Shown: piece after piece, positions 1 to 64,000 of the stretch
How the letters are laid out: every line of letters begins with the position of its first letter
Position numbering within the stretch: the stretch's first letter is position 1
DNA from: Lama guanicoe
Taxonomy: Eukaryota
Assembly (NCBI GenBank): GCA_013239625.1
Contig: MU053520.1
Span: 338,934 to 402,933, forward strand
Direction: 5' to 3'
Length of the DNA stretch: 64,000 bases
Made by a program: the position numbers and the translations under genes
Notes under the pieces: generated by a model
Databases searched by the model: none
What the model was told of the DNA's origin: nothing
What the model saw: the letters and a program-made list of their open reading frames with translations, nothing else

Positions 1-280
1 ACTAACGGTAATGTTAACACTGTGACCACAAAACAAAAAAAAAAACTAGCAATGGAAACAAAGTTTTAATATTATTAAAATTAAATACAAAATAATATAC
101 ATGGTTATCAAAACTGATACCTCAATATATTTGTTAAAAATTATTACTTATTCCTGATAATTCTCCCTAAAATAGACATAGAAGTACCCTAACAAATTTG
201 GTTCAAATGGTTTCTACCAGAAACCTAAAATAGATTTTATTTATTTTAAAGACAGTTCCCCTGATAGTATATATTTCTAC

Positions 281-605
281 CTGCTATGGACTGAGTGTAT
301 CCTCCAAAAGTTAATGTTGAATACTAATCCTCAATGTGGTGCTTGGAGATGGGGTCTTTGTCGATGATCAGATCATGAAAGCACAGCCCTTATGAATGAG
401 ATTGGTGTCTTTATAAAAAAGACCCCAAAGAAATCTCTCACACCTTCCACCATATGAAGATACAATGAGAAGTCAGCAGTTTGCAACCCAGAAGAAGGGT
501 CTCACCAGAACCCAAACATGGTGGCATCCTGATCTTAGACTTTCAGCCTCCAAAACTGAAAACTGAAGTTCTGTAGTTTTAAACCACCCAGTCTAAGATA
601 ATTTG
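281..605 (+). mobile_element. MaLR solo LTR (MLT1A-like)
   Basis: Starts TGCTATGGACTGA; contains MLT1-type motifs ggtgtctttataaaa, gcatcctgatcttagactttcagcctccaaaactga and ccacccagtcta. Confidence 0.75.
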
Positions 606-1497
606 GAAGGCAAAAAGGACAAAACTCTACATCTGTGATCTGTTGAGCCTACGAGAGCCCAAAGCTCTCTTGTTTCACTACTTGCCCTTGTCCTCAACAA
701 CATCATTGAGAAAACTATCAAAATAGTGATGTGGTAGAAACAACACAGGTTTAAAAAATCAGAGGGTCTGAATTCAAAACTCCAGTGGGCCACTTAAAAA
801 TTCCATGACCCAAACATACCATTTAAACACTCTAGAATTCTCTCCCCTCACCAACGAAGTGAAAGAAATAAGGTATGTCTTACAAGGCTGAGGATAACTT
901 ATATAACATTGATTTTCACAGAGTTTGACAAACAGGAAAATAAATATTTATTGATAAAACAAAATACCAAAACCCACTCTCTCCTAAATTTCATTCTGAG
1001 TTTATTTATAGACCTAATTATGGATGTTGACAAAAGGAAGAAGATAGGAGCATGAAGTCTAAACCAATGTCAGGTGGAAGAAGCTAATATTGCTGGGGAG
1101 TGGCAGGCAAAATTCTAAGCTGATTCCAAGAATTATGCCCCCTGATGTATAATCTCTTCTCCTGGAGTATGATAGGATAGTGGCTCCTTTGATTAGGTTG
1201 GCTTATATGACAAGTGTAATATGAAAGTCACTCCCAGATTATGTTGTTGTATAATATTCCTTGTTAGCAGCAGGTTGGATAGGGATTTTCCTGTTAGCTT
1301 GTAGTAGGCTGACAAAGTGTGAGAGGGTCAATTAGGAGCTGAGAGTGGCCTCTACAACTTAAGAGTGACCCCCAGCCAACAAGAAAACAGGGATATCAGC
1401 TGAACTACTGCAAGGAATTAAATCATGCCAGAAACTGGAATGAGGTGGGAAGAGGACCGAGGGCTTCAGCTGACAGCAGTAGTCTCCCCCCACACTT

Positions 1498-1502
1498 AGT
1501 TG

Positions 1503-1598
<96 letters not shown>

Positions 1599-2125
1599 TT
1601 TGACATTTTAAAATTGAGTTATAATCATTTTACAATGTTGTGTCAAATTCCAGTATACAGCATGAACATAATTTTGGTCAACTAGTCTTTGACAAAAGAG
1701 GCAAGAATATACAATGGAGTAAAGACAGTCTCTTCAGCAAATGCTGTTGGGAAAACTGGACAGCAGCATGTAAATCAGTGAAGCTAGAACACTCCCTTAC
1801 ACCATACACAAAAATCAACTCAAAATGGATCAAAGATTTAAACATAAGACAAGATACAATAAGCTTCCTAGAAGAAAATATAGGCAATACATTATCTGGC
1901 ATACATCTCAAAAATGTTCTCCTAGGGCGGCCTACCCAAGCAATAGATATAAAAGCAAGAATAAACAAATGGGACCTAATGAAACTTACGTGCTTCTGCA
2001 CAGCAAAGGAAATCATAAGTAAAACTAAAAGACAACCTACGGAATGGGAGAAAATTTTTGCAAATGAAACCGACAAAGACTTGATCTCCAGAATATATAA
2101 GCAGCTCATAAGACTTAATAAGGAA
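1498..2125 (-). mobile_element. 5'-inverted, truncated LINE-1 (twin-priming product)
   Basis: Minus-strand tail 1502-1601, L1 3' terminus ~1602-1670, then + strand ORF2 C-terminal fragment ~1671-2123 (FGQLVFDK...KDSLFSKCCWENW). Near-identical flanks tctcccc(cc)acactt at 1483-1497 and 2126-2138. Confidence 0.85.
1502..1601. repeat. (TTTC)n microsatellite derived from the L1 poly(A) tail
   Basis: About 24 near-perfect tetramer units directly abutting the L1 3' end. Confidence 0.95.
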
Positions 2126-3094
2126 TCTCCCCACACTTTGGATAGCCCTGACTAGAGGACTCAGTTAAACCAGATCTTTGACACAGAAAACTCAGATACT
2201 CTATCTGTATTGTTTTAGGCCACTAAATTTTTAATAATTTTGCAATAATAGAAAAATAATACAAGGAATAAGGGGAAAAATGATTTCTGGAAGCTCTGAT
2301 AGATCTCAGAACTGCCTCAGGGAAAAAAGTGGATAACAGGACCTGGGCAGATAAATTACATTGAGACCCATCAGCCAGTGGTAAGCCTGGGAATAATTTG
2401 AGATCCCCACATTTACCCAGGTATTGGAGCTGGCACTTTGTATGTATTGGCCTAAGAAATAAGTAGGCTTGATATAAAAAATAAGGGACATCAAAGACAA
2501 TAGTAAGTTGATTTAGTTAAAAAAGTATATAAATTGGCTCATAAATTTAAAAGATTTGCTCTAGATATACCTCTGCATTTAAATATATATGTGTATATAT
2601 ATATATATTTGTTGCTTTTACAATAAAAAAATTTTGGGGAGGATTTTTTAGAAAGGTACACATTCTTTTCTATTTTTTAAAGTTGAACACTGTTAAAATA
2701 ATTTTAAAATTATACCTATAAAACCATATCAACTTTGATCATATTGTTTGTAATAATATAGCATTTTGTCCATGTAGTTGACTCTTATATGTATGTCCTA
2801 CAGAAAAATACATACATACATACAAGCATACAGAAAGTCATATGATTCCTCAAGTATCCCAATATAATTAAATTCTGGAGGGACTATAAAAGTCAAGAAA
2901 AGATTAGACAGCAGAAACATTGATAGGACTGAACTTCAGCTTTAAGCAATGGTTTTGGAAATTGTAAGTCCCTTAGAGAACTCTAAAGCTAAAGTCTGTT
3001 GATCAAAGACTGGAGTTCTCAATATTAACTAGTTTGTGAATAGCATAATAGAGTTCCGAGAAATCTTGTCTCCATTTCTTGTACTATGATTACC

Positions 3095-3200
3095 TCCCAG
3101 ACCAGACCATGAACTCCCAGAGAACGACCAGTGTTTACTTATCTCTGTATTCCCAAGTACCTATATTCTCATACATAGTAGAAATCTAGTTATTGTTGAC
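3095..3200 (+). mobile_element. L2 3' end fragment
   Basis: agaccatgaactccc...cttatctctgtattcccaagtaccta...acatagtag resembles the L2 3' terminus. Confidence 0.5.
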
Positions 3201-4916
3201 CAAAATACGCTAAGTAAATTTATTGAATGTACATAATCTAGTTACTTCAGCCCTTTGACCTATGATATGTCTCACAAAAGCAGTTGTACCCCATTATTTC
3301 CCATAAATCTTTCCAGGATTACCTGCATATTATTCTCATTTAATCCTCATTTTTTATGCTTTTAGCATTTTTATAATTAATTTGGGCTCTTTAAAGGTGT
3401 ATTTCCCAGTAGTCCCATGAACCAGTAGTTTCCTATGTCTCTTGTACTGTATTATGTACTCTCCAAAGCCAGTTTGTCTTTCAGTCCATCTGTATGTCCA
3501 GATTGCTGTGGTCAAGCATCTGTTCATAGGTGGCATGTGATCAATATTTTTTTCCAAGTGACTAATGCTTGTCAGTGTCCGTGATTGTTGTATTTCATCT
3601 TAGTTTAAATCCCATTGTAGGTGTATTTTCTTCTAGCTGAAGCTTCAGCAAAACAGATGGCATGTGTCTGCACATTGATCGCTCTTGAAGTAGCAGAGTG
3701 AAATAATTGGTTGTAGGAAAAATTGTTTAGAAGCCTCTGAATTGACCCCTTTGTGTACAAAATCGACACTTTGTGCAGCTAAACTCGTATTGATCAAACT
3801 ATCACAGATTGTGTTATAGTTTGAACAGCTTTTCTTAAGCACCACCGAAAATAAGGGTTTGCATTTAAATCTTTGAATCAATACATATCTTGTTGCTATC
3901 AGGGAATTTTGATGGTAAAGAACTTGATTAATTTCTTTTCAAGCTTATTTACCAGAAGAAAAGCTACAAAGCTATTTGAGCACTCTGCCTTTTTTTTTTT
4001 GTCATTCACTGTTCTGCTTATTATATCCACTACCATTTATCCCTGCTCTTTGAACTGTTCCTCTGCAGAAATGCAGTTTTCTAGGAACCCTTGTTTAGAT
4101 GAAGACTCAGAATTGGGTAAATGCTTTGTGAAATGTTGAAGGGCTCTGCTATAATCTAAGGCTGATTTAACATAATCACGGGAGAAAATAAAAACAAACA
4201 AGACAATTCTGAGAGAATGTGTAAAGCACCCTGAAAAAGCTTAAAATAGACTTTATTACAAGAGGAGTGATTAACTTATTACATGGGAGAAATTAGAACT
4301 TGGACTTTTTGAAGTGAGGTCATTCTTTAACCTCACTGCTGAGAAATATGTAAGGTTTTAGCAGAGATTTGGAAGGCTTTTAGGCTTCTATTTCTCAGGT
4401 AAGCCTACGAGAGACTAGCTTTCAGCTGAAAATGGGTCATGGCAAGAGAGTAGAATTAATTGCAGCTAAACCCTCTAGAGAGCTCTACTACAAAATCACA
4501 GATAAAAAGGTTAAGACAAATTCCACAAAATTCTTTACTTAGACTTATACTACTCAGAACCACTTTTTAGCATAAATAAAGCTCTAGAGTTAACTCCACC
4601 TAAAAATTATAAGCATTTAGTGTGTCTTTCCATGATTTTATATGATTACTAGGAGACTATCGTTTTTTAAAGTATTTGTTAGTTCTGCATATGTTTATCT
4701 TTACAATTATTTGCCATCAAAAACTCTTAACTGCTGATTATACAATATTAGGTTGTTAATGGAAGAAAAGGGTCTAAAATTTCCAAACCCATTCCCAAAT
4801 TGGTACAACTCAAAGCTTCAAGTAGACTTGGTAATATTCTGAACTTTCTTAATAATAGATCTTTGTGTGAAGGGTGGGGCAGAAAAAAATCCCCACACAT
4901 TTCCCTCAGCTTTTAC

Positions 4917-5503
4917 TGTTGCCAAAAAATCAGCCCTCATTCCTGATGAGCCAAATAACTCGGAGACAGGGTCCTGGAGCTTAGAAGAAAAGAGACAGAT
5001 CTATTGATCTGCTGGGCAAAGGGGCTCACAGAGGCCTTCAAAACTATGAACCCATCTTGGGTATGGGGCAGGGTGATTATATAGCCATAACTTAAACAAT
5101 AAAGCATTGATAACAATCAACAGAATTGTTTTCTTCTCATAAGACTGGGAGTGGCCTCATGGTGTCTCCAGGTGACCAAGTCTATAGAGGATAGTAGTTG
5201 TCGCTCTTTCGATCTCTTTATCTTATAAGTATCCAAGACATGTTCTTCTTGGTAATTCAGGCCATTTTGTAAGATTACAGTTATGCGACTCTCTCCCTGG
5301 AAAACAACTCAGAAACCAAGTATGATGGTTATTTTCAGTTACTGGTTTAAAGCAGAAACAGTAATACTAATGGCTTCATTTTAACTACCGGCCTGGTGCT
5401 GTGAGTAGCAACTGGTCAGTCAGATCAATTGACTGTTTTAAGGATAAGCATAGAATAAGCAATCTGTTAGCCTAAATGTGGCCATTGTGTTAACCCTCCT
5501 TCA
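4917..5503 (-). mobile_element. Probable ERV solo LTR (lineage-specific, ERV1-like)
   Basis: TG...CA-bounded ~590-bp segment (tgttgcc...ccttca) of LTR-like composition; possible 4-bp TSD ttac/tcac. Family not identified. Confidence 0.5.
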
Positions 5504-6766
5504 TCACTACCATCATAAAGCTGCCTCCCTCACAGTAAGCATGGAGAGAAATATTAAGGGAGATAGGAAATTGATGTAAAGTAAGGGCAGAGATCAGAAT
5601 GGGTTGAGTAGGGGCAGGAAAGAATATAGACAGAGAACTTTTTACTGCCAAGGGAGAAATCTGAAAATTTGGGGACATTTTATAAATTTTGTTTCCCAAT
5701 GATTGTGGGTTAATAATGTCATTTAATGGATGGAATAGGGATGCTAAATGCTGTGGTATGTGGATTTGTCCTATTGCTTTCCTCATTTTTAAATGCCCTG
5801 CTGCACATTCAGAAAGAGTTTACTTGAGTTTACAATCTAATTCTAAATATAAACTCAGATTGTCCATGATTTTACTATATAATGGTCTTTGCAGTAAAGT
5901 ATTGAAAGTGTAAGTCGAATCATTACATTGAATCCTTCATAAAAATTTTCCCCAATTTCTAAAACATATAGCGATGGTGGTAATAATGGTGTTTGTTGTT
6001 CTGTTTCACAAAGATAATACTATTAGTTGGCATTTGCAGATACCACATTATTGGTGAATCTACATAGATGTGTTTGTACCTTTACTTCATTGTGACTTCT
6101 GGTGAAGCATTCTGTATGATTTTACTTATTAAAATATATTTTATTATAAATTTAATTCTTTTTGTTTATTCTTTATAATTTAAATAAGATATTAATATGA
6201 AATTTTAAATGAAATGTGTACATAAGTTATATTATTTATGAATTTAACACAAGCCAGAAAAGATGGCTTTACTTAAATATGTATAATAAGAGGAAGACAA
6301 TGCACAGGATGAGGTGAAAAACAGTGAACTTGGAGTATGTGAAGGGCCTGAGAAAGGCTTTTGGGAAAGAGAAGAATGACACCTCAACAGTATAACTTAT
6401 TTATTCACTGACAGCTTTAGGCACCAAGTAAGTGCAGATAAAATATTCTGATAGAATCATAAAAGAGAGACAAGTGGTAAATTAATTGATTAGAGAATTC
6501 AATTAGATATTTAATAAGTACTAAACACTAAAGCACTTAACCAAATGTTGAAGAATCACAAAAGAATAAATCTCCAAGCCTCAATCTCAAGAAGTTCTGG
6601 TAAGAGAAACAGATGCATATATAAATTATTGTAACATAATGAGGCAAGTTCAACTATAGAAATGAGCACTGTGGAGGGGACCTAATCTAGGATAAAATAA
6701 AGGCAAGCTAGGGAAGGCTTCTCAGAGGAGATGTCTTAACTCCTTGGTAAGATTCAGTAAGTCAGT

Positions 6767-7295
6767 TGATGCTGAGAGAGTGTGTTGAGCAGAACACTGT
6801 GCACTGGCTGTCAGTCCCAGGGGAGAAAAAACTAGGCACCAGTTACCAATCCCAGAAGAATATGACTACATGGAGGATAGTAAAGATCATCACTATGCTG
6901 GCCACCAAAAATAGAAGTCCAAACACTTCTGTCCATTGTATCTTGTTACTGGAGTCACCAAGAAAATGTAGTCAAGCTGATTAAACAACTCTTTACTTAC
7001 ATAGAGAAGAACCAGAAAGATCAGCTTTAATAGTGGGCAGCATGGCTCTCCAGGCAGCCAATACAAGGTAATTTGCCTACATGCACCCTTTTTCTGCTAC
7101 AGAAGGATACCAACTCCACCCCTAGAGTTTGACATACTGGAAGCTGGGGATGGAACATGCCTGAGGGCCACTGGTATATATGCTTACACAGAACAAAGGA
7201 AGTCTCATTGAGCATGTAATGGAAACATATTCCCACACAATGTGACAAGTCCAACACAGGCTGTATGTAGGTGGTAAGTAGGTGTTCCTGTCTCA
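6767..7295 (-). mobile_element. Possible old ERVL-type solo LTR inside the L2
   Basis: GC-richer ~530-bp block starting TG that interrupts the L2; LTR-like ctctttacttacatagag. Family not identified. Confidence 0.35.
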
Positions 7296-7759
7296 ATGCT
7301 TATTCTTATGTGGCCAAGTAGCAGTCATTGAAAGACTGGATGCATGAGTGCTTCTCCCAACAGGGAACCATTGGATCTCTGGGAAGAGAAGTATAGAGAA
7401 GAAATAAGATAAGTAAATATATGCAAATAAGATATACCCTGAAGAGTGTGGAAAATCTCAGGCAACAATTATGAATCAGGAGAAAAAGGGCAGAGGTTGG
7501 ATCATTAAAGCCCTTAGTAATTATGTAAAGAACTATAATACTTCTAAAGAATAGAATAAAAAAATAGGTAGTTTTGAGAAATCTTTGAGGTAAATCTGAC
7601 TGGTAGCTGTCCCCAAGATGTTGGGACAAATGGGAGAAAAGACAAGGTTTAATAAATGCACTACTGTAGTAATTGAGAGATAATAAAGAACAACAAGAGG
7701 GTAATGAGAGAGAAGAGAATATTGCTTTAGACACATATAAAGAGAGGTGGTGAAAATAT

Positions 7760-7885
7760 ACTGGTCCTCAGGTCCCATCAACAGAAGCTCTGCACTGATT
7801 AATCTGAGTTGGGTACTAGGTATTGGAATTTTTCTAAACTCTGCAGGTAATTATGATACCTGCTAAAGCTTAAGAAGCACTAAGT
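7760..7885. mobile_element. MER5A-like hAT-Charlie MITE fragment
   Basis: gattaatctgagttgggt...aattttt...aggtaattatgat...aaagcttaagaagcact matches the MER5A end. Confidence 0.6.
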
Positions 7886-8109
7886 TAGGTAACTACTTAG
7901 AAAAATAAATCAATAGGACTTGACTCTGTCCTTCACTTTCATTCCATGGAATGCATATTATTTTTCAGGGACAGTGTGTAGAATGAGAAAAGCAGAGGAC
8001 CAATCATTGAAATCTACAGAATATCAATATTTCAGGGTAGGGCAGAGAAAATCAAGCCAACTGAAGTGGCCAGAAGAAACACTGAAAAGTTTTAATAAGA
8101 ACTCTTTAC

Positions 8110-8222
8110 GGGGAAGGTATGGCTCAGTGATAGAGCGCATTTCTAGCATGCACAAGGTCCTGGGTTCAATCCCCAGTATCTCCATTAAAAATAGATAAAT
8201 AAAAGTTTGATTCCCCTCCCTG
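8110..8222 (+). mobile_element. tRNA-derived SINE, Vic-1-like (Camelidae)
   Basis: ggggaaggtatggctcagtgatagagc (A box), gggttcaatccc (B box), A-rich linker and C-rich end, as I recall the camelid Vic-1 consensus. Confidence 0.85.
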
Positions 8223-9785
8223 GAATATAACTATTTAATAGGAAAGTCTAGAGTCATGAAAGCCAAGGAAGATAGATTTTAAAGACAGTGTCTGATGTGG
8301 CAAAGAAATGAACTAAGTTCAGAGTTGAAAACTGTCTAAATGTTTTAGACTAAATGTTTCAATCCAGCTAGGTGGAATTTGGTTGAGGAATAAAAGAGTG
8401 ATTAGAAGTAGGGAGAGAGATCACCAACATTTTCTTTGCAAAATCTGCATAAGGAAATCAGTAAGGGTCTGATGGTGTTATTGTAGCTAGAGAAGGGCAA
8501 TATGACATGCTTGGAAATGGTAACAGCAGTGGTTGTCTTGCTGAAAAATGGTGAAGGTGGTGAGGAGGGTGAAATTGAATTCTTTGGATCAGAAGGACAT
8601 TAATTTTTAAAGTTTATTTTAAAAGTAGGAAAGAGGAAGTTTAACTATTCAAGGAAGAAATGCAAATAAAGAAAAGAAAGAAAAACACAGATTGAGGGAA
8701 AAAATGAGCCCATCACAATGTCATGGGCTACCAAAAGTGTAGGGTTTCTTCCAGCAGTAAAGAACAAAAGTAGTTCAATGGTTAGGGCAAACCTGGGTAG
8801 AGGACTAATTAAAATTGCCTATTAACTGAAAACTCAGTCCAGAAATATCATGATTTTAAACATTTTTTAGCCTGTAGATATCGAAATTATTACATTTTAA
8901 TAGTAATAGTTTAGGATTTCAAAACAGCTAGTAATTGAGGAATGCAGGTTAGATACCAGTCCTATCTGAGTCCAAAACTCATACTCCTTCCTGTCTGCCA
9001 TATCCATTTCAGTTTTAAAAGGTTCTATGATGCTCTACTGATCATCATATTGTAATCCCAATCAGGAACAGGAAATCTGCCAAAAAGATGAAGTAACTAG
9101 AAAGTCTTCACAATTTAAAAAAAAAAAAGGACAAAGAAAAAATCCAAAAAACTTCACAGCACTATACCTGGAATTTCCATGTTCTACTTACTCTGAAACT
9201 ATATATATTTCTTTATATATTTTTGTCTAATAGAGACCATCAGCCATAAGCCATTATCTCAATGGTGACAGAGTAATGGGCCTATTGATTTTGACTGGTA
9301 TTCACTGTAAAACAGGCTTATCTGGGAACCTGCCACGAAGTTCTGTGTTAACAGATTTCCTGTCCTACTTTTAGACATCAGACATCAATTGAGCACATCA
9401 GGATTGTTGATAATATTTGTCTTACCAACTCGCTGTTGAATCTTGGGCAAATAATGCAACCTTTGTGGGACTCAATTTTCTGATTTTTAAAGATAAAAAT
9501 GTTAGTCTTTGGCTGATACTTTCAATTCAAAACTGCAAGAAATCTATTAATTATCATGAAGCTGTAGGATGAGGAACGGTAGCTGAAGGGGTAATTAAAA
9601 ACATAAAAGTTATTGGATATTTGATTTAGCCAGTGTTCCTAAATGATCTTGGTTCTTAGAAATAGTTGAAATATTTTTGTCTTATCTGATATGTACAATA
9701 TATATTTGCCAGTTACCATTTAGAAATGTGGTCCCAATGGACCCACGGTAGTTTAATCTGTCCTTTTTGGTTTGTTTACTGATTA

Positions 9786-10268
9786 TGTAGGACAGGAAAA
9801 CATTTCCTTTTCTCTCGTCTAGGTTTTTTTGTCTAGTCTAATAAATAAATTGACCTAAAACAAATCAACAGAAGTAAAAATGAATTTAATCCATACAAAT
9901 GAGATTCAAAGAAGTGACCAAAGCAGGCAGCTTCCATATCTTTTGGACTAAGAAATAATAAATTTCTGAAGAATTAATAAGACAAAGAAGTTTTGGCTTA
10001 GGGTAGTAGTAAATTAGTAAAGAAGCAACAAAATTTATTTACATACACAGCTTCTTAGCCCTGAGCTCCTTATCTCTGATGGTAAGGATGCTTTTCTACC
10101 CCTTGATTCAAGGACGGTGTCATTCATATGGAGGTTTATTTATTTTCAGTTGGACAAAGGCGGGTGAAAGTATCTCTCTTGCACCAGCTACTTCTTAAGT
10201 AACTTTAATTCAAGATAATCAAGTGCCAGAGTAGCATATTTGGGGGCAGCTTGTCCTGACTCCCATCC
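9786..10268 (-). mobile_element. ERV1 solo LTR (MER34/MER39-like)
   Basis: Starts tgtagg; contains aaattgacctaaaacaaatcaacag and gaagtgaccaaagcaggcagctt; ends ttaattcaagataatc...gcatatttggggg...cctgactcccatc. Confidence 0.7.
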
Positions 10269-10574
10269 GTTGGTTAGAATTTTTTCTTCTTTAGCTTATA
10301 CATTTGTTCACGATAAAGTATTCCATTTCTCAGTCATTATGCTAGGTGCTTTGAGGAAGACACAAATATGAATAGGATACTTTTTTCATGCAGGATAGAG
10401 TTGATAAGAGAATTAAGCATGCACAAGAGATTTATACTGTAATATAGAAGCTGGAAAACACCTTAAGGCTAGTGTAGGCACAGTGATATGGGTGCTCTTT
10501 CGATTAATACTAACTTACTGAGCACTGCTATGAACTGGGCATTGTTTCTAAGTCCTTGATACTCACAATGTAGT

Positions 10575-10905
10575 TCACACATCCACAGCCTTTAATGTCC
10601 TTAGAGTCTTGTTAAAATACAGATTCTCAGGCCCACCCAATCTTACCTGTATTAAGTTAGAATCCATAATTTATTATAACCCTGAGGTAATTAATAAATG
10701 CATTAAATCTTAAGAAACACTGGTTCAAATTAATTTTTCTCAGAGTGGAGTATAAAGACCATCTACAACAGAATCTCAGATTCTGGAATCCTACACCCAG
10801 AAATTCTGTTTCAGTAGGTTTGCAGTGAGGCCCTGAATCTTTATTAAAACAAAATTATATTGATGTGTTTTTTTTTTCTACATTTAGTTTGATAACCACT
10901 GATTT
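10575..10905. mobile_element. Two adjacent MER5-like MITE fragments (~10575-10723 and ~10740-10902)
   Basis: cttgttaaaatacagattctcaggccc...aagaaacactg and cccagaaattctgtttcagtaggt...gtgaggccctga...gtttgataaccactg. Confidence 0.6.
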
Positions 10906-12841
10906 TGGTGTTGGGAAAGCAGAGATAGATGTGTAATAAGTAGAAATTTATACCAAATAAGAAAATTGGGAGAGTGGCCAAGATAATGGAGTAGAAGGAT
11001 ACTCTTAACTGCCCTCCCTCACAAATACACTAAGAGAGCTATCCATGGAACCACCTATTCACTTAGAACACTTGCTGAACTTTGATAGAACATAACCTTC
11101 TTCAAAAGACAAAATTCATCACAAATCTGGCAGGAGGGAAAAAAAAGAAGAAGAAAAAGGAAATTAGTGCAGGACTGGTCCCATGGGAGGGAGTGGCAAA
11201 GGAGGAATAGCACTCCTAGGCTGGGTCTCTCCCTCTTGAATAGAGAGGTCAGTGGGGACAGAAGGGGAACCTCTGAGGCTTCAGTCTGTGTAGAGCAGCC
11301 CTTGACCAACAGAGCTAAGTGAAACAGGCACAAAGTGCCCCTGCTACCCCCAGCCCTAGACATGAACCTGTGGGGATGGGATGGGACCAGCTGCCCCAGC
11401 TGGACAGAGGACTAGGGCCAACTTTGCAGAGGCAGCCTAGAGGACTGGAGTATACTGTGCTCCATGGTTGGGAGCGTATACAGAACAGAACAGCCTGGAT
11501 CCTCCATAAAAAAAAAAGAAAAGAAAAAGAAAAAAGAAAAGAGATAGAAAGCAACACTGCTGGTGGGTAATGGAGGGAGGTTTGCCTTAGCTTTTGTCTC
11601 CACAGACCCATGGCGCCATTGCTGATGTGTTCTCAGAAGAGAGACAGGGGTCAGCCATAGCCACAACATTTGCTGGTGCACAGCTCCCAAGAAGAGGTGG
11701 GATTGAAACCTGAATTCATACCCAAATGCTCTGCAACATCAAAGGCAAGGCTGAGATTTGTCCCCTCAGCCTCAGGCAGAGGGGACAATTCTGCTCCAAG
11801 GGCGCCTTTGTGGACTTGTGCCTCTAAGACAAATGAGGAAGGAGTGAAATTCTGCCACACAGTGGGGGCAAGGGCTAGTGTGCCCATTTTCTGTGAGCCC
11901 GCCTACCAGGCATGGACACAGCACTGAGAGCTGAACTGACCCGGAGTGCAACCCAAGGGCCTCTGGAATAATCCAGCAGAATTCACGCAGCATGTCAAGT
12001 GCAGGAGCAGCATTTGGTGCTGAGAAAGGTGCTAATCCAATAGTGCACCACAATCCAGGTATGTGACCCAGCAATCAGTGTAAGTGTACTGGTAGCTCTG
12101 AAGGCAGAGAACCTGAGGAAACCCAGAGCAACACACTGACATTCCCCCAGCTAAAGTGGAGACAAGGACAGAATCAACAAAGCATACATATATCACTCCA
12201 ACACTGCCTACTATATACCACAGCTCAGAAAGGGTTCTGGAAGCCTCCACTCCAACAAAAGGGGAATAGACCCAGCCCATGTCAGGGCTATGACAACCAC
12301 AGAACAAAAAGGAGGTCCCACTCAACAGCCAGGGCATGCTCTGGTCACCACAAGACAAGCCATACCACCAATTAAAGGGATAATACCCAACGCAAATGGA
12401 AGTAAGTCTTGGCAACCATCCATATTTAAAATAGACCTCATGACAAAATTATTAGGGGTGCACAGTCTACACAAAACATATTTTCCTTTTCCTAATTTTT
12501 ATTTTTTTAAATTTTTAATATTTTTCCTGTTTACCTTTTTAATTTTTTAAATTCTCTTTTTTAATTTTTAAATTTGTTTTATGTTTATTTTGTTACTTTT
12601 TATTATTTCTTCTTTTTTCTTTTTTTCTTTTTAAATTTTTTTAAAATTTAAATTTTTTGATTTTTTTTTTTTTTTTTAATTTATCATTTAAGCTTTTTAA
12701 CTTTTTTAATTAATTTATTTTATTTTATTATTATTTTCTTTTTTTTTTAGTTTTATTTCTGCAACCTCTTTAAAGAAACATTTTTAAGATCACATTAGAT
12801 AACTGATGCTACATAATCTATAGTGCCAGAGAGATGTAAGT

Positions 12842-13702
12842 AAAAGAAGAAGTGGAGAACCAGTATTAATTGAAAGAACAAGAGAAAACCCCTGAAAGAG
12901 TGATCAATGAAATAGACCTCGATAGTCTAATAGGAGTGATCAAAGCACTGAAGGAACTGGAAGAGATTATGACAAATACTTTAGAAAGGTAATTGAAACT
13001 CTAAAGAGGAGCCAATTAAAAACAGAAAACTGAATGGCAGAGATAAGAATCAAGCTAAAGGCTTTTGAAAGCAAACTAGATAATACAGAAGAATGAATAA
13101 GTGACTTGGAAGATGGAATAACAGAAGTCATCCAATCAGAACAGCAGAGAGAAAAGCAAGTAAATACCAATGAAAGCAATATAAGGGACTCATGGGATAA
13201 TATAAAGCACAGAAACCTATGCATAATAGGGGTCCCAGAAGGAGAAGAAACAGCAAAGGGGATTGAAAAGATATTTGAATAAATCATGATGGAAAAATTC
13301 TCAATCCTAAAGAAAGAATCATATACCCAGACACAGAAAGCACATAGGGGCCCCAACAAAAAGAACCCAATAAACCTACACCAAGACATATTATAATTCA
13401 GATGGCCAAAGTTAAAGATAAAGAAATGATTCTAAAGGCAACAAGAGAAAAATAAAGAGTTAATTATGAGGGAATCCCCATAAGGATTTCAGCTGATTTC
13501 TCCACACAAACACTGCTGGCCCAAAGGGAGAGGCAAAATATATCCAAAGTCCTGTATGAGAAAAGGCCACAACCTAGGATACTCTATCCAGTGAGATTAT
13601 CCTTTAGAGAAGGAGAGATAAAAATTTCAGAGAGGTGAAAACTAAAAGAATTCAGCAATACTAAACCTCTGTTAAAAGAAATATTGAAAGGAATATCTGA
13701 AT
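12842..13702 (+). pseudogene. L1 ORF1p remnant (coiled-coil/RRM/CTD) with stops and frameshifts
   Basis: ataataggggtcccagaaggagaagaa (IIGVPEGEE) and acaccaagacatattata (TPRHI). Start ATG lost relative to the copy at 58983. Ends approximate. Confidence 0.85.
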
Positions 13703-14116
13703 AGTAAAGAAGAAGGATGCTATAGAAAGGAGAAAACCATAACTGGAAAGGTGGTAACTACAATGAGTTGCAACAGAATAGACATGAAGATGTAAAAGAG
13801 GACATCAAAATCATTAAAGGTGGGAGAGGGGAGCAGGAAAATATAGATTGTTTTCTTTTGTGTTTTTTTTTGTTGTTTTTGTTATTTTTAGGATGTGCCT
13901 GAGCCTACATGACCATCAGTCTAAAGAAAACAGATAGAGTAATGGGTTAATATACTTAAAAAACAGGGTAACTGCAAGTCAAAAACATACAACAGAGTCA
14001 CAAAAACCTAAAAGAAACTGAAATAATACAAAAGAAAATTATCAAACCACAAAATGAGAAATAAAAAGAAAGGAACAAAGGAGAAATACCAAATCAACTG
14101 GAAAACTAAGTTCAAA

Positions 14117-17100
14117 ATGGCAATAAACAAACATCTAACAATAATTACCAAATGCCAATAGATTAAATGCCTTAATTAGAAGAAATAGACTAGCAGTTTC
14201 GATAATAAAACAAGAACCTAGAATGAGCTGTATACAAGAGACTCATCTTTGGGAAAAGGACACACATAGATTGAAAGTGAGAGGATGGAAAAAGATATTT
14301 CATGCAAATGGAAATGATAAGAAAGCAGGAGGAACAATATTGATTTCAGACAAAATAGACTTTAAAACAAAGGCCATAAAGAAAGGTAAAGAAGGACACT
14401 ATATAATGATTAAAGGAGCAATACAAGATGAGGTTATTAAATTCATTAACATATATGCACCCAATATAGGAGCACCTAAATACATAAAGCAAATGCTAAC
14501 AGATATAAAGGGAGAAAACGATGGGAACATAATCATAGTAGGAGACTTTAACACCCTATTAACATCACTGAAGAGATCTTCAAGACAGAAAATCAAGGTA
14601 ATGGAGAAAGTAAATGACACAATAGAACAGTTGGACTTGGTTGATATTATCACCGCAAAATAGAATATACATTATTTTCAAGTGCACATAGAACATTCTC
14701 TAGGATAGATCATGTACTCGGGCACAAAAGAAGCCTCAACAAATGTAAGAGGATAGAAATTATTTCAAGCATCTTTCCTAATTACAATGCCATGAAACTA
14801 GAACTCAAACACAGAAAAACAAAGGAGAAAAAATGACCGCATGGAGATTAAACAATGTGCTAATAAAGAACCAATGGGCCAATGATGAAATCAAAGAACT
14901 AATTAAAAAAGTACTTTGAGACAAATGACAATAAAAACACAATGACAAAAAAAATCTATGGGATGCAGAAAAACAGTCCTAAGAGGGAAGTTCATAGCAA
15001 TACAAGTCTTCTTCAAAAAAGAATAACAATCTCAAATAAACAACCTAAGCTACCAGCTAAAAGATTTAGATAAAGAAGAACAAATAAAACCAAAAGTCAG
15101 CAGAAGAAAGGCCATAATAAAGATCAGTGAAGAAATAAACAAAATAGAGATCAAAAAAATTTTAAAAATCAATCAAACCAAGAGTTGTTTTTTTGAAAGA
15201 ATAAACAAAATTGACAAGCATCTGGCCAGACACATCAAGAAGAAAAGAGAGAGAACACATATTAAATAAGAAAGGAAAACGGAGAAATTATAACCAATAT
15301 CACAGAAATAAAAAACATCATGAGAGAATATTATGAACAACTCAATGGAAACAAATTGGATAACCAAAAAGAAATGGACAAGTTTTTAGAAACATACAGC
15401 CCACCAAAACTGAATCAAGAAGAAATAGATCATTTTAACAGACCAATCACTAGATGTGAAATAGAATCAGCAATAATAAACCTCCCTGCAAACAAAAGTC
15501 CAGGACCAGATTGCTTCACTGGGGAATTCTATCAAACATACAAAGAAGAACTCATACTGACCCTTTGCAAACTCTTCCTAAAGACTGAAAAGGAGGGAAT
15601 ACTCCCAAACTCATTCTATGAAGCCACCATCACCCTGATACCAAACGAGACAAAGCTATTATCAAAAAAAAAATTGCAGGCCAATATCACTGATGAACAT
15701 AGATTCAAATATCCTCAACAAAATATTAACAAACAGAATCCAACAGCACATAAAAAAGATCATACACCATGATCAAGTTGGATTCATCTCAGGGACACAG
15801 GGATGGCTAAACATATGCAAACCAATCAATGTGATACACCACATCCACAAAAGAAATAACATAAACCACATGATCATCTCAACAGTTGCATAAAAAGCAT
15901 TTGATAAAATTCAACACACATTTATGACAAAAAAAAATCTTACCAAAGTGGGTATAGAGGGAACAGATCTCAACATAATAAAAGCTATTCATGACAAACC
16001 TACAGCCAGCATAGTACTCAGTGGTGAATAACTGAAAGCCTTCCCACTAAAATCTGCAACAAGACAAGGTTACCCACTCTCAACACTTTTATTCAGCACA
16101 GTCTTGGAAGTCCTAGCTACAACAATCAGGCAAGAAAAATAAATTAAAAGTGTCCAAATTGGAAAAGAAGAGGTAAAACTGTCACTATATGCAGATGACA
16201 TGATACTATATGTAGAAAACCAAAAAAACTCCACAAAAAACTGATAGAGCTAATATAAGAATCTGGTAGGATAGCCCGATACAAGATTAACATACAAAAA
16301 TATGTTGCATTTCTTTACATTAACAATGAATCAACAGGAAAAGGAAGAAAAGTAACAATCCCTTTTAAAATTGCATCCAAAACAATAAAATACTTAAGAA
16401 TAAATCTGACCAAGGAGATGAAAGACTTATACATGGAGAACTACAGAACATTTATGAAGGAAATAAAAGAAAACTTAAAGATATGGAAATATATTTCATG
16501 CTCTTGGGATTGGAAGAATCAATATTGTTAAATTGGCCATACTGCCCAAGACAATCTACAGTTTTAATGCAATCCCTATCAAATTATCCAAGACATTTTT
16601 TTAACGGAACTGGAACAAATGATCCTAAGATTTATATGACATCACAAAAGAACCAGAATTGCCAAAGGAATATTGAAGAAAAACAATGAATCTGGAGAAA
16701 TAAACCTCCCAGTCTTCAGACAACATTACAGAGCTACAGTAATCAAAACAGGATGGTATTGGCATAAAAACAGATGTGTATCAATGGAACAGAATAGAGA
16801 GCCCAGAAATAATTCCACAGACCTATGGTCAATTATTCTTTGACAAAGGAGGCAAGAATATACAATGGAGAAAAGACATTATCTTCAGCAAGTGGTGTTG
16901 AGAAAAGTGGGCAGTAGCATGTAAGTCAATGAAGTTAGAACACTTCCTCATTCTATACATAAAAATAAACTCAAAATGGCTTAAATTATTAAATATAAGA
17001 CAACACAATAAGTCTCCTAGAAGAAAACATGCAAGACATTCTCTGACATAAATCTTAGCAATGTTCTCCTAGGGCAGTCTACCCAAGCAATAGAAATAAA

Positions 17101-17905
17101 AGCAAAATTAAACAAATGGGACCTAATTAAGCTCATAAGCTTTTGCAGAGCAAAGGAAATCATAAATAAAACAAAACGACAACTTACAGAATGGTAGAAA
17201 ATATTTGCAAATAATATGACTGACAAAGGCTTAATTTCCAGTATATATAAACAGTCCATAGAACTTAATAACAAAACAAACAAACAAACAATCAACCCGA
17301 TCCAAAACTGGGCTGATGACCTAAACAAGAAATTCTTTAGTGAAGATATACAAATGGCCAATAAGCATATGAAAAAACAAAAGCTCAATGTCACTAATTA
17401 TCAGAGAAATGCAAATCAAAACTACAATAAAGTATCAACTGACACCAGTCAGAATGGCCATCATTCAAAAATCCATTAATGATAAATGCTGGAGAGGGTG
17501 TGGGGAAAAGGGAATCCTCTTACACTGCTGTGGGAATGCAGTTTGGTGCAGCCATTATGGAAATTCCTCTAAAAAGTGAAAAATAGACATACTATATGAT
17601 CCAGCAATCCCACACCTGGGTATATATCTGGATGGATCTCTAATGTGAAAAGATACATGTAGCCAAATGTTTATAGCAGCACTATTTGCAATAGCCAAGA
17701 CATAGAAGCAAACTAAATGTCCATTGACAGATGACTGGATAAAGAAGTTATGGTATATTTATACAGTAGAATATTACTCTGTCATAAAACGTATAAAATA
17801 ATGCTATTTGGAGCAGCATGTATGGACCTAGGGATTGTCATCCTAAGTGAAGTAAGCCAGAAAAAGAAAAGTACCACATGATATCACTCATATGTGGAAT
17901 CTGAA
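14117..17905 (+). pseudogene. L1 ORF2p remnant (APE endonuclease, reverse transcriptase, C-terminal domain)
   Basis: ATG at 14117. EN motifs CIQETH, NIYAPN and GDFNT (ORF 14223-14663); [21 protein letters not shown] at 16188-16199; LLHCCG near 17520. Many disruptions. Confidence 0.95.
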
Positions 17906-20072
17906 AAAAAAAAAAGGCGCTATGTACTCATCTACAAAAGAGAAACAGACTCACAGACTTAGTAGACAATCTTATGGTTACTGGGGAAAGGAGCTGGGAA
18001 GGAATAAATTTGGGAGTTTGAGATTTACAAATGTTAGCCACTATATAAAAATAGATTTTTTTAAAGTTTCTTCTGTATAGCATAGGGAACTATGTTCAAT
18101 ATCTTGTAATAACCTTTATTTGTTTTTAACTTTTTTTATTGAGTAATAGTCATTTTACAATGTTGTGACAAATTCCAGTGTAGAGCACAATTTTTCAGTT
18201 ATACATGAACATACATATATTCATTCACATTTTTTTCACTGTGAGCTACCACAAGATCTTGTATATATTTCCCTGTGCTATACAGTATAATCTTGTTTAT
18301 CTATTCTGCATATGACTGTCAGTATCTACAAATTTTGAAATCCCAGTCTGTCCCTTCCCATGCCTCTCCCCCTTGGCAACCACAAGTTTGTATTCTATGC
18401 CTATGAGTCTGTTCCTATTTGTATTTATGTTCTTTTTTTTTCCCTTAGATTCCACATATGAGTGATCTCATATGGTATTTTTCTCTCTCTTTCTGGCTTA
18501 TTTCACTTAGAATGACGTTCTCCAGGAACATCCATGTTGCTGCAAATGGTGGTATGTTGTCATTTTTTATAGCTGAATAGTATTCCATTGTATAAATATA
18601 TCACTTCTTCTTTATTCAGTCATCTGTTAATGGACATTTAGGCTGTTTCTATGTCTTGGCTGTTGTAACTAGTGCTTCTGTGAACATTGGGGTGCAGATG
18701 TCTTTTTGAAGTATGGTTCCTTCTGGAATTCCTGGGTCATATGGTAAGTCTATTCCTAGTCTTTTGAGGAATTGCCATACTGTTTACCACAGTGGCTACA
18801 CCAAACTGCATTCCTACCAGCAGTGTAGGAGGATTCCCTTTTCTCCACAGCCTATCCAGCATCTGTCATTTGTGGATTTTTGAATGATGGCCATTCTGAC
18901 TGGTGTGAGGTGATACCTCATTGTAGTTTTGATTTGCATTTCTCTGATAATTAGTGATATTGAGCATCTCTTTGTGTGCCTATTGATCATTTGTATTTCT
19001 TCCTTGGAGAATTGCTTCTTTCAGCCTTCTGCCCATTTTTGGATTGGGATTTTTTATTATTATTATTATTATGTCATATGAGCTGCTTATGTATTCTGGA
19101 GATCAAGCCTTTGTCAGTTTCATCATTTGCAAAAATTTTCTCCCATTCCGCAAGTTGTCATTTTGTTTTACTTATGGTTTCCTTTGCTGTGCAGAAGCTT
19201 GTAAATTTAATTAGGTCCCATTTATTTATTCTTGCTTTTTTTTCCTATTGCTTGGATAGACTGCCCTAGGAGAACATTTTTGAGATGTATGTCAGATAAT
19301 GTTTTGCCTATATTTTCTTCTAGGAGGTTTATTGTATCTTGTCTTATGTTTAAGTCTTTGATCCATTTTGAGTTTATTTTTATGTATGGTGTAAGGGAGT
19401 GTTCTAGCTTCATTGATTTACATGCTGCTGCCCAGTTTTCCCAACACCATTTGCTGAAGAGACTGTCTTTATTCCATTGTATATTCTTGCCTCCTTTGTG
19501 GAAGATGAGTTGACCAAAAGTTTGTGGATTCATTTCTGGGCTCTCTATTCTGATCCATTGGTCCATATGTCTGTTTTTGTACCAATACCATGCTGTGTTG
19601 ATTACTGTAGATCTATAGTATTGTCTGAAGTTTGGGAGAATTATTCCTCCAGCCTCTTTCTTTTTCATCAGTATTGCTTTGGCAATTCTAGGTCTTTTGT
19701 GGTTCCAAAAAAGTTTCATTATGGTTTGTTCTAGTTCTGTACCATTCTAGTTCTAATGCCATTTAGAGCAACATGTATGGACCTAGGGATCATCATTCTA
19801 AGTGAAGTAAGCCCTAAAAAGAAAAGTATCACATGATATCACTCATATGTGAAATCTAAAAACTAAAAGAAGACTATGAATTCATCTACAAAACAGAAAC
19901 AGACTCACAGATTTAGTAGACAAGCTTATGGCTACTGGGGAAAGGAGTTGGGAAGGAATAAATTTGGGAGTTTGAGATTTACAAGTGTTAGCCACTATAT
20001 AAAAATAGATTTTTAAAAATGTTTCTTCTGTATAGCACAGGAAACTATGTTCAATATCTTGTAATAACCTTT
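17799..20072 (+). repeat. ~320-bp direct repeat pair (17799-18117 and 19754-20072) flanking the nested L1
   Basis: Both copies run taatgc...ttgtaataaccttt and are colinear, roughly 90% identical by eye. Confidence 0.9.
18118..19740 (-). mobile_element. 5'-truncated younger LINE-1 inserted antisense into the host L1 3' UTR
   Basis: T-rich tail 18118-18138; 3' UTR of the same type as at 1612 and 40937; ORF2 C-terminus in ORF 19222-19719 ([10 protein letters not shown]...AWYWYKNRH...KWCWENW). Confidence 0.95.
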
Positions 20073-20436
20073 AATAAGAAAAAAATGAAAATGAATGAAT
20101 GTGTTTATATGCATGACTGGGACATTGTCTTATACACCAGTAATTGTCACATTGTAATTGAATGTACTTAAATTTAAAAATAAATAAATAAAAATAATTA
20201 AAAAAGAAAATTAGCACAAAATTAGGAAGGTGGTCCAGACCAAGCATAACTGGGTTAATTTGAATCAAAAAATTGGTTTAAGTGTAAAAAACCATAAGAA
20301 ATGCATTTTGATTATTGTATATAGACATCATGACTCAAGAGATTTCCAATTTAAAGTCTTCTGTCTTATCGTAGATAAAGTCTGGTTGGAACTATCTAAA
20401 GCACTGTACTTGGGACTATAGTATGTTTTATACTGA

Positions 20437-20888
20437 ATATATTCATTTCCTAGGGTTGCCATAACTAGTTATAACAAACTAATTGCCTTATAACAGCAGA
20501 GATTTATACTTTCACAATTCTAGGATGTAGAAGTCTAAAATCAAGGTGCTGGCAAGGCAGTCCTTCCTCCAGTGGCTGTAGTTAAATGCTTCCCAGCCCA
20601 TTCCATCTTGTGGATTTGTCAGCTAGCCTTGTCATTTCTGGGCTTGTATGTAGATGCATTACTGCAATTTGTGCCTTCACTTTTACATGACCTTCTCCTC
20701 TGTGCATTGTGCTCAAATTTCCTTCTTCTTATGAGGACATCAGTTATATTTGATTAAGGTTCACCCTAATCCAATATGACCTCATAATAGTATGATTACA
20801 TTTGCAAAGAATCTATTTCCAAAGAAAGTAACACTCAGTTTCTGATGAAAATTGATTTGTGGAGGGGGCACTATTTAACTTAATGTAG
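20437..20888 (-). mobile_element. MaLR solo LTR (MLT1B/C-like)
   Basis: ttcctagggttgccataac...agaagtctaaaatcaaggtgctggcaagg...ttcttatgaggacatcagt...atttgcaaagaatctatttccaaa. Confidence 0.8.
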
Positions 20889-22842
20889 CTGGTATTCTAA
20901 TGAGAAATATGCAAATACATATGACTGATGAATCACTTATACACTTTTTTCTCTGTAAAATGTAATTTACTAACACACCTTATATATCAGAAAATTTGTG
21001 GCAGTATAGTGATTTTATTAACACTATTCAAGAGATAAGGATATGACAGTTACTTTATGTTGGGAGATAAAATTTGTCTCTATAACTTTGTCACATTGTT
21101 GTAAGGATCTTATAAGTTTTAGCAATAATTACTTCATTATCTTTGTATTTGCATTCAATAAGCCATCATGTGCAAGTTGTAGGTTAGAAATAAAGAAAGT
21201 TTAGCCTGATTACAAGGCTGCTACATCTTGTTCTTGTGGAAGAGAGATAAACAATCTTCATAACAAGGATAAGCTAACAACAATAACAAAAAAAAATTTT
21301 CTATCAGCAGGGCTTATTCTTGCTTTTTACATGATAAATAAAATATACTAGATTATGTATGAGGTTTCAAAATAACATGACTAGCTATAATTAACTCACT
21401 AATTAGCAAGTGAATTCACCACTTTCACAGGTTAGAGGACAATAGCAAATTACAGTGAGTCTGCTATACTAGATAAATGATGCAGGCTTAATAAATACTT
21501 AACATAAAATAAATTTAAATATAATATAGGATCGTTCTTTCTAGTGAGGAATGATAGGAGGTGGAGGATAAAGTATATTTTAATGAAATATTTGAGATTT
21601 TCAGAAAAAATTCTATATAAAATTTAAAGTTTCGTATTATAAATATACCATATATGGCCAAAGGCTAAGAATTAAAGGATAATTAAGAGCAACAATTACA
21701 AAATTCAAGCCTTAGACAAACCTTAGACAGTGTAAATCAATACATCTTGAGCTAGCACCATACATGGATTTGAATGTGCAATTTTTGCCTAATATTAAAA
21801 TTTTCAAAAAGGTACAACACAGCAAAATGGAATTGTCACCCTTAAATCAATGGGATGAATCATTATATTTGAATATATATTGGCTCTGGGTGATAGAAAA
21901 TTAAAAATTATCTACAATTTCACTGAGAGGATATTGTAGATTAGAAACTTTAACAAAATAACCTATGAATAAATAAAGCAAATTCTGACAGAATTAAAAA
22001 GAGAGACTAAATTTTAGTGCATTCTATTCAGTGATTGATAGAAGAAACAAACATAAGAATTTATAAGACAGAGATTTCTTCTCATAATGGAGGAGGAAGA
22101 AAGTGCACCACTGCACAAACCCTGGCAGATAACAAATACAAAAAGTAAATATTTTAAAATAAATAATTTCTTGAAAGATAGGAATGCATTCAATCGCTGA
22201 CAGAAATCAAAGGAGAGTTTAGTCTTAAAAAATTGCAACCACAAAGGATAAGAATTGTGAATTTGTCACTTGCTAATCCAACAGTCTAGCCCAACCTCCA
22301 TGGTCATAGCTGTGAAAAACTATGGAAGGCAAAACTTACAGCCTATTTTGGGTACAGATAATTGAAATGAAGTAGTCAGAACCAGGAGACAATTGAAAAT
22401 GTAAAAGGGAAACCCTGGCAGCACAATTATACCACAAATGAGACCTACATTTGAGCACAAAATGCCCAAATTCCTGTCTGACAAGTTAAAATAATGTGTA
22501 CAAGGGGACCAAGAGGCATGGCAGAAAAGTAGGTAGAAATCAGAAATGTCTCCTAAAGACAGAAGGAGTTACAGGTACCAGATATGAAAGTCTGATGTTT
22601 TCCTTCCCTGAGCGTATTCCCCAACCGTGCTCAGTACAGGCAGCAGGGTGAACCCCTGCTTAGATCCCTGGCACAGAGAAGATCCACAGGGAACCCAGAT
22701 TAAAAAGTTCAAGAACAGAATAAATTTATCAGCAGCTGCATATCAAGGAAAAGACAGTTTGCAATTTGAGCCAGATATGTTAACTGCCTACTATTACAAA
22801 ACCAAGAATCCACAGACTACAACAGAATCAAGAACCACTCTA

Positions 22843-25061
22843 GAGGCATACCTCATTTTATTGGGCTTCATTTTATTGTGCTTCATAGCTACTGTGATTT
22901 TTTTTTAACAAATTAAAGTTTTATGGCAATCTTGTGTCAGCAATTCTATCAGAGCCATTTTTCTAACATTTGCTTACTTTCTGTCTCTGTGTCACATTTT
23001 GATAATTCTCACAATATTTCATATTTTTGTGATGTTCGGTGATCGGTGATCTTTAATGTTACTATTATAATTGTTTGGGAGCACCACAAACTGTGTCTAC
23101 TTGGACAATGTATCCAATCCATAAATGTTGTGTGTGTTTGAAAGGAAGACTCACACATCTCTTACTTTAAACAAACAAAAAACTAGAAAGGATTAAGCTT
23201 AGTGAGGAAAGCATGTTCAAAAGCCAAGATAGGCTGAAAACTAGGCCTCTTGCTACAGTTGTTGTGAATTCAAAAGAAAAGTTTTTAAGGAAATTAAAAT
23301 TGCCGCTTTAGTGAACTCACAAATGATAAGAAAGGGAAACAATCTTATTGCTGATATGGAAAAAAGTTTTATTGGTCTGGATAGAAGATCAAACCAGCCT
23401 CAATATTCTCTTAAGCCAAAGCCTAATCCAGAGCAAGGCCCTAACTCTCTTCATTTCTATGAAGGTGAGAAAACTGCAGAAGAAAAGTTCAAAGCTAGAA
23501 GAGATTTAAGGAAAGAAGTATTATCTATAACATGAAAGTGTAAGGGGAAGCAGCCAGGGCTGATGTGGAAGCTGCATCACCTTATGCAAAAGATCTAACT
23601 AAGATCATTAATGAAGGTGACTACAACAGACAACAAACTTTCAGTGTAAAACAAACAGCCTTCCATGTGAAGAAGATGCCATCGAGGACATTCATAGCTA
23701 GAGAGAAGTCAATGAGCCTTCAAAGTCTCAAAGTGCAGGCTGACTCTTTTGATAGGGGTTAATGCAGTTAGCAAATTTATGTTGAAGCTAATGCTTATTT
23801 ACCATTCTTAAAATCCTAGGGTCTTTAAGAATTATACCAAATCTACTCTGTGTGCTCTATAAGTAAAACAACAAAGATTGGTTGACAACACATTTATTTG
23901 CAACATGGTTTACTGAATATTTTAAGTGTACTGTTGAAACTTTCTACTCAGAAAAGAAAAAAATCCTTTCAAAATGTCACTGTTCACTGACAATGTACCT
24001 GGTCACCCAAGAGCTCTGATAAAGATGTACAACAAGATTAATGTTGTTTTCATGCCTGCGAACACAACATTCTTTCTGCAGCCCATGGATCAAGAAGTAA
24101 TTTCAAATTTCAAGACTTATTCTTTGAAAAATAGATTTCATAACACTATAGCTGTCATAGATTGGAATTCCTGTGATAGATCTCTGGAAAGTAAATTGAA
24201 AACTTTCTGGAAAGGATTCACCCTTCTAGATGACATTAAAAACATTGATGATTTATGGGAAGAGACCAAAATATCAACATTAACAGAGGTTTGGAAGAAG
24301 CTGACTCCAACCTTCATGGATGATTTTGAGGGGTTCAAGACTTTAGTTGAGAAGGTAACTTCAAGTGTGGTGGACATAGCAAGGGAAATAGAAGTGGAGC
24401 CTGGAGGTGTGGCTGAATTGTTGCAATCTCATGAAAAACTTTAGTAGGTGATATGTGGCTTATAGAGGAGTAAAGAATGTGGTTTCTTGAGATGGAATCT
24501 ATTCTTAGTAAATATGCTGCGAGCATTGTCAAAATGACAACTAAAATTTAAAGTATTACATAGACTTAGTTGATAAAGCAGCAGCAGGCTTTGAGAGAAC
24601 TGACTCCAACTTTGAAGAGAAGTTCTACAGTGGGTAAAATGTTACCAAACTGCATTGCATGGTACAGAGAAGTCATTTGTGAAAAGAAACATCACTTGAT
24701 GTGGCAAACTTCATTGATGTCTTATTTTAGAAATTGCCACAGCCACGCCAATTTAGAAATCACTTCCCTGATCAGTCATCAGCCATCGACATCAAGGCAA
24801 GACTCTCAATCAACAAAAAGATTATGACTCATAGAAGGTTCAGATGATGGTTGCACCTTTTAGCAATAAAGTATTTTTAAATTAAGATATGTATACTTTT
24901 TTAATGTAATTCTTTTGCACACTTAATAGACTACAGTATAATATAAGCATAACTTTTATATGCACTGGGAAACCAAAAAATTTGTACAATTCATTTATTG
25001 CACTATTCACATTATCATGGTAGTCTGGAACTCAACCCACAACATTTCTGAAGAATGCCTG
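22843..25061 (+). mobile_element. Tigger1 (TcMar-Tigger/pogo) DNA transposon, near full length
   Basis: TIR-like ends gaggcatacctc / gaagaatgcctg, flanked by TA at 22841-22842 and 25062-25063; internal transposase remnants. Confidence 0.93.
23140..24660 (+). pseudogene. Tigger1 transposase remnant (HTH and DDE)
   Basis: Fragments IRKGNNLIADMEK, KKMPSRTFIAREKSM and DNVPGHP...FMPANTT..LQPMDQEVISNFK (ORF 23974-24444); frameshifted. Confidence 0.88.
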
Positions 25062-25874
25062 TAATGTATTAGCAACTTTGTCCAATTTTCAACAAAAATG
25101 TGTTAGACATTTATATAAACAGGCAAGAGTGGCTCATTATAAGGCCAAATAATGAATAGAAACAACTCTTTGATTACTTGTGTCCAATTACTCTATCTGT
25201 TTTACTTATGGCACCATAATTTAATTTTTTTTCATTTTGTGACATATATGGGTATCATACTGTGAAAGTTGCTCCACGGTACTCAAGGTTTTCCCTTATT
25301 TAATTTAGTAACTTGCTCTAATATGCAATAGTTCCTGTCAAACCCTTAATAAGAATCTTTTTTTTAGGAAAAGTCAGTAGCATTTTCTACTGATTACTCA
25401 GATTTGATAAATTCATGAGGTGGTCCTGACTCAAGCATGAAGTAGATATTCAGTCTGAGCGCTGTTATTTCCTGGTATCTCAAAATAGTCTTTCAGTCAT
25501 TAGCCCAGTAGCCAGCGTGGCTAGAAAGAGCCCTGGGAGTCTTATAATTTTCATTGCACTTTTGCATGTCATTTTTCTGTCTCCTAACTCCACTATGTAC
25601 AGTTATTGTTATCATGTCCTATTTGGCATTTTCTGAGGCTCATAAAATGGCTTTCTTTTCCAAATTTTAGCACTGTGCTTACTTCTCTACTTTAGTAAAC
25701 AGATGTTTGTTGAATGCCCAGTCTGTCCATTATAATTCTAGCAAGTGAAAGAGAAAGGGAGCTTGTCTTCAAATTGAAGTTTCTCCTAATCCTTACTACC
25801 TTATCTTTGTCCTTAAGAATATGCTTATGCCCTGAGAACTCTGCCTAACACTCCATTTCCTCCCCCACCCAAGT

Positions 25875-26100
25875 TTTATAGAGAAATAATCAACCATATA
25901 AATTTAAGGTGTACAGCATGAAGGACTGATTTTGTTGTAAATGATTGTAAAATGGTTGTTGTAAAATGTTGTAAATGTTGTAAAATGATTACCACAATAG
26001 GTTTATCTTACATCCATTATCTCATACAGATAAAAAAAATAAAACAAAATTCTCCTTGTGATGAGAACTATTAGTATCTACTCTCTTATCCAATTCCCTT
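25875..26100 (-). mobile_element. Older L1 3' terminal fragment (L1MA9-like)
   Basis: aaatttaaggtgtacagcatga...aaatgattaccacaatag...ttctccttgtgatgagaact...tctactctctta. Confidence 0.7.
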
Positions 26101-26207
26101 CATTTTATCTTTTATAATCATAAGTTAATCCCTTGGTCTTTTGTGCTGAGCATATACACCTAAATGTTGATGCCCAACTCATCTTGCACAGGGGACCAAA
26201 GCAATCA

Positions 26208-29200
26208 AATCTGTTTTGTAAATAAATTAATTTTTATCATATTTTAGATTCCAGATATGATAGGTGATATTTGTCTTTCTCCATCTGATTTACTTGACTT
26301 TGTATGATAATTTCTAGGTCCATCCATGTTGCTGCATATGGCACTATTTCATTATTTTTTATGGCTGAGTAGTATTCCATTATATATATCTTTTGGTAAA
26401 CACTTATGTTGCTTCCATGTCTTGGCTATTGTGAATAGTGCTGCTGTGAGCATTGGAGTACATGTACTCATTAAAATTAGAGTTTTCTCTGGATATATGC
26501 TCAGAAGTAGAATTGATGGATCATATGCTAACTCTACTTTTAGGTTTTTTTAAGGAATCTCCATTCTGTTTACCATGTGGCTGCACAAAACATTTTCACC
26601 AACAATGTATGAGAGTTCCCTTTTCTCCACATCCTCTCCAGTATTTATCATTTGTGGATTTTTTAATGAACATTCTGACTGGTGTGAGGTGATCCCTCAT
26701 TTTAGTTTTGACTTGCATTTCTCTGACAATTAGTGATATTGAGCTTCTTTTCATGTGCCCATTGATCATCTTGTATGTCTTCATTAGAGAAATGCCTGTT
26801 TAGTTCTGTCCATTCTTTTACTGGGTTGTTTGTTGATATTGTTTTTATTGAGATGTATGAGCTGTTTGTATATTCTGAAAACAAAGCCCCTGTTTTAGCC
26901 TCATTTGAAAATATTTTCTCCCATTCTATAGGTTGCCTTTTCATTTTGTTTATGGCTTTCTTTACTGTACAGAAGCTATTGAACTTGATTAGCTACAATT
27001 TGTTTATTTTTGCTTTTATTTCTGTTGCCTTGGGAGACTGACCTAGGAAAACATTGTTACAATTTATGTCACAGAATATTTTGCCTATGTTTCTCTAGGA
27101 GGTTTATAGTGTCTTCTATTATATTTAAGTTATTAAGCCATTTTAGATTTATTTTTCTGTATGAGGTGAACGAGTGTTCTAACTTCACTGATTTACATGC
27201 ACCTGTCAAGTTTTCCAAACAAAACCTGCTGAAGAGACTGTCTTTTCTCTATTGTATATTCTAACCTCCATTGTCAAAAATTAATTAATCATAGGTGTGT
27301 GGGCTTATTTCTGGGCTATTTATGTTCCATATGTCTGTTTTTTTGGTGCTAATACCGTGCTGTTTTAATTACTGTAGTATTGTAGTATTGTCTGAAGCCT
27401 AGAAATGTTATGCCTCCAGCTTCATTCTTTTCTTCAATATTGCTTCAGCAATTCTGCATCTTTTGTGATTCTATGTAAATTTTAGGATTATATGTACTAG
27501 TTCTGTGAAACATTTTCTGGGTAATTTGAGAAGGATCACATTAAATCTATAGTTGCTTTGAGTAGTATGGCCATTTTAACAATATGAATTCTTCCAGTCC
27601 AAGAGCATGTTATATTTTTCCCTTTCCTTAAAGCATCTTTAATTTTCTTAACCAATATTTTGTAGTTCATAGCATGTAAGTCTTTCGCTTCATGGACAGG
27701 TATTCCTAAGTATTTTTTAATGCAATTTTAAAAGGGATTGTTTTTTACTTTCCTTTTTTTGATATTTCATTGTTAGTGTAAATAAATACAACAGCTTTCT
27801 GTATGTTAATCTTGTATCCTGCTACCTTGTTGAATTTGTTTATCAGCTCTAGTAGTTTTTGCATGGAATCTCTAGGGTTTTCTATGTATAATATCATATC
27901 ACCTGCATATGGTGGCAATTTTACCTCTTCTCTTCCACTTTGGGTATATTTTACATCATTTTTATTATCTGATTGCTATGACTAGGATTCCAATACCATG
28001 TTGAACAGAAGTGATGAGAGTGGGCATCCTTGTCTTGTTCTAGATTTTAGTGGGAAAGCTCCTATCTTCTCACTGTTAAGTATTATGTTGACTGTGGGTT
28101 TGTCATCAATATGTTGAGATATGTTCTCTTGGTACCTACTTTGATAAGAGTTTTTTTCATGAATGGAGGTGAATATCAAATGCTTTTCCTGCATCTATTG
28201 AGATAATCATGTGGTTTTTGTATTTTCTTTTATTGATGCGGTGTATCACATTGATTGATTTATATGTGTTGAAACATTCTTGTGACCCTGGGCTGAATGT
28301 AACTTGATTACAGTATATAATCTTTTTTAATGTGCTGTTGGATTTAGTCTGCTAATATTTTGTTGAGAAATTTTGCATCTATATTCATCAAAGATATTTG
28401 CCTGTAATTTTCTTTTCCAGTTGTGTCTTTTTCTGGTTTTGGTGTCAGGGTAATGGTGGCTTCATAGAATGATTTTGGGAGAGTTCCTTCATCTTCAATC
28501 TTTTGAAAGATTTTGAGAATGAACAGTATAAACTGTTTTTTGTGTTTGGTTCATTTCCCCAGTGAAGCCATCCAATACTGGACATGTGTTTGCCGGGAGG
28601 TTTTTGTTTGTTTGTTTGTTTTGTTTTGTTTTGTTTACAGATTTTATTTCACTTCTAGTAATCTATCTGTTCAAATAATCAATTTCTTATTGATTCAGTT
28701 TGGTGGACTGTATGTTTCCAGAAGCTTCTCCATTTCTTATACATTGTCGAATTTGTTGGCATACAAATATTCATAGTCGTCTCTTACTTTTTTTTTTTTG
28801 TATTTCTGTGGTGTGGGTTATAATTACTCCTCTTTTATTTCTTATTTTGTTTATTTGAATCCTTCCTCTTTTCTTCTTGATGAGACTAGCCAGAGGTTTG
28901 TTAATTTTGTTTACTATCAAAAATCCAGATCTTGGTTTTATTGATTTTTTTTTCTGTTAGTTTTTAAATCTCTTTTTCATTTATTTCCTTCCTGATGTTT
29001 ATTATTTCTTTCCTTCTGTGAATTTTAGGTTGTGTTTGTTCTTTTTTTTTTTTAATTCTTTTAGGTGATAGGTTAGATTGTGTATTTGAAAGTTTTCTTG
29101 TTTTTGAGTATTCTGATTTTAATTGTTTCCTCTTTATAGTTTCTTGTTTCTTCTTACAGTAATCTGCATTCTGTCAGTGGTCTCTCTTAATCCCTCCAGT

Positions 29201-29850
29201 ATTTTTTTTATTATCTCCTTTTTGAACTCAAGTTCTGGTAGACTGGATAAGGCTGTTTCGTTGTTTATTCTTTAAGGGGATTTACCTTGTTCTTTTAATT
29301 GGAAGGGTTTCCTCTGCTTCTTTAATTTACCTGTATTTCTTCGACTTTTTGTATTTAGGCGTAATAGTTATCTATTATGGTATTGAATGGCTGTTTTTAT
29401 GTAGGAGCATCCTTGTGTAGCATGTGTGCATCTAATATTTTCACTTCAATGACTACTTTTAGGGTATCAGATGTCTGACACATGTTTCTTCTCTGTGGGC
29501 TGGCTCTTTTCCACTTGATGGGGGGTGTGATTTGTATGGTGACTAAAGGCTGCCCTGGATGCTGAGTAGGGCCTCCTCTGTGCTCTGTGGTTGTCTGGGG
29601 CTGGGTCTGCTCCCAAGTTATTGGAATAGAAGCCCCCAGATTCATATCTGAGTTGCTGTGTGAGGTAGATAGGACTGCAGCACCACCGCTGGGAGGGGAG
29701 CCAAAGCCAGTTTTCACTTTCCTTACCTCTGAGTTTCATCCATTGCACAAAAAGGCCTGGCCTGCCTTCACCCTGGGCACATCGTCACATGGTCAGGCAG
29801 GGGAAGTAATGCTAGATCAAGGCTCTGTTTTGTTGGAACTTGACAACTAA
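26208..29850 (-). mobile_element. LINE-1 with partial 5' UTR and ORF1 start fused to mid-ORF2 (internal deletion)
   Basis: ORF2 remnants 26300-29105 ([23 protein letters not shown]). 29110-29340 matches the ORF1 start at 58980-59180; 29400-29700 matches the 5' UTR at 58640-58900. Confidence 0.88.
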
Positions 29851-30005
29851 ATGTTGGGGAAAGTCAACAGATTTCCACATTTTTCCAAATTTTGATGTTG
29901 CCCCATGATTTGAGTACCTAAATTCAATTCATTCTCTATTTGGAAGTATATTTTATTTTAAACCTCTACCTATTTAGTGTAATAAAATATTAAAATGTTA
30001 TTATT

Positions 30006-30050
30006 ATTTTTAAGTTTTCTAATTTTTAAAAATTTTATTGAAGTATAGTT
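30006..30050 (-). mobile_element. Minimal L1 3'-end stub
   Basis: T-rich tail plus ttttattgaagtatagtt, between degenerate direct repeats taaaatgttattatt (29991-30005) and taaaatgtgatagtt (30051-30065). Confidence 0.55.
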
Positions 30051-30063
30051 TAAAATGTGATAG

Positions 30064-30131
30064 TTCTTCTTCTTCTTCTTCTTCTTCTTCTTCTTCTTTT
30101 TATTATTAAGATTATTATTATTATTACTATT
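30064..30131. repeat. Compound (TTC)n-(TTA)n microsatellite
   Basis: About 11 TTC units followed by interrupted TTA units. Confidence 0.9.
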
Positions 30132-32139
30132 CAGGTGCAGGTCACTAACAATTACTGTCTAGTTTCCTCCTTTCTTTTTCCCTAGGATGGAGAAATATAT
30201 CTGTTATCCCAAGTGAATGAACTATAGAATTTCACATGATAAAAGAGCCAAATGTGAAAGAAACTTGTAGAAAGGGAAACTTACAATAGAACTTAGTAAC
30301 TATTTTAGAGCATATTTAATCCTGTTATCAATACTAATTCTATAAGCAAACAACAAGTAAAACTTCGATTTAATGATTACTACATATAATATATATTTAA
30401 AATTATATAAATATATACATATACACATGTATATGTGTATATATATATTTAAAATATACACATAAATAGATTTATATTTTTAATTTATCTCTAAGTCTTC
30501 AGTCTGTGCAACATATATACACTACTATCTCTTTTTCATTTTACATATAATGACATTGAAGTTCAGGGTCTATGTCACAAATACAAAGTTCCATACCCCG
30601 CAAGCACAGTGTTGATATTGAAGCAGAGCCTAAAATTTACATTCTATTAAAGTAAAAATGAATCTGCTTATAAGTTGCCAAGAGTTGTGCAATGAAATCA
30701 ATGTATCTGGATAATAAAATATTGGTTTAAAATGTCAACATCTATACAGCATCAATGATCTAGATGAAAAGTAAGTCCTTATTCTAAACAGATATTCACT
30801 CCCACTTGAATAAATAGCTTGTTCCTTAATTTAGAATATCTAGAGATTGTTCCTTTGAGATGAATTCTTTACAGCATAGTGATCTAGGCATAAGTCCACC
30901 CAAAATTTGTACTCAAGTAAATAATTTTTTCAAAAGAAACTTTTTCCATAGAGTAATCCCCCATTGATAAAGTATTCAGTTTTTGAAAAACTTTATAAAG
31001 AGGTTAATGATGTTCCTCTGCACCATAAAGTTCTTATAACCTGTTCAGCAAATAGCAATATTTAATGAGCTTATTTGCCTCAAAGATAAAAGTATGTTAA
31101 AGTATCCAAGATGATAAAGTATGCATTGTGCAGCACTAAACATAATGGCTTAATTAGATGTTAATGTGAATTTTACATTGATTAGAATTAAATGGTAACT
31201 GAATATTTAACTGTTCAGCCAGTCAGCATTTTCCAACATCATAGTTCTGGTGAGGAGGTATTCCCTTTAAACCTGGAACTTGGTGAGAAAGTTGGCATCA
31301 GTGAAAAGTATACCCAAAAGAGAAAAATCACATTTCTCAAGCATTTATACCAAATGATAGCAGGTGGTGAAGTCAGACAAGGCATGGATAACATACCCTC
31401 TGTTTATGACCAGTCCTGTTTATGACGAGACTCATCTTATTTATGACCAGAAGGTAGCAGCTGCCACCTGGCACAATTTTTGTAGGATGTTGAAAGGTCA
31501 CCATGACCAAAATGTTGACTTAATGTTCTTTTGTGATTTGGAGTCAGGTAACATTTATTGAGCTGTAACTATAATGTCACATGCTTTTTCAGGGGCTTTC
31601 ATATATGCTATCTTAAAAAAAAAGCCTAATGCAAATTCTATTTTTACCTGTTTGCTAGTCAACAAACTAAGGCTTGGAGAAGGTAAGAATGTGCTAAAGA
31701 TAATACCTAGACAATACGTGGGCAAGCTGAAATTTAGACACAACTCCTTTAATCCAGATATGTCATATAGATTTCTCACTGATATTTTTACTATTCACAG
31801 GTCTTCTAGAGACAGGTTCATTTTAACTAGTTCCCCCTATACTGATACCTAAAAAGGAGAACATATTACAATCAGCTAATATTTTAGCTCTGAAACTCTG
31901 TCTAATAAACCCAGGATAGTATGGTTTACCTAAGGCTCTGTATATAAAACCTAAAACAAGATATTAACAAAGCAAAGTGTGATCAACAATGGAAGGCTGG
32001 ATGAGGAACAAACTATAAGCTATTAAATTGAGAAGGTTTTTATAGGTTCCATACGTATCTTTCAAGAACTTGGAAGAATTTTGAGATGTTCTAAATGTTG
32101 CAAGATGATTATGGGAATAATAAGGGGAGAATGTAGAGC

Positions 32140-32302
32140 TGAGATATCTAAAATAAAATGTGCTTCTCTGAGAGCTGGGAAATGTTCAAGAGAAGGCTGA
32201 ACAAATTCTTCACAGTAATGTGGAAGGATTCAACAAGCAATGTATTGACTGAGTTGCAAAACTTTTAGGTTCTTCCTCCAAATGTAACACTCTATGATAA
32301 TA
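32140..32302 (+). mobile_element. Ancient CR1/L3-like 3' end
   Basis: gttcaagagaaggctgaac...ttaggttcttcctccaaa...ctctatgat resembles CR1-type termini. Confidence 0.35.
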
Positions 32303-33734
32303 AATAATCTATTAAATTTCTTAAGATAAAGCTTTGTAAAGGTACCGTAGGGTGGAACTCAAGAGATTTTTAAACCTTTATTTTTTTTTAGGATAGTTTA
32401 GAGTAACTTGAATGCCTCAGTACAAGTCACTCACTAGAGTTGTCTTGAAAGATAAATGCTATATATAAAAATTGTAAAGTATAATTCAAGGATCAACTAG
32501 AATTCTTCGTGACTGACAAAATTTCCCATTCTCTTTGTCACAGAATATGGAATTTCAGCATTATTGACACATGCAATTGCTTTTTAAAGGTTATCTTCAG
32601 AAATTTCTGTTAAATGTATATATCTCAAGGATAGCGACGTCACAATCTTTTATCAACTAGCATATTGAAGTTACTACTTCAGAGTCCAGGTGTATACCTA
32701 AAAGAGCACATTATGGGGTGGCTCACAAGGTAAACATAAAAGCATAAACAGAACCTCAAACAAGGAATAGAAGATCATTTGCATTTAAGAAAAAAATAAG
32801 ATAAAATTTCTAGTTATTTTACCTTATGTAGACTTTGCACATATACAACTAAATACACATAAACCTCAGCATATTTATCAATTCTCAGATGATGGCAATG
32901 AACCTCTAATAGTTTTAGGGGAAAGTGGTTGTGAAATGCAGTAAAGATAGAGTGACTATAATTTATTTTTCATATAAAAATACGTATGAGAGTAAAAGTA
33001 TGCTTGAGCATACATGTATGAACAAGACTTTCTAGTAATTTTTGAAGCAGCAAATTACTCGTTAATTATATTTTCACTGCTTAAATGAAAAATTATCTTG
33101 TTTGAAACTACGTATTTATTTTGCTTATGCCATTAAGCTGTAAATTTGCTCTATCTCTATAACCATGTATACATGCCTTATACATAGGAATGAAATAATG
33201 AGACACTTTATTTTACTTTACAGTTTGTTATTTTTTCATTTTTCCTACAGTAATCATAAATTACTTTAGTAATTCAAAATATACAAAATATGAAAATATG
33301 AATTAATTGGTACTTTTAGTTGAATAAATAATCTATAATTTACATTGTAAAAGTAAGAGTCATGAGATGCAGCAAAAGGAAATTTGGGACAAATATTCAG
33401 GCACCTGATACCTGGCTTCTAATAGACTTTCTTTGCCTCGAGGCATTTCAGGTGTATCTTATTAATCTGTGATCTCTCCCACTTTCTAATGTGGCTTGAC
33501 TTTAGTCAGTCTGTTCCTGATACAACACTCATTTTTCAACTTTAAACCAGCTCATCTGTTGGGTTTTGAATCTTTTTTACTTTTAAAAAATTATTTCCTG
33601 ATACTCTTAATTATTTTCATTCATTCTTTTTCTTTTCTTTTCTTTTCTTTTCTTTTACTTTAATTTAGACAAATCCCTTATGTTTCACTATGTAATAACG
33701 TCCTTAGCTTATTGTCATTCCCCTTCTCTGTATC

Positions 33735-33865
33735 TTACTGGACATATGATCCTGATCAACTCACATTTTTCTAAACATTATTTTCATTATCTGTAAAATG
33801 GAGATAATAGCACCTCCTTCAAGTGCTGAGAGGAAGCTTGATAAATGCAGGAGCTATGTAAACTC
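33735..33865 (+). mobile_element. MIR SINE fragment
   Basis: Core motif ttttcattatctgtaaaatggagataatagcacct. Confidence 0.65.
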
Positions 33866-35314
33866 ATTTTCACGTTAAAGAACTGAAAATAGAGAACTAG
33901 GAATAGTGCAAAAATGGAACATCAAAAACCATTGTCAAAACTTGGAAAAATTACTTGACAAAACTGCATGTACTCTCTCTATAAGGATCCATATATCAAA
34001 GTGACCAGAAACATTTTTGTTCAAAACTCCCCCATTTACACAAAACAGCTAAATATAGTTAGTTGTAGAACAATCTCATCTTAATATTTTCCCCACTTAT
34101 TGGAAATTTGATTTAACACCAAACCTCAAGAGGGAATGGAGGGTTGACAGCAAAAGAAATTTCTTTAAGAAAGCCAATCATTAAAAAAAAAAGTTAACAA
34201 TTATTCCAGCTGATTTCTCATATTCTCATTTGGCTTTTTGCCGAGGTTTGCACACTATACATGAATATAGAAAAAAAGTAACACATTTTTTAAAAGGGGC
34301 AAAAAAGGACAAATAAACTCAAGGGGAAAATAACATGAGTTTTTAATGACTGGGGCACTAATGAAAACAGTGAATCAAATAAATAGTTTGTCCTCAAAAT
34401 GTTATGCAAAACACAATAAACTTGAAAGTTCCTGAAATAACATTTTTACAGCTAGTGTAGGAAAATGCCCTATACAACTCCTTGAAAGAAGAAATGCATT
34501 AGCATTTTGCTTTATTACTCTTGGTTACAGATTCCAATCTAATCTCCATAGAAATAGAATTCCAGTTGGGCCTCAGAGATATCTTACAAGCACACTATCA
34601 TCCCAATTTGAGAGAGAAAATCAAGTTAACTGAAATTCAGTCTACTCTCATGGGAACAGTTAGGCTGAACTACCAGGAGGGACCAAATTCAACCTCTTTA
34701 AAGTGGTCTGGATGAATTTTAAATAAACCAAAAGATAATATAGAAGAAATAAAGGAAAACCATTTGTTCTCTCTCTTCTTGTTCTTACTCACTACTTCTA
34801 CCCTCATCAGTCTGTCTACCTCTCTCTTTGTTTCCTTTCACAAATATGAAATGATTATGAAGATGCAAAGGACAAAAATGCCCTCAAACTACCCAAAGAT
34901 CCAGGCATTTTTAGAAACAGTAAAATATATAGCTAACCATACTCCAATACAGGGACTCTTGTTCCTAAGATGTCCGTGTAAACAATTCTTACTTTTATTT
35001 CAACAAATATGAAGTCTTTTAAACTTGTTGGAAATAAATATTACTTTTTAAATTGATGATGTAATTTTTAAACTAATATGGAACAAGATTTTTAAACTCA
35101 CTTAATTGTATATAGACACATTTGTTGATTTAACAGTTCCCTCTTTCCTGTGGATGTTTTGGAAATTTTCTGTTTCCCATTTCAAAAACTTCAAGCAGTA
35201 ATTTCTTACATAATTATGGATATAGTAATTCAGCCAACATGAGTAATCATATTACTTTAGTGATCTTTGAAAATACTTCTCTGCACTAAGAATTATTTTT
35301 AAAACTTGTCATTA

Positions 35315-35485
35315 GCACTTGGGAGTCAAATACAGTGGGGTTTAAGTGGTGGCTTTACCACTTTCTCTGAGCAGATTATTGAACACTAGTAGCCCAGTTT
35401 CTTCTACTGTGAAATAATTTGATAATGAAGATTAAATGCTATAACATAAGCAAAACTCTTAAAACAGTGCTTATCTATGGGAGAC
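35315..35485 (+). mobile_element. MIR SINE fragment
   Basis: ggagtcaaatac...cagtttcttctactgtgaaat...gaagattaaatg...aaaacagtgctt. Confidence 0.65.
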
Positions 35486-35697
35486 ACCACTTTGAATGGC
35501 CCTCCACCTCAGCCATTTCCTCTCTGTGAGACAAGTTCTAAAGACAAAAAGGGAATTTTTCTGGAGCCATTTCTGCACCATCCTGATCTTATTCTTGGGT
35601 GTAGCTAATGGATCTATGGCTTTGATCTGGGTCAGTCAGATTCTCTTCCTTAAAAAAACTGGAACTCAGAGCCTGGGAGTTACTTGATCTAAATCAT

Positions 35698-35718
35698 CAC
35701 ACACACACACACACACAC
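35698..35718. repeat. (CA)n microsatellite
   Basis: About 10 CA units. Confidence 0.9.
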
Positions 35719-37619
35719 AAAACTTTAAAGAGAGGAGGAAGATTAGTTCTTGCTTCTGAGCTTTCCACAGCTGGCCTAGTTCCTTCCCTTGATTCTTTGT
35801 CTTAGATCTTGTGATAAATCACAGTTATTCTGACCCATTAATATTCAGACATTCCCATTTTTCTTTGTACTTCAATTAGAAAGAGTTCCAGGTGTTTTAA
35901 AAAGCATTACCAACACATGTATAGAAGAGTGGACTGTAGAAATAGAACTTCAGGGAAATGTGAGCTCTTTAGAATTGGTGAAGATTAATTGAAAGGTAAC
36001 CAGATATTTTTTTTATATTACTGGAGAAAACTAGTTACCCAGAAACAGTTTATTACAGTTATTATTGGAGGATGATGCTTTAAGAGACTTGACTCCATAC
36101 AACTCAATGAAAGAGAGACAAATGCCATTCTTTCAGAGTTGGATGTTTGATTAATCAATCTTCTACTGCCTTTTTTTAGCCCTGAAAACCAAATACATAA
36201 TTTTATTTGTTTAGGCTATTTGCTTATTTTTGCTGAATTTATGAGCTGTCTATGATTATGATGTACAAATTGTGTTACTAGTCAACTGGTAGTAGAATAC
36301 TGAAGATTAGACTTTAGAATTTCTAAGAAGTATTTATAAATTTAAAAATCAGACATGCTGTCTACTTTCACCCCAAATCTTTCCTCAACAATTTATCTAG
36401 AGCCATTTTTTGCTGAAAGAACTTCCAGACTAACTTTACCCCTCATTGTCATCTGCTAAGGGATTATTTTAATACTCAGTTTAGCTGGGACTATGATAAG
36501 CAATATCAGAACAATTATAAAAGGATTTACATCAAGAATTTACAAATAGTATCATAAAAATCTTTTGAGGGATGGGAAGTTGGAATCTGTACTTGCAAAT
36601 TTTGAAGTTTCTTAACCAGGGAGGATCAAACTGGATTTAATGTCCTAGCTTGGACAGTCATCCGTGTTTGTCAACCTTTTACGAGTTTACTAACACAAAC
36701 ATGGACACCATGCTTTATTGCTCAAGTGTTACTGAATTATCACCCTTGCCCAAAACACAGAAAGGTATTTAAAAATGAGAAAGGACACACAACTTTGACT
36801 GAGTCTGTCATGTGTTTCCTGATCATTCTTGCCTTCAAATTATGCTGAGAAAAGAAGTACACAGGCTTTTTAAAAGGCTTTGCCTAGTTTTTATGACTGT
36901 TATTTTAGGCATGACACATTAAAAAGGAAGAGCTTGAACGGAAATAAGATTATTGATCTGCCACTGGAAATAAGGTGATGAGTATACAGGCAGCAGTTCA
37001 TCACAAGTGAAAAGGCAGCAGAGGGGGGCTTTGTACTCATTTGGAGGTGGCTTAGCCTATCTCATGTGCAGTTTATTAAGTAGTCATGTCAGTTCTTTCT
37101 GCAAAATGGACTCCTCTTAGTACCACCTCCAATTCTACCAACCCAGTATGAGTAAACAACATTTCTTGCCTGGAGGACTGCAATGCCTCGAAAACAATGT
37201 CTGTTTACGTCTTTTTCCCACTATAAATAATTACTAAGGGGAAACCAGGGTGATCACAAAAGCACATAAATCTAACCATGGCAGCCATCTGCTCCATTTC
37301 AACAGCTTATTATTGCTTTGAGAATAAAATCCAATTCCTTTTTAAAAACATATTACACCCCCACATATCTCATATACTTTTCCTTTTACATAGGTAAACT
37401 CTTCATGATTCATTTGATCTTTTTGTCTGTAATTTTAGTATTATGTAGTTTTATTGTATTTGTAAGTATTCCTGTCTATATCTATAGACAAAATATATAT
37501 ATGCATATATATTTTGAATAAACAAAATATAGATGGGAAACAATTGTATAAATATATAGTTCTGGAAAAAAGCACGCACTTGGTTAAGAAATTTAGTATA
37601 AGAAATTTCTACATCAAAA

Positions 37620-37755
37620 AAACCCACTAATTAAAAAAGACACATGCACCCCAATGTTCATAACAGAATTTTTTTACAATTGCCAAGATATGGAAGCAAC
37701 CTAAGTGTTCATCAACAGATGAACGGATAAAGAAGATATGGTACATATATATGTG
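37620..37755 (+). mobile_element. Short L1 ORF2 3' fragment
   Basis: aaaagacacatgcaccccaatgttcata...ggaagcaacctaagtgttcatcaacagatgaacggataaagaag, homologous to 17648-17760. Confidence 0.85.
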
Positions 37756-38077
37756 TGCATATTCTATATGCACCATGCTGTACACTTCATCCTTATGACT
37801 CATTTATTTTGTAACTGGAAATTTGTACCTCTTAATCTCCCTCACTAATTTTACACATCACCCCATCGCCTTGCACTCTGGAAACCACCTGGTTATTCCT
37901 TGTATCTATGAATCTGTTTTACTTTTGTCATGTTTGTACCTACATTTTGATTTTTTAGATACCACATATAGGTGAAGTCATGCAGTATTGTCTGTCTGAT
38001 TTACATACTTAGCATGATACCCTCTGGGTTGCAAATGGCAAGATTTCATTCCTTTTATGGCTGAGTAATATTCCAAT

Positions 38078-38168
38078 GTATGTGTGGTGTGTGTGTGTGT
38101 GTATGTTTGTACACATACATATATAAGGACTATATATGTGTGTGTGTGTGTGTGTGTATATACACACA
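38078..38168. repeat. Compound (TG)n/(TA)n microsatellite within the L1
   Basis: Interrupted TG and TA runs. Confidence 0.85.
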
Positions 38169-40925
38169 ACTCCTCATCCATTCATCTATAGATGAATACT
38201 TAGATTGCCTTTATAGCTCGACTATTGTAAATAATGCTGCAATATACTTAAGGATGCATATATCTTTCTGAAGTAGTGTTTTTGCTTTCTTTGGAAAAAT
38301 ATACAAGTTCATATAGTAGTTCTATTTTTATTTTTGAGGGACCTCCATACTGTTTTCCACAGAGGCTGCCCCAATTTACATTCCCACCAATAGTGCACAA
38401 GGGATGAAGTTTCTATTTCTTCCACATCCTTGTCGCACTTGTTATTGTTGTCTTTCTGAGCATAACCTTCTAGATAGGTCTGAGGTGATATTTCATTGTG
38501 GTTTCATTTGCATTTCCCTGATGATTTGTGGTGTTGAATATTTATTTATGTATCTGTTGGCCATCTGTATGTTTTCTTTGGAAAATTGTCTCTTCAGGTC
38601 CTCTACCCATTTTTTAAATCAGGCTGTTTTTGATATTGAGATGTATAAATTATTTTTATATTTTGGATATTAACCCATTATAAGATATAGCCTTTGCAAA
38701 TGTCTTCTTATTCAATGGGCTGCCTTTGTGTTTTGCTTATAGTTTCCCTTACCATACAAAATATTTTAGGTTGATGTAATCCCATCTATTTATTTTATTT
38801 GCCTGAGAAGTCAGATTATAAAAATAACATACTACAAATATCCATGTCAAAGAGCATGCTGCCTCTTTTCTTCTAGAAGTTTTATGATTTTAGGACTTAC
38901 ATTTAAGTCTTTAAACCACTTTGAGTTTATTTTTGTATATGATGTAAGAGAGTAATCCAGTCTAATTCTTTTTAATGTTGATGTTTGGTTTCTCAACACC
39001 ATTTATTCAAGAAGTTGTCTTTTCCCCATTGTAAGTTCTTGCTTCCTTTGTTGTAGATTAATTGACCATGTAAGTGTGGGTTATTTCTGGGTTCTCTATT
39101 CTGTTCCATTGATCTAATGCCCATTTTTGTGCCAGTATCATATTGTTTTGTTTCATGTGGTTTTGTAATATACTTTAAAATCAGGAAACATGATACTTTC
39201 AGCTTTGTTCTTCTTTCTCAAGATTGCTTTGGCTATTTAGGTAGTTTGTGTTTTCATACAAACTTTTGAATTATTTTTTATAGTTCTGTGAAAAAAGCCA
39301 TTAGTATTTTGATAAGTGTGGCAATGAATCTACAGATTTCCTTGGGTAGTATGATTATTTTAACAATTTTAATTTTTTCAATCCATAAGCATGTTATCTT
39401 TCCACTTGATCTTGACATCTTCAGTTTCTTTAGTCAATGTCTTATAGTTTTTTCTTAGTACAGGTCTTTTAGCTTTTTGGTTAGATTTATTCCCAGGTAT
39501 TTTATTCTTTTTCATTCTATTGTAAATATGATAGTTCATTATTAGTAAATAGAAACACAACAGGTTTCTGTATATTAATTTTGTATCCTGCAACTTTATT
39601 AAATTCATTCATGGTTTCTAATTTTTTTTTGGCATCTTTTGGCTTTTCTATACATAGTATCATGTAACCTGCAGTTGGTGACAGTTTTACTTCTTTCTTT
39701 ACAATTGAATACCTTCTATTTCTTTTTCTCATCTGATTTATTTGGGTAGGATTTCCATCCCTGTTTTAAAAGTGGTAAGAGTGGGAATCCTTTTCTTGAA
39801 CTTAGAGGAAAAAGCTTTCTATTTTTCATTTTTGAGTATGATAATGGCTGTAGATTTGTCACATATGGCTTTTATTATGTTGCGATATAGTTCCTCTATA
39901 TACATTTTGTTAAGGATTTTTATCATAAATTGATATTGAATTTTGTTGAAAGTCTTTTTTTTCTGCTTCTATTCAGATGATATAATTTGTATTCTTCAGT
40001 GTGTTAATGTGATATATTACACTGATTTATGGAGATAAACCAGGCTTACATCTCTGGGATAAATCCCACTTGATCATGGTGTGAATGATCCCTTTAATGT
40101 ACCATTGAATTCTGTTTACTAGTATTTTTTTGAGGATGTTTGCATTTATGTTCATCAGGGGCATTAGCCTGTAATTTTCTTTTTTGTGGTGACTTTGTCT
40201 AGTTTTGGTATCAGGGTGATGATGATATTCTAGAATGACTTTGAGAGTATTATGTTCTATTCAATTTGTGGGAATAATTTGAGAATTATCAGTGTTAATT
40301 CTTCTTTAAATGTTTTGTAGAATTAACCTGTGAAGCCATCTAATCACAGAATTTTGATTATTTAAGTTGACAATCTCTTAAGTTTAAACACATTCTAACA
40401 ATCCTGCATTCTTTACACCCATCCCCACTTTTAATGTTTTTTACATCATATTTTACATCTTTTTCTTTGATGTACCCCTTAACTATTTATTATGAACATA
40501 AATGATTTTACTACTTTTGTTTTTTAATCTTCCTAATTGCTTTATAAGTGGACAATCTACTACCTTTATTGTATATTTGTCTCACTTGCCAATGAGATTT
40601 TTCTTTCATAATTGTTATATTTCTATTTGTAATTTTTTCTGATAAGAGAATTCCCTTTAAAATGGTTTTCAAGTGGGTTGAGTGGTGTTGAACTCTTTTA
40701 GCTTTTGCTTGTCTGTAAAAGTTCTTACTTCTTCAAATTTGAATGACAGCTTTACAGTGTACAGTATCCTTGTGTTTGTTTTTTCCCCCTTTCATTACTT
40801 TAAATGCATTTTTTCACTACCTTCTGGCCTGCAAAGTTTCTGCTGAAAAGTCAACTAAGTCTTATATAGGAGTTACTTATATGTAACCAGCTCCTTTCCC
40901 ATTGCTGCTTTTAAGTTCTATTTTT

Positions 40926-43207
40926 TTAATTTTTATATTGAGTTAGAGTCATTTTACAATGTTGTGTCAAATTCCAGTGTAATGCACAATTTTTCAGTAA
41001 TACATGAAAATATATATATTCATTGTCACATTTTTTCCCTGTGAGCTACCATAAGATCTTGTATATAATTCCCTGTGCTATACAGTATAATCTTGATTAT
41101 CTGTTCTACATTTTGAAATCCCAATCTGTTCCTTCCCACCCCCTGCCCCCTTGGCAACCACAAGTTTGTATTCTATATCTATGAGTCTGTTTCTATTTTA
41201 TATTTATATTTTGGTATTTTTAGATTCCACATATGAGTGATCTCATATGATATTTTTCTTTTTCTTTCTGGCTTACTTCACTTAGAATGACATTCTCTTG
41301 GAGCATCCATGTTGCTGCAAATCGCATTAAGTTATCAGTTTTTATGGCTGAATAGTATTCCATTGTATAAATATACCACTTCTTCCTTATCTAGTCATCT
41401 GTTGATGGACATTGAGGCTGTTTCCATGTCTTGGCTATTGTAAATAGTGCTGATATGAACATTGGGGTGCAGATGTCTTTTTGAAGTAGGGTTCCTTCTG
41501 GATATTGCCCAGAAGTGTGACCTGGGTCATATGGTAAGTCTATTCCTAGTCTTTTGAGGAATCTCCACACTGTTTTCCATAATGGCTGCACCAAACTGCA
41601 TTCCCACCAGCAGTGTAGGAGGGTTCCCCTTTCTCCACAGCCTCTCCAGCATTTGTCATTTTTGGATTTTTTAATGACGGCCATTCTGACTGGTGTGAGG
41701 TGATAAGTAGTTTTGATTTGCATTTATCTGATAGTTAATGATATTGAGCATTTTTTCATAAGCCTATTGAGCATTTGTATGTCTTCCTTGGAGAATTGCT
41801 TGTTTAGGTCTTCTGTACATTTTTGGATTGGGTTGTTTGTTTTTTCTTATTAAGTCATATGAGCTGCTTATATATTCTGGAGATCAAGCCTTTGTTGGTT
41901 TCATTTGCAAAAATTTTCTCCCATTCCGCAGGTTGTCATTTTGTTTCGCTTATGGTTTTCTTTGCTGTGCAGAAGCTCATAAGTTTCATTAGGTCGCATC
42001 TGTTTATTCTTGCTTTTATTTCTATTGCTTGGGTAGACTGTCCTAGGAGAACATTTTTGACATGTATGCCAGGTAATGTTTTGCCTGTATTTTCTTCTAG
42101 GAGGTTTATTGTATCTTGTCTTATGTTTAAGTCTTTGATCCATTTTGAGTTTAGTTTTGTATGTGGTGTAAGGGAGTCTTCTAGCTTCATTGCTTTACAC
42201 GCTGCTGTCCAGTTTTCCCAACACCATTTGCAGAAGAGACTGTCTTTATTCCATTGTATATTCTTGCCTCCTTTGTCGAAGATTAGTTGACCAAAAGTTT
42301 GTGGGTTCATTTCTGGGCTCTCTATTCTGTTCCATTGGTCTATATGTCAAAGCATTTGATAAAATTCAACACACATTTATGATAAAAACTCTCACCAAAG
42401 TGGATATAGAGGGAACATTTCTCAACATAATAAAAGCTATATATGACAAACCTACAGCCAGCATAGGACTCAACAGTAAAAAACTCAAAAGCTTCCCACT
42501 AAATTCTGGGACAAGACAAGGATGCCCACTATCACCACTCCTATTCAACATAGTCTTGGAAGTCCTAGCCACAGCAATCAGGCAAGAGAGCGAAACAAAA
42601 GGGATCCAAATTGGAAAGGAAGGGGTAAAATTTCACTATATGCTGATGACATGTTACTATATATAGAAAACCCTAAAAGGTCCACACAAAAACTAGAGCT
42701 GATTGAAGAATTCAGCAATCTAGTAGGTTATAAGATTAATGTTCAAAAATCAGTTGCATTTTTTTACACTAACAATGAATCAACAGAAAAAGAAAGTAAA
42801 GAAACAATCCCCTTTAAAATAGCACCCAAAGAAATAAAATACCTAGGAATAAATCAAACCAAGGAGGTGAAAGAATTGTACACAGAAAACTATAAACCAC
42901 TGATGAAGGAAATTAAAGAAGATTTTAAAAAATGGAAAGATATCCCATGCTTCTGGATTGGAAGAATCAATATTTTTAAAATGGTCACACTGCCCAAGGC
43001 AATCTACAGACTTAATGCAATCCCTATCAAATTACCAAGGACATATTTCATAGAACTAGAACAAATCATAATAAAATTTATATGGAACCATCAAAGACCT
43101 AGAATTGCCAAAGCATTACTGAAGAAAAAGAAAGAGCTGGAGGAATAACTCTCCCAGACTTCAGACAATACTATAGAGCTTCATTAATCAAGACAGCATG
43201 GAATTGG
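40926..43207 (-). mobile_element. 5'-inverted younger LINE-1 (twin priming) nested in the older L1 ORF1
   Basis: Minus segment 40926-42347; plus segment 42348-43209 with RT motifs [19 protein letters not shown] and YADD. TSD ttaag(a)ttctattttt at 40911-40925 and 43208-43223. Confidence 0.93.
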
Positions 43208-44731
43208 TTAAGATTCTATTTTTATATTTCATTTTGTTCACTTTAATTATAATTGCCTTGGTGTGAATCTCTTTGGGTTCATCTGGTTTGAAATTTTCTG
43301 TGTTTCTGTACCTGTCTATTTCCTTTCTCAGTTTCAGGCAGTTTTAAACTATTATTTTTTCAAGTGTTTTATCTGACTCTTCTTCTGGAACCTCTATTAT
43401 GCCAATGCTAGTACTCTTGATGTTGTCTGAGAGATGTCTTAAACTATCCTCAGTTTTTCAAATTCTCTTTTCTCTTTTTTATTTTGTTTTGGGTGATTTT
43501 CATTACTTTGTCTTCGGGTCCACTGATACATTCCTCTGTATCATTCAATCTACTGTCAATTCCTTCTAGAGTACTTATTATTTCAATTATTGTATTCAGC
43601 CTTGTTTTGTCTTCTTTTGCGTTTTCTAACTCTTTATTAATCTTCTCATTGTGTTCATCCATTCTTCTCCTGAGTTCATTAAGCATCTTTATAATCATTA
43701 CCTTGAACTTTCTTTTGGTTACATTACTTATAACCTCTTCACTTAGTTCTTTTCTAGGGTTTTATCTTATCCTTCATCTGTATCATAGTCCTCTGTCTCC
43801 TTCTTCTGCTTATTTTTCTGTTTTTATATCTATGTATTACTTCAGATATGTCTCCCCACCTTGAGGAAGTGGCCCTGCATAGGAGATAAGCACACTCAGC
43901 AGCATACTCCCAGCTGGTCACCAGAAATATATGCTCTAGGAATGTCCTCCTGTGTGGACCCTTCAGTTGTGACAGGGTTGACTGCAAATGCACTGGAAGT
44001 TGGTCTGGCCCCAGGATTGTTAGTTGCCAGGCCCTGCCTCCTGCAGAGGCTGTAGTTGTGCTGGTTGTCAGGGAAAGATCTTTGTATAGGTGGTCATGAA
44101 GTCCAAGGAGTCTCAGATATGGTGTCATCTTGCTGTTGGGTGAGGTTATGTCTGACGGGGCCCTGAACTAGTGCTACCCCAATGGTGTGTGAGGCTAGGT
44201 CCTAGCATGTCTGGCTGTGGGCCCAGTGAGGCCAAGGGATGATGTCAACCTACTGATGGGCAGGGCTGAGCCTTGGGGATGCCTTGCCATTGGGCCCAAA
44301 GAAGTTTGAGGCTAGTGCCAGCCTGCTGGTGGGCAGGACCTTTCCCTGAGCCTATTGGTTGGTTGTGACATTTCTTGGGGTAGCTGGTGACAAGGCCCAG
44401 AGGGTTTGGGTCTGCTGCCAGCCCACTGTTGTATGGAGTTAGGTCCTCAGACTACTGGTTACACAACTTGTTCACACATGGAAGACTTTAGGCATTCTCT
44501 TTTTTCCTATTGTTCTAAAATTTCACTATGATGTGGTTTCTTTCTCATTTACTATTTTTTGCAGTGATAATTTTCAATATGGAAACTCATAATTCAGTTC
44601 TGGGAATTGTGATTTTTTATCTTTCTTAAATTCATCCCCTGTGTTTAATCCTCTTTGTAGTTCTGAAATTACTGTTTAGTGAATTTTGACTGCATTAAAT
44701 CTTTAATTTTCTTTTCTCTCCTATGTCCATC

Positions 44732-45541
44732 TGTGAGATTGTGATTCATAAGAAGAACTATGTGTATTTTTGTCTTCATCCTGTTTCTGGCAAAGAACTC
44801 CTGAACTCGTTGGAATTTCATAAGTAATAAGAGCACTAAAGGTGACTTTTGTTAGGTTAATGAGGTAAATTTTGGATTTCATCAAACATGTGCTTAAAGA
44901 ACTAGAACTTTCAACTCCACTCTCTGACCTCCAGGAAGGGGAGAGGGGCTGGAGTTTGAATCAACTGCCAATGACCAATGATTTAATCAATCATGCCTAT
45001 GTAATGAAGCCTCCATAAAAACACAATAAGAGATTCAGAGACCTTCTTCATTGGGAAACACATGGAAGTGCTGGGAGATTGGAGAAACTGGAGAGGACAT
45101 GAAAACTTTATGTTCCTCCACACATATCTTGTCCTACATATTTCTTCTATCTGGCTGTTCATCTGTATTCTTTTGTAATAAACCAGTAAAGATAAGTAAA
45201 CTGTTTTCCTAAGTTCTGTGAAATGTTCTAGCAAATTAATAAAATTTGAGGGAGGAGTCATGCGGACCTCCAATTTGTAGCCAAATTGGACAGAAGTTAT
45301 GGATAACCTGGGGACCTACAACTTGTGATTGGCAACTGAGACGGGGGAGTCTTTTTGAACTGAACCCTTAACCTGTGTGATCTGACACTGTCTCTGGGTA
45401 GACAATGTAAGAATTGAGTTGAATTCTAGGACACCCATCTGGTGTCCTGAACATGGCTTGTTGAGCTGGGGAAACCCCACCTCTACCTCTCTCTCCCCAA
45501 CATACATGTTGGAACTTGGTCCCAGAACATAAAAGACCACT
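44732..45541 (+). mobile_element. MER21-like ERV solo LTR
   Basis: tgtgagattgtg start; ctgacctccaggaaggggagaggggctggag; ccaatgatttaatcaatcatgcctatgtaatgaagcctccataaaa; AATAAA at 45177. Possible 5-bp TSD ccatc/ctatc. Confidence 0.8.
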
Positions 45542-45649
45542 CTATCAATTTGTCTTAACTTCTTTAATTTTTAAAATATTTTGTTCTATTTTAGTGTTAA
45601 ATCTTCTATTAAGGATTTTTTGTCCAGTTCTAACTTCATTATTTTCAAG

Positions 45650-46330
45650 TTAAATTCATTGAATTGTAGATTACACTCATTTAAATTTATACTTTTACAA
45701 TCCAGAGTTCTATGAGTTTTGACAGATGATAAATTATGTAACTACTACCACAGTCAACATGTAGGATATTGCCAATCATTGCGAAAAGTTTACTCATGTC
45801 CCTTTGTTGTCAGTCTTTCCTATCCACTGATCTGATTTCATTTTTTTGTATTTTTGCCTTTTCCAGAATGTTATATAAATGGAATCAACTTTTAGGCAAT
45901 CTTTTGTGTATTGCATCAATCAATAACATAATACTTTTTAGATTCATTCATGCTGTTAAATTAATGGAAGTTCACTTCTTACACTGAGCACGATTCTATT
46001 TCTGGATGTATCATAATTTTATAAACCATTTATTATTAGTTTGTGGACATCTGAGTTGTCTTTGTTGTTGTTGTTGTTGTGAACAAGTGAACTTTCATAT
46101 TCACATAGATATTTTTGTTTGTTTTGTTTGTAAATACTTTTTTGTTATTCTTGAACAAGATGATTTAGCAATAGTATTGTTAGGTAATGTGATAAGTATA
46201 TGTTTAACTTTCAGGGAACTGTCAAAACTTGTCCAAAGCATCTATATCATTTTGCATTCCCACCATCAATGTATGAGATTTACAAGGGCTCTTTGCACCT
46301 TTGTCAGTACCAGATATTTTTACTTTTGTT
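45650..46330 (-). mobile_element. Old L1 (L1MB/MC/ME-like) 3' region
   Basis: gagttttgacagatg...gtaactactaccacagtcaac...tttgccttttccagaatgttatataaatggaatc...ttttgcattcccaccatcaatgtatgag. Confidence 0.75.
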
Positions 46331-46427
46331 AGAAACCTCTACAGGCACTTGAGAGCTGGCTTCCTCTACTAATCTAGTCAATTACCACTCTTCCATCCAC
46401 TTTCAATTTTTCAGAAATATGTTCAGA

Positions 46428-47305
46428 TTTCTGCTTTCAGAAAGATGGAATATATGTACTCTTCCCTGTCCCTTCCAGTAAGAACAGCTAAAAACCATCA
46501 ACATTATGTAGAAAACAAATATAAGAAGATCCTAGAAGATGCAGAGAACAAGGAAGCCTATCTAGGGACTTCAGACCCAAGAAACAACACAGTATGATTT
46601 CCCTGAGTTTCATTTTTTCCTCCTGTACCCCAGACTTGGAGCTAAAGAAGTCATGTAACTGGAAACATCCACAGGTACAGAAAAGAGAGGTCTAACAAAA
46701 CTTGTTCTTTCTAACCAAAGGATCAGGAAAGTGGCAGCCTCATAAAATAGAAAACTTTTAGACAAAACTTCTCTATTCCAGGCAATCACCATACACACAC
46801 AAACACACACACATACAAGCAAACAGATAAATAATAATAATTAAAAAAAAAACTACAGACCCACCCCTAACCCATGCCAGCAAAGGCCAAGTGGGAAAGC
46901 TTAGACTTGCACTATTCCTAGAATGTCATGAGGATTTCCCATATCCCCACTGGGATGCTGTTACGGACAACCACATAGAGAGCTGGAATTTACATCCTTA
47001 CTGGCCAGTAAAAAAAGCCATCACTCCTTGGCGTCAGTGGAAACAACTTATGGATCCTAGATTTCCACCCAAAAGTAGTAAAGTGTTCCTCAACTTCCCC
47101 ACTGCTGTGGTGTAAGAGAAAACCCAGTGAAGAATCAGGACTTTCACTGTTGCCCTGGAGTATTGAGGCAACTCTCCCCATAGTGTCTGTGGGACCATGA
47201 AAGGAGCCAGAACTCCTTTTGCTCAGTAGTAACAAGGACTAGACTAACTTCAGGTGTCAATGAAGGTCCATTAGGAATGCTAGATTTCGACCTTCACCTG
47301 TTGGT
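46428..47305 (+). mobile_element. Old L1M 5'-end fragment (L1MC/MD-like)
   Basis: ttctgctttcagaaagatggaatatatgtactcttccc...acagctaaaaacc...aaacaaatataagaagat resembles old L1M 5' termini. Confidence 0.55.
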
Positions 47306-48249
47306 AATATTTTAATGCCTGTTCTCTTTGTCACTGATGTGATCTTCTACCATATGTTTTCTATTCTAATTTTTAGTGTATTGATTTGCTCTGGTATAGT
47401 TTACTATGAGCAAGTTGCTTTTTCAGCAATTTACTATCACTTATTTTGTTATCTTAACATTTCATTGTTAAATATGTTTCACATATTTTGTGTTTTCTCT
47501 AATTCCTGTACAAAGGTATTATTGAACATTTTTCTTCTATTACCTATAATTTTTTGCAGAGATAATTTTTCCTCCTATTTTTTTCCTTTTTATTCCATCA
47601 TTTCCATCTTTCTTTCCTTTCTATTATTTGCTCTAGTATTTTTGTATTGTTGTCCTGTCATATTTGTCTAGATTCTCTGCTAATTAAGTATGCTGATCCA
47701 TTTGGATCTTGCATTTGGTTAAGTGTTTTGTGAATGTGTTATTTTTTTGGCTCACTTCAAACATTAGATGACCTCTGCATTTGGGTTTTCCCTTCAGAGT
47801 TTCAGATTAAAGAACAAAAGTTACAGATCTGTTATGTATCCAATGTTCTGATTTTCTGTTAGCTCTTGAGGTGGGTGCTGGGTGTCAGTAAAGGGTTTTA
47901 TAGTCAGTGGATGTTTTCACTGCCCTCTCATGTATTAAATTTCATGCTGCCTTGCTGGAGTTACATGGAATACTGTAGGTACTGGGGGTAGGAGAGCTTT
48001 GATTAGCATAGAAATACCATATAACTATTATCCTGGCTTAATATGATTCTAATATTTAAGTTCACCTAGCATTAATTCCCTTCTCATTCCAAGCCAGTGC
48101 AAAAAGAAATAAAAGAGTACTTCTGCTACCTCCTGCTCACTCTTATTTACAGTGAGCAGATGGCCTCCACTTGGGACACTGTATTCTCCCTTTGGCAACA
48201 TATTTCTTCTAGGAATTTAAATTGTTTTTTTATTAATCATTCACTATTT

Positions 48250-49384
48250 TTATATTTATTTTTATCAAAGTATAGTCAGTTTATACAATGTGTCAATTTC
48301 TGGTATACAGCACAATACTTCAGTCATATAGGAACATAACCTATATTTGTTTTCATATGTTTTTTAACCATAAGTTACTACAAGATATTGAATACAGTTC
48401 CCTGTACTATATGGTATAAACTTGTTGTTTATCTATTTTATATATATATTAGCTAGTATCTGCAAATCTCAAAATCCCAATTTACTCCTTCCCACCCTCT
48501 CCTCTGAACTGGTAACCATGTCTGTTTTTTATATAAGTTCATTTGTCTTTTTTTAAATTCCATATGTAAGTGATATAATATGGTATTTTTCTTTCTCTTT
48601 CTGGCTTACTTCACTTAGAATGATGAACTCCAGATCCATCCATGTTGCTGCAGATGGTATTATTTTATTACTTTTATGGCTAATTAATATTCCATTGTAT
48701 AAATATACCACAACCACAATTTCTTGATCCAGTCATATGTCCATGGACATTTAGATTGTTTCCATGTCTTGGCTATTGTAAAGAGTGTTGCTATGAACAT
48801 TGGGGTGCAAGTATCTTTTTGAATTAAGGTTCACTCTGGATATATGTCCAGGAGTGGGCTTGCTGGATCATATGCTAAGTCTATTATTAGTCTTTTGAAG
48901 AATCTCCATACTGTTGTCCATAATGGCTGCACCAAACTACATTCCCACCAACAGTGTAAGAGGGTTCCCTTTTCTTCACAGCCTCTCCAGCTTTTATTGA
49001 TTTTGCACTGTTGAATGATGTCCATTCTGATTGGTGTGAGGTGATGCAATCTACCCAAGCAATAGAAAAAAGGATAAATAGACAAATGGGACTTAATTAA
49101 ACTTATAAACTTTTACGCAGCAAAGGAAACAATAAGCAAAACAAAAAGACAACCTACAAAATGGGAGAAAATATTTGCAAAAGATGAGCCTGACAAGGGC
49201 TTAATTTCCAGAATATATAAAGAGCTCATACAACTTAATAAGAAAAAAAAAAGAACCCAGTCCAAAAGTGTGTAGAAGATCTAAACAAGCAATTCTCCAA
49301 TGAAGACATACAAATGGTCAATAAGTACATGAAAAAAATGCTCAGTATCACTAATTATCAGGGAAATGCAAATAAAAACTACAA
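48250..49384 (-). mobile_element. 5'-inverted LINE-1 (twin priming)
   Basis: Minus segment 48250-49045, plus segment 49046-49384. 15-bp TSD aatcatt(c/a)actattt at 48235-48249 and 49385-49399, followed by AA (TTT/AA endonuclease site). Confidence 0.92.
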
Positions 49385-49636
49385 AATCATTAACTATTTA
49401 ATTGTGATAATTAGTATTATAGCTTTTCTCCTTGTCAGATGGAAACTAAATGACAAATTCTATTAATGATGTCAGTTTCTAGCAAAATGTCACTTTAACA
49501 AAGAAATATATTCTATTTCTTTTCCCTCATTTTCTAGTTCTATTCCCTTCGCATCTGGTCCACTACCACCTCACCACCCGTTCCTTTCAGATTATAATTA
49601 TCAAGGACACACCCTAAATTTGTAAAGTTCATTTTA

Positions 49637-49930
49637 TGTATTTATTTATTTATTATTGAAGTGTAGTTGATTTCCAATGTTGTTTTATTTTTTTGGTGTA
49701 CAGCAAAGTAATTCAGATATATATAGATACATATAGATATAATTATTTTATCAGATTCTTTTCCATTATAGTTTACTATAAGATATTGAATATAGACTTG
49801 TGCTATACAGCATGACCTTGTTGTATATCTATTTTATACATAGTAGTGTGTATCTCCTAGTCCCAAGCTCCTAATTTATCACTCCCCATTTCCTCTTTGG
49901 TAATAATAAATTTGTTTTCTATGTTGGTAA
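49637..49930 (-). mobile_element. 5'-truncated L1 3' UTR stub
   Basis: (TTTA)n tail and ttattgaagtgtagttg terminus; perfect 16-bp TSD tgtaaagttcatttta at 49621-49636 and 49931-49946. Confidence 0.92.
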
Positions 49931-52900
49931 TGTAAAGTTCATTTTAATCCTTCACTTCTTCTCCCCACAGTGCTATTGTCTGTTGTGACTGGTGGGGGCT
50001 GCTGATGGGGGGAATGGCTTCGGATTGAAGAGGATGAAATTTCTGTGGATTCTTATTGCCTACTTTCAATTTTTATTGGTTTATTCCTTTATTACCAGAG
50101 CATATTTTGCAAGATTTTTGATACAGAATTTGCACCTTTCACAGCTGAATACTGCTAGCTTATTTTTGTTATTTTACTTCTTTTTGTTTATTTCTTTAGT
50201 TGTATAAGATGGGTTCTGTGAAGTTTGATTTACTCATGAATTTTTTTCAGCTCCCAAAATTTAGTTAACAACTTACAATTTTGGCTGCATTGTCGTAGTG
50301 ATATTACCTGTACTGTTTAAGATATTTCTCATTTAGATCTCATGCCATTTAGAGCAAGAATGACAAGGAAAGTTGCAATTTCAAGCCTTGTTTTAATTGG
50401 TTAATTTATTCTGTTTCTTAACTAATATTCTGATTCTTGACAGCATTCTTAGAAATTCTCGCTTTTATCAGAAGAGTGACAGATAATTGAGCACAGATAT
50501 TTGACTGTAAATCCACCATTTCCAATGTAAAACCAAATCAAATTTCAAATCCTATCAATGGCAAGTGAATTGAAAATACCTATCTACATAAAGGATAGAT
50601 AGTTTTTAAACTCTTAATGTTAACCAGGAACTAAACTATTTGACCTGTTGATGTTATTCCCTGTTTTGCCTGATGCCTCCATCAAGTTCGGTGGTTTGAG
50701 TAAACATACACACTCACACACACACCTTTACACATAAACCTCAGCTTTTGGTGAATTTGTCATGATTTTCAAAGAAGTTACACTGTTCTCTGTCTTTGAT
50801 AAACTCACTGCAAATATTACACTGGAAATATGGTAAAATAAATTAGTTGCTGTTCTTTATATTCTAAGTTTGTCACTGAAGAAATAGCCATTGAGAATTG
50901 GGGTCAAAGTCCCAGGAATGTCTCTCATACCTTGGAATGATTTTATTTCAACAGGAATGCTTCTACCTGAGGAAAATATTGCCATATCTAGATACCTCTG
51001 GTGAAAAGATGAAGGATGCAATGTGTACAAAAGTTCAGAAAATAAGAAAGTATATGTCAAAAACAACAAGTATCTAAAAACATGTTTCACATTTCACATA
51101 GTCAATCACAGTACATGTCCTGCAATCAGATATTCTCTCTTTTACTTGTTTGCATTTGGTGGCACTTGGAACAATAACCTTCAGACTGTAGTTTCCTTAT
51201 TCCACTTTCTCCCTTCCCAGCTAGAATTAATTTTAATCAGATGGTAATTAAAGTAGTTACTGTGTAACCAACTCACACTTTGGCAGGTAATTAGAGCTTC
51301 TAGTTTCATGCTTTTTTTTTTTTTAATCACTCTCAGCTCTTAGAAGCAGTGGCAGGTAATTCATATTTATCCTTAAATAATTCTTGTTTCAGTAATGACT
51401 TAAATTCTAATAAATCCTTTGCAACTAATTTGTCTGGGCTTTGGAATTTAAGATGGAAATTATCATTTGTTCTTCTTTCCCATAAAAAATGTATAATTCT
51501 TAGATGAATGCTATTGATTCTAAAAACCGTGATTTGTCATTAATTTATTACAAAAGAGTGGGGAGTAGTATCAGAAGGTGGGTTACCTGTGAAAACTTCA
51601 GAACAAAGATGAGTAGCATTTTTATTACTTACATTCTTATTTCTCTTGCAAGGTATCTGAATATGGTGCAAAGGATTTTCAAAAAATATTTCCATATGGA
51701 GAAAAAAAATGACCTTGAGAAATGTGGTTATATTTCTTGTTCATTTACTATATCCCGATGTTATAAAAATAAACCACTCACTTACTCATACTGAAGTAAA
51801 TACTTTCTTTATGGAACACTTGCCCACTGTCATTACTTTTAAGATGGACTCTTAAGAAATCTCCACATGCACTCATCAGGTAACATGCAAATGTCAGTAA
51901 ATGCGGCTGTTGTACATGAAATTAAAAAAGCACAAATTTCCCTTCAAAGAGGATGCCATTTCACACAGCTGTTGGTACATCATATAGCTTCCATCCTGAA
52001 GCTGCTTAATGTCATTGGTAGCCCCAGGCTCAGAGCACTGGCTCACTTGCCAATCCTGTGACCAGCCAACAGCAGCCCACCAAAATCTCTCTCCTTGGGC
52101 AGGATTTGCCTCTTAGCCATCGCCAGAGTCTAGTGAGCACCTCACTATGCATCTGGTGGTTATGAAATCTCATTTCATTATGCTACTCATTTACAGGGAA
52201 TGAAACTATAAACAAGGTGATTACTGAGTGTAATTTATGGTCCATGTAATTATATAGCTGTCAAAGTAGCTCTGGCAGTGGAATTGTGCAGAAGAGGGCT
52301 GTATTTTTCCCTAGTCTACTGTCTGTTAATTGTCCACAGCTGCAAATAATTTTTGTACCGCAGGATCTGCAACCTTCAGTTTGGAGAGCCCAGTTACTGC
52401 TGGTTATAATTACCTACCTGACTGGAAATGCTGGCCTATTGGCTTTGAAGACCTTTTGGTGTTGGAAAATTATTCCTCCAGCTTTTTGGACAATGGGAAA
52501 GAACACATCTACCTTCCTTGTGGGAGTAAAAGTGACCTAATGAAGTATAGCAGGTAATAAAATACAGAGCCATGAACATATCTCTATCTCTAAGTATCTA
52601 TCTATTTATATTTATACTTAGATGTACATAAAAAAGTAACAGTGGTAGAAAAATAACAGTCCTTCTATAATGAAAAATAAACAGAAACAAAATCTATTTT
52701 GTCCTTTCTCAATAAATTAGACCTTTGATTATCACTTTATTAAGCACATCCCATCACTTACGATTTGTGAGGGAAACCATGTCTGCAAATAGTAAGAAAC
52801 AAGTGAAACGTTCCAGAGTACTTCAACCTGTTGCCAAAATAGACAGGTGAAGAACAAAGCACAGAGTGGACCATTAAAGCCAAAGGTTTTGTTTATACAG

Positions 52901-55900
52901 CTACAGATCTGATCTGATGGGCTTGTTTCCCACCCCCGACTCCCCCAAACAGAATCACTAGTTGTTTTTGCTGTTTTCATTTTACAGACATTGCCTGGAA
53001 AGCATAAGCTCTTTTTCATGCACCAGGGTAGCTTGTGCTGCCTATGCACTGAAAATTTTATTGCACAAACAGGTATATAAATTATATTGCCTTTATAAAT
53101 GGATCAGAAGCCTTCTTATCTTTGATTATTTTCAGCTTCCTCTGTTGCTTCATAGCAGTTGATAACAAGACCATAGAATTAGTGTCTTCTTGTCCTTTTC
53201 TGCTATTTCTAGGATTAAATCTATCAGATTTCCGCATCAGAGTTTCTCCTGAACAATAGCAAAGTTTGTAATATAGTCATCATTTTCCTTAAAACTAGGG
53301 AATAGTCAGAGAGTGGAAGGTTTTGTTCCTGAGATTTGACATATATAAATGTTAATCCCAATGAGAAGTAATTAATTCATTTTTAATTTCTGAGTTAAAA
53401 TAAAAAACTATACTAATGGTGTTACAGTTAAGGAGGATTTTATATATTTATGAGTAGGAAGCAAATTAATTTTACTTAAAATTTTTGACATCCTACTGTG
53501 TGTCAAATATATTATGTAATTTTCTAACAGGCTATGACATAACAGTAATTTGACAGGTAGAACATTTATCCATCAGGAAATAATATTGTTGGAAGGAGTC
53601 TTTGAGAGGGTCTAGGTATAGGAAAACTTGTCTTTGTCTTGAACTTGATAAAATCATATATTACAACTATCAACCAGTGAACATTTTTAAAAAGCAATTT
53701 GTCAATTTTATCAATGCCATGTGGTCCTTTATATTCAACTTAAGAAGTAAGTATTTATAGTCAGAAAGGTGTTCATCTAAAGCATTCTTTATTAATAGTA
53801 AAAAATTAGAGGCAACATAAATTCCATTTCATGGAAGATGATTTTAGTAAATCATGATATATAACTAAGACACAAATTGAAGTGAAATGAGCAAGGTGAA
53901 ATATTGTATTGTAACACTAACTTTAAAATGAGTAAACTTACAGAAAACTGAAAATAAGTGGAAAAGAGAAAAATAAAAAGCAAACAGGTTGATAAAGCGA
54001 AGCATAGCTTTACTTTAAAAGTACAATTATTAAAGAGCAATTTGTTTAAAACAGATTACAGAATATTTTAAGATAAAGCAAAAGTTGCTTCCCCCTCCAG
54101 GTTCCTATTGAACTCTGAGATTCTTAAAGACCCCATCTGGCTGGCCACAGAACTCTGACTTCCCAGGGAGGAGCCAGAGCTCTGCATCAGTTGGCAAGCT
54201 TTAAAATGGCCAGGATATTCCCATGCAGTCATTCGATGGATTACAATCTGCTGCTGGCTCTGATGCCTTCAGGCAAAGAGTTAGAAAATGTCTGTACTTC
54301 CTAAAGTGCTTTATTTGTCAGTGGCAGTACAGCCAATGGGGCAGAGTTTCAGAGGGATATGCATTTGTAGTCAGGTTGCAGAAATTGTTTGGTGAAAAGG
54401 AGACTGTCAAAACCAGCATCTCCTCCAAGTTAATAAAAATTCACAGTGGGCAATCCTATGTAAAGAATCTCTCTTTGTGATCTAGAGTTACTACAGATTT
54501 AGCTTCAGTTTTGCAGGGCTCCAGCACAAACTAATTTTCAGGTACTGTGAGTCACTGTACAATAGAAAGCTAAAGAAAATATAAAGCAAATTGAAGTTAA
54601 TTTTCAAGAGAAAAATATCAAATCATGATGTCAAATAATTTACTTTGTTCTTAACAACTAGGTGAATCTGTGGAGTCATATTTTATTTAATGATAATGTA
54701 TCATATTTCAAGATAAAATGAATATCAATTCTCCAATATCCTACCATGCAAATCTCAATATAGGAGAAAACTGTAATTGATTTGACATTGATTAATCCAA
54801 ACACGCATACTCTTTTTGCTTACTTTTCTGAATAAAATTATCATATATTTCTTTATTCTGCATTCTTTTCCATATTCATGGCATTCACTGGACATGGAAT
54901 AGTTCTATCCTCTCCCTCCTTAGAAACATTTTTGTCTCTCCTACCCCCTTTTCTCCCAACTCATAAATGCATGTGCATATTTCTCCATCCTTGATCACAT
55001 TTCAGATGCAAGTGCATTTGAGTGACTTGAGAATTCTATTCTAGTACTACAGGCTTTCCAAAAACAGAGGGTCAGATTGGCCCAGGGAAGAAATGACTCC
55101 TTTAAATGTCTCATGTTACAAATAGAAAATACAAACCTATTAAAATTAGCTTACTCTTCTCACTTAAGCAAAACAGAAGAGAGAGCAAATGCAGCTGAAG
55201 TTTATCATCCGATTCTTTCTATTAACCACAAAATCCTCATCTGTGTACCATATCCCTCCCTATCATTTTCTCTCTCCCTCAAGGGTTCTCATAAAAAAAT
55301 TATTTTAATTCCCTTGATTTGCTGGGTACAAATGTGTTTTCATACTGTGGCAATTAAAGACTTTTTAAAAAAAGACCTATATCCTAGACTTGGGCTCTAT
55401 CTTAGGCTTTGAGGAAACTGCCACTCTTCTTTTTTCTCCAAAATGTGGTTATTTATGGTACTCTTCTGTCATTATACTTCTTAGGCTACCTCTGTTGAGT
55501 TTGTGTGGGAGCAGGGAAGGTGATATATTTAAATTACACTCCTATACCTTGGGTAGGAAAGAGCAATTTGTCTCTCAGCTCTCACTTCACTGCTCTCCAA
55601 TGTGGTTGCTGTAAAACTTGATTGCCTTCTTTCCCATTTCCTGAGGGGGATTGGAAAAATCCTTTTTAACAAGAGATGTTGATCTGAATATGCAGAGTAT
55701 TTTAATTGAGCACTTTTTGCCACCCTACTCTTGTAAAAATATTTAATGACACAGCTGCTAAGAAAAGGATATTTAAACCTAGACATGATGTTCATAGCAA
55801 TTGAACTGGTTGCATTCAATTCAATAGCCAAATATACCATGGAATACATGATTTGGGGAAAGTATGTCTCCCAAAGGAAGAAAACGTTTCTCCAGGAAAC

Positions 55901-57407
55901 TTTCTCAACAAGATGTCAGATTTGCATATGTCTTTTTGATACGTGTCGGTATTTTAAATCTCCCTTCACTTCAGGCTAATTGACAGTGATTCCTGCATTT
56001 ATCACCCTATTTCAGAAAAACACATAATTGTCCTAATTTTCATTTTCTCCTATATTCTCTTTTCTTTAAAAAAAAGTTTTCTTTCCCTGGTGTTTATCTC
56101 ATTAACACAATGTTGAATTATTTCCATCTGGCAAGCCAGGGAAATTGCCTAGTATTATGGAGACCAAGCCAAAAACTAACATGATAAATTATTTATTACT
56201 TCTGGCCCTCTGGTTCATTTACCATGATGGGGGTTGTAGAAATAGTTTGTCATTGCTTATTTGCAATCTTTTTATTTAAAGGGAAAGTAAATACTATATT
56301 TCTGAATAGAGGAGAAATACTGATATGCAACCAAATAAACTAGGAATACCTGTGTCGAGGTCCAAACTTTGAAGTCAGTTATGGTGGATGGAGATATCCA
56401 CTGTACATTGTGCAAAGATATCCATTGCATATAAAGGGTGAACATTTTATAACTGAGCATTATTACTGATAGGCAAATTTATGGCAATACTGCTCCTAAG
56501 AGAGAGCTCCAATAAACCGGTAATAAGCTGGAAGCATATCACCACTTACCAGTACTATCCATAATCTGTCAGGTTTAGACTGGGAGAAAAAGCATAATGG
56601 CAGGAGCAAAGAAGAGTGAGAAAATGAATGAAGTACAATTAAGAAGGAACAATATGACTAAGAAGTAGTTTTCTCAGATTCTGGTGACATTTAGCCTGAT
56701 GTGACAATTAGTCTGAGTGAAGGATAAGGATGTCAAAATCTCCAAAGCACACTAAATAGTGATGAATAGGTCCTTTAATGCTTTGTAATGATTACTACAA
56801 AGGAAGTAAATGGCATATCTACACATACAGTAATAAAATATATTTGTGCCTTAAGTATGCATACCATGTAACATATACTGTAGTACATATAAAAGAGTGA
56901 AACAATTAACTTTTCTGTGTTGCTGCTAACAGAGGGATATTTTGATGGTGCTAAATGAGAAGTGTGTCATGGTATTCTTCTCATTATTCTCTATGAAAAA
57001 AAGAAAAAGAGTTTGAAATGAGCAAGGAAGATGATTAGATGTCTTTTGTAGCACATCTACAAATTGGTTTATCTTTACCTATCAGTCTTCATGTCACTCT
57101 GTAACTATAAATTGTAGAAAACTGATAGTACTACAGATTATGCTTGTCCATAGGAATGCAAATAAATTTATTTCTAGTTGAGGTGCAATTGATTATTCCC
57201 TGTAGATACTTAACAGCTGCCCCCATTTGTATGTTGATTTTAGTGTTTGTGATTGATTGTGTATGTGCTTGAATTTGTCTTTGTACTGCATGAATAAACC
57301 CTGATAAGTACTACTTTTTACAAAAATCTATCTCAGCAGGACATATATATCCAGGTGTGCTTCATATTGCATCAGCACTTAGGGTATCTTAAAAAAAAAT
57401 AGAAGTA

Positions 57408-60400
57408 AAGAGTCAGATTAAGATGTCTGGATAGAAGGATGCAGAGCTCATCTCCTCCCACATATATATCAAAAATAAATCTATATGATTCTCACAGAAT
57501 ACCTACTGAACTCTGACAGAAGTTCTCATACATTCAAAGTTATAAGAAAGATCTCCATGTAACTAGACAGGACAACAAAACAAACAAAGAATTGGGAAGG
57601 AACTGGCACTCCTTGGAGGGAGCTGTGAAAAGGGAAAGGTTCTTTCACCCTAGGAAGTGCCTTCACCAGTGGAGAGATCAGCCCAGACAGAAAGGGAGTT
57701 CCTGAAGCTTACAGGAGAGTGCAGCTGCTGGTTTGTGGCAGGCAGAACAGAGAGAGACCAGCACAGAAGATCCTTGTCATCTCTCCACACTCCCCAGCCC
57801 AAGATGCACACCTGTTGGTGCATGGCAGCTGAGTACTAAAACTGGGGCTTCGAGGACAGACCCAGAGAGAAGACTGGGGTTGGCACCTCAGCGACAGCCT
57901 GAAGGGACTGGAGTGTGGTACAGGCCACAACTGGGAGTGTGTGCAATGGCTTAACTTCCCTATATACTGTTAATGCATGCTAAGGTGGGGGTGTGGGATC
58001 CTACCATAGAAGCCTCTTTCTCAGCATGCTCACAGAGGCATGGCTGCACCATAGAAACCCCATTGTAACACACGTCCAAGAGGGGAGGGGCAGGGCCTTG
58101 CCCTAGCAGCCTCCTTCTCAGCAAGCCTGCAGCTGGTGTGACTCTGACTCTAAGAGCCCTGGGAGCAGGCAAGCACTGGTGAGGTCCCCCCAGGTGGAGG
58201 TGGAACTGAAATCTGAGCCTTGTCCCAGGCAGCTTTGGAAGATTTACCCAGCTAATGCCTTTGTAAGATCAGCATCTGTGAGACATTAGAGATAATTACT
58301 GTGTGTGGCTAGGGCAGGTCTGGTGTTAACAGCAGGCACACACAGGCAGAAGCAAGGCTGGGGTATGTGCTGACACCTTAGCTCCCACGGCGGTCCAGGT
58401 GCACGACTGCATCTGACTACACTGGGTGCTGGTGACTAACTTTAATGAATTTGCCCTTGTGACTTTGTGAGGACAGCTCCTGAGGGATCTTCAGACAGCC
58501 TACATTTCCAAGGCTGAGGTGGGGCTGAACACAGCACCAACAACAGTGTACTTTGTGAGCCTGCACAATGGGTGACAGACAACACCAAAGAGTGCACATC
58601 TCAGTAGACAACTCCTGCAGAGGAAAACTTCAGCAGCTCCTCTTCCAGTGGAAGGGCTCCAACCTCACACTGCAGCTCAGAAATGGATCTGGGGGCTCTA
58701 CTACAACTGGAAAGCAGACAAAGCACGACCACAGAGCAAAGAGGAGGCCCTGCTCAGCATCCAGCACAGACTCTGGTCACCACAGTCACACCCCCTTCAA
58801 GGGGATAGTAGCCTGCACGCATGGAGGAAGGATGTGGCAGACACCATACTAAAACATTCCTTGAAATAAAAATATTGGATGCACACAGCCTACACAGGAA
58901 CACTCCCACATAAAACTAGCTCTTCAAGACTACAGTGGATAACTGTTACTCCTAAATTCATAATCGGAGAAATCTAGGTAAAATGAAGAAGCAGAGGAAC
59001 TACTCCCAATTAAAAGAACAAGAGAAATTTCCTGAAAGAACAATTAAACTGACAACTCTAGTCTATGAGAACTTGGGTTAAAAAAGGGGATAATAAAAAT
59101 ACTGAAGGAATTAAGAAAGGCTTTTGATAGAAATGTAGATCACTGCAACAAGGAACTAGAAACTATAAAGAGGAACAAGGGAAATTAGAAAACTTCCTTG
59201 CCAAGATGATAGCTGAGCTAAAGGCAATAAATAACAAACAGAATGATGCAGAAGAATGAATAAGTGATCTGGAAGACAGAATTAGCAAAATTGCTCAATT
59301 AGAACAGCAGACAGAAAGCTTAAAAAAATAAAAGCGACAGAATAAGCAAAATTGCTCAATTAGAACAGCAGACAGAAAGCTTAAAAAAATAAAAGCAATA
59401 TAAGATTTTTGTGGGTAATATAAAGCATGCCAAACTATCCATAATAGGGGTCCCAGAAGAAGAAAGAGAAAATGGAATCAAAAACATACTTAAAGAAATT
59501 TGACTGAAATCTTCCCAAACCTAATGAAGGAAACAGACGTCCAGAAACAGGAAGCCAAGATGGTGCCAAACAAAATAAACACCAAGACACATTACAATTA
59601 CAAAGGCTATTGAAGATGAGACTATAAGGGCAGCAAGAGAGAAAGAGTTACTTACAAGGGAACAGCCATAAAGCTATAAGGTGTTTTCTCTACAAAAATG
59701 TGCAGCGCAGAGGGAATATCAAGATATATTCAGAGTCATGAAAGGGGAAAAGTTGCAACGTAAGATGCTCTACCCAGCAAGATTATCATTTAGAACAGGA
59801 GAGATAAAGAATTTCTCAGACAAGCAAAAACCAGAAGAATACAGCAGCTCTAAACCTATCCTTAAATAAACATTGAAAAGTCTTCTCTAAATAGACTAGA
59901 AGCAAAAATCTATAGAAAAGAGAAAGTCATAGTTGAAAATATGGTGTTAAATACAATGAATAGCAAAACAATAAACATGAAGATGAAAAAGGGGATATCA
60001 AAATCATAAAACGTGGAGGAGTGGAGTAAGAAAACCTTGGAAATGTTTTTAGAATGTGTTTGAACTTCTATGATGATCAGTCTAAAGCAATTAGATATAT
60101 TAATGGGCTAACATACTTGAAAAACAGGATAACCACAAGTCAAAAACATACAATGCAGTCACAAAAACCAAAAAAAGAGAGAACTCAAGCATAATACAAA
60201 ATAAAATTGATCAAATTACACAAGGAAAAACAAAAAGAAAAAGAAAGAAACGAAGAAGAAATACAAAATCAACTCAAAAACAAGATTCAAAAGGGCAATA
60301 AATACAAATCTATTAATACCTACCTTAAATTTCAATGGTCTAAGTGCTCCAGTCAAAAAATGTGAACTGGCAGATTGGATATGAAACAAGAGACTTCAAT

Positions 60401-61682
60401 ATGCTGCCTACAAGAGAGCCACTTTAGGGTGTAGGACTCACAAAGATTGAGAATGAGGAGATGGAAAAAGATATTTCACATAATGGAAATGAGAAGAGGA
60501 GGTAGCAATATTCACATCAGACAAAATGGACTTTTACACAACGGCCATATTGAAAGATAAAGAAGGACATTGCATAATGATAAAAGGATCAATACAAGAA
60601 GAGAATATTACACTCATTGACATATATGTACCCAATAGAGGAGCACCCAAAAACATAAAACAAATATTAACAGACATAAAGGAAGAAATTGATGAGAATA
60701 TAGCAATAGTATTCTCCACTAACATCAACGGATAGATCTTCTAGATAGAAAATCAATAAGGTGACAAAGATCCTAATGACACAATAGAACAGTTAGACTT
60801 AATTGATATTTTCAAGACATTACATCCCCCCCCAAAATAGAATATACATTATTTTCAGTTGCACATGGAACAGGAGACAGAATGACCATCATGAAAAAGT
60901 CCACAAATAATAAATCCTGGAAAAGAGTGTGGAGGAAAGGGAACTCTCCTATACTGTCAGTGAGAATTTAATTTGGTGCAGCCACTATGGAAAATAGTAT
61001 GGAGATTCCATAAAACACTAAAAATAGATTTATCATATGATCCAGCATTCCCACCCTTGGGTACATACCTGGAAAAGACAAAAACTCTAATTTGAAAAGA
61101 TACATGCACTCCAATGTTCATAGCAGCACTATTTACAATGGCCAAGACATGGAAGCAAACTAAATGTGCATTGACAGAAAAATGGATAAAGAGGCAGTAT
61201 ATGTGGGGTGGAATACTACTCAGCCATGAAAAAGAATGAGTGCCATTTGCAGCAATATGTATGGACCTAGTGATTATCATACTAAGTGAAGTAAGTCATA
61301 CAATACAAATATATTGTATTATAATATACAAATATATTGCTTATATGTGGAATCTAAAAAATGATACAAATGGACTTATTTACAAAACAGGAAGAGAATT
61401 ATACATAGAAAACAAACAAATGGCTACTAAATGCAAAAAAAGGGGAGAGATAAATTGAGAGTTTTGAATTAGCTGATACAAGCTACTATATATAAAATAA
61501 ATAAGCAAGGTCCTGATATAGCATGGGGAAGTACATTCAATATCTTGTAATAATCTATAATAAAAATTCTGATAAAATAATATATATATGCATACCTGAA
61601 TCAATATGCTATACACCAAAAATTAAAACAACATTGTACATCAACTATACTTCAATAAAAAATGAAAAAATTAAAAATAAAG
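57408..61682 (+). mobile_element. LINE-1 with both ends present but most of ORF2 deleted
   Basis: 5' UTR homologous to the one at 10968; ORF1 from ATG 58983 to ~59890; ORF2 EN remnant 60292-60872 joined to the ORF2 C-terminus; 3' UTR and A tail to ~61682. No convincing TSD. Confidence 0.9.
59275..59396 (+). repeat. 61-bp tandem duplication in L1 ORF1
   Basis: 59275-59335 and 59336-59396 differ at one base (aattagc vs aataagc). Confidence 0.95.
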
Positions 61683-62654
61683 ACGAGAGTAAAATGATTG
61701 AATACTGCGTAATTATAATATTACTCTGATATTTCTGTGCTTTTAGCTATCAACTCTATAAATAAAATTTTTCATTGCAATCACTATATATTATTATACA
61801 TCTTCAAAATTTCAATTCATATTCTAATTTAATTAGTTCTATCCCATCCGATGGCTAATGGATTATCTTCACACTTATGTTATGAACTAGCAATACCAAT
61901 GCCATTTGGACCCCGAGTTCAATATTTTTTTTATTCCACAAGAATATATATAACAGGAACTGGGAATCACTGGGAGTCACCTTAATGGCTGCCTACCATA
62001 TCATATTCATAAATAACCATATTTAAAGCACTGCTATTCTTGAACAACAATCACTGTATTTTCATAACTATTTCTTTAGCTTACTGTAGAATTGGGCAAG
62101 ATATATTTTATTAATCAACTTAGTGACAAGTTACCAACTATGCAAGTTTGTTCTCATGAGATAAGCTTAGACATATGACCTAGTCCTTGATTACAGACTG
62201 AGGTAACATAATTTACAATTAAAACAGAAACAAAAATAAACTTTTCATAATAAAAGGAAAAAAAACAAAAATGAAATTTGTTATTCTTGAGCTTACATTT
62301 ACAAGAGAAAAAATGTCTTCTCTAAGCAGAGTTGAAAAATGTCTAGTTTATTAAATACTGAGTTTAATTGGATGAAGAATGCACTGTTTATTATCCTAGA
62401 AAAGTGATTGTGAGGAAGTTCTGCTAATATGATTGTTACTAACAAGTCTGAACACAAGAAAGTCTCTAGTTGAAAGTCTCATGAATTATCCATGGGAATG
62501 TAGGGATGATGGGCAAAGAGGGTGGGGGACTACAGAATCTTGGCACCTTTCTGGCATTCAATTAAAAAAAGAAGAAAGTTCTGTCTAGCCTGTGAAAGAA
62601 CATATGTGCACTTAAATATTATTTAGAAAATTATTCTTGCCCCCATTGTTAAGA

Positions 62655-62895
62655 TCATGTGCTTTGGACCAGTATGCTATGATTCAAGTAGAAATTCTAT
62701 TTCAAACTAGCTCAGTGATTTTGGCCTAATTACCTTATTGACTTACAATTCAACTTCCTAAGGTATAAAAAATGGTATAGTAACAGTGTCTGCCTCACAT
62801 TTTAGTGTGCAAATTAAATGTAATAAGAATAGATGTGAAATCCTTTAAATGTATTCAGCACATAAGTGCTCAGAAATACAACATTTTATTGTCTA
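62655..62895 (+). mobile_element. MIR SINE
   Basis: gtgctttggacca...aaaatggtatagtaacagtgtctgcctcac...attaaatgtaataa...taagtgctcagaaat. Confidence 0.65.
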
Positions 62896-62910
62896 TCAAT
62901 AGAACTTTAG

Positions 62911-63087
62911 CAACAAGGACCTACTATAACAAGCACAGGAAACTATATTCAATATCTTGCAACAAGGTATAATGGAAAATAATCTGAAAAAATATATATA
63001 TGTGTGTATAACTGCATCACTGCTGTACACCTGAAACTAATGTTGAGAATCAACTACACTTTGAATAAAAAATAAAATTAAATCAAA
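62911..63087 (+). mobile_element. 5'-truncated L1 3' UTR stub
   Basis: caacaaggacctacta...acaggaaactatattcaatatcttg...tcaactacacttt plus A tail; 13-bp TSD aata(g/c)aactttag at 62898-62910 and 63088-63100. Confidence 0.88.
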
Positions 63088-64000
63088 AATACAACTTTAG
63101 TTGTATCAAGTGTTCATGATTTCAATGAAATTATCTTATTATGTGTGTTGACATAGTTACTTCTCAGATTATTATCTCCATTGCTACTTAGCCATAAAAT
63201 ATGTAATATACACAGAATAAACAATAAATGTGCTAGGTGTTGGACACACTATATTGCTAATATGTGTGATAGTGACAGCTAATATTCATTTCTCATTTCC
63301 TATGGGTTATGATACTCTTTTTGTATTCCTTATTATAATTTTACCTGCATAGAAACATATAAGGAAATAATATAATTGTCCCACTCTACAGATCTGGAAA
63401 CATCTCTAGACGATCAGAACAGAGATTTTCCTTCAGCCACGGGGACCTAGAAGCCTTTGCCAAAAAGAAATTACATTCACATTGTGTAAGATTTATGATT
63501 TGTTAATAACTGTCATTTGCCATTTAATTTGAGTGTATCTGCTTATATTTAGAAAAGTAGTTTGTATATCTGTGTGTCACATAATTTATTTCAGAGTCAG
63601 TCTTTCACTTAATTCTTTCTGTTGACATATTTCATTAATAGAAATCTTTCACATGTCCTTAAAAAGAAACATTTGTTTGTTCTGGAAGTAATTTTTAGTC
63701 ATCACACTGTGCCTAGAATAAGGAGACCAAATTGTAGGGCAAAAGCACCTAGATACAAAATACACAGAAGTACTTCTTGGAAAGGAAATTCTTTGTTACC
63801 ATCATAGATTTACTTATTGGACATTTTTGTTAATCTCTCTTTTCTAATCGACTCTAAATCATTGCATTATGATAGCATGTAAATAAAACTTAATACCCTC
63901 CAGCTGTGACAAACATTAGAAAAGCTTTCCCATCAAAATGATTAAGTATACTTGTCTGCAAATACATGAGCTTATCTCTTTCCCAGTGGTGTGTGCTGTC

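Follow-up and report, generated by a model that had tools for sequence, protein, structure and literature searches.

The locus described here raises the question of how an L1 element lying antisense within another L1 came to be bounded on both sides by a direct repeat of about 320 bp. L1 target-site duplications (TSDs) usually measure 7-20 bp, and the L1 endonuclease nicks 5'-TTTT/AA-like sites. Our answer is that the two repeat copies are most probably a long TSD made at insertion; we assign a joint probability of about 0.8 to all routes that are coupled to the insertion. The likeliest individual route, which we rate somewhat above even odds, is a long TSD caused by a break of the second strand some 320 bases away. 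The window, i.e. the whole stretch of 64,000 nucleotides (64 kb) that was analysed, contains the following features of the locus:

10959..10967, plus strand: 5' copy of the host L1 TSD (AAGAAAATT), the longest string common to the bases before the host's start and those after its tail
10968..18117, plus strand: host L1 up to the insertion point, full length and decayed, with 5' UTR, ORF1, ORF2 (end about 17905) and 3' UTR
17799..18117, plus strand: copy 1 of the repeat, consisting of the last ~35 host ORF2 codons and ~210 bases of 3' UTR, with CCTTT at its end; perhaps one base longer
17864..17871, plus strand: frameshifting 4-bp deletion common to both copies, located by spacing comparison
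18118..19740, minus strand: nested L1, 5'-truncated, consisting of the last ~430 ORF2 codons and the 3' UTR
18118..18134, minus strand: decayed poly(A) tail of the nested L1, which begins at the end of copy 1
18135-18140, minus strand: AATAAA signal of the nested L1, read from the sequence
19741..19753, plus strand: filler at the 5' joint, 13 non-L1 bases
19754..20072, plus strand: copy 2 of the repeat, followed by AATAAG, with the nick site CTTT/AA rebuilt
20073..20203, plus strand: remaining host 3' UTR and A tail, present as a single copy and colinear with other L1 3' ends
20204..20212, plus strand: 3' copy of the host L1 TSD (AAGAAAATT), matching the 5' copy

The host L1 as a whole extends from 10968, which we take to be its 5' end according to the pattern known for mammalian L1, to 20203, and is interrupted by the nested L1 and the second repeat copy. 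Its 9-bp TSD, which is partly A-rich and constitutes moderate evidence taken alone, brackets the whole structure; the tail behind copy 2 is therefore the host's own. The last 130 bases of the host occur only once, after copy 2. If the insert and one copy are removed, the host target becomes continuous and is colinear with other L1 3' ends through tail and TSD. Thus copy 2 does run on into the remaining host 3' UTR, the tail and the host TSD, as the original prediction had it. Alternatively, copy 2 and the tail might stem from an independent 5'-truncated insertion of the host subfamily or have been copied from RNA of the host itself. In that case, the host's last 130 bases must have been lost exactly at the nested tail, and the newcomer must have landed exactly at the nested 5' end, without a TSD of its own and with its tail followed by the 5' TSD of the host. 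We regard this origin as very improbable; the evidence on sequence divergence that bears on it is given below.

BLAST aligned copy 1 (17799-18118) and copy 2 (19754-20073) with an identity of 90.65% over 321 columns including 2 gaps (E-value 7e-123), which bears out the two colinear copies of ~320 bp whose identity had been put at ~90% by eye. The repeat is 319 or 320 bp long, as an A following both copies leaves one base ambiguous. Within it, the copies differ by 28 substitutions and two 1-base gaps. One alignment started one base beyond the repeat and gave 29 differences; the statistical tests on the copies used this value (29/319), and it is this alignment that yielded 19 transitions, 10 transversions and a K2P distance of 0.098. 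The differences are unevenly spread (24/197 versus 5/122, p 0.016); we do not claim gene conversion between the copies, because eight of the uneven differences cluster in one A-run. The likeness of the copies has abrupt edges at both ends. In the 64-kb window, the next-best L1 3' ends reach 67-75% identity to copy 1 over at least 100 bases, and besides copy 1 and copy 2 no direct repeats of at least 85% identity involving the host L1 were found. The repeat bounds the insert on both sides, flush at the 3' joint and with the 13-base filler at the 5' joint.

That the structure is an assembly artefact is a next to negligible possibility. The joints are known from the assembled sequence; however, the copies are ~9% apart and both have private changes, which is far beyond allelic or sequencing differences. 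Moreover, 20 read runs with five organism labels contain 76-85% of the words sampled from 19600-21600, more than the 69% possible from the flank alone, where one run may be the source sample and word counts do not test the joints.

L1 homology spans the interval 18118-19740, in agreement with the antisense element that had been proposed there. Because the nested L1 is 77% identical to the host and 87-91% identical to three other in-window pieces, it is assigned to a different subfamily, and the seven best protein matches of its C-terminus are named Camelus or Vicugna. Judged by its sequence, the nested L1 belongs to a camelid subfamily other than the host's. Host and nested L1 also form an inverted repeat (16604-18107 and 19740-18251; 1.5 kb, 77% identity, spacer of about 140 bases), which persists undeleted.

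Several other origins of the extra copy were considered and rejected. A twin-primed (5'-inverted) L1 does not fit, as copy 2 consists of ORF2 end and 3' UTR, which are already present in the nested L1 and only ~69% like it. In a homology-driven chimeric L1, the nested 5' end, which corresponds to host position 16604 in antisense, would not be joined to host position 17799 in sense, as is the case here. In a 3' transduction, the extra sequence would follow the L1 3' end and close with a second tail, whereas here the additional copy adjoins the nested 5' end.

The 3' joint has the appearance of an L1 insertion site. A T-rich tract starts at 18118/18119 behind the AATAAA signal, and the poly(A) tail abuts one repeat copy; the CCTTT end of copy 1 followed by this tract confirms that copy 1 stops where the T tail begins. 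For an insertion in minus orientation, TPRT gives one copy that ends at the tail and another one that reads on into the target. At 18117/18118, the sequence CTTT/AA constitutes an endonuclease-type site, which is rebuilt at the end of copy 2; CTTT/a is tabulated among the cleavage sites in PMC5223499. TAAT occurs at either end of the repeat, a coincidence whose chance was estimated at a few percent and which also fits a microhomology-mediated tandem duplication that came first, the L1 landing later on its seam, readable as TTT/AA. There is, however, no short TSD before copy 2, and the L1 would have to strike one exact base. In addition, cleavage of both strands at T/A steps would by itself account for three of the four TAAT bases. 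We consider this order of events quite improbable.

The question whether the copies are sisters was addressed by means of the last ~35 ORF2 codons in the repeat, which are usable without subfamily members. At the site of the 4-bp deletion shared by both copies, the spacing is intact in four of the six other in-window elements, the other two having different indels, and it is kept in 119 of 120 protein matches (the best 120 of 951). Both copies also have a W to C and an E to G exchange and an altered second base of an A codon; among the same best 120 of 951 homologues, the residues A, W, and E are kept in 112, 119, and 115 cases. At 22 positions conserved in at least 90% of the matches, each copy has five changes, three of them at the same positions. 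At 23 conserved positions, the nested element has one change and its relative at 41 kb has two, none of which is common. A conserved-position row at 17625 was left out as an alignment artefact, as five elements show the same. Where older and younger elements agree (164 columns), the copies have 10 substitutions in common, along with two gap columns, and four and six private ones, whereas independent decay at 9% would produce only 0.66 shared substitutions. A six-sequence tree groups the copies (95/96); as it comprises no member of the same subfamily, its stem of 0.096 combines subfamily change with private change, and the tree is not used as a test.

These numbers have to be read with some care. 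The protein matches are biased against frameshifted copies, and the frameshift site is indel-prone, as seen in two other elements and in protein match P0119. The element at 61.2 kb has the W-to-C exchange as well and, over about 55 conserved positions, three changes in common with the host; one of these is probably due to CpG decay. In a one-sided control with only older elements and the host as reference, 15 non-synonymous changes in 176 codons were common to two independent copies of the nested subfamily; consequently, changes common to the repeat copies can be subfamily markers. The pS value of the host (0.21, 13/62 sites) exceeds its pN value (0.089, 24/271 sites), which points to a subfamily-specific component in the shared states. 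The sequence features that had been offered as markers of the copies are indeed absent from the other L1 3' ends, but they do not prove private mutations, as none of the six other aligned 3' ends (0/6) belongs to the host subfamily. Within the 64 kb no further copy of that subfamily was found, and an exact-pattern scan for such copies gave 0 matches in viral contigs, metagenome contigs, and prokaryote genomes.

If copy 2 had an independent origin, at most 29 differences would be observed with a probability of 6e-5 when branches of 8.9+8.9% are assumed, 0.006 for 8.9+5.7%, and 0.10 for 7+5%. Because of this range, divergence by itself is compatible with an independent copy, and the states shared by the copies could be subfamily markers. 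Such an origin is at odds with the lack of another host-subfamily copy in the window and with the frameshift, which an active master is unlikely to carry. Taken together, the comparisons support, without closing the case, a descent of both copies from one locus, and it is the geometry that carries most of the weight.

The terminal branches of the copies have lengths of 0.049 and 0.047, corresponding to a drift of ~4.8% per copy. Among bracketed columns, 44 of 761 (5.8%) deviate in the nested L1 and 68 of 754 (9.0%) in the host (p 0.018). The nested L1 is 7-10% away from its relatives, and a three-way comparison over 456 bases gave a nested branch of ~3.5%. The copies at ~4.8% each are thus to be compared with 3.5-5.8% for the nested L1, values which have wide intervals and which are in keeping with the original prediction of a copy divergence that matches the age of the insert. 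This fits a succession in which the host aged first and the duplication is as old as the insert. With a rate near 2e-9 per site per year, ~5% per copy amounts to roughly 20 million years; given its age, the locus is presumably fixed.

By one count of private changes, the copies appear slightly younger than the nested L1 (10/328 versus 44/761, p 0.067). This would agree with an ordinary short-TSD insertion in which, while the L1 was still polymorphic, a later break within the L1 was repaired off the empty allele from 320 bases upstream, causing both truncation and duplication. Repair of this kind would account for a copy 2 that reads through the pre-insertion site, and templated filler is typical of break repair too. 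Yet two events at one site would be needed within a brief polymorphism, and the insertion itself ordinarily yields 5' truncation and filler; we therefore rate the scenario as improbable.

The 5' joint provides further information. The original prediction gave no account of the filler at 19741-19753. Bases 19745-19754 are an exact 10-base repeat of 19729-19738, which is the nested L1's own end; a match of at least 10 bases to that flank occurred for 27 of 20,000 random 14-mers. Two shorter, 5-base matches of the filler, one to the start of copy 2 and an inverted one to the L1 end, do not exceed chance.

A long TSD through a distant second-strand break, the reading we prefer, could have arisen as follows. 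Nicking of the plus strand by the L1 endonuclease at CTTT/AA (18117/18118) would have provided a T end as primer for reverse transcription, which began on the poly(A) tail; the sequence displays both site and tail, and the nicking and priming event is deduced from established TPRT. Reverse transcription would have halted after ~1.6 kb, leading to the 5' truncation observed at 19740. The other strand would have been broken about 320 bases upstream, versus the usual 7-20, presumably at a weak CATT/A step on the minus strand, and the DNA between both breaks would have been unwound. The two free 3' ends may then have been joined by annealing and short templated synthesis, giving rise to the 13-base filler, for which the 10-base template is present. 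Filling in of both overhangs would have doubled the 320 bases, and the copies would then have drifted apart to the observed extent of ~5% each. The duplication is dead and neutral, a scar for which no function is apparent.

The proposal that a long TSD was made at insertion is supported by the geometry, the nick site, the host TSD, the shared disabling changes, and the matching ages. Its more specific part, a second-strand cleavage 320 bp away, fits the data but is by sequence indistinguishable from an insertion-coupled route without a far nick in the same duplex. In the latter, the cDNA end would have been joined to a sister-chromatid break, or would have invaded the duplex 320 bases upstream, followed by repair synthesis. 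The end product would be identical, and the filler could come from the cDNA end alone, if this slipped on the RNA and then jumped to the target. For tumours, a sister-chromatid route has been put forward to explain tandem duplications bounded by L1 (PMC7058536), where the cases described are of megabase scale. In a cell-culture series, duplications of hundreds of bases are common, and its authors explained them via a distal nick (PMC5223499). The second end is, moreover, located at a weak endonuclease-like TT/A step. We thus consider joining to a sister chromatid or strand invasion a real possibility, though a clearly less probable one than the distant break.

Long TSDs as such are a known class. 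For de novo L1 inserts in cultured cells, an L-TSD has been defined as one of more than 20 bp (PMC4245944), and TSDs of up to 323 bp were observed in HeLa cells (Gilbert et al. 2005, as cited in PMC8087252). TSDs longer than 100 bp accompanied less than 10% of the events in HeLa cells and, with lengths of up to kilobases, most of those in NER-deficient cells; the authors proposed a distal nick and expected a short life, as the copies can recombine (PMC5223499). Long TSDs also accompany 5'-truncated L1 in HeLa cells according to PMC2912911, which gathered TSDs of 5-30 bp only, noted that very long ones had been ascribed to peculiarities of HeLa cells, and left longer TSDs in vivo to further study. 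In most of 30,718 human insertions, TSDs of 1-31 bp were determined by exact match (bioRxiv 2024.04.18.590093), and the ordinary range is given as 10-31 bp in PMC10249811.

The cell-culture L-TSDs resemble this locus with respect to the 5'-truncated L1, the poly(A) tail, the typical nick site, and a repeat of hundreds of bases that abuts both ends. In contrast to those insertions of an engineered element into a cell line, the locus is endogenous, inherited, old (~9% between copies), and from a camelid. A de novo L1HS insertion in CDKL5 of a patient (PMC8087252), with a TSD of 119 bp, likewise combines an in vivo L1 insertion, a long TSD, and an endonuclease site. That insertion is probably mosaic, pathogenic, and 5'-chimeric, whereas the duplication studied here is longer, non-chimeric, and evidently fixed. 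In the tumour duplications of PMC7058536, an L1 also bridges the ends of a direct duplication with an endonuclease motif at the 3' breakpoint; these are somatic and of megabase scale, with an example of 22.6 Mb. The filler, too, has a counterpart: 5' extra nucleotides at LINE 5' joints are short and derived from the sequence beside the joint (PMC4245944). They were reported there mainly for zebrafish LINEs and for 13% of the human L1 inserts in HeLa-RC, and here the filler comes with a long TSD.

An old, fixed germline TSD of more than 100 bp was not found in the literature searched, which covers few subscription papers, so that this is weak evidence of absence. The locus is an old, evidently inherited example of the known long-TSD class; in this respect the original prediction of a rare giant TSD holds with regard to rarity, but the class had been described already. 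It is one datable counter-example to the expected short life, as the copies survived a divergence of ~5% each. One case shows that a long TSD occurs and can last, not how frequent it is. Genome surveys would miss long TSDs because they collect short, near-exact ones, such as 5-30 bp (PMC2912911) and 1-31 bp (bioRxiv 2024.04.18.590093). It is tempting to speculate, although we regard it as rather unlikely, that TSDs of hundreds of bases are a regular, under-counted outcome of germline L1 insertion, able to endure for millions of years and perhaps more frequent in camelids, and are no quirk of HeLa or repair-deficient cells. If this were true, nested L1s would offer a direct means to count long TSDs and to gauge the rate of their removal by recombination between the copies.

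The window is L1-dense and AT-rich (mostly 30-38% GC) and contains no fewer than eight L1 pieces, which belong to several subfamilies. Among these is a twin-primed L1 of the nested subfamily at 40916-43223, composed of a 3' piece (40923-42348, minus strand) and an inverted piece (42349-43207), with a TSD of at least 10 bp. A second twin-primed L1 (48235-49399) has its inverted piece at 49046-49384 and a 15-bp TSD with one mismatch. In a third 5'-inverted L1 (1483-2138), only about 65 bases of 3' end are combined with an inverted ORF2 piece of 460 bases that derives from far upstream; its TSD is ~13-15 bp long, and a perfect (TCTT)24 array has grown from its tail. At 59275-59396, a 61-bp tandem duplication with 98% matches lies within the ORF1 region of another L1 and is far younger than that L1.
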